From Lama guanicoe (Eukaryota), in the NCBI GenBank assembly GCA_013239625.1, contig MU053758.1:1178001-1242000 (forward strand): 64,000 bases of DNA. Direction: 5' to 3'. Under the pieces are notes generated by a model. That model was given only the letters and a program-made list of their open reading frames with translations, was not told where the DNA came from and did not search any database. This document shows positions 1 to 64,000 of this stretch, in pieces (position 1 is the first letter of the stretch; each line of letters opens with the position of its first letter). A program made the position numbers and the translations under genes.

Positions 1-2899
1 GTGCACTGCAGGCCCAGGAAGTCTAGGAGGGGAGTGGGCAAGGACCCAGGCGTCTGTGGGTGGTGAGGGCCGCTCTGGTGATCAGGGTTCTCAGGCTCCC
101 CAGGGCAGCAGGGAGCCTGGGAGCCAACTCCAGGAATGCACTAACATGGCAGGTGGCAAATACTTGCCCTGGGGCCATAGGGAGGGATGAGGGAGGCAGG
201 AGGCTGGGAGAGAAGGAGGAGGCAGATGCCAGGCCAGAGTTTCCTGAGGAAGGAAGAGGCAGAATTCCTCCTGGGCCTGAGAGGGAGACAGCAAAATCTG
301 CCATGCTGGCTGTGGCCGAAAGTTGAAGGAGAAGTTGAGAAATCAGCCAGTGAAGACCTGCGAGAGGCAAGCTGTCTGGGTCCCTCCTCCCCATAGAATG
401 GCTCCTGCTGAACCAGGCTTGGGGCAAGTAGAGGAGGCAGAGTCCTTAACCCTAGGAAAAAGTCCTAATCTGATGGTGGAGACACGGTCCCACCTTGATG
501 GTGGCCTCTGTCGTAAGGACACAGCCCAGGTCCTTGGGAAGCCCCTACCTAGTCCAGTGGAAGAGACCCAGTCCTTGCCTGCAGCCCAAGGTGGAGGTGG
601 GGGCACAAAGGGATACTACACACACTCTCAAAATTACTTAGGAGTTCTTTCAACAATGTATCGACAAAGCCAGACCTAGGAGACAAATAGAGCCTTTCAC
701 AGATGGAGGGGACCCCAACATAAAGGAGCAATCAGCTCAGCAGGGTTAACCAGGGGAGGCTTCCTAAAGTGGATTTTGAGTGAGATTTTGAAGATAGAGA
801 AAGACAGGGGTTAAGGGCTCACCCTCTGTTGACCTGGAGCAGGGAAGGGTGAGAGCTGGCGAGGATAAAGAGGGGGACAGTGATCTCAAAGGCCTCTTGG
901 CAGCAACACTGGATGGCCCTGGTCCAAGGAGGGGACTCCATGTCTAGAAGAGCTTTTTTCCATAGATGGTTATTTGATATTCAGGGAAATGGAGCCTTAG
1001 AAAGAAGTGACTTGAACAAGATGACCCAGGAGGTTAGGGGCAGAGTTGAGACCAGAGACCAGATTTTAGGGCTCCTAGTCCTGTACTCTTTCCCCTCCCC
1101 CAGCTGGCATGCTGATAACCTAGGGCTATTGTCAGAAGGTTCCAAGAGCCCTGCCATCCTCCAGGTGGGCTGTTGGTACAGGGGAAACTACCTGAATCTC
1201 TTAAGGCCTCTTTTTCCCCATCTGTACTTTGGGCTCTTTCATCTAAGGAAGGGAAAGTCCTTTGCAGGAAGGTCCCAACTGAATCCAAAGTATTAACAGG
1301 ACTTTCTAACAGTTTTCCTGTAGCCAACACGGGGGAATGGAGAGAGGGAGGGAGGCCAGCGGAGGCTGGGGCACCCCTAGCTGATCCGGCACACCTTGCT
1401 TCCAAACAAGCCAGATCTGAAGGTTTTTGAGGGAAAAAAAAGAAGACAAATTTGCATTTGATTTGCATATCAATTGTGTGAATTCCAGTCCTGGCCAAGT
1501 GCTCTGGAATCTCCCTGGCTCCTGCTCCCTCCTCTGTGGTTTCCCCACCTGCCTGAGAGCCTCCTGGTTGCCAGTTGTGTGGCCACAGATGGGGAAGAGG
1601 GGGGTTCAGATGTTGGTCGTCGGCTTCCCCAGGACCAACAAAGAGCCTTCAGCGCGCCAGCCATGCTCCAGGCCCTCCTGGCCTCACTCCCCTGGGGTGC
1701 CCAGGAGGCCTCCCTGAGGCCTTGTGGGAGGCTCCGGGCTGGCTGAGGGATGGCTCTAATCAGGCTGAGGGCCTCCTACAGCTCTGCCTTCCCCAACCAG
1801 GACCCCCTCTGAGGGTAACCCAGCGGGAGTCCCTCGGGCCCCCCTGCCCGCGGGGGCCGGTGAGAGTGGTCCCTGCACCCTCAGCCTCCTCGCCCTCGGC
1901 AAGGCCGGGCTCTCAGTGGCAGTGGGCCGGCGAAGGGCTGTCCCCTCCCACTGGAGCCAAATAATTGCCTCCTGCTTTGTTGTGTGGTGTCTGGGGCCCG
2001 GGGCCTCTCATTTGTGGGGACGTGCTGTGGCGAGAGCCTCCCAGCGTAATTACCCTCCTCCCCATCAACGCCGCCGCCGCCACTGAGCCTCCTGCGTCCG
2101 CTGGGCCTTACTCACCCCCGCCGGCCTGCAGCTCCCCCCGCGGCCCAGACGCAGGGAACTCCCCTCCCCGGTCCCCAACTGTCCTTTCCCGGCAGACAAC
2201 CTCTCTGCCTCCCCCCTCCCCGCCCCCCACCTCCGCAAGCCCGAGTGGGATGGAGCAGTCCTGGCCGGGGTCTGTCTCTGGGACAGGGACCTTGAAAGGA
2301 TATTTCTGTCTGAACAAATCCCCCACCCCTGTCCATGCCAGGGAACCTGACCCAGGACTGGGCTCTGGGCACGCGCCTCGCATTTCGCAACATCTGGACA
2401 GGAGTTGCACCTGTCCGGACTCGTTCCCTGTAGGGTTGGAGCTACCTGCGACCCTGATACCTGGGAGAAAACACTCCATTCTAGTTTCTTTTTCCCCTTT
2501 TCCATTTCTCAACTACCTGTTTACCTATTTGCTGTAAAGGAAACGGAGAGAGACAGAGCGATAGAGAGTGAGCCTGAGACACACCCACACACAAAGGAAG
2601 AAACAGAGAGATTCCAGCAAAGAAATAGTCACAGAGGGGCCACAGGGAAGGTTACATAGAGAACCAGAGGCACATGGACACAAAAGGGCAGAGAAATGGA
2701 GAGGCATTCACTTCTCATAAATGGTGACCAAAAAAGAAACAGAATGGACAAATATAATTAGAGAGAGCAAGCCTCTTGTTTCTTGCTATATTTTATTAAA
2801 TCTTGGATAACTCTTGAAGAATAGACCATTGAAGTTGAATGAAGTCTGGACGTGGAGGATGGAGAAGGACAGTAAGAGGAGTTGGGATAAACCAAGCCT

Positions 2900-3040
2900 C
2901 TTTTTTTTTTTAATTGAAGTATCATTGATTTACATCATATATGTTTCAGGTTATACAACATAGAGACAAAATTTTTATAGGTTATATTCCAATTAAAGTC
3001 ACCACAAAATGATGGCTATATTTCCCCATGCTGTACAAAG
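2900..3040 (-). mobile_element. LINE-1 3' end fragment
   Basis: Poly-T followed by TAATTGAAGTATCATTGATTTAC...TATATTTCCCCATGCTGTACAA, resembling an L1 3'UTR tail in reverse. Confidence 0.65.
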
Positions 3041-4384
3041 AGTTTTAAATTATGATGAGACAGTCACATATCACAAAAGTTTGCGCACAGTAGGTGTGCA
3101 ATCAATCATAATTGATGGCAGATGACCCCTCTCTTCTGAGGTCAAAACAACTGAGAATTTAAATGGCAGCAGTAAGATGGGCTTCTGGAGGAGGGGTTTT
3201 CCAAGCATAAGACCTTCATCATCCAACAAATATTTATAGAGCTCCTACTATGTGCCAGACACTGTTCTGGGTGCTTCTGATACAATTAGTGAAAAAAACA
3301 AGCAAAGATCTTTAGGAATACTTGAGAATGTCATGGACTTTGCCTGCTGGAAGGAAGGTCAGAAAAGTACAAAGCCCTCTTAGTGTGTTCCAGGGGAGTT
3401 ATTTAGCGAGGATGAATTCAGGGAATGCTGGGATTTGCCAGAAAATTAGAGAAGGTGAGCTTGAGGTTTCAGGTTATGGAGATCATCAGACCAGTGGAGA
3501 CCAGGTCTCCCACTGAGTTCAGAGCAGGAAAGAGTGGATCCCTCCTGAGGTCACGCAGCACAGAGTTTCAGTATCTGGGATGGCTAGGTTCTGGAGTACC
3601 AGCTGGGAAACCCAGATATTTAGGATCCCTTCCCAGCCAGATAGGCAACGTCAGGAGAAAGCACTGTCATCGTGTTCATGCATCTCCCCTTTGATTCTTT
3701 TCTCGGTCCCTCCAAGGATTTCTCACCACCCCAGTTATAAGGATGTTGTCCCGAAGGTTCCAGCTCAAAACCCTCTCCCTCAGTGGCAGCGGAAGAAAGC
3801 AATGCCTCCTACCCTTTTCCAGGGTGGAGTAAGGACGAAGGAGCAAGGATATCATTTGATGAGGTGGAGACCAAAGTCTCCTTCACAAACACCCCTCCAC
3901 CTCTCCCCATCTACCTCTTTTAGGCCCTGAAGCAGAGGGAGGAAGATGAAAGGGACAGAACTGACCTTGGAGGGGGTGGGGAAGAGATGGTGGGAGCTGA
4001 CTGGGAACGGATTTCAGGAGCAGATAGAGGGGGTGGGGCGGAGGAGAGTAGAGATTCTAACAATCTCATTGGTTCCTTTGGCATCAAAGCATCCATTGGC
4101 TTTCAGCAAAGTAGAACCTATTAGGGTGTTTGTGTATTGGGGGGGTGGTAGAAAAGGGGGTGCAGGATCCTCTACTAATGTGTTAACTCTGTAAGGCTTC
4201 ATATCCCCCTTCTTGTCCACACACACATACAGCCAAGAAATTCTCCAGGAGTCTGGCCTCACCAGGTCTTCATTCTGCAGTGACCCCTGTGATCTTCCAG
4301 CTGAGGAAAGAGACAGATATGAGAGCCCCTTCAAGGAATTACAAAACAAAGTTTTGGCTTGACATGTAAAAATCTTTTAATGTA

Positions 4385-4730
4385 AACATTTATTGAACTG
4401 TGACATGCATATAGAAAAGTGCCATTAAGTATAATGATATACGTAAATCATACATTTAAAAAAGGCAGTGAAATTTCACAAAGTGAACACACCTGGGTAA
4501 CCAGCTCCAGAAACAGAACATGATCATCACCTCAAAGCCCTCACTGTGTCCCTTCCAGCTACTAACCTCAAGGGTAACAGAATTTCTTCTCTGAGTTCAA
4601 AGGGTATACTGGGTTTTTTGTTTTTTGTGTTTTTTTGCCTATTTTTGACCTTCATATAAATGCGGTCGTGTACTGTGTGCTCTTTGGTATCTGGCCTCTT
4701 TTACCCCACATCTTTGTGAGATTCATCCTT
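4385..4730 (-). mobile_element. Old LINE-1 (L1M-type) 3' fragment
   Basis: Motifs AATTTCACAAAGTGAACACACC, TTTTGACCTTCATATAAATG and GTGAGATTCATCC, typical of ancient L1 3'UTRs. Confidence 0.6.
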
Positions 4731-5724
4731 TGTTTGAGTCTGAACCCATCTGTGAAGGGGCTGGGATATATCAGAGAGTATCCCCTTTGGGTCTCAAACT
4801 CAGACTCCCCCAAGATCCCTTCCAGCACCCCCAGGTCCCAAAAAGGGTGAACACTCTGGGAGACCTTGTCTTCTCAGGACTCCTATCCAAGCTGGGATCT
4901 GGGAACTGCTGGTCCCAGACCACACCCCTCCAAAGGGACTCCAGAGGAAGTCCCCAACCTGGGCAGGGTTAATTAGATGGCGCTTTGAGATCTCAGGATG
5001 AAAGGACTGCCTAGAGCCATTGTCCTTGGCCTCCCGTCCAGCTTGGCAGGGAGGGGAGGAAATACCCCATCCCCTCTGGCCCCAGGGATGCGGCATCAGC
5101 TTATTGGGATTGGCATTGCCAAGCTCTGGAGGATTTTCTGCTCTGAGACGCTCCTGCCTAAAGAGGCAGGGAGTCCGGTGGTGGGGGCGAGAGGTTGGGG
5201 AGTGGGGAGTCAAGGGCTCACGCCCCTGGGGTCTGCCTCCCTGCCTCCTGGGCAGCACCCAGACAGCCCGGCTCTGGTGCCGTGTGTGGTTTCAGGATAA
5301 GCTGCCGATGCCACCCAGAGCGCCCTGCTGACAGACAAGGATCTCGCCTGCTTTCAAAGACGCCCTTTCATCTGCCAGGGCTAATTACACCTGCAGAGCG
5401 GAGGAGAGGGCACTGGAGCCAGCCCCCTCCCTCTTCCCCCGTCCCAGCTCCCAAGCCCCCTGCCTCAGGAACCTTTCTCCTCCCCCCTTCTGCCTGTTCT
5501 AAAGCCCTGGCGGCAGCCTCAGCACCTGCCAATTATGGCTCCTCTGGTGACAAGTGGCCCTGTTTCTCTCTCAGGAGGGAAGACCTGTGAGAGCAGAGGG
5601 CTGGAGGGTGGGCCTGTGTGTGTACACGAAGGTCAGGGCTTGGAGGGTCTGGGTGGCACTAAGAGGGTTGCTGAGAGGCACCAAAGAGTAGGTGAGGGCC
5701 TGAGAGTGTGAAAGTGCAAGTCTC

Positions 5725-5905
5725 CGGTGGGAGCAGTTTAATGGTGGCCATGAGCCCCTGGGCTCTAATTCAAGCAGCTCTGGGTTGGGGCCTGTGTTCC
5801 ACTACTTTATTAGCTGCATGACTTGGCTCTTATTTATTTGAGCCTCAGTTTTCTGCCCTGTAAAATGGGGATATTAGTACCTACCTCACGGTGGTTATGA
5901 AGACT
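5725..5905 (+). mobile_element. MIR SINE
   Basis: MIR core GAGCCTCAGTTTTCTGCCCTGTAAAATGGGGATATTAGTACCTACCTCA. Confidence 0.65.
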
Positions 5906-6423
5906 AGATGTGGGTGCCCTTTAGCAGGGGTGGATCTGAGCACAGGGAAGATGCCACTTTATGAAGAAAGGCTCTTGAACCCCCAGGACTGAGTTAGTCC
6001 CCATAGACCTCAGTGCTTACTCCTTTCCAGCCCTTAACACACTGCTCTGCAGCAATCTGTTTATTGGTCTGCATTTCCTATAGCCTTGCGAACAAATTCC
6101 TTGAGGCATCATATTGATCTGCCGCCAGCCCAGTGCCCAGAACATAGCAGGTGCTCACTATACAGACTGCGGTGTGGGAGTGGAATGTGTGGTGGAGGCA
6201 CATGAGTGCAGGGCTCCTCTGAAGTGTGCGAGGGTCTCTGCGTCAGCGTGAGAGTGCGTGTGACCACCGCGTGTCACCGTGTCACAGTGAGGGGGGTATG
6301 TGAGTGATCGATGTGGGCAGATGGGGAGTGGAGCGATTCCACTGTGTCTGTCTGTCTTTGGGTCTGAATGAGCCTCTCAGTGAGTGATGACCTATGAGGG
6401 TGTGTGGATGAGTGAGGGGCTAT

Positions 6424-6425
<2 letters not shown>

Positions 6426-6487
<62 letters not shown>
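6426..6487. repeat. (GT)31 microsatellite
   Basis: Perfect dinucleotide run. Confidence 0.98.
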
Positions 6488-6491
<4 letters not shown>

Positions 6492-9400
6492 TGGCAGAGG
6501 ATCTCTATGTGTGATTGCGTGTGAAACTCTATGCAGGAGGAGATGTATCCATCTGTGTCAGGGGTGTGAGGAGCAGTGAGGGACATATGCAAGTCCGAGC
6601 TTCCAGTGGTGGTGAAGTCTTTAGTGGAGCAAATAAGGTCCCCGACCAGGGGGGTCTTCTTCCTTCCCTGGTTCTTCACCTCAAGGCTGGGAGAGAAAAA
6701 AGGCAAGAGCCCACTCCTTCCCCAGAGAGGGCTAAGTGGGTGGCCGCCACCACCCTAACACCACAGTCCTTCTCCCCAGTCCTGGTCCAGTGGAACAGGT
6801 GAGGTGCTGGTGGTGGGTTGCCTTGGGAGGCCCAGGGAGCTAGGCAGGTCCAGGGCTGGCTGTGGAGGCAAACAGCCCTTGCACAGGAGGCCCGATTCCA
6901 TAGTTCCTGTGTTGGAGGTGGGACTCTATACTCAGCCCTTAATGGTCCTACTAACCAAAAGCAAGGAAGTTCTTCTTGGTGTCTAATTCAAATCCTCTAT
7001 ATTCCAGGTCAACCCTGGGCCCTCCCCTCGCACTGTCAGAATCCTTACATAGACATGAACCATTGATCGTGGGTACCCGGGATCCTGAAGTCAGGGGGCG
7101 CTGACATCACTGTTTCCCCACTTTCCTTCTAAGCCCTATTGTTTCTCTTCACCTCCCCACATCTCCTCCTCTGACTCTGTCCATCCCAGGAAGGGCAATT
7201 CCCCAAGTTCATGCTGACAGCAGGTCCTTCTGGGAGTCTAACTGACTTCCCTCCTGTTCTCAAGCCCTGTATGCGGGCTGGGTGCAGGGGGACCCCACGG
7301 GAGCCAGGTGATGAGACGGGGTCTGACGGCCTGGCTGAGGTCACCAGCCACTGAAGTACGTCAGCAGAGGGTGTGTATGTCCCAGCCGGCCGCACAACCT
7401 CCCTTTCATCCTTTGTTCTGCCAGCCCGGCCCATTCCCACCACGGATTCTCGGATTCCCAGCGTGGCATGTCCGATGAGCCAGAGTCTTCGCCCGGACAC
7501 GATCCTTTCCCGGCCCTGCCCTCTGCTCACCTCCTCCTCCCTGTCTCCCTCCCAGTCACAGGGAAACCACTTTCAGGGTGCGGGGTGGGGGCAGTTGATT
7601 GCCGTCTCCCTCCTGCTTGCCCCTCTCCTTCCCAAGCCCCCACTGGCCACCAGGGCAATTGTGGTCAGACACAAGAAAGAACTTTTACAGGTATCATGAA
7701 GTGGAGAACTTGGGCAGGTGTCAGGCCCCACTTTCCCTGGGAGCAAAGGAGTGCTGGCCAATGGGTTGAGAGGGAAAGGAACACATGTGCCTGAGCAGAA
7801 AGGTGGAGGATGGGGAGGGAACTTCTCTGGTTTTCCTTCTGCCCTCAATGCCATTCTCAACACTTTGTTCCCAACAGATGTCTGGCTGCTGCAGTCTGGC
7901 AGCCGATCCCCGAAGATTTCTCCATTCCCCCTGGCGTAAAACTGGGTTTCCACATCCTGGAATTGGCTGCTCACATTGGACCCTCCCAGCGGCCTGCCTC
8001 ACCTGGTATCCTGGCTCCCAGCCCTTTTCCAAGCATCACGATGCCTCCCCAACCTGGGCCCATCTTCCTCCTCATCTCCAAGAATTCTGTGGCTTGAATT
8101 TTCTACTCCAAACGCCTCCTCACATCTACCTTCCCTTCCTTCTCCAGGGAGATCTCACTTCTTGCCCCTGGTGGCCCCTGTTCTTTCAGCCAGAGTCTAC
8201 GCCAGTGTCTCTCCTGGCATGTGTGTTTGGTCTTTCATATATAAGCCAGGAGTTCCCTGAGGATGGGGCCTGGAGCTTCCCCTACTCCAATTAGAAATAC
8301 CCTAGAGATAGGAACCTTGATCTTTTCCCAATTTCCAGAAAAGTCTATGACAGCTGGGCTTGAAGAAGTAAGGGAGAGCGATCATCAGAAAAGGTGATGA
8401 GAAAGAACTGACAAAGTGCAAGGATGGGTCAGGAAGGTGTTTCCTTGAGCTCTGGCTCAGGGAGCTGGGCAGAGAAGAGAAGAAGGGGTTATGGAAATTT
8501 AGTGGGGATTGGCAGGGCAGGAAGAGAGAAAGTCTTCGTGGCTTCTCTGGTGGGTCTGACGAGAGTGCCCCTGGAAGAGTTTACCAAAGAGAAGTCTGGG
8601 AGAAGTGAGCTTCCTTCCTTCCCAGTTATGGGGGAGGCCAGCTTCGGGACCAGTTGTTGAGACGGAGGGAACTGGCTCCATTGGTCCCTCTTTCCCCAGG
8701 CCTGCATGCCTGGCAGTAGTATTTGGGTGCCATGGGCTCACTGGAGACATCCTGAGTCATAAAAAGTGCTAACAAAAGTCCCCAGGCATCCTCCAATCTT
8801 GGCCTGGAAGGGAACCCATTGGGCTCTAATCCTGGATCTGCCATTAATTAATTAGCTGAGTGATCTCTGGCAAGTTCCTCAACTTCTCTGGGCCTCCTTT
8901 CCTGTCCTGCCCCTCCACCCCATGAACAGGTGCCTGAGAGAGGAGGTGGAGTCTCTCCAGCCTGGCTCTGAGGCAGGAGGATGGGTGAGATGACCTCCTG
9001 GGAGTCCCTTTTGGCGCCAGTGGTCAGAGCCTCTCCCCGGTCAGTGGAGGAGGTTGACCAGGGGGACGTAGTCTTGCTCCACTCCTGATGGGAACATTAA
9101 TCTCTCCACACCTCCTTCCCTACCCTTCTCAGGCTGCCTCCTGTGCCCTGGGCCTCCTCCCCTGACACTCCTCATCTTCCTGCCCACCTGGGGCCCTGCA
9201 CAGGAGCAGGAGAAAACCCTCGGGAGAGAGACTAGCCCAGCACTCCTGATGAGCAATAATTTGTTTTATGACAGAAAAGGAAATTGTCTTCAGTTTCACA
9301 AGAGCGAAACGAATTCGTTTGAAGTAGTTTGCCCTGCGGCAGGCAGAAGAAGGTTTCTCTTGAGCGTGCCTTCGCTCTCCTTCTCTCCCCCTCTCTCCCT

Positions 9401-10745
9401 CTTCCCTTCTAATTACTGCAGCTTCCAAGCTGTTGGCATGAGTTGATGCCAGGCTGTCAGATGCCAACTGCCCCAGGATCTCACCTCTTGGGTGTGGATG
9501 GGGGGATGGAGCCACGGGAACAAGGTCGAGTGGCTCCCAGTTCAGCTCCTGCCAGGCCTGAAGCCTTACCTGGCACCACCACGGAGGCAGGAAGAGGGCC
9601 GGGGCAGAGGGCAGCTCGCCAGGGCCCGGGAGGGCCATCAGCTCTGGGCTTGGGCGCCTTGATGCCTGGGGAGGGGACTGTCACGGTCTGGTGGGCTTTC
9701 CCCCGTGGACTGCTCATGTTTCCCAATCAGCCCTCCTGCCTTATCCTCTCTGATTCCAGCCTAGAAGTTGAACTCTCTAGTGGCACCTGGGCAAGAGAAT
9801 GGACCATGACCACCTACCGGGGTCAAGATTCATTTGAGGGAAGACAGGATGGGGAGGAGAGAGCCTGCAGCTCACCAATGCTCCCACTAAGAAGTCCAGT
9901 GTACTGAAACATCACAGGACCCTATTATACTCATCCTAAGGACCACCTCCTTCCTTCCTTCCTTCCACCTCTCTATCCTTCCATTCACCCACTCAACAAA
10001 CTTATAAAGCCCTCAGAGAGTGCCAGGCACCATTCCAAGCACTGGGAGTGGAGTGATGAACAAGAATCCCTGCCTCCATGGAGCTGGTGTTCGAGTGTGT
10101 AGTATGTTAGTTGCAAGGGGATGGGGCTGTGCCCAGTATGTGCCTAGAACAGAGCAGGCCCTTAAACATTTACTGAATGAGTGACTAAATGCCTGGTCTG
10201 AATCAGAGGTGACACTATGAAAGTTCAGCTAGTGAAGGAAAAAAAGAATCAGTTGTTTAACCCCTTCCCTGCCATGCCCTGCGGCCCCACTCCCTTACTC
10301 TCCAGGGAGCCCTCCTGCTGTGGTCCAAAGCCAGGGTGTGAAGGGGCAGCTGGTGCATGGAGAGCAGGCAGACGCCAGGCTCCCGGCCGCACCGCTGCTT
10401 GGCGCTGGGCGCCCTCTAAAACAACAAACTTCATGTCTCTAATTCGGCACTTCCTGTTTGTCTCGATATTATCTCCTATCCTTGAAGCCCACAGGCCCAG
10501 TCAGGGATGGGGCAAAGGGCCGGAGCTTCGGGGACTCAGAGAGAGGGAGAGGCCAGGATGCCCTCCCCCAGGTTTCTAGGCTGTGCCCAGGGGCACTGGG
10601 CAGCGGGCGGAGCTCTAATGCTCCAGGGCACTCAGTGACGAGCCCCGGGCACCCACACTACAGGAGGTTCCTAGATTCTGAGTTCTGGTCCTCACAGGTT
10701 CTTGGGTCAATGACACTCCTTTTCTGCTATGACTCTTGGTTTTCT

Positions 10746-10888
10746 TTATTTTTTAATTTTTTAGTTGGGGGGAGGTAATTAGGTTTATTTATTTATTTAT
10801 TTATTCTTAGAGGAGATAGTGGGGATTGAACCCAGGACCTCATGCATGCTAAGCATGTGCTCTACCACTTGAGCTATACCCACCCCCC
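10746..10888 (-). mobile_element. tRNA-derived SINE (camelid Vic-1-like)
   Basis: Minus strand reads GGGTATAGCTCAAGTGGTAGAGCACATGCTTAGCATGCATGAGGTCCTGGGTTCAATCCCC (A and B boxes) plus (TAAA)n tail. Target-site duplication GACT(C/G)TTGGTTTTCT at 10731-10745 and 10889-10903. Confidence 0.9.
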
Positions 10889-11869
10889 GACTGTTGGTTT
10901 TCTGAACACTGCAGAACACGGGGTATTCAGGGTGGGAGTCACCAAGCTTCACTGCCCTCTCTTTCTTTTTTTTTGCCCTCTCTTTCTTATTCTCATGGCT
11001 GGGAAGTTCTTCTTGATGTCTAACTTCAGTATCTTTCAGTAGCCTCTGGGGAACGGCTCCGACTTTGGGTGTTTTAAGCACCCAAGTCTTATGTGCCTCA
11101 GGTTCCCGAATCAATATTGTAGGCACCTTACAGATGAAGCTTCTAGATTTTAAAGTTCCTGGGACCAGCTGTCTCCCATAAATGCAGACCCTCACTGTGT
11201 GAGTGTGTCCACCGTGCTAGGCATCAAGATGGCTGCCCTGTGGGTGGTAAGATCAGGGCAAATTCCAGACAGGCCCCCACCCTGGCCAAAGGGGCAGCCT
11301 CTGCCACCCCCAGAGCTCCAGGTAATAACCTAGGGGCCACGCCAGGCTCGCCAGCACCTGAGCCACCGGCAGCAGATAATGACTGGGGAGCTGGGCAGGC
11401 AGAGCCAACCCCTCAATCAGGAAGCAAATTAAAAAGAGGAGGAATCTCCCAGACAGACCACAACAATGAGACCGGCCCCCTTTCCAGGGCACTGCTTGCC
11501 CTCCCCACTCTCCACCAGATTTCGCCTGCCAGGTCCTGATACCCAGCCCTCCCCTCTAATTCCCCTCTCCTGGGATCCAGCTGGAGGGTGTCCGGGAGAC
11601 CCTGGCTTCAGGTTGGTGGCAGTGCCCAGCTGGCCAGGACATAGGATCTTGGGCCTCTCAGTGATCCTCATCTGCCAACCTGATCTTGGATTCCTGACAG
11701 GGCCCTGGGCACAGCAGGGGGTGTAAGAGGAAGGGTCAGAGTGTGCTTTTGGTGCAGCCTCTTGATGCCCAGGAGGCAAACTCTGGGTGGCTGTGACAAA
11801 GGGATTTTATAGAGAACCCACCCACCCCTGGCCTGACAGCCTCTTCTCCTCTGCAAAGGGCGCAATTCA

Positions 11870-12400
11870 ATTCAGTGCAACTCATATTTATTACACACTC
11901 AGCACTAGTCATTGCACGAGATGCTTGGAGGGGGAATAAAAAGATGAACAGAGAAAATTCCAGCCTCTCCAGGAGCTCATGATCTGACACACAAACAACT
12001 AATCATATCACCCATTGGGCAGTTTTAAGCCCTCTGTATTTTGGGACTCTGGGAGCACAGAAAAGGGTAACTTAGAGAACTGAAGAAGGCTTCATAGATA
12101 AGGGGGACATATGAGTTGGGCTTCAAAGGATCAATAGGAGCTCACAGGCAGAGAAATGGGGGAGAGCATTTTAGACAAGGAAGAGTATGTGGCACAAAAA
12201 TGTAGAGACGATAAGGATGGAGGAGAGGCCCCCTGTGACTGGAGCTTGGGAAGGGAGAGCAGTGAGATTGGGAAGGTAGCCTGAGACCAGATGGGGAAAT
12301 GGGGCTTAAAATCCAGGCCAAATGGTATGGACTTTCTCCTGTAGGTAATGGAGAACTATCGAATGTTTCTGAGCTGAGGCATGAGATGATCAAGATTCTG
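11870..12400 (-). mobile_element. Degenerate LINE-2 fragment
   Basis: ATTCAATTCAG...CATATTTATTA...CTCTCCAGGAGCTCATGATCT...GGTAATGGAGAACTATCGAATG pattern typical of L2; boundaries approximate. Confidence 0.5.
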
Positions 12401-15400
12401 TCAACCGGGTAAGAAGAATTCAAACTGCCCACAGAGGAACAAAGGGGATGCTGCTTTTTCTGCCTCTGCTTTTCTCTATGGCTGCTGTCCAGCCAGCCTT
12501 CTCCTCCAGCTCCCACTCAGTGCCCTTGCTCCTTTTGTCCCAAACCTCCAACTCATTGTTCCCAGCAGGCTGACAGGGAAGAGCACCTCCCTCTCCCTAG
12601 CTCTCTCCCCACCTCTTCGTGTCCCAGATGTCTTGCTGGGTCCTTCCGCCTCCATCACACAACTGGGGCGGAGGAGCCATAGGACAGCTGGTGGGGAAGC
12701 TGGGCTCACTTTCTTCATGCATCTTTGGGTGTCAAGCCTTCTGTTGTGTCTTCCCTCCTGATCCAGGCTTCTGCCTTCACTGCTACCCTCCCCAGCTGAG
12801 GAGCTTCTGGAAGCTCTGAGTCCAGGGAAGCATTTTTCCAATTTACTCAACTGTGGCTTGTCCACTTCCCTTCTCAAAGAAAGATGCTGGGCTGAGGACT
12901 GTATGGCATGAAAAGGACATGCTTCCTGTCCTCTAGGAGCCTGCTGACCAGTAGGGAGTTGCATAAGAGGACAACTCCATGGCAACAGAGCAGGCGGCAA
13001 TCAATGCTAGGGACATTCAAAGGAGCAAGCCAGTGCCACGCTGATAAAAAAAAAAATAACTTCATAGAGAAAACAGCCTTTGAGCCTGGAGCTTGGAGAA
13101 TAATTAGCTTTCTTGAAGGCAGAGATGGGGTGACAGGATGGAAATAGTTGGAGCGGAAGTAGGAAGTCTAGACATCTTCAGTGAACATTAAGTCCAGTGG
13201 GCTGGGCTGGAAGGTTTGTACAAGGACCAATGGAAGTGAAGGCTGTGAAGATGATGGAGGCCAAGTAGGAAGGTCTTAAATGTCACAGTTAGCACAGGGG
13301 AGCCCCTGGGTGTATTTGAGATGAAGAATGCCAGGATGGAATGGCTTTTTCGGATTATTAATCTGTTATTGATCTGCAAAACAGCTTAGGTGGGTGGGCC
13401 CAGAAGTGGCAGAAAACTCATAGGAGACTTACAAAATAGTCCAGATGAGAAGTAATTCCCATCACCAAGTTAGCACTTCTCTAGAACTTTCACAGATGAA
13501 TGCCCATTTCCAACTCATTCATTCATTCATTCAACAAATATTTAAGCAGCACTTACTAAATACTAGAAACCATTTCAGGCTATTTCTCCATTCCTTTCTT
13601 CACTCTCTCTCTCTTTCTCTCACTCCCTCTCATTTTTGGATTTGAAAACAAAGGTAAACTCTCACCCACACACATCTGGGGACCTCAGCCCAGCATCCTC
13701 CTCCTCCCACACACGAGGTAATCTAGTAGCTCCTGCCTTTGGAGCAGGTATATGGGGAAAAATTAGAGACTGGCAGGGCACACAGTAAAAGATTTGGGGG
13801 ATGGTAGGAGATAGGAAAATCTAAGGGCAGGAGGGTCAGCAGCTTGTGCAGCAGAAAGCTCTTGATGGGGGAGCAAAGCTGACAGCTAAGTGTAGGGGAG
13901 ACCCAGGATCTCTGGGGGAGGGAGGCTGGGGAGGGAGGGAGGAAAGAGGTGGAAAGAAAAGTGGGAGACAGGCCTCTGGGTGAGGATGGGGGCCAGGAGG
14001 GAGGGAAGGACAAATTAGAGAGCTGGGGAAGGAAGTAGAGTCTTAGCAGCTAGAGGTGGGTGAGGGAGGAGGTGGGGACTGGGAGGCGAGGGCAGAGGAA
14101 ATGGGCCCAGGCACTGGAGACAAAAGTCTGGGAGTCTGAGCCTCTGAGGAGCCACCTGGAAGGTGCAGGCTGCGGCAACATCAAACTTGGGATCCGAGGG
14201 TTGGCTCTGTGAGAGAGCTGGAACAGGCTGGATCTTCCAATTCATCCGACACCCCCCTTTTCTTCCGAATGCCAGAGCCTGGGCTCCAGAGTCCCACCCC
14301 CCCACATGTAGGTTGAGGCCCCATTATGCCCACCCCCAGCTTTCCTACCTCGTCATTGGTGGTGGGAAAGCACGCTGTTCCGAGGTAGGAATAGAAGAGG
14401 AAAGGGGGTCTCTGCCAGATAGGGTCCAGGTGAACCAGAGTCCCAGTAAAACCTTTTCCCGCAAATGAGTCAGGGTCTCCATATACCCTTTACTCATCAG
14501 AGAGCTGGGGAGGGGTGCAGGCCAGCAGGTCCAGGCCAAGGGCTTCATCTTTTTCCTCCCCCTAAATCCCCCCACCCCAAGATTCTCCCATTTTGGACTG
14601 GACCTGCTACCTAAGCATATGGAACCGATTGAAAGAATTTGTATGCTCACCTTATAATTTATGCAAATCAACTCTGTAATTAACTATAATTTGGAGGCAT
14701 CCTTTGGTATTTGAGACATTTATCCATGAGGAAATGCCCTAGTGATAATGCTCCCGTATTAACATTATTTACTCCACCTGTGTGGTCTCCTGGGCTTGTT
14801 TCCCCCCACCATTCTGATTTTCTGGGCTGGAAGGTGGGGAGGGACTGGGAAGCCCCTCCCTGGAGCCTGCCTCAGTCCTGACGCCTGGGCTCCCCCAGGG
14901 AGCTGTGCCTGAGCCCTGTCCTCTTAATTTCGCCTGGGATTAAAGGGAAGGGTGCAGTTCTGCCTCCTAAGCCCCCTGTTTCTCTACTCTCTCCTGCCTG
15001 ATGGGTGGCTTTCTGCTGAGGTTTTTTCCACTCTCTTAAGGGCCTCAACGTTCTCATCTCTGAAATGGGTAGAGGAAGGACCTGTTGGGGCTTTTACAGG
15101 ATAATTACTGAAAAGCTAATAAAGGGACTGGGAATCCCCAGTCTAGAGATTTCTGGGGGGTGTAGGGTGAGGAGCCAGACAAGAGTTCAGGGTATAGACT
15201 CCCTGACTCACCCTGTGGGAGACTTGGTGGGGGAGGCGGCATGTAGGCCCTGGGCTACTGGGTTCTGTGTGTGTGGAGGGGGACACACAGCAGTTCCTGT
15301 TCCCAATACCAAGGGCATTGGGCTGTGGCTGAGAATGGGATGCAATCACATGAGGTCTCCAAGCCACTCTCCCATGTGGGTCAGAATGCCTCACTTCAGA

Positions 15401-15659
15401 GAGATCTGGGAAATGGGTCTTACTCTGTTTCATCTCCTTTCTCCTTCCTGGTCTTCTGTCCCTCTCTGCTCCAGGACATGCTCCTGTTAGCCAACACACC
15501 TAAACTCACAAACACCCTAAAATTAAGTTCATGTAAATAGTTGGGGGCCGTGGGGACCCAACTAAATTCACCTCCAGGCCCTTTCTCCCTTTCCAGGACA
15601 TGTTCCCAGCCTCTTCACTCTGCTGGTATTATTTGTTTCTTGAGTGGGGCGTAACTAGA

Positions 15660-15760
15660 TTTCTTCATTGATTTCGGCTTGGAGGAGGTACCGGGGATTG
15701 AACGCTGGGCCTCTGGGGTATTGAGCTAGCACTCTACCTATTGAGCTACTCCTTTCCCCT
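15660..15760 (-). mobile_element. Diverged tRNA-derived SINE
   Basis: GGGGATTGAACGCTGGGCCT...GCACTCTACCTATTGAGCTA, i.e. reverse B and A boxes of the same type as the 10.8 kb copy. Confidence 0.7.
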
Positions 15761-16080
15761 TCACTCTCCTGAAGTTCTGGGATTCCTGAACTGTCTATAA
15801 AAGTTCTTGGCTGGGCTCTGCCTCTGGTCCTAGGTGACCTCTTGTCCATCCAAGCTGCCTCACTCTGTCCTAAGTCAGGGAGAGGATCTTCCTTGATCCC
15901 AGATCCAAAAGGTGGATTATACTGGATCCACCTGGTGGTTCCGCGTTGGGAAGTAACTGAAAAAGGGACAAAGAAAAGGGAGGAGGAACGAGGCTCCAGT
16001 AGAGGCAGGAGAGACTAGCAGCTGCCAGAGTAACCAGCAGCACTGCTGGGGAGCTCTGCAGGGAGGGACCACGTGAAGGG

Positions 16081-16104
16081 GTGTGTGTGTGTGTGTGTGT
16101 GTGT
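16081..16104. repeat. (GT)12 microsatellite
   Basis: Perfect dinucleotide run about 390 nt upstream of the SP6 TATA box. Confidence 0.95.
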
Positions 16105-16492
16105 GGTCTTAAAAGTGGTATCTCCTTCTTTCCCACCAAGTCCATGGAGAGGGGTAGAATTTGGAGAGTTCCAGCCATCCCAGCTCTCTTCCCTGGTGAT
16201 ATTCTCATTTCTTCCATCCTGCAAGAACTACTTTGTCCCTCTTCCTCTGCCTGTCCAACCTCTGGGGAGGGAAGGATGTCCTGTTTACCGCATCCTCAGC
16301 TGCCTCTTCCAGCTGAAATCCTCCTTTCCTGGCAGACCTCAGAGACTCAGATCTCACCCCTACCACTCCCCCAAGAGAGCCGGGGGCCACTGTTTCCTGG
16401 ATTATCCTAAAAGCTTCCGAGGCCGTGAGGACTTGGCAGCATCCCTGCCCGAGTCTCTCACCTCCCCCTCTGGCTCTGACTGTTGCCTCCTT

Positions 16493-16564
16493 TATAAAGC
16501 CTGGCTCTTCCATCACCCCTACTTGCCCCTCACTGCCGCTGCCAGCTCTGGGCTCCATGGACTG
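16493..16564 (+). promoter_or_regulatory. SP6: Distal TATA promoter and short first exon of SP6 (candidate exon 1a)
   Basis: TATAAA at 16493-16498, then about 40 nt of exon ending in a strong donor CTG|gtaaga at 16564/16565. The transcription start is inferred. Confidence 0.65.
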
Positions 16565-17779
16565 GTAAGAGGGGCTGTTCCCTGTCCAGTTCAGGGGACA
16601 AGGTGATCAGGTCTCCACTCTAAATTGGGGGACATTGAGAAGGGGTTGGAAGTCTTGATTCTCTCTGACTTGGGGAGGGGAATATAGGAGGGAGGTCTTG
16701 AAGGAGTCTGCATGGAGAACAAAAGAGAATTCCTTGGAGCTGTTTGAACTGGGGCTGAGATCTGAGAGGGAAGTGGAGTGGGGATTCACCAGTTAATAGA
16801 TAACTGGGGACTTCATTCTGTTCTGAAAAAAGATGGGCTAATATAACAGACATACAGGGCACACACTCACTACATGGAAGTTTACACATGATGGAACACC
16901 TGCAGAAGTTGTAAGGGAGAAACCACTGAATGTCTTGTGGGGAACACCCTTTATGATGGGGAAGAGAGGACAGATACCTCACATTCAAGCCCCAAAGGTA
17001 CACACAGGCATGATGCACATGCACACATTTGTAGATACACACACACAGACACACACACCAACATAAAAATGTGCTATCCTCAGCTGGGCTCATCTTTCAG
17101 ACTGCAAGTGGATGTGGATTCTCAGGACATTTGTGTTTATAATAGAATTAGTGCCCCAAGTAGTGCTTGGCTCTGGTTAGACTCTCAGTTAGTGACTGTT
17201 CAGTGAATAAAGGATAAATGAAAGAAAACCATTTGGCTCAAGCTCTGGACCCTCTCCAGTCTCCCAGGAGCCTGGGGGAGAGTGGAGGAGAGGAGGGGAC
17301 ATGAGGAATGCATTGGTTTCTGTGATCACCAACTTGCAGTTGGCTGAGCGCAACCTGGAGGTAGAGTTGGGGGTAGAGAAGTGTGAGCAATGAGGAAGCC
17401 AGAACTCAGGAGACTGGGCTTCTGGTCCCTGCTCTGCTTCTAACTCGTGATGTGACTGAGCTACTCGCCTCCCTGTTCTGGGGTTAACTTCCCTACTAGC
17501 AAAACAAGGGCTTGCACTAGACAGTATTTATGGGCATACTAGCTTTGCTATATTCATAGTGCCATCTCCACGGAGGGACAGTTGAGGTTTGAAAGGGACC
17601 ACAGCAATCCAATCCAAGATGGGACTAATTTGTCCTATTACACTCAGGATCATGATGGCTTTGATCTGGGGGAAAGTTTAAGAATATCCTCCTCTCATCC
17701 TCTCCTCCTTCAGGATCTGGGGAGCCAGACCACCAGGGCTATCACTGCTGCCATAGCGAGGCTGGATGGAACAGCAGGC

Positions 17780-17990
17780 AGGACATGTGCTTTGGACTCA
17801 GTTTCCTTCTCTGTCTCTTAATAGTTCTGCAGTCTTGGGCAGGTCATTTAACTTCTTTCATCCCTGGCTTCCTCATCTGTACAATGGTGGTGATGGGCAG
17901 ATAATAATAACTACATGGCTGTACGCTCCTGAGAGTTAGAGATATCTGTGTAAAGCACCTGGAACATAGTATGCGTCCAATAAATAAGTC
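17780..17990 (+). mobile_element. MIR SINE
   Basis: CTTGGGCAGGTCATTTAAC...CTTCCTCATCTGTACAATGG...GTAAAGCACCTGGAACATAGT. Confidence 0.65.
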
Positions 17991-20499
17991 CTGTTTATGA
18001 TGGAGATGAACAGTTCTGCTCCAGGTACACAGTGTTGACTATAAATGAGGCACAAGAAGGAGACGGGTGGCAAAATGGGAGATGGACACTTGTAGCAAAA
18101 TCTGTCTGTTGAGGGGAATGAGGGAAAGGAAATGACCCAAGTCCTGGGCAGATCTCAGTGGGCTGCGTGGTTCAACTTTGAGGTGAGATAAGAACATGGC
18201 AGTGGGCAGTGGTGATCTTGGCAGTTATGTCAGCATAAGACCATGGGCACCATTCAGTAAGGAAATATCCAGTAAGTGGGAAATTGAAAGAGCTGGAGTC
18301 AAAGGAACAAAAAAAAAGAGGGGGATCTGGAAGAAAGAAAGTGCCCTGAATCAGCAAACCTAGGCAGGGCAGAAAATCAGAACTGCTGAATTTTCTGAGA
18401 CACTGCATTACTGCTGAATTTCATGCTGGTGAGTCCCAGGCAGATGGAGGGTCTCTGCTTCTGGGAAACCCAGGTGGCTGTGCGTTAGGACGAGGTGGGG
18501 TTAAAGGGGGCCTGGGATGAAAGTAGGGTGGGATGTCTACTGTTCAGGGGCTGGATCCCTTTCCCTGTTGCTTTCCAGGGAAAGATGGAAGGAGCTAGGA
18601 AGACAAGACAATCGGGTGCCTATAAATAAATGGAAGGGGGGAATTCCGTTTCCCACCCAGAGTCAGATCCCTGTGCAGGTGTTAGCACCTTAAGAGCAGC
18701 CACTTCGGAAACAGCCAGAGGCCAGCAGGCTGCAGGGAGGAGGAGGCAGAGAATGCCTAGGGGTCAAATCAGACTTAACCCAGGAATCCAAGTTGCAGGT
18801 TCTGTGATAACCGTGAGCCTCTAACTCTGTCCTGGAGGTCGCTGTGAACTGAGGTGCAAACCCAGCTAAGTCAAGATTTGTAGGCTGAGTGCATGGTGAT
18901 AAAACCATGTGGAAGAGAGGATTGTCAGTTTAGCCATGGCCACAAAAACCCAGAACCGTTCCTAAGAATCTACATCTCAGGGGCCCAAGAGCTGGAAAGG
19001 AAATCCGCCTGATCAGAAAGTACGATCTCTGACATCTGGGAGGAGACTCGCGGCTTCCTAAGTGCCCGCCCTTTACCCCGCAGGGCGGCTGCTCTAACCG
19101 TATTTCACCCAGGAGGAAACTGAGGCTCACAGCAACCTGACCTGCCAGATGAGCTTAGCAAGGCAGGGCTGGAGCTAGAATTTAGGTCTGTCAACTTCTA
19201 GTCCAAAGATCTTTGTGAATATACCTTATTCCAACAAACATTTTCTGGGAACCAACTTATTTAATAATTGTAACACTACCAACTATAACTTTGATTTGCT
19301 ATGAGCTTACCAGGGGCCCCACTGAGCTAGAGGTTTTAAAAACATCAATTCCTTTAAGCCCCAGGAAACCCTCCCGATTTGTATCCAGGTTGCCCATACG
19401 AGGAAACTGAGTCTTACAAAAGAGGGATTTGCACAGATAACTCACACACTGTTTCTGGATATGAGAATGTGTATGTTTAGGGGCAAAATGATCGATTTTC
19501 AACTGGCTTGTGGACTTAATTTAGCAGCACTTCGAATTCGGGAGAGGTAAACCAAGGGTGGTGGAATAGCGGCTGTACAGCCCAAATTGAATCAGCCTAA
19601 ATTCCGCTCTGGTTGTACGAAATACAGCTGTAAAGACAAAAACGAAATATAAAAAGCAGACGGCAGAGCGCATAGGGAAAGTCAACAGGCGCAACGAAAA
19701 AAATTAGGAAGTTGATCAGAATTCCCCACTCAAGAAAAGGGTCACGTCTAGAGGTCAAAGCGGAGGGTACACGAGGCACCCAACAGGGAAAGGAGCTTCG
19801 TATCCGGGACCACAGGCCAGCCCGGCGGGGAGGAGAAGAGACCCGCGCTGGGTATCTCAGCCAACTCGGATCTTGAGAAATGTTTTTAGGTGGGCGCCGC
19901 GAAAGCCCTGAAATTCTGCAGAGGGTTGCACTGTGCGTGTGCATTTATTTTTCTCAAAGGAATCCAAGACCCTTCCCCAAATTTATTAACCTTGGGTTTA
20001 CTCATTCAGGTGAGAATCAGGAGGGACTGGTGGCAATGGGTCCCTCAAATCTTTGCAGAAGTGACCTTTCCCACTGCTATCCGGGCACCTGCCCTAACTT
20101 TCAGGGTCGGGTGCGCCGGGGAGCTGGCTGAGCACCACTGGGTCCCAGAGGGCGCAGGCATTTTTGAGAGGCGGACCTGGGAGGCGCCGGGGTTGCTCCG
20201 CAAGGGTAGATGGAGAATGAGAACTAAGGGGGCAGGCAGAGATGGGCCAGTGGAGTGGGGAGAAGGGAGAAGGTTACCCCCCCCAAAAAAAAGATGAGTG
20301 GCCGGAAAAGGAGAGCAGGAAGGCAAGAGAGAGCAAAGGACTCGGGAAGCTGGTGGTGGTGGTAAGAAGCGGCGGGGGGAATGGGAGGGGGAGCAGCGTT
20401 CGAGGAACACTTCTGCCCAAGCCTTGGAGTGGACCGGACCCACACTTGGGGCTCAATCCATCTTTTCTCTCAGTTCCGGGGTATTGCTGCCCGTCCAGG

Positions 20500-21500
20500 G
20501 AGGGTGGGTGGAGAGCCTTCGAGGCAAATTGCGCCCTAGGGTGACTCGTTATCACCCCCCAGAACCCGCCCCCTCCTCCACTCCCCCAGGGTCTGAGTCC
20601 AGCGTCCTCGCCAGAGCCAGCCAGCTCGTGGGCAGTTTTCCACCCCAGGGGGGGCCCGCAGGCCCTGGGAAACACTCCGCCCAGGCCCCTCGCCCCGGCA
20701 GTGGAGGGGCCAGGGAGGAGCGAGGGAGGGGGCGGGGTGCGACCTAGTTAGCTATCCCTCCCCACTCCCCGCAGGCCCGGCCCCGCTGGGCCTCCGGTCT
20801 GGCCGAGCCTGCAAGGGTTAAAGGAGGCCGCAGGTGAGGTGGGCGGGGCCGCGAATTCGGGGAAAAAGGAGCCCAGCGCCGAGGATGAAGGCAGAGAGCG
20901 CGGTGAGTCACGGGCGGAGCTGGCCTCGCTCGCTTGCTCACCGGCTCCCGCCCGCCCTCCACTCTCCACCCTCCACCCTCCTGCGGCCTCTCTCCGCCCC
21001 TCCTCCGCCGCCCGCCGCCGGGTCTGGTCGCGGCCCCCGCTGGTCCTCGGCTTCAGCCCCTCACCGCTGGAGAGCCGGCCGCCGCGCGGGGCCCAAGAGT
21101 GTGGGTCGGTAGCGCGCCAGTCCGCGGTGCCCGAAGCCCGAGCGCAGCCTCGAGGTAGGAGCCCGGGTCGTAGTGGCGAGGGGCGCGCGCATCGGCGATC
21201 GGCTCCGAAAGATGCGCCCGGAACGCGCCATGGCCTCCTCTGGCCTTAGGGGAGGTGGTCCTAAAGAATCCGAGGGGCTTAGAGCCCCGGCGGAGTGAAA
21301 AACGGGGCGGATGGGCGAGGTTGGAAACTGGGGAAACTGGAGCGACTGGGACAACTGGAGGACTAGAACCTTGAGGACCGGGAGTACGGAAGTCCTGACC
21401 ACCTGAGCGCTGGTGATAGGAGAGGCAGCCGGCGGAAGGGGGAAGAAAGGTGTCTCTGCTCGCCTTACCGCGTTGGGGAGCGGCAAGTCGGGGTACGCGC
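20500..21500 (+). promoter_or_regulatory. SP6: CpG-island promoter of SP6 with candidate non-coding exon 1b
   Basis: Dense CpG/GC content; GC boxes at 20729-20737 and 20841-20848; AP-1 site TGAGTCA at 20904-20910; donor GAG|gtagga at 21154/21155. Confidence 0.7.
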
Positions 21501-23381
21501 CCGACTGTTTCCCGTCCCAAGATCTCAGTAGCAGGCTAGTGCATCCCAGGACTGGGCCCCCTGGCCCTGTGTCAGGTGAGACCACTCTGGAACCTGGGTC
21601 GTTAGCCTCCCCACCCTCTAACCCCTGGGGCTGTTCCCAGGCGCCGAAATCTAGTAGTGTCCCAGGCCTCACTGCTCCTGCCCAGCCCCTTCTGGGCTGC
21701 CCCGCCTGGGCCTGAGGCTCCATTCCTGCTACTTCACCCTGTTCCTTTCTTGTGGTGAGGAAGCAGGAGCCTGAGTAGGCGCCCCAGTCGCCTTCTCCCT
21801 CTCTCTCCCAGACCACAGGGGCTACCTCTCTGGTCCCAGAAGCAGAACGTGGTAGGGTCATCTGAATCCAGCTTTGGGAAGGAAAAGTCCCTGCCCTAAA
21901 CCACTGTACCACCCCACCCCACCCCCACCATCAGAGAAGGCCCAGGCACCAAGGCAGGGCTCCCGGGGCTTAGGGATAGGCAGTGAGATGAGGGGGAGCT
22001 TCAAGTGACTGATACGTGGTCGAGAAAGGGGTGCATGAAGGGTTGGAGGATGTCTTTAGGTTCCCATTGGTTTAGGGAAAGAGTAACAGACTAGGATTGG
22101 AGAGACCTGGTTCACAGAGGTACATACAGTACACATTTGTTGATAGAATGAATAAATTAATGTACTTTCTTCAAGTGACTTCTTCAAATTCAGCCTGTTT
22201 CCTCTTCTTGTAAAATAAGAGGACACGGCTGCATGTTAGAATCATCTGGGGAGCTCCTAAAAATGATCCATGCTGAGAATGCATGGATCGCTACTATGTG
22301 CTCTCTTTGAGTGGTTCTTCTTAAGTTCTGTGTGATTCTGGCTTTTCCTATTGCCCTCCACTTCCCCCACTCAGTCCCTGCATCCTTTCAGGGGGTGGCA
22401 ATTTTATTTTCCTCAGCTGTTGGTAAGCTCTTCTCCGGCTGACCTCTTTCTCTGGAGGAACAGAGCCCACCTAGCTTCACATCAGCATCTCTAGATTGGA
22501 AGAGGGCAGGGCTAGCAGCCAGGGAGCTGGCTGAGTGTGGGTCAGGATAGGGAAGGGGGCTTAGCTTTCTCTGGTGGAGAGAAGTCCTCTGGAAACTGGC
22601 ACTGCAGCTGCACCCCAGGGAGGTGAAGTTCCCACTAGAGGAAAAGGGGTGGGGGCCAGGCATGGGAGTGGGTTTGCTGGGGCCAAGGCAATCTGGCCAG
22701 GCAGGTCGCCGGGGTGAGGGGGGGGGAGTGGTGTAAAGCAGTGAAATGCTCTTCACTGAACATGTCCCAGGGATGAAAGGAAGGCTCTTTCTCCAAAATC
22801 TCTGAACCTCCTTTGGGCTTCAGGAAGTTGGGTCACTTCAAGCTTCAGATTTCAGAAACAGACAATCTCCCTCTCCCCAGCTGTGTTCTAAGTTAAACTG
22901 GGGAAGCTGAGATGGGTCTAGGAATCCCATTTGGGCTGGCAGTTAGTCTATGGGGTTGGGGGAAATGCCATCACCCCTGTGCCGGCCTGGGCAGCTAGGG
23001 TGGGGATGGTTCTAACACTGTACTGTAGGTGTATCCGATCTACCAGCCTGGGACTAACCCAATACCTAGGATGAGGTGGGTCCTACAGGAGGGATCACCT
23101 AGGGGAAGGTAGACTCCCATTATCCTCTGCATGGTGGGGAGCCTCACACCTTCAACCCTTCCTAGCACTTCCAAATTCTCTTAACTGATCTTTAGTCCCC
23201 ACCTAGAGGTGCCTTCCTCTTTTTACCTGGGGGTGGGAAAGGAGCACTCTGTGGGGAGGGTGACCTGGGCTAAGCCAGAAATTAAGCCAATTACTTTCCA
23301 CACTTCACCTCTTCTTTGCCCCGTTTAGGTCCCACCTGAGGTGTCCTTGACCTTCCCTGTCTCCCACCTCGGATCCCGGCA

Positions 23382-24512
23382 ATGCTAACCGCTGTCTGCG
23401 GCTCTCTGGGCAGCCAGCACACGGAAGCTCCCGCTGCCTCCCCACCGCGCCTCGACCTGCAGCCTCTCCAAACATACCAGGGCCACACGAGCCCGGAGGC
23501 CGGGGACTACCCCTCCCCGCTGCAGCCTGGAGAGCTGCAGAGCCTCCCGCTGGGCCCCGAGGTGGACTTCTCACAGGGCTATGAGCTGCCGGGGGCCTCC
23601 TCTCGGGTAACCTGCGAGGACCTGGAAAACGACAGTCCCTTGGCTCCGGGACCCTTTTCCAAGCTCCTGCAGCCGGACATGTCACACCACTACGAATCTT
23701 GGTTCCGGCCGACACACTCAGGCACCGAGGATGGCTCGTGGTGGGACCTTCATCCGGGTACCAGCTGGATGGACCTCCCCCACACTCAGGGCGCGCTCAC
23801 CTCACCTGGCCACCCCGGGGCGCTTCAAGCTGGCTTGGGGGGCTACGTCGGAGACCACCAGCTTTGTGCCCCGCCGCCCCACCCGCACCCTCACCACCTC
23901 CTCCCAGCCGCCGGAGGGCAGCACCTTCTGGCGCCTCCCGACGGGGCGAAGGCTTTGGAAGCGGCCGCCACGGAATCCCAGGGGCTAGATTCCAGTCTGG
24001 ATGGGGCGGCCCGGCCCAAAGGCTCCCGGAGGTCAGTGCCCCGCAGCTCAGGCCAGACCGTGTGCCGCTGCCCCAATTGCTTGGAGGCGGAGCGACTGGG
24101 GGCTCCGTGCGGGCCAGATGGGGGCAAGAAGAAGCATTTGCACAATTGCCATATCCCGGGCTGCGGGAAAGCCTACGCCAAGACGTCGCACCTGAAGGCT
24201 CACCTGCGCTGGCACAGCGGCGACCGTCCCTTCGTGTGCAACTGGCTCTTCTGCGGCAAGCGCTTCACGCGCTCCGACGAGCTGCAGCGCCACCTCCAGA
24301 CCCACACCGGCACCAAGAAGTTCCCCTGCGCCGTCTGCAGCCGGGTCTTCATGCGCAGCGACCACCTGGCCAAACACATGAAAACCCACGAGGGCGCCAA
24401 AGAGGAGGCTGCCGGGGCAGCGGCGGTGGGCGAGGGCAAGGCCGGCGGAGCGGAGCCCCCCGGGGGCAAAAGCAAGCGCGAGACAGAGAGCAGCGGGGCT
24501 CCCTCCAACTGA
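23382..24512 (+). CDS. SP6: Transcription factor Sp6 (epiprofin/KLF14-like Sp family), single coding exon, 376 aa
   Basis: [13 protein letters not shown]...; buttonhead box CRCPNC followed by three C2H2 fingers ([73 protein letters not shown]). Splice acceptor ccgtttag| at 23328, so the exon starts at 23329. Confidence 0.98.
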
Positions 24513-26910
24513 GCTCCTCAGTCCCGCCTCCCCGATGGTCTCCCTGGGGCCATCAGAAGACAGCCCTCTGGCCTAATGCCCTTGGGGGGCGGTTTGAGTA
24601 AGAGGAAGGTGGTTATTTATTGAGAGGGAGGAAAAGTGGTGCGGGGACAGGGACCCGGGTGCTAGGGGTTTCTTAGTCTATGGGGCTGGACAGGACGGAC
24701 GCCTTTGACTGTTTGGCTGGGCCAGGAGGAGCTGCGCATGCCTATCAGTTCTCCCCTTCCTCGCTATTTCACTCTCGCCCCTGGGCTGGGGGGTGGGGTG
24801 GGGTGGAGTCCCCCTACTGCGGCTGGAGGGCGGAGAGGACCGGCTGGAGGAGACAGGACGTCCCCGGAGCAGAGAGGAGTGGGGCCGCCCTAGGCGCTGG
24901 GGGCAGCTGTCTGGACAAGTCCTTAGTGCCTGAGAACCGGGACATAAAAGGGCCTCCGCCCTGCGGCCCGGGTCCCTTTCATCCCCCTTAGAGTGCTTCT
25001 ACACCCCAGGGTTTTTGGAGGGAGAGCTGAGATGGGGTAGCAGAGGCCGGGGGTCCCCTTAAGGGAAGAGTTTGTATCTGGCTGGGAGGGTTGATGCAGA
25101 AATAACACCTTTGATGTGTCTCCTTATTAAGCCTTGCAGACCCAGTCTGATGGAGCCATGAAGGAAGAGGGGGAAGAGGGCCAGAACTGGCGACAACTTC
25201 CAGTCAGAACTGTTGGGTGGAAGAGAGAGCCAGATGTGGGGGTTGAGCAAGGAAGTCTCTTCTAGAATGAGAGAAGAGGATTTGGTTAGGGACTGGAACT
25301 AAGCCCTTCCATCTCTAACTTTGATTCAGTCCTTAACTCTTGGTCTTTATGAAAACAAAGTTCAGAAATCCACTTGCCATCTGTCACCCAATGTAGGCCT
25401 TCAAGGCAGCCAGGAGCCCCTGCTCCAGAATTGATGTAGTTCCTCGCTGTAGGTCTCCTAGCATTTGCCTTCCTTTTAGGGATGGAAGGAAGAGGGTTAC
25501 CTCGGTTGGGTGGAGGTAGGTGGGAGTAGGTGGAGGTGTAGCAGAGGGACCAGGTTCTCACTTAGAGTTGAGGACTCTGTCCCTACCTGGCCATCTGCTA
25601 AGCCCCACTCTTTAGCCCCACCCTCCCCTTTCCCGCTGGCTACAGCCTTGCCCCTCCTGTAGAGTGTGTTAGGAGGCTCCTCCCGGTCTCATCTCTTGGG
25701 GACAGCTCCCCTTCCATATGAAGAAGTTGTTCTCCCACTGGAAGGGGTCTGTCTTCTGAAGGGATGTCCAGGAAGCTGCCCCTGTCCCCTTCTTTAGTTG
25801 CTAGAAATACATCCTGATGGTGATCATGGAGTGGGGAAGAGGGAAGCCCAGCAGAGGCTGATTCAGGCAAAAGGAAAGAAGTTGATGGGGAAAGGGTCTG
25901 GCGGGCCACAGGACCCTGGAGCTGGTAGGCTTTCCCAGGCTCCAAGTAGAAGCCTTAAGATTCCCCCCCCTCCCCGACCTCCCCTTCCCCTGCCCCTCTT
26001 TCTCCACCCGGAGCCCTATTGAAGATTAGTTGTGTATTGATTTTTAAGTTATAAGCAAAGGGTATTTTATTTAATATTAGGACATGTATTTGCATGTTGT
26101 GTGTACCTATGTGTGTTTCTGTGTGTGTGTGTGTATGTGTGTTTCTCTCTACTGAGCCTCAGGTCTCCAGCCAGGGAGACCTGATCTTGTTCACCCCGGC
26201 CAAAGTCCTGGAGCCTAGCATCTCTTCCTAACTTGGGGATGCAGGAGCCTAGTCCAAGGACTAGATGTTATTGGGAAGTGGGGCTGGGATCTGGGTGGGA
26301 ACATGTTTGTGTAGAAGGGAGCCCTTCTTAAGAGGGATAGGGTGACTCTTCCTGAGGGACTCATGGGCCGGGGTAGTTTAAGAAGTGATGTTCTTTCTTT
26401 ATGCTCCCTCTTTTCCCTACCTCCTGCTACGCTGACCTGAGGTCCCTTTCATTGATGAAAGGGTTGGGGGCAGAAGAGAGCTGTAGTGCCTGCAGGTTGC
26501 CTGGCCAGGTGGCGGAGGGGGAGAGAGGGAGGGCGCTGTGGGTGTGGGATGCCTTTTCCCTCCACCCATCGAAACCAGCCACCCCCTCCCTGTGCCACCA
26601 GGACAGCCTTTCCCAGTGACCATTCTCAGGGGAACTCCCGAATGGGTGTTGGTGGAGGGGGGAACATAAATGTTCCCCGCTTGGAGGCCCTGAGCTCTAA
26701 GGTGTGTAGGTGAGGGCTTTGGTTAGGTTTTCTTCCGCTCCCCTCTTTTATAGACCTAAGTTGCTTGGCTGTCTGCCCCTTCTAGGCAGCCCCCTAGAGG
26801 AGAAATGTAGGATTTTTTTTTCTTTAACTGCTGTGAACCCACTTTGGGGAGGGGGCCGGGGTGGGGGCGGGGAATGAGGAGGAAGAAACAGCCTGTGTTT
26901 TTTATGCTAT

Positions 26911-26916
26911 AATAAA
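26911..26916 (+). terminator. SP6: SP6 polyadenylation signal (3'UTR about 2.4 kb)
   Basis: AATAAA preceded by a U-rich tract; first canonical signal I found after the stop codon. Confidence 0.75.
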
Positions 26917-28983
26917 GTCATCAACCACATCACTGCTTCATTTGTCTTCTAGCTCGGATTTCCTCTTTGACTCAGGGTCCCTCAGCAGCGAGGACCAGGC
27001 TGGCTGCAGGGTGGGGTGGACACTTCTCTTTGATCCTACAGCCCTGGGCAGCCTCCTCCCTTTGTTTGGGGCAGAGCTGAGCTGATGGAAGGGTCTGATC
27101 CTGCCTGGAGGTGGCTGGTGCAGAAGGAGGGTGGAGCTCCCTCGGGGTTGATAGCTGGGTTGCTGTCCCTCCCTGGTCTTTCTTCTTGAAGACAAGAAGG
27201 TTCTAGATATTTCCTTCCTCTTCTACATTGCAAGCCCCCTCTTTCACCTCCCCTGCCAGATGCTGGTTCCCTGTCTTCCTAGAGATGGCTAGCCTCTTGG
27301 CCCCTTCACCCTGCGCCCATGGAGGGGTGTGTGTCAATCAGTCCTTCTGGCTGTGAGTGAGGTGGGGGGTGACTGACAGTGATTTCTTCACCCAGGATGA
27401 TCCCTATCGGGGACGAGGCGATGAAAGGCAGCCAGGCTATCTGATGGGCTCTGGTCCAGCTGGAAAGTATGAGGGAAAGGTTCCTACTGCAACTCCCAGC
27501 TAGAGATTGGCCACAGTTACACAACCGCGGTGTGCACAGAAGTACCTCACTGGGCACCCTCCAATATTCACAAATACCTGTCTGTACACACGTGCCCAGG
27601 CTGCTCCATGCCTGGTGCACACGCAGTTGGTGCCTAATGCATTTCAAATGAGTAAAAACCTCATGGCTCCTGACCCTCAAATTAGGAAGATTGACAGAGG
27701 ATCAGTTTTTGGCTCCAAGGGTGCAGAGTAAGTTATGTTTTTCCACTTTCCCATCCTGCATCTTGGCCAAAATGATCATCTACCCTAATGGAATTCGTAT
27801 TCCCCCGACTCTAACCCTAACCCAATTGTTCAGAGTAAAATCTGATACCCAGGTTGGCCCATCCCATCACTTGTTTGGGAGAGACTGGGATCACAAAGTT
27901 TAGGGCCACTTTGGGATGGGGGCATCAGAATCATTTAGGGGTTCCAGAGGAGAGTAGACAGTTTAGGGGGGCCAAATGTTTGTTTCCATCTGCTGTTGGA
28001 CTTAGACGTCTGGGTGGAGGAGAGACAGGCATGTTCCCATGACCTCGTGCCCACCCCACTCTTTGGCTCCTCTTTTATCTTCCTGGTTCTGGGAGACTTA
28101 GACCCCAGGAGTCTGGTGAGCCCTCTCCTCCTCTTCCCCCACCGCTGCCCCCAGGGGCAGGAGGGCAGCTGTGGGGCCGGCTGGGCCTGTCTGGGCAGGG
28201 CTGGGGCCGCCCCTCCTCCCCTTGCAGCTCCTCCCGCTGACCTGCATTCTTAGCGGGGGCCTTTGGTGGGGCTCTGACGCTCACTTGCTGGCCCTGACAG
28301 CAAATACTGCCTGGCTGGCCCTGCCCCATCCCCCCCACCCCCATGGAGCCCGAGGCCACCTCTGACCCCTCAGTTCTGGCGCCCCTGGGAGGACGAACCT
28401 GGAGGGGCTGAGAAGGAGTTTGGGAAATCAGAGCATCTGGGCTGACCCTCTGGGCGACTTCTCTGAGGCACCATCTCCTCTCCTGGGAAGCAGGAGTAGA
28501 ATCCCTCTAGGGTAGATGAGTGAAGTCAGGAATGGGAAAGTGACAGAGGAGCAGGCAGCCTGGGAACTGCAGCCTCGGGCTGTGTTGCGCCCCAGACGCA
28601 GTCTCTCCTGCCTGTCCCTGCCCCGCAGCAGGCAGCCGGGGGAGTGCAGGGGGTGAGCCAGCTTTCCTGCCAGCCTCTTCAGGTCCTCACGTTTGTCAGC
28701 ACACAGCCTTGATGTTTGTTTCTGGAATGACGTCCAATGGCAACCTCACCTCCCACCCTTGACATCACACCAGAAGCAGCCTTCACTTCCCATTAATCAT
28801 AGTGAATCTGACTGCTCAGTATCTTAGCAGTGTAGGTTTGAAAAGAATCTCAGGAATCAAATAGTCCAGCTGTTCCCACCCCGGTAGAGGGCACATTAGA
28901 ATCACCAATGGAGTTTTTCCAGATGCCCCGATTCACTCCCCCAAATCCCACCAAATTATATCCCCTGGGGGTGCTGCAGTAGA

Positions 28984-29125
28984 GCAGCACTTCTCAGGCT
29001 ACACCTGGCGGTCTTGTTAACATGCAGATTCCAATTCAGAAGGTTTGAGGTGGGGCCCAAGATTCTGCATTTTGAAAAACCTTCTGGATAATGCTGATGC
29101 TGGTAAACTTCGAACACTTTAAGAA
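28984..29125. mobile_element. MER5-like hAT-Charlie MITE
   Basis: CTTGTTAACATGCAGATTCC...GAGGTGGGGCCCAAGATTCTGCATTT...GATAATGCTGATGCTG. Confidence 0.6.
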
Positions 29126-30299
29126 AAGTATTCAAGTACGTGTTGTGCAGTGGGAGTTGTGAGTTGTGTGGCTGAGAAACAATCCCTCCTCACCCGACAG
29201 TGGTTGAGAACCACTGATCTAGTCCAATGCCTTCTTTTGCTATTGGGAAAACTGAGGCCCTCGCGGGTACAGTGACCTGGAAGAGACCAGCAGAGCCACA
29301 GTAGGGGCAGCAGGAAATGTTAGTCTGCAGAGTTCCAGGTAGTGGTCTTCTCTGCCTCCAGCCCAGCTTCCAGGTCAATCTTCTCTGCAAGTGGCCGTCC
29401 CCTTTCTGAAAGTGAAGCCCATCTCCCTGCAGACAGTATACTCTTGGGAATCAGCCTTGTTTACGTAGAGACAATCAGAAAATATCTCAGATTTCAGATG
29501 CTCCAACAGCCTTATCTGGCAGGTTACCCCTGGCCATCACCCAGCTCTCTTGCCTGCAGCCTGCCCCCTGGGGAAGCGCCAGCCTCTGCTTTCATTCCCT
29601 TTCCAGGGATGACCACATGCTGGGATGCTGTGGCCAGGGCTCTGGGCAACAGCCTTGACTGGTTGGCATGGTGGATGTGGGAGAAATATTCTGCTGGGTC
29701 TCCCCTCCCCCCATTCGTGGAGGTCTCCCTAGAGCAAAAGAGTGTGATATGCATTTGCTTAAATGCTGGTTATGGGGATCTTCTTCATAGGGGAAAATGA
29801 CCCGGAAAGCAGAACATTTGGGATCAGAGCCCACCTCCACACCGATCTGTGCCCCCTTGGCCAAGACTTCTCCTTTGCTGTTTCAGTTTTACTATACATA
29901 AAGGTGGCAAATCTTTGAACTAGAAATTTCCGAATTTCCTTTCAAAGCTAACTTCCAATGAGCTTGAGCACTGTGGGGCGGAATTGGGTTTTTGGGGTTC
30001 AGGTGGATTTTGTGCTTCCGTGCCTTAAAAAAAATGCATTAACTTAAATTATCCCTATACCTCCTGGCCTGTCAACATTCTTACAGATCTTATTTCTGAG
30101 GGGTTGGGGAGTGGGAGGTGGGAGATGGAGGGGGAGGGGCACCAGCCTGGAATTGAGCATTTGTTATTCAAACCAGGACACAAGTAGCTGAGGTTCTTCC
30201 TTAACCTCCAGATGCTCCAGCAGTTCCCGGTCATAAAAAATCAACCCAGGTTTTTCTTTCTTCCCTTTTCACGTGGGCTCCTTTACACCTCCAGTCCCG

Positions 30300-30800
30300 G
30301 CTCCTGACAGTGACTCCATTGGAGAAGCCCCGCGGATTCGCCACAGACTTTATCCGGCCTGAAAGCGGCGCCCGGGCAAGGCAGGCAGCCAGCAGGACTT
30401 GGAAGGCCGCTCCGCTCCAAGAAGTGGTGCTGGCGCGCGCCCTGGTGGAAAGTGGAGGAACTGCAGAAGCTCAGTTCCGGCTCCGCCCCCGGGGCCAAAG
30501 CCTTCCAGGTCACCTAGGAGCCTCCGCCCCTTGGGACGGACCTGACCCTAAGCAGAGGTAGTGGCGCTCGGGATTAAGAGGGGCCCCTGGAGGGAGAGAG
30601 GATGAGGGGCATACAGTATTGCGGAAGCGAGAAAGCATGGATGGAAGAGGGGCGTGGGACTCTTGGAGAGGGGTGAGGTAGCGAGGGAGACGCAGGGCAG
30701 GGTCCTCGGAGCATGCGGTCTGCGCCTGCCTGCTGACTTCCTAGCCTAGAGCTTGGAGGGAGAGGGGGTGTCTCCGTTGCGCTCGCCGCGCATCCGGCAT
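30300..30800 (+). promoter_or_regulatory. SCRN2: CpG-rich SCRN2 promoter and exon 1
   Basis: CpG enrichment; candidate donor GGG|gtgagg at 30672/30673 (alternative AG|gtagtg at 30557/30558). Confidence 0.65.
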
Positions 30801-30880
30801 GCTTGCGGTGCTGAGAGTCCAAAACTCAACGGCAGTGTCTTCCCTGAGTATCTGCACGTGTTGGGAAAGGGGCTCCCTAG

Positions 30881-33996
<3,116 letters not shown>

Positions 33997-34126
33997 GCCT
34001 GGCTCCTCCTGGCCTGGGGTGGGGTGCAGGGGGCTGGAGTGGGCCCAAGGGCCCTGGGGTAGTGGGCCAGAGCAATCCCTTCATCCCCTCAGCCTTGTTC
34101 TGAGTGGCCAGGTCGGCCTTTGCCCT

Positions 34127-34132
34127 AATAAA
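34127..34132 (+). terminator. SCRN2: SCRN2 polyadenylation signal
   Basis: AATAAA 130 nt after the stop codon. Confidence 0.8.
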
Positions 34133-34680
34133 CATGTTTTCCCTCCTTCAGTGTCCAGGTCCAGTGGGTTGGGGGAGCCAAGAGAGGGTGAAGGGCAGCC
34201 CTGAGCTGGCTGTGGGCCGCTGGGTGCTTTGCTGGGCAACACGTTCTTCTGACTTGGAGGTGGTCAGTGAAGGTCGCGAAGGGGCCTGTGAGAGGAGGTG
34301 GCCCCCAGGTGTAGGTTGTGTGTGCAAGAGCATGCCTGGCACACAGCAGGTGGCTGCTACATGGGGAGAATTAGAACCAAGAGTTTTTGGTTCTTGGCTT
34401 GAACCCAGGAAGGGCACTCCCTAGGGGTGGCGGTGAGATGTGCCCACCGCAAGGTGGCGTCCTCCATGAGGGGATGCCCGCCTCCTGCCCACTCAGGAGC
34501 TGGGAAGCCCGGTAGGGCCTGAGACGGGGTGCCAGTCCCTTGGGTAGTTCTTGAAAGATCCTGGTCTTTCTTTAGAATCAGTCTCTGTATTCCTGCCACT
34601 GTTTCCCGGTGCCTTTACTGACTGCCTCCCCTGAGATGCCCCCAAGTGACGTGGAAGACCTCCGCAGGGCCTGGAGACGC

Positions 34681-34686
34681 TTTATT
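34681..34686 (-). terminator. LRRC46: LRRC46 polyadenylation signal
   Basis: TTTATT on + (AATAAA on -), about 105 nt past the stop codon. Confidence 0.8.
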
Positions 34687-34790
34687 GGGGACAGGTTCCT
34701 GCTACAAGTGAGGGCTCTGAAGATGGGGGGCTATTCTACCCCTTGTTCCTCTGTGTTCCTGGGGCTTTGCTGATAGCAATGGGCTGCACT

Positions 34791-37700
34791 TCATTTCTTG
34801 ATTCTTTTGGTTACAGTTTTAGTCATGCTGGGGGCCCCCCCCAGAGGGGCTTTGGGGGCTGAGGCTGCTCTGGCCCCCTTCCCTGCCTGCACAGTGCTTT
34901 GCTGGCCCCTGGAAACCAGAGGGCATGATTTCTTGGTGGCAGAAGAGGCTTGTGGCAAGGAGGCAGGCTCCGGGGATGTGTCCTTCCCTAGCTTGGGAGT
35001 GACGGAAGGGCTGCTGTCTCCAGCCATGGGTGCCCTTGGCAGTGGGGGGAGGTCGGTGAGGGCGGGCTGTGTCTCCACCCTCAAAAGATGCTCGAGCAGG
35101 GCTGTCTGCTGCCTGTGCTCCCGGTGCCTTCTCATATCCTGCTCCAGCTCCTGGAGGAAGCCTATGAGGGGCAGGGATGGTGGGTGGTGGATGGAACCCA
35201 AGGCTTATCGGGAACACCCCTGGGCTGAGGAGGAGGTCCCTGGCTGAGCTCCTGAGCAAACTCTCCCTAAGGGGGAGGAGTGTGAGGCGGGACCAGGATG
35301 AGTTGCCTGCATGCCCAGACTACTCCTGGCCCTGGGACCACCTCCCCAGACACCACTGCCATCTTAGCTCCTCCCAGACCCCGTAGGGCAGGGGTGAACT
35401 CTGGGGAGGCTGCAAGCCTTGAAAGCAGGGTCACCTCGCTCTGAGCAGAACGGGCCACTCAGCTCCGGGAACTCCTCATCCTCATCGCTTGAGGCTTTAT
35501 CCTCCTCGTCCGAGGTCCAGCGCTCTAACACCGGCTGCCCATCCAGGTACAGGAGCAGGGGCAGGGCTTCTATCACCCGCTCCCTGTAGGGCAGAAAGAG
35601 CAGAGGCTACCTGGGTGGGCACCCCTGGGTGTGGAGCCTGGGAGCGCAGACACAAGCTACAGCAACCACACCGGGAGGGGTGCTGTTCTTGAGCTGGAAG
35701 CTGGGCCTGTGGTCAGGCCAATGAGCTGGCTCCAGGTGGCATTATGGGTGTGGGAGGGAAACAAGGCTGGCTCCAGGTGGCGTTATAGGTGTGGGAGGGA
35801 AAAAAGGGGTCCGACTTGAGCTGGGGTGAGGGAGGGGAAGGTGCCAGGGACGGTGCCCCGAGGTTTGTGGGCTGAGAGGGAGCTCAGCCAATCAGCCCTT
35901 TCTTCCCACCTTCAATTCCTCCTCACCTGTAGCCATCCTGGGCGGTGCAGCTGTTTCCAGTCAGGTTGAGGATGAGAAGGCTCTCGGGGAATTCATCTGC
36001 CCATAGCAAAGGGAGACCACTGCCCCTCTGCACAGCCCCCAGACCCCCTAGAGGATGTGCAAGCACAGGGAGAGGGGGGCAGAGAGGAGGGAGGGCCCCT
36101 CCTGGAACTTATTCCATGAGCCAGGGCAAAGGCTTCCTACCCAGCTTCAGTACTTCTATCAGGTTCTCTGAAAGGTCCAGAGACTGGAGGTGTGGGAGGT
36201 CGCGGAGGTTTTCCACCTGTCTGATTTGGTTTCCCGCCAGAGACAGGAAGCTGTAGGGGAAGGGAGGAGTGCAGAGACAGCCAAATCACAGAACAGCTGG
36301 AGGAAGGGAGGAGAGCACCAGGCGCCCAGGTCCCCTGGCTAGGCAGCTGGATAATGAGTGGGGACACATGGCTTTCTGGGGTGATGGAAGCAGAGCTAGG
36401 TTTGTGGGGGCCCTCTGCTGATAGGTAGTGGGCGTGGGGAGGTCTTGAGCCAGTTCTTTGCAGGTATTACCAGGTTTCCTCCCCTTCATTCTCCCTCTTC
36501 TCTTCACCCCCCACCCTGCCAGAGCCCTGGCACCACTTACCGCAAGTAGGGGATGCAGGCCAGGTTCTCAATTCGCTGGATCTTGTTCTGCAGGAAGAAG
36601 CCGAGGTGAGGAAACCAAGCTGAGGTCAGCTGTGTTGGGGGGCCCTTTAAAGGAACAAAGCCCCAAGACCCTGTCTACTCTTGAGGCTGGAGATCTGGCC
36701 TTTTGGGAATGATCACCCCACTCCTTGAACTGGTTGTTACTACTTTGGGATGATTTGCTTTCTCCAGGTGGGTGGATAAGGGTGTAAATCTGGGGCTGGC
36801 TAAACTTGGTTCAGGTGTGCCCTGCTCACCCCAAAACCAAAGAGTGACCCGGAAATCAGAAGAGGAAACCAAGGGCCACAGGGAAATCAAAAAAGCCTTG
36901 GTGGTAGATTGCACACAAGAGGGGAACAGCGAACATACACTACTTTGATCCGTAAAGTTTCTGTCGGGAAAGGTTCAGGAATCTGGGTATATTCAACCTG
37001 GGGGAGGCTGGAGATCACCTGCCCACCCCCACCCCCACCCCCACTGACAAACAGCCTTCAAGGTTCTGATGGATGCAGAGGAAGCTTCTTGGTTCCCTCT
37101 TCCTTTTCTTCAAAACAGGAAATAGATTTGAACTACATAGCATGAGAGATTTAGAGTAGACTACAAGAAGGACTTCTTGAACAAGAGACATGTTCAACAA
37201 AAAATAGTGATTCAAGAGCATGGTCAGGATCTTTTTTGGGAGGACTGGTCTTTCAATTCAGAAGGATTCCTGATTGATCTGAAAACAGTTTCAGTGAAGG
37301 TCTGCCTGCCTGAACACTAGGAAGTGGGCAAGATGACCTGGTTGGCTCTTTTCAGATTATAGACAGACCTGGCCCACAAGGGATAGAGTCACCTCCACAG
37401 GGAGGAAAAAGGGCAGGAGGCAAGAATTTACCGCTTGCAGATAGAGGCTGTGAAGATTCTGGAGGCCCTCTAGGTTCTTGATAGTGGTAATTCCCTCCCG
37501 ATCCAGGCGGACAGTCTGCAGTTCAGCAAGCGTGTGAAACCTGGGCAAACAATCAGCAGAGTGGTGTGACAGAGGGCCACTTTCTGTGGTGTCTTAGCAG
37601 GGAGATGGAGGGGATGGTGTCTTAAAGAGGGGTGGATGGCTCAGTGACTCTGATCAGATGTCAGGGACACCTGCTTAACTCATGAGGTTGGGTCCAGGTC

Positions 37701-39233
37701 GTGAAACTGGGTTGACTTGGAGACCTGGGTCTCTGTCAGTAGCCCCAGAAGGGATCAGAGTGAGAAGGGAGTAAGGGCCCTTGGACTGGGAAACTGGGTG
37801 ATGGCAGCTTATGGTTCCTGGAGAGAATCAGAGAGAGGGAGAAGACTTCCTCAAGCCAGCCTGGGTGAGGGAGGCAACAAGTGAGACAGAGAGGAGACAA
37901 TCTCTGCAGGAAGATCCTTCCTCACCTTCCTTCTCAGTGGTCCATGGAAGGGAAATCACTTGTTCCTTCACCCATTCATTAATTCCACAACATTTACTGA
38001 GTGCTCACTAGAGAAAAATGACAGTCCTTGCCTATCACTATTAGGGAAGGAGCCCAAACATCTATGACAAGTGGGTGTCAGAGACAAGTGCAAGGGACTA
38101 AGCGCAGACAAGGACTGTACACTGAGTTCAGACTAGGGGGATCAGGGAGTACTTCCTGGAGGAGGTGACATGTGTAGGCATTAGCCAGGAAGGTGAGGTA
38201 GGATGAGGAGAAGGCATTTCAAGTAGAAGGCATAGTATGTATGAATCCAGCCCTTCTTGAACTTTAATGTGCCCATGAATACATTGGGGGGGAAGTTCTT
38301 GTTAAAATGCAGATTCTGATTCAGTAGGTGGGTCTGAGATTCTTTGTTTCTAACTAGCTTCTACGTGATGCTGCTGCTGCCCCCTACTCCCCTGCCACCC
38401 CCGCCAGCACCACTCTGGGTAGTAAGGTGCCCAGGTGTGAGAACATAGGGTCTTAGGGGAATTGCACACTTGTGGAGAGTGGCAAGAAATAAAGCTAAAA
38501 AGGCAACAGAGGTCAACTCATGCTAAGGTGTTTGGATTTTATGCTGGGGGTACTAGGGAGCCAAGGAAGGTTCTGCCAGATTTGTCATTTAAAAGGATCA
38601 CTTTCAAGGGCAGGGAGACTAAGGAGTCTGTTGAGAGGTGATGACATTTAAGGCCCTTATTTAAAGCAACTGAGTGGTTGGGGGAGGGTATAGCTCAAGT
38701 GGTAGAGCGCATGCTTAGCATGCGTGAGATTCTGGGTTCAATCCCCAGTACCCCTTCTAAGAATAAATAAGTCAATCTAATTACCTCCCCCCACCAAAAA
38801 AAGAAAAAATAAATAAAACAACTGAGTGGGCATGGTGAAAAAGAAATAGAATAAATTTTTAAGGAGGGAGAATCAATTGGACATTGTTACTGACTGAATG
38901 TGTGGAGTAAGTAAAGAGAGGGACAAAGATAACTTGACAAATGAGTACAGCTCAGTGGACTGCTGACATCCTGTGTGTTTCATTCTTCCAGCACCCTTTC
39001 CTCCCCTGTGCACTCACATCTTCTCTGACAGACCCTCATCCTCAGGGAAGGCCAAGTTCCTCTTAGTGATAAGGGCTTCCGTAATGCACCTGCTGCCTTC
39101 CTCCGGACTCTGGGCAAGCTCAGCTGTGAAAAGATGAGTCAAATTGTTACATTTCCTCATTCTTGAAGGAGAGACTCTACTGTCATCCAGCTGTTCGACC
39201 CACCATCCTACTTTCCTACTCACCTCCAGGCAT
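34791..39233 (-). CDS. LRRC46: Leucine-rich repeat-containing protein 46, 323 aa, 8 coding exons
   Basis: Exons (minus strand) 39233-39224, 39123-39018, 37540-37432, 36587-36541, 36250-36141, 35996-35927, 35583-35435, 35161-34791. GT-AG introns, consistent phases, 972 nt. MPGAELAQSPEEG..., SDS22-like LRRs (LQTVRLDREGITTIKNLEGLQNLHSLYLQ), LRRcap, acidic stretch and coiled coil. Confidence 0.95.
38250..38428. mobile_element. MER5-like hAT-Charlie MITE
   Basis: CTTGTTAAAATGCAGATTCTGATTCAGTAGGT...TTTCTAACTAGCT...GTGATGCTGCTGCTG. Confidence 0.65.
38680..38818 (+). mobile_element. tRNA-derived SINE (camelid Vic-1-like) in LRRC46 intron 2
   Basis: GGGGAGGGTATAGCTCAAGTGGTAGAGCGCATGCTTAGCATGC...GGGTTCAATCCCC plus A-rich tail. 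Target-site duplication CAACTGAGTGG at 38667-38677 and 38819-38829. Confidence 0.92.
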
Positions 39234-39715
39234 GATCTAAAAGTTGCTGGCCTGGGGCAGGATTGGAACAAAGAGGAGCAGAGCAGCTTGGGCAGCTCCT
39301 GGGAATGGCGGAACCCAGGCCGGTATGAGGAGAAGCTCAGAAAATTGGAGGACAAAGGAAACGGGTTGGTTCAGAGCCAATTGTTGGGGGTAGGGTAGAA
39401 GACGAAAGTAAATTGAAATGGAGGGTCTGGAGTTAAGGGGCGTAGAGGGGACTTGCTGGCCGCCACCAGGGAGACTGTAGGTTGACAGCAGTGCCTGCGG
39501 TTGGGAAGAATGGTTAGAGTCTAACGTCGTTGCTAAGAGACCGGACGCCAAGTAGGGCACGGGGTTGGGGGGGGGCCGGCTCACTGACGCAGGACTCAGC
39601 GCATGCGGATTACTGCTCCAGCCAGCGGCCCCGCCCTCTGCTTCCGGTCCAGGGCTTCCCCACAATCCGTAGCTCCTTCCGTCTCGCTACGCTCACGGCG
39701 GTTCTTCCGGTGACG
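39234..39715. promoter_or_regulatory. Bidirectional CpG promoter shared by LRRC46 and MRPL10
   Basis: Head-to-head ATGs 482 nt apart. X-box-like GTTGCTAAGAGAC 39529-39541; NRF1-like GCGCATGCG 39599-39607; GC box 39629-39636; ETS CTTCCGG at 39641-39647 and 39704-39710. Confidence 0.85.
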
Positions 39716-42700
39716 ATGGCTGCGACCGTGGCTGGGATGCTGCGAGGTGGTCTCCTGCCCCAGGCGGGTAAGGAGTGGCCCATATCTTCACGGCGCATTC
39801 CGGCCTGTGCTCTCTACTCGTCTCCCACCTCTACTACTGATCCCCTCCCGAGATCTCTGACCCCGGAAAGCTCCCGATAACCCCGACCCCAGCTAGATCA
39901 CCGGCCTCCTTTCCCCATCTAATTCCCTGGGACTCCAGAATCTAGTAATAATAGCAACACAGCGGAACCGTCAGCGACAACCACAGTATTTATTCTCTAG
40001 GCCGCAGTCCCTCTGCCTTGTTTGGGGTTTCTCTAACCCATCACCCAGCTCTTTCTGCCTCCAGAGATTCCTTTGGTTGGACCACGCCCCGCCTTGACCT
40101 CGGTGCTATGTTCCCTTCTTAAGGTCTCAGCCTAAATGGCATCTCAGGCCTTACTTGGCCACCTTCTGCAAAGCAGGTTTCCCCTATTAAGTCTGTGTCT
40201 CGCACTCTGTTTATTGACCCCTTTGCCTCATCACAATCTTGTAATTTTGCATTTGTTTACTTGTTTCCTCAATTAAACTCCATTAAGGCACAACCATGTT
40301 CATTCAGCATAGCCAGCAAGTGGCATGGTGCCTGACATGAGTAGGTATGCTGTAGATATGTGGGTTTTTGTTTTTGGTGGGGTTTTTTTTTGGAGTGAAA
40401 AGCCACATTAAGTTTATTTAATGAACTCTGGAAATTTCATGTTTCATATATATGTCACAGTTCCCCAATTACATTTTTTGTTCATATCTTTATTTATTTA
40501 AACTTTTTTTTATTGAGTTATAGTCATTTTACAATGTTGTGTCAAGTTCCAGTGTAGAGCACAATTTTTCAGTTATACATGAACATTCGTGTATTCATTG
40601 TCACATTTTTTTCGCTATAAGCTACCACAAGATCTTGTGTATATATTCCTGTGCTGTACAGTATTGTTTATCTGTTCTACATAAGACATGCTGTAGATAA
40701 GTGTTTAATGAATGATTTTGAATATGTAATATAGGCCAGACACAGTAACAGAGACATGTATTATTTCGTTTAAACCTTGAAAGCATTCTAAGAAGAGGGC
40801 ATTGTCTTCCCCTCCTTACAGGTGGAGAAATTCAAGTTTAGATCAGTTGAGTGACTGGTCAAGGTTATAGCTTGTGAGTGGCAGAAGAGAGATTAAAATC
40901 TGGATTCATGCATGTCAGTTATATCTCAATAAAACTAGAAAACACTTTGAAAAATGTGGTTCCATCCGATCTAAAGCTTTGTTCTTAAGAGTTAGGTTTT
41001 GTGGCCACTGGCAAAAAACCTCTCACCCCAACAAATCTCCATGGTCTCTGACCGAGAGAGCCACCTTCTGGCTGAACCTTTTCCTGAGATCCCATCCCAG
41101 TCTTGGGAAGGGCTGAAAGTGGGAAGCTCTAGTTTGGGTCCTTTTGTTGAGAATGAAGGGGTCACTTTGGCTTATGGCTTTCGAGTGGCTCCCTTGTCTT
41201 CTGAAAGGTGCTCTCCAGCAATGCCTGTAAACAAGAAGCATGGAGAGAGGGAGCTGTGAGGACAGTGTAACTTGTCCCTCTTCAAATCATGGGAGAAGGA
41301 GCAATGCCTAGAGTGGTGGTTCTCAGACTTTAGCTGGCATCGGCATCACCTGGAGGGCTTGTTTCACACTATTAAAAATTGACACAACATTGTAAACTGA
41401 CTATAACTCAATAAAATAAAATTTAAAAACACAAACAAACAAACAAACAAACACTATTAGTCGGCCTCCACTCATATTGGCTTGAGGGTGATGGTGGTAC
41501 ACACTTTGAAAACTACTGGTTCAAACCAGGGGTTGGCAAATTATGGCAGGGCTGGTCACCATCTTTGATACATACAGTTGTACTGGAACATAGCCACGTC
41601 TGTTTATTTACATATTGTCTGTGGCTGCTTCCATGATATGATGGCAGAGTTGAGTAGTAATGACAGACCATATGGCTCTTAAACTTAACATTTTTACTGT
41701 TTGGTCACTTAAGAAAAAGTTTGCTCAACTCTCTCCCTCCTTTTAAAAATGTATTCAAAATACTTTCTCCTTTGTTGTTCTCATTTTTCCCTCATCTCTG
41801 CATAAAAAAGTGCTGGAGAAATGGGAGCCTCCAAGGATCAAGCAACTGAGCTAAGGTTACCCATGAAAGAGAAGAGAAGATTGGGGAATTCAGGATTTCT
41901 AGCAGACAAATTCCTTGTCCCACTCAGTGCTGAGGCTAGCTCTGGGCTGTGGTTGTCTCTGCCCAGAGGATGGGAATTTTCCCTTTCCAGGGCACACTAA
42001 GGTCTCCAAGAGACTGCATCTCACCATATTGTCGTTTCTCCTCCCAGGCCGGCTGCCCACCCTCCAGACTGTCCGCTGTGGCTCCAAGGCCGTTACCCGC
42101 CACCATCGTGTGATGCACTTTGAACGGCAGAAGCTGATGGCTGTGACTGAATATATCCCCCCAAAACCTGCTGTCAACCCAAGATGCCTGCCACCCCCTC
42201 CCAGCCCCCCAAAGGAGGTAAGGAGGAGACTGGGCATGTCACCTAGTGGTGGGCTGGTGGATTAAAGTAAGCTTGTCCTTTGGCCATAATGAAGTAGCTC
42301 TCTAGGACATCGTCATCCACATGATTACTTTCCCACTTTGACTCTATAGTCCAGATACTTTAACATGAGATCTGCACCTGATTTTGCATTAGCCTTTTGA
42401 ACTCTGGATTGGATGGGCCTCCTGGATTTTCTTCATTCTTGTCTCCAAAAATGTATGTGTGAAAACTATCCCTTCAGGTAGGGGTAGGGAAGACCTTTGC
42501 TCCTGTCTTGAAGTTTCCATGTTTTCTTAGAGGAACAATACTAGGTTTTTTGTCCTTGAAAAAGAACAGAAAGACCAGTGGAGAAATGGTAACTTTATGG
42601 TGGTTCTCAGGTCCACAAGTTCTCAACTTCAGGAAATAGCATTGAAGTCTTATTCTGTGACATTGCCACAGTTTTGAATTAACACTGCAAAAGAATAATC

Positions 42701-44222
42701 TTGTATTTATGATTGGTAAAATAATTCAACATGAGTACAGTGTCAGAGGAATAATTAAAGTAATTTTGTGAACATTATTGTCAAAAAAACGTTCACTGGG
42801 TCAGACTTATGCCCTGTTCAGGGGCACTGAGTGTTCTCAGGTTTGAAAACCACTGCTCTAAAGACTGCTATTAGCTAATGGAAATGAAAGCACAGAGTGG
42901 GAGACAGAACATGTCTCTGAGAGTCAGGGGTCCAACTATCCTGCCTGTACATGGATCTAGCCCACATTTGGGCATCACTGGAAGCTCCAGCACCCACCCC
43001 TGAGGGAGCTGGATGCGAGGAGAAGAGGCAGCTTATATCCCCTTGATCATCCCTTCCTGACTTCAGGAGACGGGCCTTGTCCGGCTCCTCCGTCGGGAGA
43101 TAGCAGCAGTTTTCCAAGACAACCGAATGATAGCTGTCTGCCAGAATGTGGCTCTGAGTGCAGAGGACAAGCTTCTCATACGGCACCAGCTGCGGAAACA
43201 CAGGATCTTGATGAAGATCTTCCCCAACCAGGTAGGGAGCAGCCTACCTGGGTTGCCCGTATTTCCCTATCCCCGCCCACTCAGACACCAGCATCTCCAT
43301 AGATATCACACTCCTGACTCCTCCCCTCCACGGCAACCCTCTAGTCCGGTGCCTAAACTGCAGTTAAGGGCTGAGGAGACCCTTGGGTTGCGCTGTCAGC
43401 CTGTTGTGGCCCGTGACCAAGGTGGGCGGCTCTTCCTCCCATTTATCTCCAATAAGCCCTTCTTTCCTGCCATTCCAGATCCTGAAGCCCTTCCTGGAAG
43501 ATTCCAAGTACCAAAACCTGCTGCCCCTTTTTGTGGGGCACAACTTGCTGCTGGTCAGTGAGGAGCCCAAGGTTAAGGAGATGGTGCGAATCTTGAAGGG
43601 TGTGCCTCTCCTGCCACTGCTAGGTGAGCAGGCACCCCTGCCGGCTGGGGGTGAGGATGAAGACAAGTGGGCAGGAATCTGTGTTTACAATATCTTCCCC
43701 ACTAACACACGTATACTCCAGGATTCTTCAAGAGTTTAGGAAACAGTGACTTAGTGGGAGTTGGGCCAGACTTATTATGTAAGGGAAGGAGGGGAGGGGA
43801 TTGATCCCAAACAGTGGGAGTGGGGCGGGGCACAAGTGGGAATCAGATTTGGCAGAAGGCCGGGAGGTGGAGCATGGCAGTGGAGAGCAAATGCCTAGGG
43901 TTGAACCATTGTTTTCGGAGAAGAAAAGCATTTGTGGGACCCTAGCTGATGCCGTGTTCTTCCAGGTGGCTGCATTGATGACACCATCCTCAGCAGGCAG
44001 GGCTTCATCAACTACTCCAAGCTTCCCAGCCTGGCCGTGGCACAGGGGGAGCTGGTAGGAGGACTCACCCTCCTCGCGGCCCAGACCCACTCCCTGCTTC
44101 AGCACCAGCCCCTCCAGCTGACTGCCCTGCTGGATCAGTACATCAGACAGCAGCACAAGGGGGACTCCATCGGGCCAGCCAGTGAGCAGCCGGATCCTCC
44201 TGACCCAGTTCCAGACTCATAG
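39716..44222 (+). CDS. MRPL10: Mitochondrial ribosomal protein L10 (uL10m), 262 aa, 5 exons
   Basis: Exons 39716-39767, 42048-42217, 43067-43231, 43479-43623, 43966-44222; 789 nt, consistent phases. Presequence-like N-terminus [27 protein letters not shown], then [21 protein letters not shown]. Confidence 0.96.
40363..40687 (-). mobile_element. 5'-truncated LINE-1 with a candidate 3'-transduced segment
   Basis: L1 3'UTR at about 40505-40680, extra sequence 40392-40500, second tail 40365-40391. TSD ATGCTGTAGATA(T/A)GTG at 40347-40362 and 40688-40703. Confidence 0.75.
41311..41519. mobile_element. MER5A-like MITE interrupted by a tiny L1 tail (41375-41450, +)
   Basis: GTGGTTCTCAGACTTTAG...CATCACCTGGAGGGCTTGTT ... 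ACACTTTGAAAACTACTG. Insert AATTGACACAACATTGTAAACTGACTATAACTCAATAAAA plus (CAAA)n, flanked by TSD ACACTATTA at 41366-41374 and 41451-41459. Confidence 0.75.
41527..41732. mobile_element. MER58A-like hAT-Charlie MITE
   Basis: CAGGGGTTGGCAAATTATGG...TTTACATATTGTCTGTGGCTGCTT...GGCAGAGTTGAGTAGT...AAAAAGTTTGCTCAACTCT; degenerate terminal inverted repeats. Confidence 0.75.
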
Positions 44223-46539
44223 CCAGCCTCTTATACCCAGCCTACCCATAAATATACCCTGCCCCTATTGTCTGTGCAGTCTTCTGTCAGAGATGTGGGA
44301 GAACTTGGGGTGGGGAGTGGCATTTGTTACCTGGCTTTCATTGACAGTGACTTCTTGGCTACCCAGAGATGCAGAGGGAGTCCATTTCAGAATGGAGGCT
44401 CGTAATCACTATCTCTGTCCCTAGTCTGGGACCCGATAGGAGCAATCTTTCCGCTCTCCAAGTCCAAAGCAGAGAAGCTGAACAGAGGAGGATATTGCCC
44501 TCAGCCTCTATTGTCCATTGTCTCTTGCGGCACGTGCCTCCCAGCCTGTCCCTTCATGGCTCCAAAGTGCCAGCATAGCTCAACTGAGAAATTGTGCTGA
44601 GAATGGCATCTGCTCAGAGCCTACTGTGCCAGGCCCTGTGCTGACCACTTTACATGCACTAGTTCCTTTATTTCTTACATGTTATCCCCATTTCACAGAG
44701 AGGAAGACCAAGGGGAGGAGGAGTTAAATACCTTGCCCAAGGTCATGCTGTTAGTAGGGGGCAGCATGGGAATTGAACTAGCTCTCTGTGCTCTGAAGAC
44801 ACTGCCCTGGATTTCTACACTAGAACTTTCTCATTAGAGTCCCAGGCGTGCTTGGATGTTAATTCTCTGCCTTCAGGGTGTGCCGTGTTGTGGAAAGTTT
44901 GGGAGCCTTGCTTTATGATAAAATGAAAAGCATTTTACTTTACTGTGTTTTGCTGTTTACAAGCCTATCTTCCCTATAGACGTATTCTCAGGGTCATCTC
45001 TGACTCACTTCTCTTCCTAGAAAATCCTTCCTCTTCCCATGTCCAAGCCAGTTACTTCCCTGTGCCCATGCCCGCAAACGGCTTTTCTTACGTGCTTGTC
45101 CTTTTGAAGGCAGCTGCCCACTTTGCCCAGTAGCTAGCATGTCTCAGGTGGTTCTGAACAAAAGAGCTGAAGGAAAGCCAGGACTCTGTGTATTAATGGT
45201 CTGGTGGCTCTGGAGTAGGAGGCCTCGTCCACGTCACGGGGAACCGCAAGTGCCTAATGAAGGAGAGAGGACATTTGACAAGGAGCCTGCCCTTCTCCTT
45301 GATAGGCACGGTTCTGGGTGAACACTGCGGTGATGTGGGGAGGGTGGCTGTTGAGCATTCTCTAGGACCTGGAGCCGTGCCACAGCTCCCTTAGTCCCGG
45401 GCGGACACTGCCCTGGCAATGATGTTCTGCGGCAGCTTTTCCTTCCCTAGTCCAGGACCTATTTCCCACAGTGCTCAATCGATATGATGTGAATTAGAAA
45501 ACCCTTGAGGCTCCTGGATACCAGAGCTGGCCTGCCTGCCCAGTGCTTTCCAGTGCCCTCCCTGAGTCCCAGAAACCTGCCAGGTGGTGCTGACAACACC
45601 TCCCTAGGGTGACAGGAACAGTGCTGATGTTCCGAATGGAACAGTGAGCGGGCATCGCCTGAGAGATGTGTAAGACCCTGAAGGGTAAACCAAGGCTTCT
45701 GTGGGGACGGCTGGGTGGGGGAAATGGCTTATGTTATTTTGGGAATTAAAAGAAGAACCTTGCATTGCATCCTTCACCTTGTGGTACCTGAGGCCCCACT
45801 ATTAAAAACCCTTTCCAGAAAGCAGCTGCACTCCAGTTACAGCTGTCAGTCCATTTCATATTCATTTGAATGAATTCTACAGCTTTCTCAAAAGCTAGTT
45901 TCTAACTAGAACTGAGCAGCCAGACACAGTATTCCAGTGGAAGGGCAAAGGTACTCAGAAAGGGAGGCCATGGGTGCCGAAGTTGGCTCCACCTTGCCCT
46001 TTAAGAGCCAACTGGTTGTTGCTCCAAACCCAGTCCTGGTCCAGAGACTCTGCAGGCTCCAGGCTCTGGGGTAGGATTTGTCTTACCACATTGGTGCTTC
46101 CAGCACCCCTTTGGGTCCTGACCTGGTGGGGCATCACCCACAATGACGGTCTCAATGTGGGGGCCACTGGCTGGCCCTCTCGAGCCTTGACTGCCCTGCT
46201 GACTGTGCCCTTGGCACTGTCTTTCATGGTCCCACAGGGGCATCCCTCGCTTCCCGTCAACCTGATAGCTTTGCTGGCTCCAAATTTTGCAATCTATTTT
46301 CAGATGTAAAATGAGAGAGGCGGGGGGGTTAATAAGGAAATGGCCTTGAGTACTAACTGTGGTCAAGGCCGTGCTAGTCTGGGTAAACCCTTTACCACCA
46401 CTGGCTTGAGGCCAACAGCTCCCCAGTTCTCTGTGATCTATCTGGAACTGTGCCCAAGTGGGAACTCTGCCCCCAGCCCCAAGCCTCTGGGGTGTTGGGG
46501 AGTCGGCTCAGCCCTGAGTCCTCCAGGGAGCAGGGGGGC

Positions 46540-46762
46540 AGAGCTGAGCGGCTGCCCGGAGCTTGGCGGGAGGAGGGGCCGGGGGAGGTGGAGGTGGGGA
46601 GATCCGGCTAGAGGGGAGGCTCCGACGTCTCCTTCCTTCCTGGTTCCTGCAGCAGCTGCTGCCACTACTCAGCTCTGAGCAGGGAGCGGGCGGCTCAGAG
46701 ACGGTGACTCAGAGGCAGAGCGGCGCGCGGACCAAGGAGCACTGGCGTCCATGGACCCTGGG
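46540..46762 (+). promoter_or_regulatory. OSBPL7: OSBPL7 GC-rich promoter and exon 1
   Basis: GC/CpG-rich segment ending in donor GGG|gtaagg at 46762/46763. Confidence 0.7.
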
Positions 46763-48102
46763 GTAAGGGGGCCATGCTGGCATCAGCTGACATTCCCAGA
46801 GAGGGCTTCCCCACCTGAAGCTGGCGAGTCTGCTCCTCCGGAGATGAGGGTGGGAATGGAGGTGGAAAGGGGGCACCCACCTGGCTCACATCAACCTGCA
46901 CCCTCTACTAACAGAGCTTCCCCTTCCACCCGCAAGCAGTGAGGGGCCAAGATCCCGCAGGGCCAGGAAAAGGGCACAGAGATACCCAAACACCGGAAGA
47001 GTTTGGGAACTTCCAATGGCTGAATGCAGGAGTTTCCCCCCGGGTCAGCCTCAGGCAGCATGGACCCCTCTGCCCAACCTCCTGGCCACCCGTGCCCCAC
47101 CGCATCCCTGTCCCCTGCTGGCCTCAGCTCCTCAGGTGCCAACCTTGCCCCTCCAGGCCCCTCCCCCGTCTCACACACACAGCCTCATGCATTATTGATC
47201 TCCCCGCGGAGCCAGGATGGCCAGGGCTTGTGCCAAGGGCGCCAGTGGGCACTGCTGCGGGACCTGTGCGGACCTTATCATGTGTCTCCATTGGCCTGTC
47301 CCCTGCTCTCTCTGGGTGGGTGGCACTTCTCAGGATCCCCAAGGACTGAGAAGGAAGAAAGGAGGCTTTGCAGGAGACTGAGAATCCAAGGTGGTCATCC
47401 TAAGGGGATGATTGACGGGAGGAGGCACAGGGGAAACTGGGGGCTGTCTCGGGCCTCAGCTATCCCATGCAGAAAATGGGAGCCCAAGAACTAGAGGGTA
47501 TGATGGGGAGTTGGGGTCAAGTGGTTGGGGGATTCTGTAACGGGATAATGGTAGAGGAGTTCCCAACCCATGGTGGTGGCGTTAGAGATCCTGAAGGAAG
47601 AGGAACTGGATCGAGATCTTGCTTGTCTAGTCTCTGAATCCCTCTGTCCTTTTTTGGATCCTCTTCCTTCACTCCCCTGCCTCACCTCTGATCACCCCCA
47701 GGGAATCCTCCAGGGAAAACACCAAGTGTTTCCTGGAGCTGGAGAATGTGTGCTTAAGGTGGGGCTAGGAGGACTTTCTGAGGTTTTCTCTTGGCACCAG
47801 CCTGCCAGCTGTGCGCTAGTTCACCTCTTGGGGCAGTGACCACAGTGGGAGGGTGTGGGCAGGGAGACCTGCCCAGAGCGGGGCAGGGACAGGCTCTGGA
47901 GAGGCGTGACAGGTAAGCGGAAGATGTGCTGGTGGGCTTTCAACTCAGAGGGTGCAGAAGGGTTTGGAGGTGGGCAAGGTGATAGCTAGGTCTGTGCTAA
48001 TGGGGTCTTTCTGTGCTTCAAGGGCCCTCTTAGGACAAGGTGACGTCCTTCCCCTTCCACTCTGCTCTCCATCCTCAGCAGGGAGTGGCCACTCCCCTCT
48101 CC

Positions 48103-51100
48103 ATGGACTTCCAAGAGTGGGACCCTCCCTCCTTGGCAGAGAGCACTCAGTCTGCAAAGCCCAGCAGTGCCCAGCAGGTCTGAGAATGGGGAAGCAGGAG
48201 GGGCCAGCTCGGCTCACAGGGGAGGGAGAGATGTGGTCGCCTCACTGGTTGCTCCCCCACTCTGTCCTGGACTGCAGGCCTCCGAGCTGTGGGAGGTGGT
48301 GGAGGAGCCTCGGGGCCGGCTGGGGGCAGAGGGTATCATGCCGGAGAGGCAGGAAGGCCACCTGCTCAAGAAGAGGAAGTGGCCTCTGAAGGGCTGGCAC
48401 AAGGTAGGGCGGGCAGGGCAAAGGGAGGGGCCGGGTGCGGGGGCAGGACTGGGACCTGCGGGCAGTACAGGGTGTCTTTGTGTCAAGAAAAAAATGTCCA
48501 TGTGGTTGCTCTCTCCTCACACTCTTTCCTCTCGGTCTCCTGGGTCCCGTTCCTTCATGGCAACATCACAGAGATACTTTGTACTCGAGGATGGGATCCT
48601 TCGCTATGCCACGACTCGGCAAGATGTGAGTCAGGGCCTCGGCTGAAGGGGTGGGCGGGATCTGGCACCAGAGTGCCCTGGGCAGGCAGGGGGCTTCTGG
48701 AATCCTCCAGAGCAAGATTTGAATCCCAAGTACACCATTTGCTGGATATGGGGTCTTGGGCAGGTTACTTCCCTGGGCCTCACCTCTTCATCTCTAAGGT
48801 GGAAAGAGGGCGGTCACCCATTTGTAGTCTTCATCTTGGTGAGCACTGTCGGGACAGTGCCTGGCACAAATAAGTGCCCAAGAGATGAGGGCTTTATCAT
48901 TCTCATCCTTGTCCCGTGCTCATGAAGGAACACAGAACTAAAGGCCTAGACAACCAGGCTCTCTCCAAGAAAGTTTTTCCTTCCTCAGCCTTGCAGATTC
49001 CTGAGGATGGGAAAAGTTTTCCTCACTCCATGACTCCCTAAGAGCTCAGATTGTGACTTGACATAGTGGGCCATCCTGTGCCCAGGAGGATGGCTGACAT
49101 GTCCCTGCTGATACTGTGACTTGGGCATGAGGGTGAACTTGCTGCCTGGCCCATGAGCCTAGAGTGGTCTCAGGAAGATGGTGGCGCTGGTGGCCTAAAA
49201 GCAGTCTTCCTTAGCCCTCCAACCCCTCCACCCCAGATCACCAAGGGGAAGCTCCATGGCTCCATTGATGTCCGACTGTCGGTCATGTCCATCAACAAAA
49301 AGGCCCAGCGCATTGACCTTGACACTGAAGACAACATCTACCACCTGAAGGTGACATCCCTGGGAACCAGGTGGTGGTTTGGCCTCCAGCCTGGCAGAGA
49401 CACTGGGACACACAGGAGAGAGGCGCAGGGGCCAAGGGTCTGTCTGAGTTTGACCAAAAGGGCGTTCCCAACATATACAACAGCCAATGACGAACTGGCC
49501 CTGTTGGTTGGTATGGCACAGGGCCAAGGGCTCAGACACTTGGGGAAGCTGTTCCTGCCTCACAGCAAGGGGCTTTTGCACAGGCTGGGTGCTGTAAGGA
49601 GAGACCCTGCTTGCCTGGGGACCAGAACCTTGACTTCTTGCCCCTAGAAAGCAGTCCTTCCCTTCATGCGTCCCTCTCCTTCTCTGTCACTTCTGTAGAT
49701 CAAATCCCAGGACCTGTTCCAGAGCTGGGTGGCCCAGCTGCGTGCCCACCGCCTGGCCCAGCACGTGGACGTGCCCCGAGGCCTGCTGCCCAGCACCACT
49801 CACCGGAAGGTAATATGGGCCCTGAGGCAAGGGACAGGTGACGTGGGGATTCAGAATTTGGGAAGGCGGGTCCCATCCTTTCTGACCCTTGACTCACCCC
49901 ACAGGTTCCCGGTGCTCAGCCTCCAACAGCGGGTGGTGCCTCGGCTCTGCCAGGGGTTGGACCTCGGGAGAAGGTGTCTTCCTGGCTGAGGGACAGTGAT
50001 GGGCTAGACCGTTGCTCTCATGGTGAGGGGCCCCTGGCACCGTGACTCTGTGGGGAGGGCCCATGCTGTTGTGTCTGGGTGGCACCAGCAGTCACAAGGA
50101 GGAGAAAATGTTACCTCCATCCCTGCCTCAGGGAGCCCCCGTCTGATGGGGAGACAGCTTCTGCCTTTACACTGATCAGGTCTACACAGGCCTGCCCTGG
50201 GGAGCCTCAGGCTTACAGAGGATGACAGGGTTCATGCCGTAGGCACATGGACTGACCCAGACACAGGGCCAGGGCTCACATCCGGAATACCAACACAGGA
50301 GGGGTCCTGAGCAGTGGCTCCAGGGTGGGGAGTGTGCTCTGGGACCAGGTTCCTGGAGTTGAGCTGTGATGTTGTCCTGGGAGAGGGAAGTGCCAACCAA
50401 GTGGAAAGAGCAAAGTGAGGGCCCCCAGCCTGTGTGGAGGCAGCAGAGGTAAGGTGTGGTCTGGAGACAGAGAGCTGATGGGGCACCTACCTTCCTCTGA
50501 GGCCAGACCAGAGGGTAGGAGCTGCAAACCGCTTTAGGCTCGTGAGTAGGGGGTGTGGAAGCGGTGTCGGCACCTCCGTGGCTGTGGGGTGCAGTGCCTG
50601 GAAGACGAAAGGAAGCTGAGGGGCAGACTGGGGCACCCGGCCAGTGCAGGGAGAGGGACTTCCTCATTCATTCTTTCCGCAGAGCTCTCTGAGTGTCAGG
50701 GGAAGCTCCAGGAATTACACAGACTCCTCCAGAGCCTGGAGTCCCTGCACCGGATCCCTTCAGCTCCCGTTATCCCCACACACCAGGTGAGATCCAGGGA
50801 GGAGGCAGGGTCCTGCCTGGGGCGCTCTCTCCTCTTGCCACCTTCATCTCCATCGCTTCCCTGGACAGGTACCCTGTCCCCCTTACAAGCTGCAGTTTCC
50901 TGAGGAGCCACCGTCTCCTAGTTGCCCCTCCCCACCTTGTCCACAGTGCCTCAGGGTTGTCTCTCTGCCCCTTTGGAGCGACCCCTTCCTCTTGTGCCCA
51001 TGCACCTGCCAGGCTGTCGGTCCTTTGCCTCCGGGATGTCTGTGTCTCTGCGTCCTCCTCCATGGCCATCTGCCTCTCTCCTGGCTTTGGTGTTTTTCCT

Positions 51101-54100
51101 CACTCTGAGAGTGAAACTTCCCCACCTCGACTTGCCAGGCCTCAGTGACGACCGAGAGACCCAAGAAGGGGAAGCGGACCAGCCGCATGTGGTGCACTCA
51201 GAGCTTTGCCAAGGACGACACCATCGGACGGGTGAGGTGGGGTGTGGGCCCTAAGATGCTGGGGGGAGGCTCTGAAGAAGCCCCTTCAACCTCTCCCCTT
51301 CGTCTACAGGTGGGTCGTCTCCATGGCTCTGTTCCCAACCTATCTCGCTACTTGGAGTCCCGGGACCCCTCTGGCCCCCGCGGGCTGCCAACCCCAGACT
51401 ATGCCCACCTGCAGCGCAGTTTCTGGGCCCTGGCCCAGAAGGGTGAGTGCGTGCTGGAGGGGTGGCCGGGAGCAGATGGGGAGAAGGAGAGGGAGAGGGA
51501 GGGAGTCTGACAGCTGGCCCCTGCCCCAACAGTGCACAGCTCCCTCAGCAGCGTCCTGGCTGCTCTCACCGCTGAACGGGACCGACTGAAGGACCTGCAC
51601 CAGGGTTCAGAGTTGTCCAGGATGGGGGTGAGGCTGGGGACAGGATGGCCGATGGGAGGAGAGGGCCCAAAGCCAAGAACTGCAGGCCTGGAGGTGGGAG
51701 CAGACCTGGGCCGGGAAGGGGGTTGGCAGAGACAGGCCAGGGAGGGCTTCACCTCCCAGCACCTGTCCCCTCACTGTCTCCCTGCAGGTCTCTGAGGCCC
51801 CAGGTGGCCCAAAGCGCCTCCACTCACTGTCCGTCTCCTCCGACACCACTGCAGACTCCTTCAGCTCCCTCAACCCCGAGGAGGTGGGAGCCAGGGTGGG
51901 CTGTGGGCATCATTCCTCTGGGCCTTTTTTCTCAGCAGGAGTGAAAGCATGGTTGGTTTTCAGACCCAAAACTCCAACCCCTTTCCCAAAACATGGGCAG
52001 CAGCCGCATCTGTGATTCCTTAACTGCACGTAGAGTGCTTTTGCTTTTAAGTCAGAGTCCCGTGAGGCAGCGATTCTAACCCTCAAGTTTACAGACAGGG
52101 AAACTGAGATTCAAAGAATCTAATTGATGGGCCCAGGCTCCCCTACAGCATGGGTTTGAATTTGGCTCCACTGCAGGCTTGCTCTGTGACCCTGAGCCTC
52201 ATTGTCCTAAATCTGCAAAATGGGGGCAGGAATCATACCTACTTCACAGGATGAGTGTGGGGACTGACTGAGCTGGTATGCTCACAGGGCTTGGAGGGGC
52301 TCAGTGTCAGTGCCCAGGAAGCATGAGTGGTGATTATGGAACCCATGTCTCCTTACTCCCAGGCTGGTGATCACTCCCCTAGGCCTGAGTAGCCCACCAC
52401 ACTCGTTCTCCTCTGCATCTTCTCCCGCTCTGCAGGTTCAGACTAGACAATTAAAGTCCCCAGTCAGGCTTCCCTCTCAAGGGAACTGCCAGTTCAGGGG
52501 AGCCCAGCCTGTCACTCTGGCCGGGCCTCGGGCCTGACCCCTGTCTCGCTCCCACAGCAAGAAGCTCTGTACATGAAGGGGCGAGAGCTGACCCCTCAGC
52601 TGTCCCAGAGCAGTGTCCTGTCCCTTGCTGATTCCCACACAGAGTTCTTTGATGCCTGTGAGGTTCTCCTGTCTGCCAGCTCTTCTGAGAATGAGGTGAG
52701 GGAAGAGGGACCCTGGGAATAGAGGAGTAGGGTTCAGGGAGACTAGAATCTATAGATTCCCAAGTCCTTTCCAAGCACCTCAGCCGCTGTCTCTGCATGT
52801 CCAAACATGCTGGGTTTGTGCAGCCGTGCTCAGAAACCTGCTGGGGACCCTTCTTCCAGTTTGATGTGCTCTGTCTCCATTGGATCCTCCTGAAACTTCT
52901 TCCTCAGCTCCACCCCCAGTCATCTCCCTGTGACCCCATTTTAGCTGCAGTGCTCTCTCAGTAATCCCCAACTTCCCTTCCCTTCCTTTTGTGTGCTGTC
53001 AAGTCCCTGAGCTGTCTTGCACCAGTTGTGAGGCCAGGCCCTCTCCCAAGGTGGCAGGGCACGTCATGATGCTAGGCCTCCCAGGGCAGTGCCTTAGGGC
53101 TCAGCCCACTCCCAGTACATTCTCTTCCCCTTCCCACCAAAGGGCTAGCTGGGCAGATTCTTGCCAGGCTCTGGGCACTGCCCAGTCTGCCTGGCCTATC
53201 ATCTGTCCTGGCACAGGGCTCGGAGGAGGAGGAGTCGTGCACCAGTGAAGTCACCACCAGCCTGTCTGAGGAGGTGCTGGACCTCAGGGGAGCCGAGCGC
53301 TGTCAGAAAGGTGCCAGCCAGGCGGGCAGGAGGGAGGGCTAGAGGTGGGCACAGAAACAGAGTTTGTCCACAGTCCAGGCCCCTTGAGAAGCAGTCCCTT
53401 GTAGTGCTGGTGGGCTAATGGCTTTGGATACTGACTCCAGGGGTGACTCCGGGCTGCGAGGAAGGCTAAGCCGTGAGCTATGTCGCAGGGGTGGCTCTGG
53501 GGTGGGACAGGCTCAGCTGAGGGCTGGCCTCCCCTCCAGTCTCCTGAGAAGGCTCCCATGTGGGCCTGACAGAAACACAGAAGGGCCCACTCAGCCACTT
53601 TTTAGCAGCGTGGCTTTAGACGTGTCATTTTGCTTCTTGGAGCCTATTTCCTTGTCTATAAAATGGGCCGAGTAATCCTGACATTGGTTTCTGTTTATGA
53701 AAGGGAGCAGAAGCCAAGGGTGGGGGCTCAGGAAGGGCTTCTGGGGTGCAGGGTTTCTGTTTCCAGCAGTGGGAACTGCCCTGTCAGGTTCTTAGCCCTG
53801 CTGCCCACCTAAATCCCCAGGAGCTCACCAAGAATTAGCTCTGCAGCCGCCTGCCCCACAGTGAGTCCATGCTGGGGCCTGGGAGTGACCATACCCAGGA
53901 GCACCTCAGGAGCTCTGGAGGTGCCTGGATGCCGGTGCCCAGCGGAAAGTGACAGGCAGGGCAACACCCTGGGGCTGTGTTCCAGGGGGAGCTGTGGGGC
54001 CTCCCCGCCGCCGATGTCTGCCGGCGGCCAGTGGGCCCGGGGCCGACGTGAGCCTGTGGAACATCCTGCGGAACAACATCGGCAAGGACCTGTCGAAGGT

Positions 54101-57100
54101 ATCGATGCCTGTGCAGCTCAATGAGCCACTCAACACCCTGCAGCGGCTCTGCGAGGAACTGGAGTACAGCAGCCTCCTGGACCAGGCCAGCCGCACCACC
54201 GACCCCTGCGAGCGCATGGTACGCCCGCCGCCCCAGCCCAGCCCCAGGCTGCCTCGTCCTCCCAGGATCCCGTCTCCCAGAACACCCTGGTGGGCCCTTC
54301 CCTGCTGCTGAAGGTTCACCCCAGCCCCCCAGCCCTTGCTGGTGGTGGGGTGGCATCTCCTCTGATCCCCCGGCGCCCCTCGTCCCCAGGTGTACATTGC
54401 AGCCTTTGCTGTCTCCGCCTACTCCTCCACCTACCACCGGGCGGGCTGCAAGCCCTTCAACCCTGTCCTGGGGGAGACCTATGAGTGCGAGCGGCCTGAC
54501 CGAGGCTTCCGCTTCATCAGTGAGCAGGTATGGGCCCGGAAGAGGCTGGGGGCGGGGGTGGAGGAGGGAAGAGGTAGCCAGGTGGCCAAGAGCAGGAAAC
54601 ACAGGGCCTCCATGGAGGGAGCAGCTGGCAGTCGGGTAGTTGGGGGAAGGGGCTCCCCGCTTAGTGTGAAACAAGGAGTTACTGCACCATGTTCTAGAGC
54701 TGGGATCATGGAAGCTCATAGGATGTTATTCAGCTCTAGTGGGTGATCCTGAGCTAAGTCTTGAAGGATGAATTGGAGTTTGCTAGTTGCCCAAGGGGGT
54801 GGGGAGAATGGGATGTTGCAGACAATGTAAAGGAACAAATGGAGCATATTTAGGAAGAGTTAGAGACAAGGCTGGAAGATAAGGCAGAGCCAAACCCTGA
54901 GGAGCCCTGTAGGTGAAGGTTAGAAAGGGTTGGTTGGTTGGTTGGTTTTTAAGTTCTGAAGGCAATGGGGAGCCATGGGAGGGTTTTAAGTGGTAGAGTG
55001 ACATGCTTAGGATTGAACTTGATAAGAACATTCAAGCAGTGGTGTGCACCAGGGAATGGGAGGAGGCAGGAAGATAGGCCGTGGGATCCCCAAGTTCAAG
55101 GTTCTATATGGGGACTTGTTCCAAGGAGGACAAGGCTGAGTTTTTCTAAGGGTGTGTTGTGGAGGTTGCGAGTTGATAATCAACTTTGGGGGAGAAGATG
55201 ATGAAGGAAGAGGATCCCCACAGGAGGGCTGGCTTTCAGGCAGGGCACAGGTAGAGGTCCCACCTGTCACTGCTAGGGGACTTTGTAGGCTTGGGCAGGG
55301 TCTCTGGAGGGCACTGTACACAAGGTTGGCAAGGAGGGCCCAGAGGGGAGTGAGTGAGAAGGAAGAATGTAGGGGCCTCAGGGGAAAGGAGAGGATGATG
55401 GAATTTGGATGGTGGCCAAGGGTGAAAGGGACAAGAGACCTGGAACTAACTGGTCTTCTGGTCCACAGGGAAACTGGGGGAGGGGTGAGGGCCTTGGGGG
55501 GGTCTGGGGTCAGGTGCATCCTGAAGAGAACTTCCTTACTCATCAAGGTCTCCCACCACCCCCCCATCTCGGCGTGCCATGCAGAGTCTGAGAACTTCAT
55601 CTTCTGGCAAGGTGAGGGGGGCTGGGTGTGAAGGGAAGATGGGGGAGGGGCTGGAACACTTTCTGGTCTTATCTCTGCTGTTCATCTCCCTCCCCCAACC
55701 CAACTCCAGACATGAAGTGGAAGAACAAGTTCTGGGGCAAATCCCTGGAGATTGTGCCTGTGGGGACAGTCAACGTGAGCCTGCCCAGGTGAGTGTTCCT
55801 GAATGCTCCGCAGCCAGGCCCAGGCCACAGGCCATCCTCCAGGCTGGGACCAGGAGGTGGCAGGGACTGGAGAGAGGCCTGAAGCTGCTTAGGGTGGGGC
55901 AGGTTCTGTACATTTTACACCTATGTTCACAGCAGTTGCCAATAAAGAAAGGTGAAAAATCTTCCAGCTGGAAGGGCTTGTGAAGGTCATCTGACCGAGT
56001 AGTTTTCACACTTTCTGACCGTGACTCACAGTAAGGAATGCATTTGAGACTTCAAGCCAGTGCACAGTAACTCATAGACACACACGCACACACACACATG
56101 TACACAGAAACCTAAAGTGATTTCAGGACTGCTCACAAACCACATTTGAAACACGCTCATCTAACTCATTTTACTGGGGGCACTGCAGCCAGAGGCCGGT
56201 GCAGGGGTTGGGGAGGCCCTGGACTTCGGGGTCAGAAGTCCTCGGTAGGAGTCTCAGTTCTAGCACTGAATAGTTACGCAAGCAGCAAGAAGACTTGACA
56301 TCTCAGAGCCTCGAGTCCACTTGTCTATAAAATAAGAGTAATAAGTAATGCCTGACAGAAGTGCGGAGTAAACAGAGTGATATATGTGAACAGACCGACC
56401 ATGGTCCCTGGCACCCAAGGCCAGGGACCCAGTCTACGGTTTTACCCCCATGACTTAGGCACTCAAGGGCTTTCTCAACAAATGGAGATGTGTCGGCTGA
56501 ATACTTTCTGTGAAGGCTGCTCTGCTTTATAAATATGTCATTCTTCATGGAAGGACGATGAGCTGGAACCAGGGCCCCAGGTTTCCTTCTGCAGACCCAT
56601 GTGTGTGAACTGCTCCAATGAGACAGGTGCTCCCTGGCTCAGGGTGGCGCATAGTTCCCCAGGGCTGGCCAGCTGCCCTCCCCAACGCTCTGTCTCTCTC
56701 AGGTTTGGGGACCACTTTGAGTGGAACAAGGTGACGTCCTGCATTCACAACATCCTGAGTGGCCAGCGCTGGATTGAGCACTACGGGGAGGTGCTCATCC
56801 GGAACACACAGGACAGCTCCTGCCACTGCAAGATCACCTTCTGCAAGGTGGGCACACCACCCTGCCCCTGCCTGTCTGTCCCCAGCAGCTCGCCCCAGGC
56901 AAGGGGAGGGGACACCTCCCCCAGCCCCCTGCCCCCCCCCCCCCCCCCCGCCCACAGGGTGCTGTGTTGAGCCGAAGTGGCCGCGTCCTCCACCGACTCT
57001 TCGGGAAGTGGCATGAGGGGCTGTACCGAGGGCCCCCGCCGGGTGGGCAGTGCATCTGGAAACCCAGTAAGTGGGGCAGCCGGGGTGGACTGGGCGGGGT

Positions 57101-57886
57101 AAGGGCTGCTGTGGCACAGTCCACCTGCCCCAGCCCCCTGCCTTCCCCCCAGACTCAATGCCCCCAAACCATGAGCGAAACTTCGGCTTCACTCAGTTTG
57201 CCTTGGAGCTGAATGAGCTGACGGCTGAGCTGAAACGGTCTCTGCCTTCCACTGACACGCGGCTCCGGCCAGACCAGAGGTCAGTGCCAGGCAGTTGCTG
57301 CTCTAGAACCCGGAGCTCCTCCCTCCTCTGTGGGTTCCACACAGACCTGGGACTGTGTCCTTCCTTCCTTGAGTCTCCACAGGGGGAGATGGGGCCTGTT
57401 TGGGGCAGAACTGGGCAGGACAGAGGCCTTGAATGTGGGGGCTCTTGAGGGTAGAGGCAGTTCTGCTGACTGCAGCCTGGATGCTCAGGTACCTGGAGGA
57501 GGGGAACATACAGGCTGCCGAGGCCCAGAAGAGAAGGATCGAGCAGCTTCAGCGAGATAGGCGCAAAGTGATGGAAGAGAACAACATTGTCCACCATGCT
57601 CGCTTCTTCAGGTGCCTCTGCCCTCTGCCCTGGGTCTCTCTGCGACCCAGGCTCCCCTCCTCTTCCCTGTAGCCCCTTCCTGCTTTGAGTGGGGCCAGCA
57701 GTGGGAGGCAGCATCTGGGGACAGCGGCCTTATTTCTGGATGTTCACCTCTTGTCTTCCCTTTCCCCGTCCCCCCAGGCGGCAGACAGACAGCAGCGGGA
57801 AGGAGTGGTGGGTGACCAACAACACGTACTGGCGGCTGCGGGCTGAGCCAGGCTATGGGAACCTGGATGGGGCTGTGCTCTGGTAG
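48103..57886 (+). CDS. OSBPL7: Oxysterol-binding protein-related protein 7 (ORP7): PH domain, FFAT motif, ORD; about 825-835 aa as it stands
   Basis: Exons 48103-48177, 48278-48403, 48572-48625, 49237-49350, 49699-49809, 49905-50022, 50683-50786, 51139-51231, 51310-51442, 51533-51627, 51788-51883, 52558-52695, 53217-53310, (53956 or 53986)-54218, 54390-54527, 55548-55611, 55710-55788, 56703-56847, 56958-57066, 57153-57279, 57489-57611, 57778-57886. PH domain ([21 protein letters not shown]); [11 protein letters not shown] at 52642-52662; OSBP fingerprint EQ|VSHHPP. Two exon 5' ends are anomalous (see findings). Confidence 0.95.
54700..55030 (-). mobile_element. LINE-2 fragment in an OSBPL7 intron
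   Basis: GAGCTAAGTCTTGAAGGATGAATTGGAGTTTGC...GGCAATGGGGAGCCATGGGAGGGTTTTAAG. Confidence 0.6.
56932..56949. repeat. Poly-C (18 nt) in the polypyrimidine tract before OSBPL7 exon 20
   Basis: Homopolymer run. Confidence 0.95.
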
Positions 57887-58782
57887 CCCTGGCCCAGGGG
57901 GCAGGAGGCCCCAGTTCCTCCCTCCTGCCTCCACCCCCCGCCACGGACACTTGGGCGAGGCCAGGCTCTCCCACTCACTGCCCTGGAGACCAAAGGGGCA
58001 GCCCTGGCTCTGGCCCTCTCCCCTCTGCTGGCCAGAGGGGCTGCATCTCAGCCCACTGTCCACCCCTGGTCTAGGGTGAGAAGCGGGATTCGTGCTTCCC
58101 CAGTCTCGTTGCCCCAGACAACCGGCATGTAAGACCCTCCTTGCTTTGTCATCCCCCGTCTTTCCCCCTTGGGGTACTTGGGGGAGACTCCAGACCCTCC
58201 AGGATCTGTTCCCCATTTCAGTGCCTTCCTAGGACACAGGGGATCCCTTGATACTCCCCAGGCTTCCTGTGCCCAGGACTCTGGCCCCAGCATTGAGGTT
58301 AGAGTGACTGAAGGAGAGGGGACGGCCTTTTCTTCCAGCCCCATCCCTCCCATTCCCCATCTCCAGCATCTTCTCCCCACACCCTGGGCCAGGGGGCTCC
58401 CTTTGCTTGGCCCTGGCAATTTCTCTCATCCTCCTGGATCCCCTTCTCCCAAACTGCAAAATGCCTGCAGCTTCCAGCTCCTTTATCCTTGGACCTCAAG
58501 TGGTTTCCTTCAGTCTCAGCTCGGCGGATCCCCTCAGAGCAGACTGGGCAGGAAGGGCGCCTGGCCTCAGACCCACCGGGAGTGAGTGAGGACCCGTGAG
58601 AGTGTCAGTTTGTGTCGGAGAGCGTGTGTGCGTGTGCGTGCGCGTGTCTGTGTACTGCTTGCAGGCGAGCAGGATTCCTCTTGTAGCCTGGACGTCCCCG
58701 CTGCCGGGTGTCCGCCCCCGTTGCTGCTCATTTTCTCAGTCTGCCTCTGATTAAGGTGAATGGCTATGACATTCCAAGCTCC

Positions 58783-58788
58783 AATAAA
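58783..58788 (+). terminator. OSBPL7: OSBPL7 polyadenylation signal
   Basis: AATAAA about 900 nt after the stop codon. Confidence 0.75.
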
Positions 58789-60699
58789 GACTGTCCCAAA
58801 CTTTGGCCTGCGACCATTCATTTCAAAACACGTGTTCAAGTGAAATGAAGGCTCATGGCCCCCTACTCACCCAGGCTAAAACCTAATGTCACCTCTCCCT
58901 TAATCCTCACATCCTGTTGATTCTACCTCGGTGTCTCTCAGCTCTGGCGCCTTCTCTCAGTTGCACCTGACTTAGGATGGGCCCTTGTCAACTTTCGCCT
59001 GGACAACTGCAGTATCCTCAGAGCCTCAGGCACTTCCATTCTTAACACTGCCTTTCAGGGGGATATTTTAAAAGACAAATATGGCACCCCGTGCCTGCTT
59101 CAAATACATCCATTGCTTCTCAGTGCCTAAAGGGAAAACCCAAACTCTTCAACCAGGCAGAATATTGTGTAGTTCCTGTCCCCCTCCAGCACAGAAGCTG
59201 GCTCCATGCTCAACATCCTCGTTTAGGTCTGCGCTCACTTCCTCACCCCACTCAGTGACTGTTCAAGGAAAGGCGGAGGTGGGGAGGGACTAGAAGAGAT
59301 GGGAGAACAAGGCAAGCTGCAGGTTCTCCCCTCCCCAACCACCTGGGCTGAGTTCAGATCCCAGCTCTGTTATTCCAAAGCTGTGTGATCTTGGCCAAGT
59401 GTCTTACCTTTCCCTTCAGAGACTCCATTCCCTCACTTGGCTCCTTCTGTGTCTCAGAGGGGGATGTAAGAGTAGTGAGCCAGGCTCCTGATCCTATTAG
59501 TTGTCTCCTAACCCCTCACACCACCCCACTGTGACCACAGGCCTTGGTCTGGTTTGATGGATGTCCCAGGAGGAGGTCATGCTTTCTCAGGAAGGTGGCA
59601 AGAGCAGAGGGGTCCGCTGAGCTACGGCAGCTCTCTAATTCTAGTTTTTTTCTTCTTCCTCTCCTCCAGTGCCCCCACACCCTCACTCCAGGGCCGGGTG
59701 TGGTCCACATTTCCACAATTTATTTACAGGGAGCTCTAAAAGGAACACATTTGTCCTGACACCATGCACCAGAAATAACCTCAACCCATTCCAAAGAAAG
59801 CCAAAGCCTGCACGCATTCAGGATCTTTTTAAAACGAGGTGCACTGTCTTCCTCCCCCACCCTTTCCACTCAGAGCCGCACAGAGCCTGATTGACCAGAC
59901 GATGTTCAACCTCTGCATATTTTAAGAACTAGAGTTTCAAGTAGACCAAATTCCAAAGTTATTTTTCTAATGGAGACAGGAGACTGGCAGCTCCTCTATC
60001 CACAGGAACCAAATCATCTGTGGCTTTGGCCGTCTGGATCAGCGTCCTCTCCCCTCTGGGTGCCAACCCAATGGCAGGAAGATGGTTAGGATGGTCAGGT
60101 TGGTTTGCTCTCGCTGGGGCCCTCCCTGCTAGAGGACTGCTGTCACCTCAGAAAGCCTCCCCACCCAGCCAGGGTTTGGTGGGGCGCTCAGGCCAGGCTG
60201 ACTCCAGGCTGGGCTCTGTGGACAGAGTGAAGGGATAAGAAGCAGCTGTAGGTGTAGAGGGTGGCGGCCACCTCCTCAAGTGCTCAAGTCTGGTCTGAGA
60301 AGGAACAGTGGGCCCCCTTGTCAAGCCCATCTCAGTCTAGTCTGAGGACGCACAGGGGGACTGCTGACCACAGGGCCTTGGAGCAGCCCTGCCTAGGTGC
60401 AGACCACTGGCCTTGTTTGGAGGATATGGTGGGCCTGGGCAGATGGGAGGATGTGGGCTCAACAGCCCACATCTTGACTCAGCTTGGGAAAGATGGGAGG
60501 TGGGACACACCAGTTTGCGAAGCCAGGGACCTGCTCCCCTGGACGTGGGAAGAAGGTCAGAGCTTGAACAGCAGGGGAAAACCTGGGCCCGGTAATGGTG
60601 ACAGGAGCTTCACCTCACCTACTGTGGTCCCGCCAACCCCAAGCAGCTCCACTTACAGAGAGATTCAAATTATATTTTTAAAGTTCATTATTGGATAGG

Positions 60700-61480
60700 T
60701 GATGGGGATGCCCGGGTAGCTAGGGGCAAAAAAGCTGGAAATACTTAACGACCCCCCCCAGTTCCCTGAATCTTCTGAATAAATAGTGGTTTGGGGGTAT
60801 GTTTGTAGTAAACCCCAGAGCGAGGAAAGGGTCGAATCAGCGGAGGAGGTTGGTGTCAGAAGTAAACACCATCAGACATTAATTGAAGTGATGAAAACAG
60901 ATTTAGTTCTGTGACTACTGACCGGAGAGGAAAGAGCTGAGCTCTGTTCAATCCATGCAGAGGAGCCTGGGTGTCTAAGGGGAGAATGAAGGAGTAGGAA
61001 GGACTGCGGGAACTCAGGCAGGGTCAAAGAAGAAAAAATGACAAATTACAAGAGGTCATGCAGTGTCAATGTCGTTAGGCCAGGGCGCCTGCCAGCGGCG
61101 GTCATCTTAGGGTTCTGTCCTCTGGGAGAGACTGGAGACAGGGTGCTACCCCTCCTGATGACTACATTTCCAGGAATGACTTTCATGTCCTTGAGAAAAA
61201 CACTCCTATTGGAGGTGGAGGAGGGACGGAGGACAGAGTCACAATTGTAAGCCCTTTTGAGTAAATGCTCTAAGAAAGGGAAGTTAGGGGCCTAGGGTCA
61301 GGTGTGGGCTGGAACAAGCAGCAAATTCTCCTGGCAGCACTGAGCTTTCTCAGGCAGGCATTCAAGAGGGGTGGGGGTCGTCCTAGGGACATGGCCTTAT
61401 GCTGCAGGAAGCTGTGCTAGAGTTCAAGGTCTCCTAGTGCAGGGGTTTGGGCAGAGTCATTATGTGCTCACCTGAAGTTC
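60700..61480. mobile_element. Probable old ERV/LTR remnant(s) (MER21/MER77-like)
   Basis: TTGGTGTCAGAAGT terminus-like motif followed by LTR-like sequence; family assignment from memory only. Confidence 0.4.
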
Positions 61481-64000
61481 TCATGGGACACTTCCCAGCC
61501 CCTCCTGGAGGTCAGGGTGTGGATCTGAGTTCCCAAAGCTGGAGTCGGTGTTCAGGGCAGAAGGAGTCAGATGAACTAGCACCCACCTCCCTGCTCCTCC
61601 GATGGCATGCAGCTCAGGTGGGTGTGTGGATGTGGTGGGGGTGGCAGGGGGGTGGAGGTTTCCCACCACTTCTGCTGCAGGAAGAAAGCAGTGGGGGGGG
61701 TACCTGAAGTATCTGACCAATGCCTGCTCAGGATGCAAAGGTCCTGATGTCCAACTTCAAGTCCACTGGTTTCGGTCTGTCCCCTAGAACTTTCCTCTCC
61801 TAGGTTGTACTGTTGTGGTCCCAGTTCTCCACAGGCACCTTAAAGAATTCTCAGGGGACCCCTTTGGTCTGGATCATTTGCTTAATGATGCCGCCTTCCT
61901 GGAAAGGACCCACTAAACAAGTGACTTCCCTTTTAAAGACCCTCTGGTTCCAGCAAGGGCAGAAAAGGATGTGGGGCTTAGCGCTCTCCCCCGGGGCCCA
62001 TCTCTGTGCCCCTTAGGTGGCCAGAGAGGGTAGCAGAGACTTCAGGGGGACCCTCACAGGCTGGCCTGGGCTGAGTCTTGTTCACCCAATGACCTATTCC
62101 TGGTATAGACTCTTAACCAGGCACCTGGCCTAAAGAGTTCATAGATTGATCCACCCTGGTTCTTATCCCACCCTCATCCTCTCCTCGCCTGCCCCCTAAA
62201 AGCCCATGCAGAGAGGAGTCGCTGACAGCGCTTGAGATCCCCGACACACCAGAGTCAGCTCCAGGGCAAGGTGCCCCCAGGGGCTGCAGGAACTTGACCT
62301 TGGGAGTAGGGGTTCTAAAGTAACACCTATGTCTCATTAACATGTCATCATGTAGTTCAAAATCCTCAGGTTCCTGGAAGATGCTTCCAGGCCCTAATAT
62401 ATTTGGAGGAGGTAAGTCCAAACTGTTGGCACTATGAGCCATGATGCCAGGACCCTAGGGATGCTGGGCCTTGCTGGTTCCTAACATGAGAGGTATCTAA
62501 AAATGATGGGTGGGATGGACTATGGGGAGGGTGTGGGTGGAAGAAGAAATTGGAAGGGTCTGGACAGGAGCTGGAGAGAAAGAGAATGGGGATGAGTTGG
62601 CTTCAGAGTCAGTATATCCAGGATGGAGGTGGTGAGATTCTTTAAGTATCCTCAAGAGGGAGCCTGGGTCTCTTGAAAGGATCAACTCAGGCCCATCCTG
62701 AGCCCATGTGGCTGGTGGCTGCACCCACCATATCTGCTCAGAGTGTCAGGCCCCCAGGAATCTGCTGTGGCTGGGGCCCAGCTCGGCAATGATAAATGAC
62801 AGCACAGACACCATTTGTCAGCAGTGCACTCAACCACTGACCACCTTCATCTTCAGAGAACACTCACTGGGGCAGGAAACACCCCTTTCTGAGAGACCCA
62901 GGGGTCTCCACTCTCCCAGAAACCGCCCAGGTGGCCTGGGGGGGGGTGGCCAGGCCTCCTTTGCTGGTGCCCAGGTAACAGTACCCTCCAGGGGCTGTTT
63001 CAAGACACCCCCCCACCCCAACTTCATGAGAGAACTTTCCGCTAAGTTTCCACTATCACCTCTCTCGCTTCTGTAGTCTCCAGACCCATCACACATGGGA
63101 AGGAAACTCAAAATTAGTCTGGTACCCTAACTTTGAAATTCCAAAGAGAAAGGCAGGTAGAGCGTATGGTAGCTAGAGAGCCATCCTTAAGTCCAGGCAA
63201 ACGATGCCCCTGCCAGGGCCCTCAGATCTGAAAAGGTCTGGTTCTGGCTTTTCTCTGACAGCACCCCTCCCACAGGGCTGGGATCTGTGGAGTGGAGGGA
63301 ATGTGGTATCTGACCCATCACAGACAACATCCCGGGTACTTAGGGCCCTGGAATTCCTGAACAATTGGCTTCTAGATCACAGTGCAGGTACCTTTCCCAG
63401 GCACACCCTGTTGAGGTTTGACTGTGCCTGCCTGTGCAGGCATCCCCTCCCAAGCCATGACAGACATGTGGAGGTTAGCAGCTGGCCTTGGGCCAGGTCT
63501 CCCTACACTGATGAGGAACTCAGAGGAGTTTGAAAATTCTAAATTCAAACCTGACCTTTCAGGTCATAATAAAGTTTTATTTTGTCAAGTCTGGAAGATA
63601 GAACATATTTGTCAGCTTGGTTTATAACCTTTAAGTATTTACCATGTGATATATGAGCCTGTGTTTGTACTTCTATCACCCAGGATAGAATGCTAGGGGT
63701 GGGCCTGGGAAGATTTCTTGTGTTGTGCGTCTCAAGGATGTATGCATGTGGTGGGGGCATCCACTGTGCCCTCCTGAGAGGGGTGAGACTAGGGGTGAGA
63801 AAGAAGCTAGGTCAGTGCCAGTTTAGCAGAGATGTCTTGGCTGCTGAGAGAAGCCATCTCACCTAGGACCCCTGGACAGAACCAGAAAGGAAGTGGGGAG
63901 GGTGGGTCCCATTAGCCCTCCCTCCCTTCTCCACCACTTAGCAAGATACTCCAGGCCCAGGGCAGCCTCTCTTCTCAAGCCAGGCCATCAGAGGCCAGCA

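Follow-up and report, generated by a model that had tools for sequence, protein, structure and literature searches.

The closest relative of ORP7 with a solved structure is ORP3, which is described as a binder of PI(4)P that does not take up sterol (PMC8049286). The human ORP3 ORD (7DEI, 7DEJ, 7CYZ) has 70% identity to that of ORP7 and shares with it a segment of 12 residues, located at 227–238 in the chain numbering of 7DEI and falling inside the ORD barrel region described for ORP3 (PMC8049286). A homologous segment in ORP3 was also named in the original prediction. The PI(4)P-contact residues reported for ORP3 (PMC8049286) lie outside this segment, as do V616, V618, K636 and I641, which have been reported as pocket residues of ORP7 (PMC8329197). 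In Osh6, T262 is placed in the beta14–beta15 loop, which contacts membranes and which has been called critical for the anchoring of Osh4 (PMC6718676). Knock-down of ORP7 itself raised cholesterol efflux by approximately 50% in THP1 cells (PMC8329197). With the cargo of ORP7 given as unresolved (PMC11656939) and with ORP3 binding PI(4)P, the label "sterol-binding", under which this domain was originally described, is not established.

The OSBPL7 gene analyzed here lies on the plus strand of a 64-kb stretch of Lama guanicoe DNA (the window, to which all positions refer). Its coding span (48103..57886) is made up of 22 coding exons with a total of 2478 nt, encoding 825 aa plus a stop. Exon numbers follow the scheme of the original prediction, which presupposes what we take to be a single non-coding first exon upstream of the coding exons. 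All introns have AG/GT borders, and neither frameshifts nor internal stops occur in the spliced 22-exon model. It was possible to identify the gene as the OSBPL7 orthologue by its best identity to annotated ORP7, its retained exon layout and the adjoining MRPL10, and its product contains the PH-domain region, an EFFDA (FFAT-type) motif, KPFNP and EQVSHHPP. Comparison with four dromedary models (KAB1265208-11) gave identities of 99.4–99.5% with 4–5 differences, none of them beyond residue 458; across residues 459–825 there are no differences outside of a gap of 12 residues. The alignment to pig ORP7 (UniRef100_A0A480MKY1, 837 aa, 97.7% identity) also has one gap only, of 12 residues after residue 670. 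A pseudogene was ruled out on the basis that OSBPL7 has no stops, frameshifts, lost splice sites or relaxed constraint.

The 12 absent residues are AKYWSSNVHEVQ, corresponding to residues 671–682 of pig and 676–687 of human ORP7. Exon 19 (56703..56847, plus strand) ends with KITFCK at 56847 and a phase-0 gt donor, intron 19 (56848..56957, plus strand; 110 nt) ends with the acceptor cccacag at 56957, and the shortened exon 20 (56958..57066, plus strand) opens with GAV and has 109 nt where 145 nt are expected. Both borders are as originally predicted, and the single gap in the pig alignment bears out the claim that exon 20 has undergone a clean loss of 36 nt comprising 12 conserved codons. The finding that these codons are missing from 56848–56957 could also be extended to six frames of the whole window, in which the 12-mer is absent; the best match agrees in 6 of 12 residues and lies far away on the opposite strand. 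With these residues absent, the ORD barrel of this protein is incomplete at the loop and strand following KITFCK.

The peptide is not generally lacking from orthologues, a possibility that had been raised at the outset. All 227 ORP7-type proteins with both flanks carry the 12-mer, that of the dromedary among them; these were drawn from 470 proteins, the remainder of which were fragments or members of other families, and many of the ORP7-type rows are isoforms of one species and thus not independent. An earlier set of 288 proteins included 212 with both flanks, and the peptide is carried by all 212, either as a spacer of exactly 12 residues (204 proteins) or at the end of an intron read-through (8 proteins). 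Across the 204 spliced proteins, six of the 12 spacer columns are invariant (K, Y, W, E, V and Q). As for distant ORDs, 145 of 150 representatives cover both anchors and none of the 145 is 12 residues shorter; five are 5–10 residues shorter between the anchors, and at least three of these appear to reflect poor alignment or errors in the gene model. The absence of 12 otherwise strictly conserved codons from this OSBPL7 sequence is confirmed.

A second difference in length concerns exon 15, the acceptor of which (53984..53986, plus strand) gives an exon that is 5 residues shorter. At 53966–53986 the ancestral acceptor has apparently been lost (ccctgg in place of AG), with a CAG 15 nt downstream being used. 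The short form is common to pig, hippo, goat, yak, deer, blue whale and dromedary, and the long form is found in horse, bat, baboon, mouse, manatee and Tasmanian devil. As all the cetartiodactyls checked have the short exon, an intact camelid ORP7 is expected to be 837 aa in length and exon 15 is no anomaly. The original prediction had restored this exon along with the deletion to reach the human length; its arithmetic stands (2478 + 36 + 15 = 2529 nt, or 842 aa plus a stop), but the restoration of exon 15 is needless.

Intron 19 was compared with those of 12 mammalian ORFs that read through it, where its length ranges from 73 to 154 nt and is mostly 87–108 nt (a set that leaves aside four further ORFs ending inside the intron), and it is collinear with those introns as far as the acceptor. 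Being of normal length, it has not absorbed an extra 36 nt, which means that the 12 codons were deleted and not converted to intron. At the join stands CAGG (56955..56958, plus strand), in which the acceptor CAG/G coincides with the CAG G that belonged to the lost Gln-Gly codons, with 36 nt missing. The final codons of the lost segment read GTG CAG G in the +1-frame ORFs P0006, P0009 and P0110 (two-frame reading); going by these three mammalian ORFs, the lost 36 nt would have sat between two CAGG copies, the right-hand copy being deduced from other mammals and not from camelid DNA. A short homology at both ends of which one copy is kept, the pattern of a microhomology-mediated deletion, is what CAGG represents here, and the proposal that a CAGG microhomology left frame and acceptor intact is supported to this extent. 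Among the 3350 possible 36-nt deletions in 54401–57900 (the 3' part of OSBPL7), 3.1% have a microhomology of at least 4 nt.

Eight nucleotides from the join, in the polypyrimidine tract, there is an 18-nt C run (56932..56949 on the plus strand; a G run on the minus strand), and of all 25-mers in the 64-kb window, one containing this run has the most extreme G4Hunter-type score (−3.64). A C-rich tract belongs to this acceptor in orthologues as well. G/C runs of at least 15 nt occur only twice in the window, their 10-nt surroundings amounting to 0.12% of it; the second is a C run of 21 nt at 31713–31733, on the same strand and in the same CCTG-(C)n context. No hairpin that would explain the join was detected (z = 0.60). 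Upstream of the run, an in-frame AG (56923..56924, plus strand) is a candidate acceptor, the use of which would insert 11 proline-rich codons at the site of the 12 lost ones. Three more in-frame AGs in intron 19 are too near to the donor and are unlikely acceptors.

The position of the lost segment in the fold was read from an AlphaFold2 model (m785e11fe8642) of an intact ORP7 ORD (P0007), built on a 111-row alignment with a pLDDT of 95.5 and a pTM of 0.93, which has a TM-score of 0.95 against ORP3 7DEI. In this model of an intact orthologue, strands are formed by residues 191–197 and 209–216, and the missing residues are 200–211, comprising the loop 200–208 and the strand residues 209–211. 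Most of the 111 ORDs have an aromatic pair (Y/W/F) in the loop that is lost here, and columns 209–212 have 0% gaps across the 111 rows. When residues are counted backwards from the point where the Osh6 match ends, the loop would fall near Osh6 T262, a placement which is approximate. Since the pocket residues are located outside of the gap, the lining of the pocket is not directly removed. As judged from the intact model, the hairpin would have to re-register, and the shortened ORD is therefore probably less stable or weaker in membrane docking.

Short deletions flanked by microhomology, whether arising by slippage or by polymerase-theta end joining (PMC12426944), are described as likewise short and with microhomology at the join. 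The OSBPL7 deletion differs from these in having no templated insertion, and its 4 nt of homology cannot separate an event in vivo from an assembly join. The G4-induced deletions of C. elegans dog-1 are reported to start at the first G, to remove the motif and to span 50–300 bp (PMC4654259). The deletion in the window resembles these in adjoining a long G run, but a classical G4-induced deletion was rejected as the run has been kept and the 36 nt were lost 8 nt beyond it. An RNA-templated origin was also dropped, as intron 19 is still present. Whether a rare allele or an error, the two leading cases, the event is one of a known kind.

We give about an even chance to the deletion being a real allele, rare or private, of the haplotype that was assembled. 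The original options did not include the sequenced animal carrying a rare or heterozygous allele, which is considered slightly likelier than the mis-assembly that they did include. These weights, including the very small share left to explanations other than a rare allele, an error and a fixed or common change, are a matter of judgement and were not computed. Under such an origin, replication slippage or microhomology-mediated end joining would have united the two CAGG copies 36 nt apart, one at the acceptor CAG/G and one in the Gln-Gly codons, and the neighboring C/G run may have favored this. As the left-hand copy is the acceptor itself, which is seen to be retained, splicing should still work with the frame kept. 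The product would be an 825-aa ORP7 without human residues 676–687, having lost a surface loop with aromatic residues together with the three residues that begin the following barrel strand, and the allele could be carried in a single copy without being a trait of the species.

A number of observations point to a rare allele. The join has 4 nt of microhomology, a level reached by few of the possible 36-nt deletions. The length of 36 nt is an exact multiple of three and the acceptor is preserved, and a random consensus slip would not favor the keeping of both. The breakpoint is 8 nt outside the C run and not within it. The surrounding consensus appears accurate, with no N in 64 kb, no frameshift in the 22 OSBPL7 exons, unbroken MRPL10 exons and an SP6 in exact agreement with an annotated record. 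Living human carriers of an ORP7 frameshift variant have also been reported (cited in PMC11656939). Counted against a rare allele are that the haplotype of the whole window did not turn up among the 14 DNA-type runs described below, that the neighborhood of the C run is where sequencing errors cluster and that the shape of the deletion is unlike that of a classical G4-induced one. If the allele is real and rare, it is a candidate for loss of function and would be worth genotyping in herds, since OSBPL7 has been linked to cholesterol efflux through ABCA1.

The strongest competitor, a serious one which we hold to be somewhat short of an even chance, is the mis-assembly raised in the original prediction. 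In this case coverage or base-calling would have failed at the poly-C/G4 tract, with the consensus or gap closing joining the two CAGG copies, and the ORP7 of the animal would be a normal one of 837 aa. The closeness of the join to the 25-mer with the most extreme G4-type score in the window argues for it, and so does the retention of the 12-mer in every one of the orthologue rows. Deletion errors at G4 motifs have been reported to be increased approximately 3-fold for Illumina, 2.1-fold for HiFi and 1.5–1.6-fold for ONT, with homopolymers given as the main error predictor for HiFi (PMC10519405). However, these are per-read rates and do not address clean consensus losses of 36 nt. A generic consensus slip would also have to keep frame, acceptor and microhomology by coincidence, which an overlap join would not.

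Further evidence was sought in an index of sequencing runs, where 14 DNA-type holders contain 0.93–0.96 of 176 window words (small-share rows X20 and X22–X24 being left out of the reading). In favor of an error, five runs from four studies, with four organism codes, share a common ceiling of 0.96, with approximately 7 words missing, and words touching the C tract or the join would explain approximately 6.1 of these. The shortfall is equally explained, however, by dropout of the C tract together with one SNP. The number of words expected to be missing is approximately 2.7 for the join specifically, 3.2 for the long C run, 4.6 for both and 6.4 for the tract with one SNP, and the probability of 6–8 missing words is 0.45 for the tract with one SNP, 0.28 for the tract with the join and 0.085 for the tract alone. 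The ceiling of 0.96 thus fits a join absent from the listed runs and fits tract dropout with a SNP just as well. None of the 14 DNA holders exceeds 0.96 of the 176 words, and the whole-window haplotype was not found among them. RNA-labeled runs (X15–X19) have word shares of 0.28–0.39, close to the exonic expectation of 0.285, and are insensitive to the join. If the deletion is an error, its meaning is limited to one correction to a reference gene model.

That the change is fixed or common in one or all South American camelids, or in a single population of them, is considered highly improbable. Here a functional ORP7 without the loop would be under purifying selection, perhaps patched by the 11 proline-rich residues gained from the upstream AG. 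The ORD is otherwise unchanged, as would be expected of a protein that still works, and the five distant ORDs with a shortening of 5–10 residues at the same anchors (at least three of them doubtful) also count in its favor. Protein searches and cluster look-ups retrieved no South American camelid ORP7, with only 15 of up to 365 members of the large clusters among those listed. Against this, the dromedary retains the segment, no ORD representative is 12 residues shorter and the strand columns are free of gaps. If the deletion were confined to a single species, the runs of that species should also contain approximately 2.7 more words than those of the others, but organism codes A–D all peak at 0.96. 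The lineage-specific change originally suggested is not supported, the dromedary having the segment, the rest of the ORD being identical to that of the dromedary and no organism code standing out. Were the deletion to prove common, and in that case alone, it would deserve wider attention, both as a naturally occurring ORD that lacks the loop by which it probably contacts membranes and as a natural experiment on membrane docking by an OSBP-related domain.

Scarcely credible is that there was no deletion, the acceptor having moved downstream with the 36 nt decayed to intron or the codons lying in a micro-exon elsewhere, for although the Gln-Gly codons offer a usable CAG/G and exon 15 of the same gene did shift its acceptor, this is refuted for the present sequence by an intron 19 that is inside the orthologous length range and collinear to the acceptor and by a peptide untraceable in any frame.

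No published report of an OSBPL7 deletion in camelids was found by a literature search that took in few subscription papers and had supplements with variant tables outside its scope, and the parts available of two camelid assembly papers (PMC6598621, PMC7331169) contain nothing bearing on the OSBPL7 locus. A 25-nt exon-20 pattern had 0 matches in metagenome contigs, which is uninformative for a mammal, and three ORFs crossing the join had no exact look-up match, with all four control ORFs of the same gene being likewise absent, so that the missing matches carry no weight.

With regard to the rest of the window, SP6 is present as an intact single-exon frame (23382–24509, 376 aa) identical to an annotated NCBI/UniRef record; the contig of that record is 63.3 Mb long, suggesting a chromosome-scale assembly. 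The exons of MRPL10 (39716–44224) match a squirrel orthologue without breaks, OSBPL7 being downstream of MRPL10. The acceptor of OSBPL7 exon 17 (55545–55548) is a weak AAG, and all four dromedary gene models run this exon upstream into the intron. The sole ORP7 differences from dromedary are Trp6, I45, V146, T156 and R458, the first of which (48103–48120) is Arg in dromedary, pig and whales.
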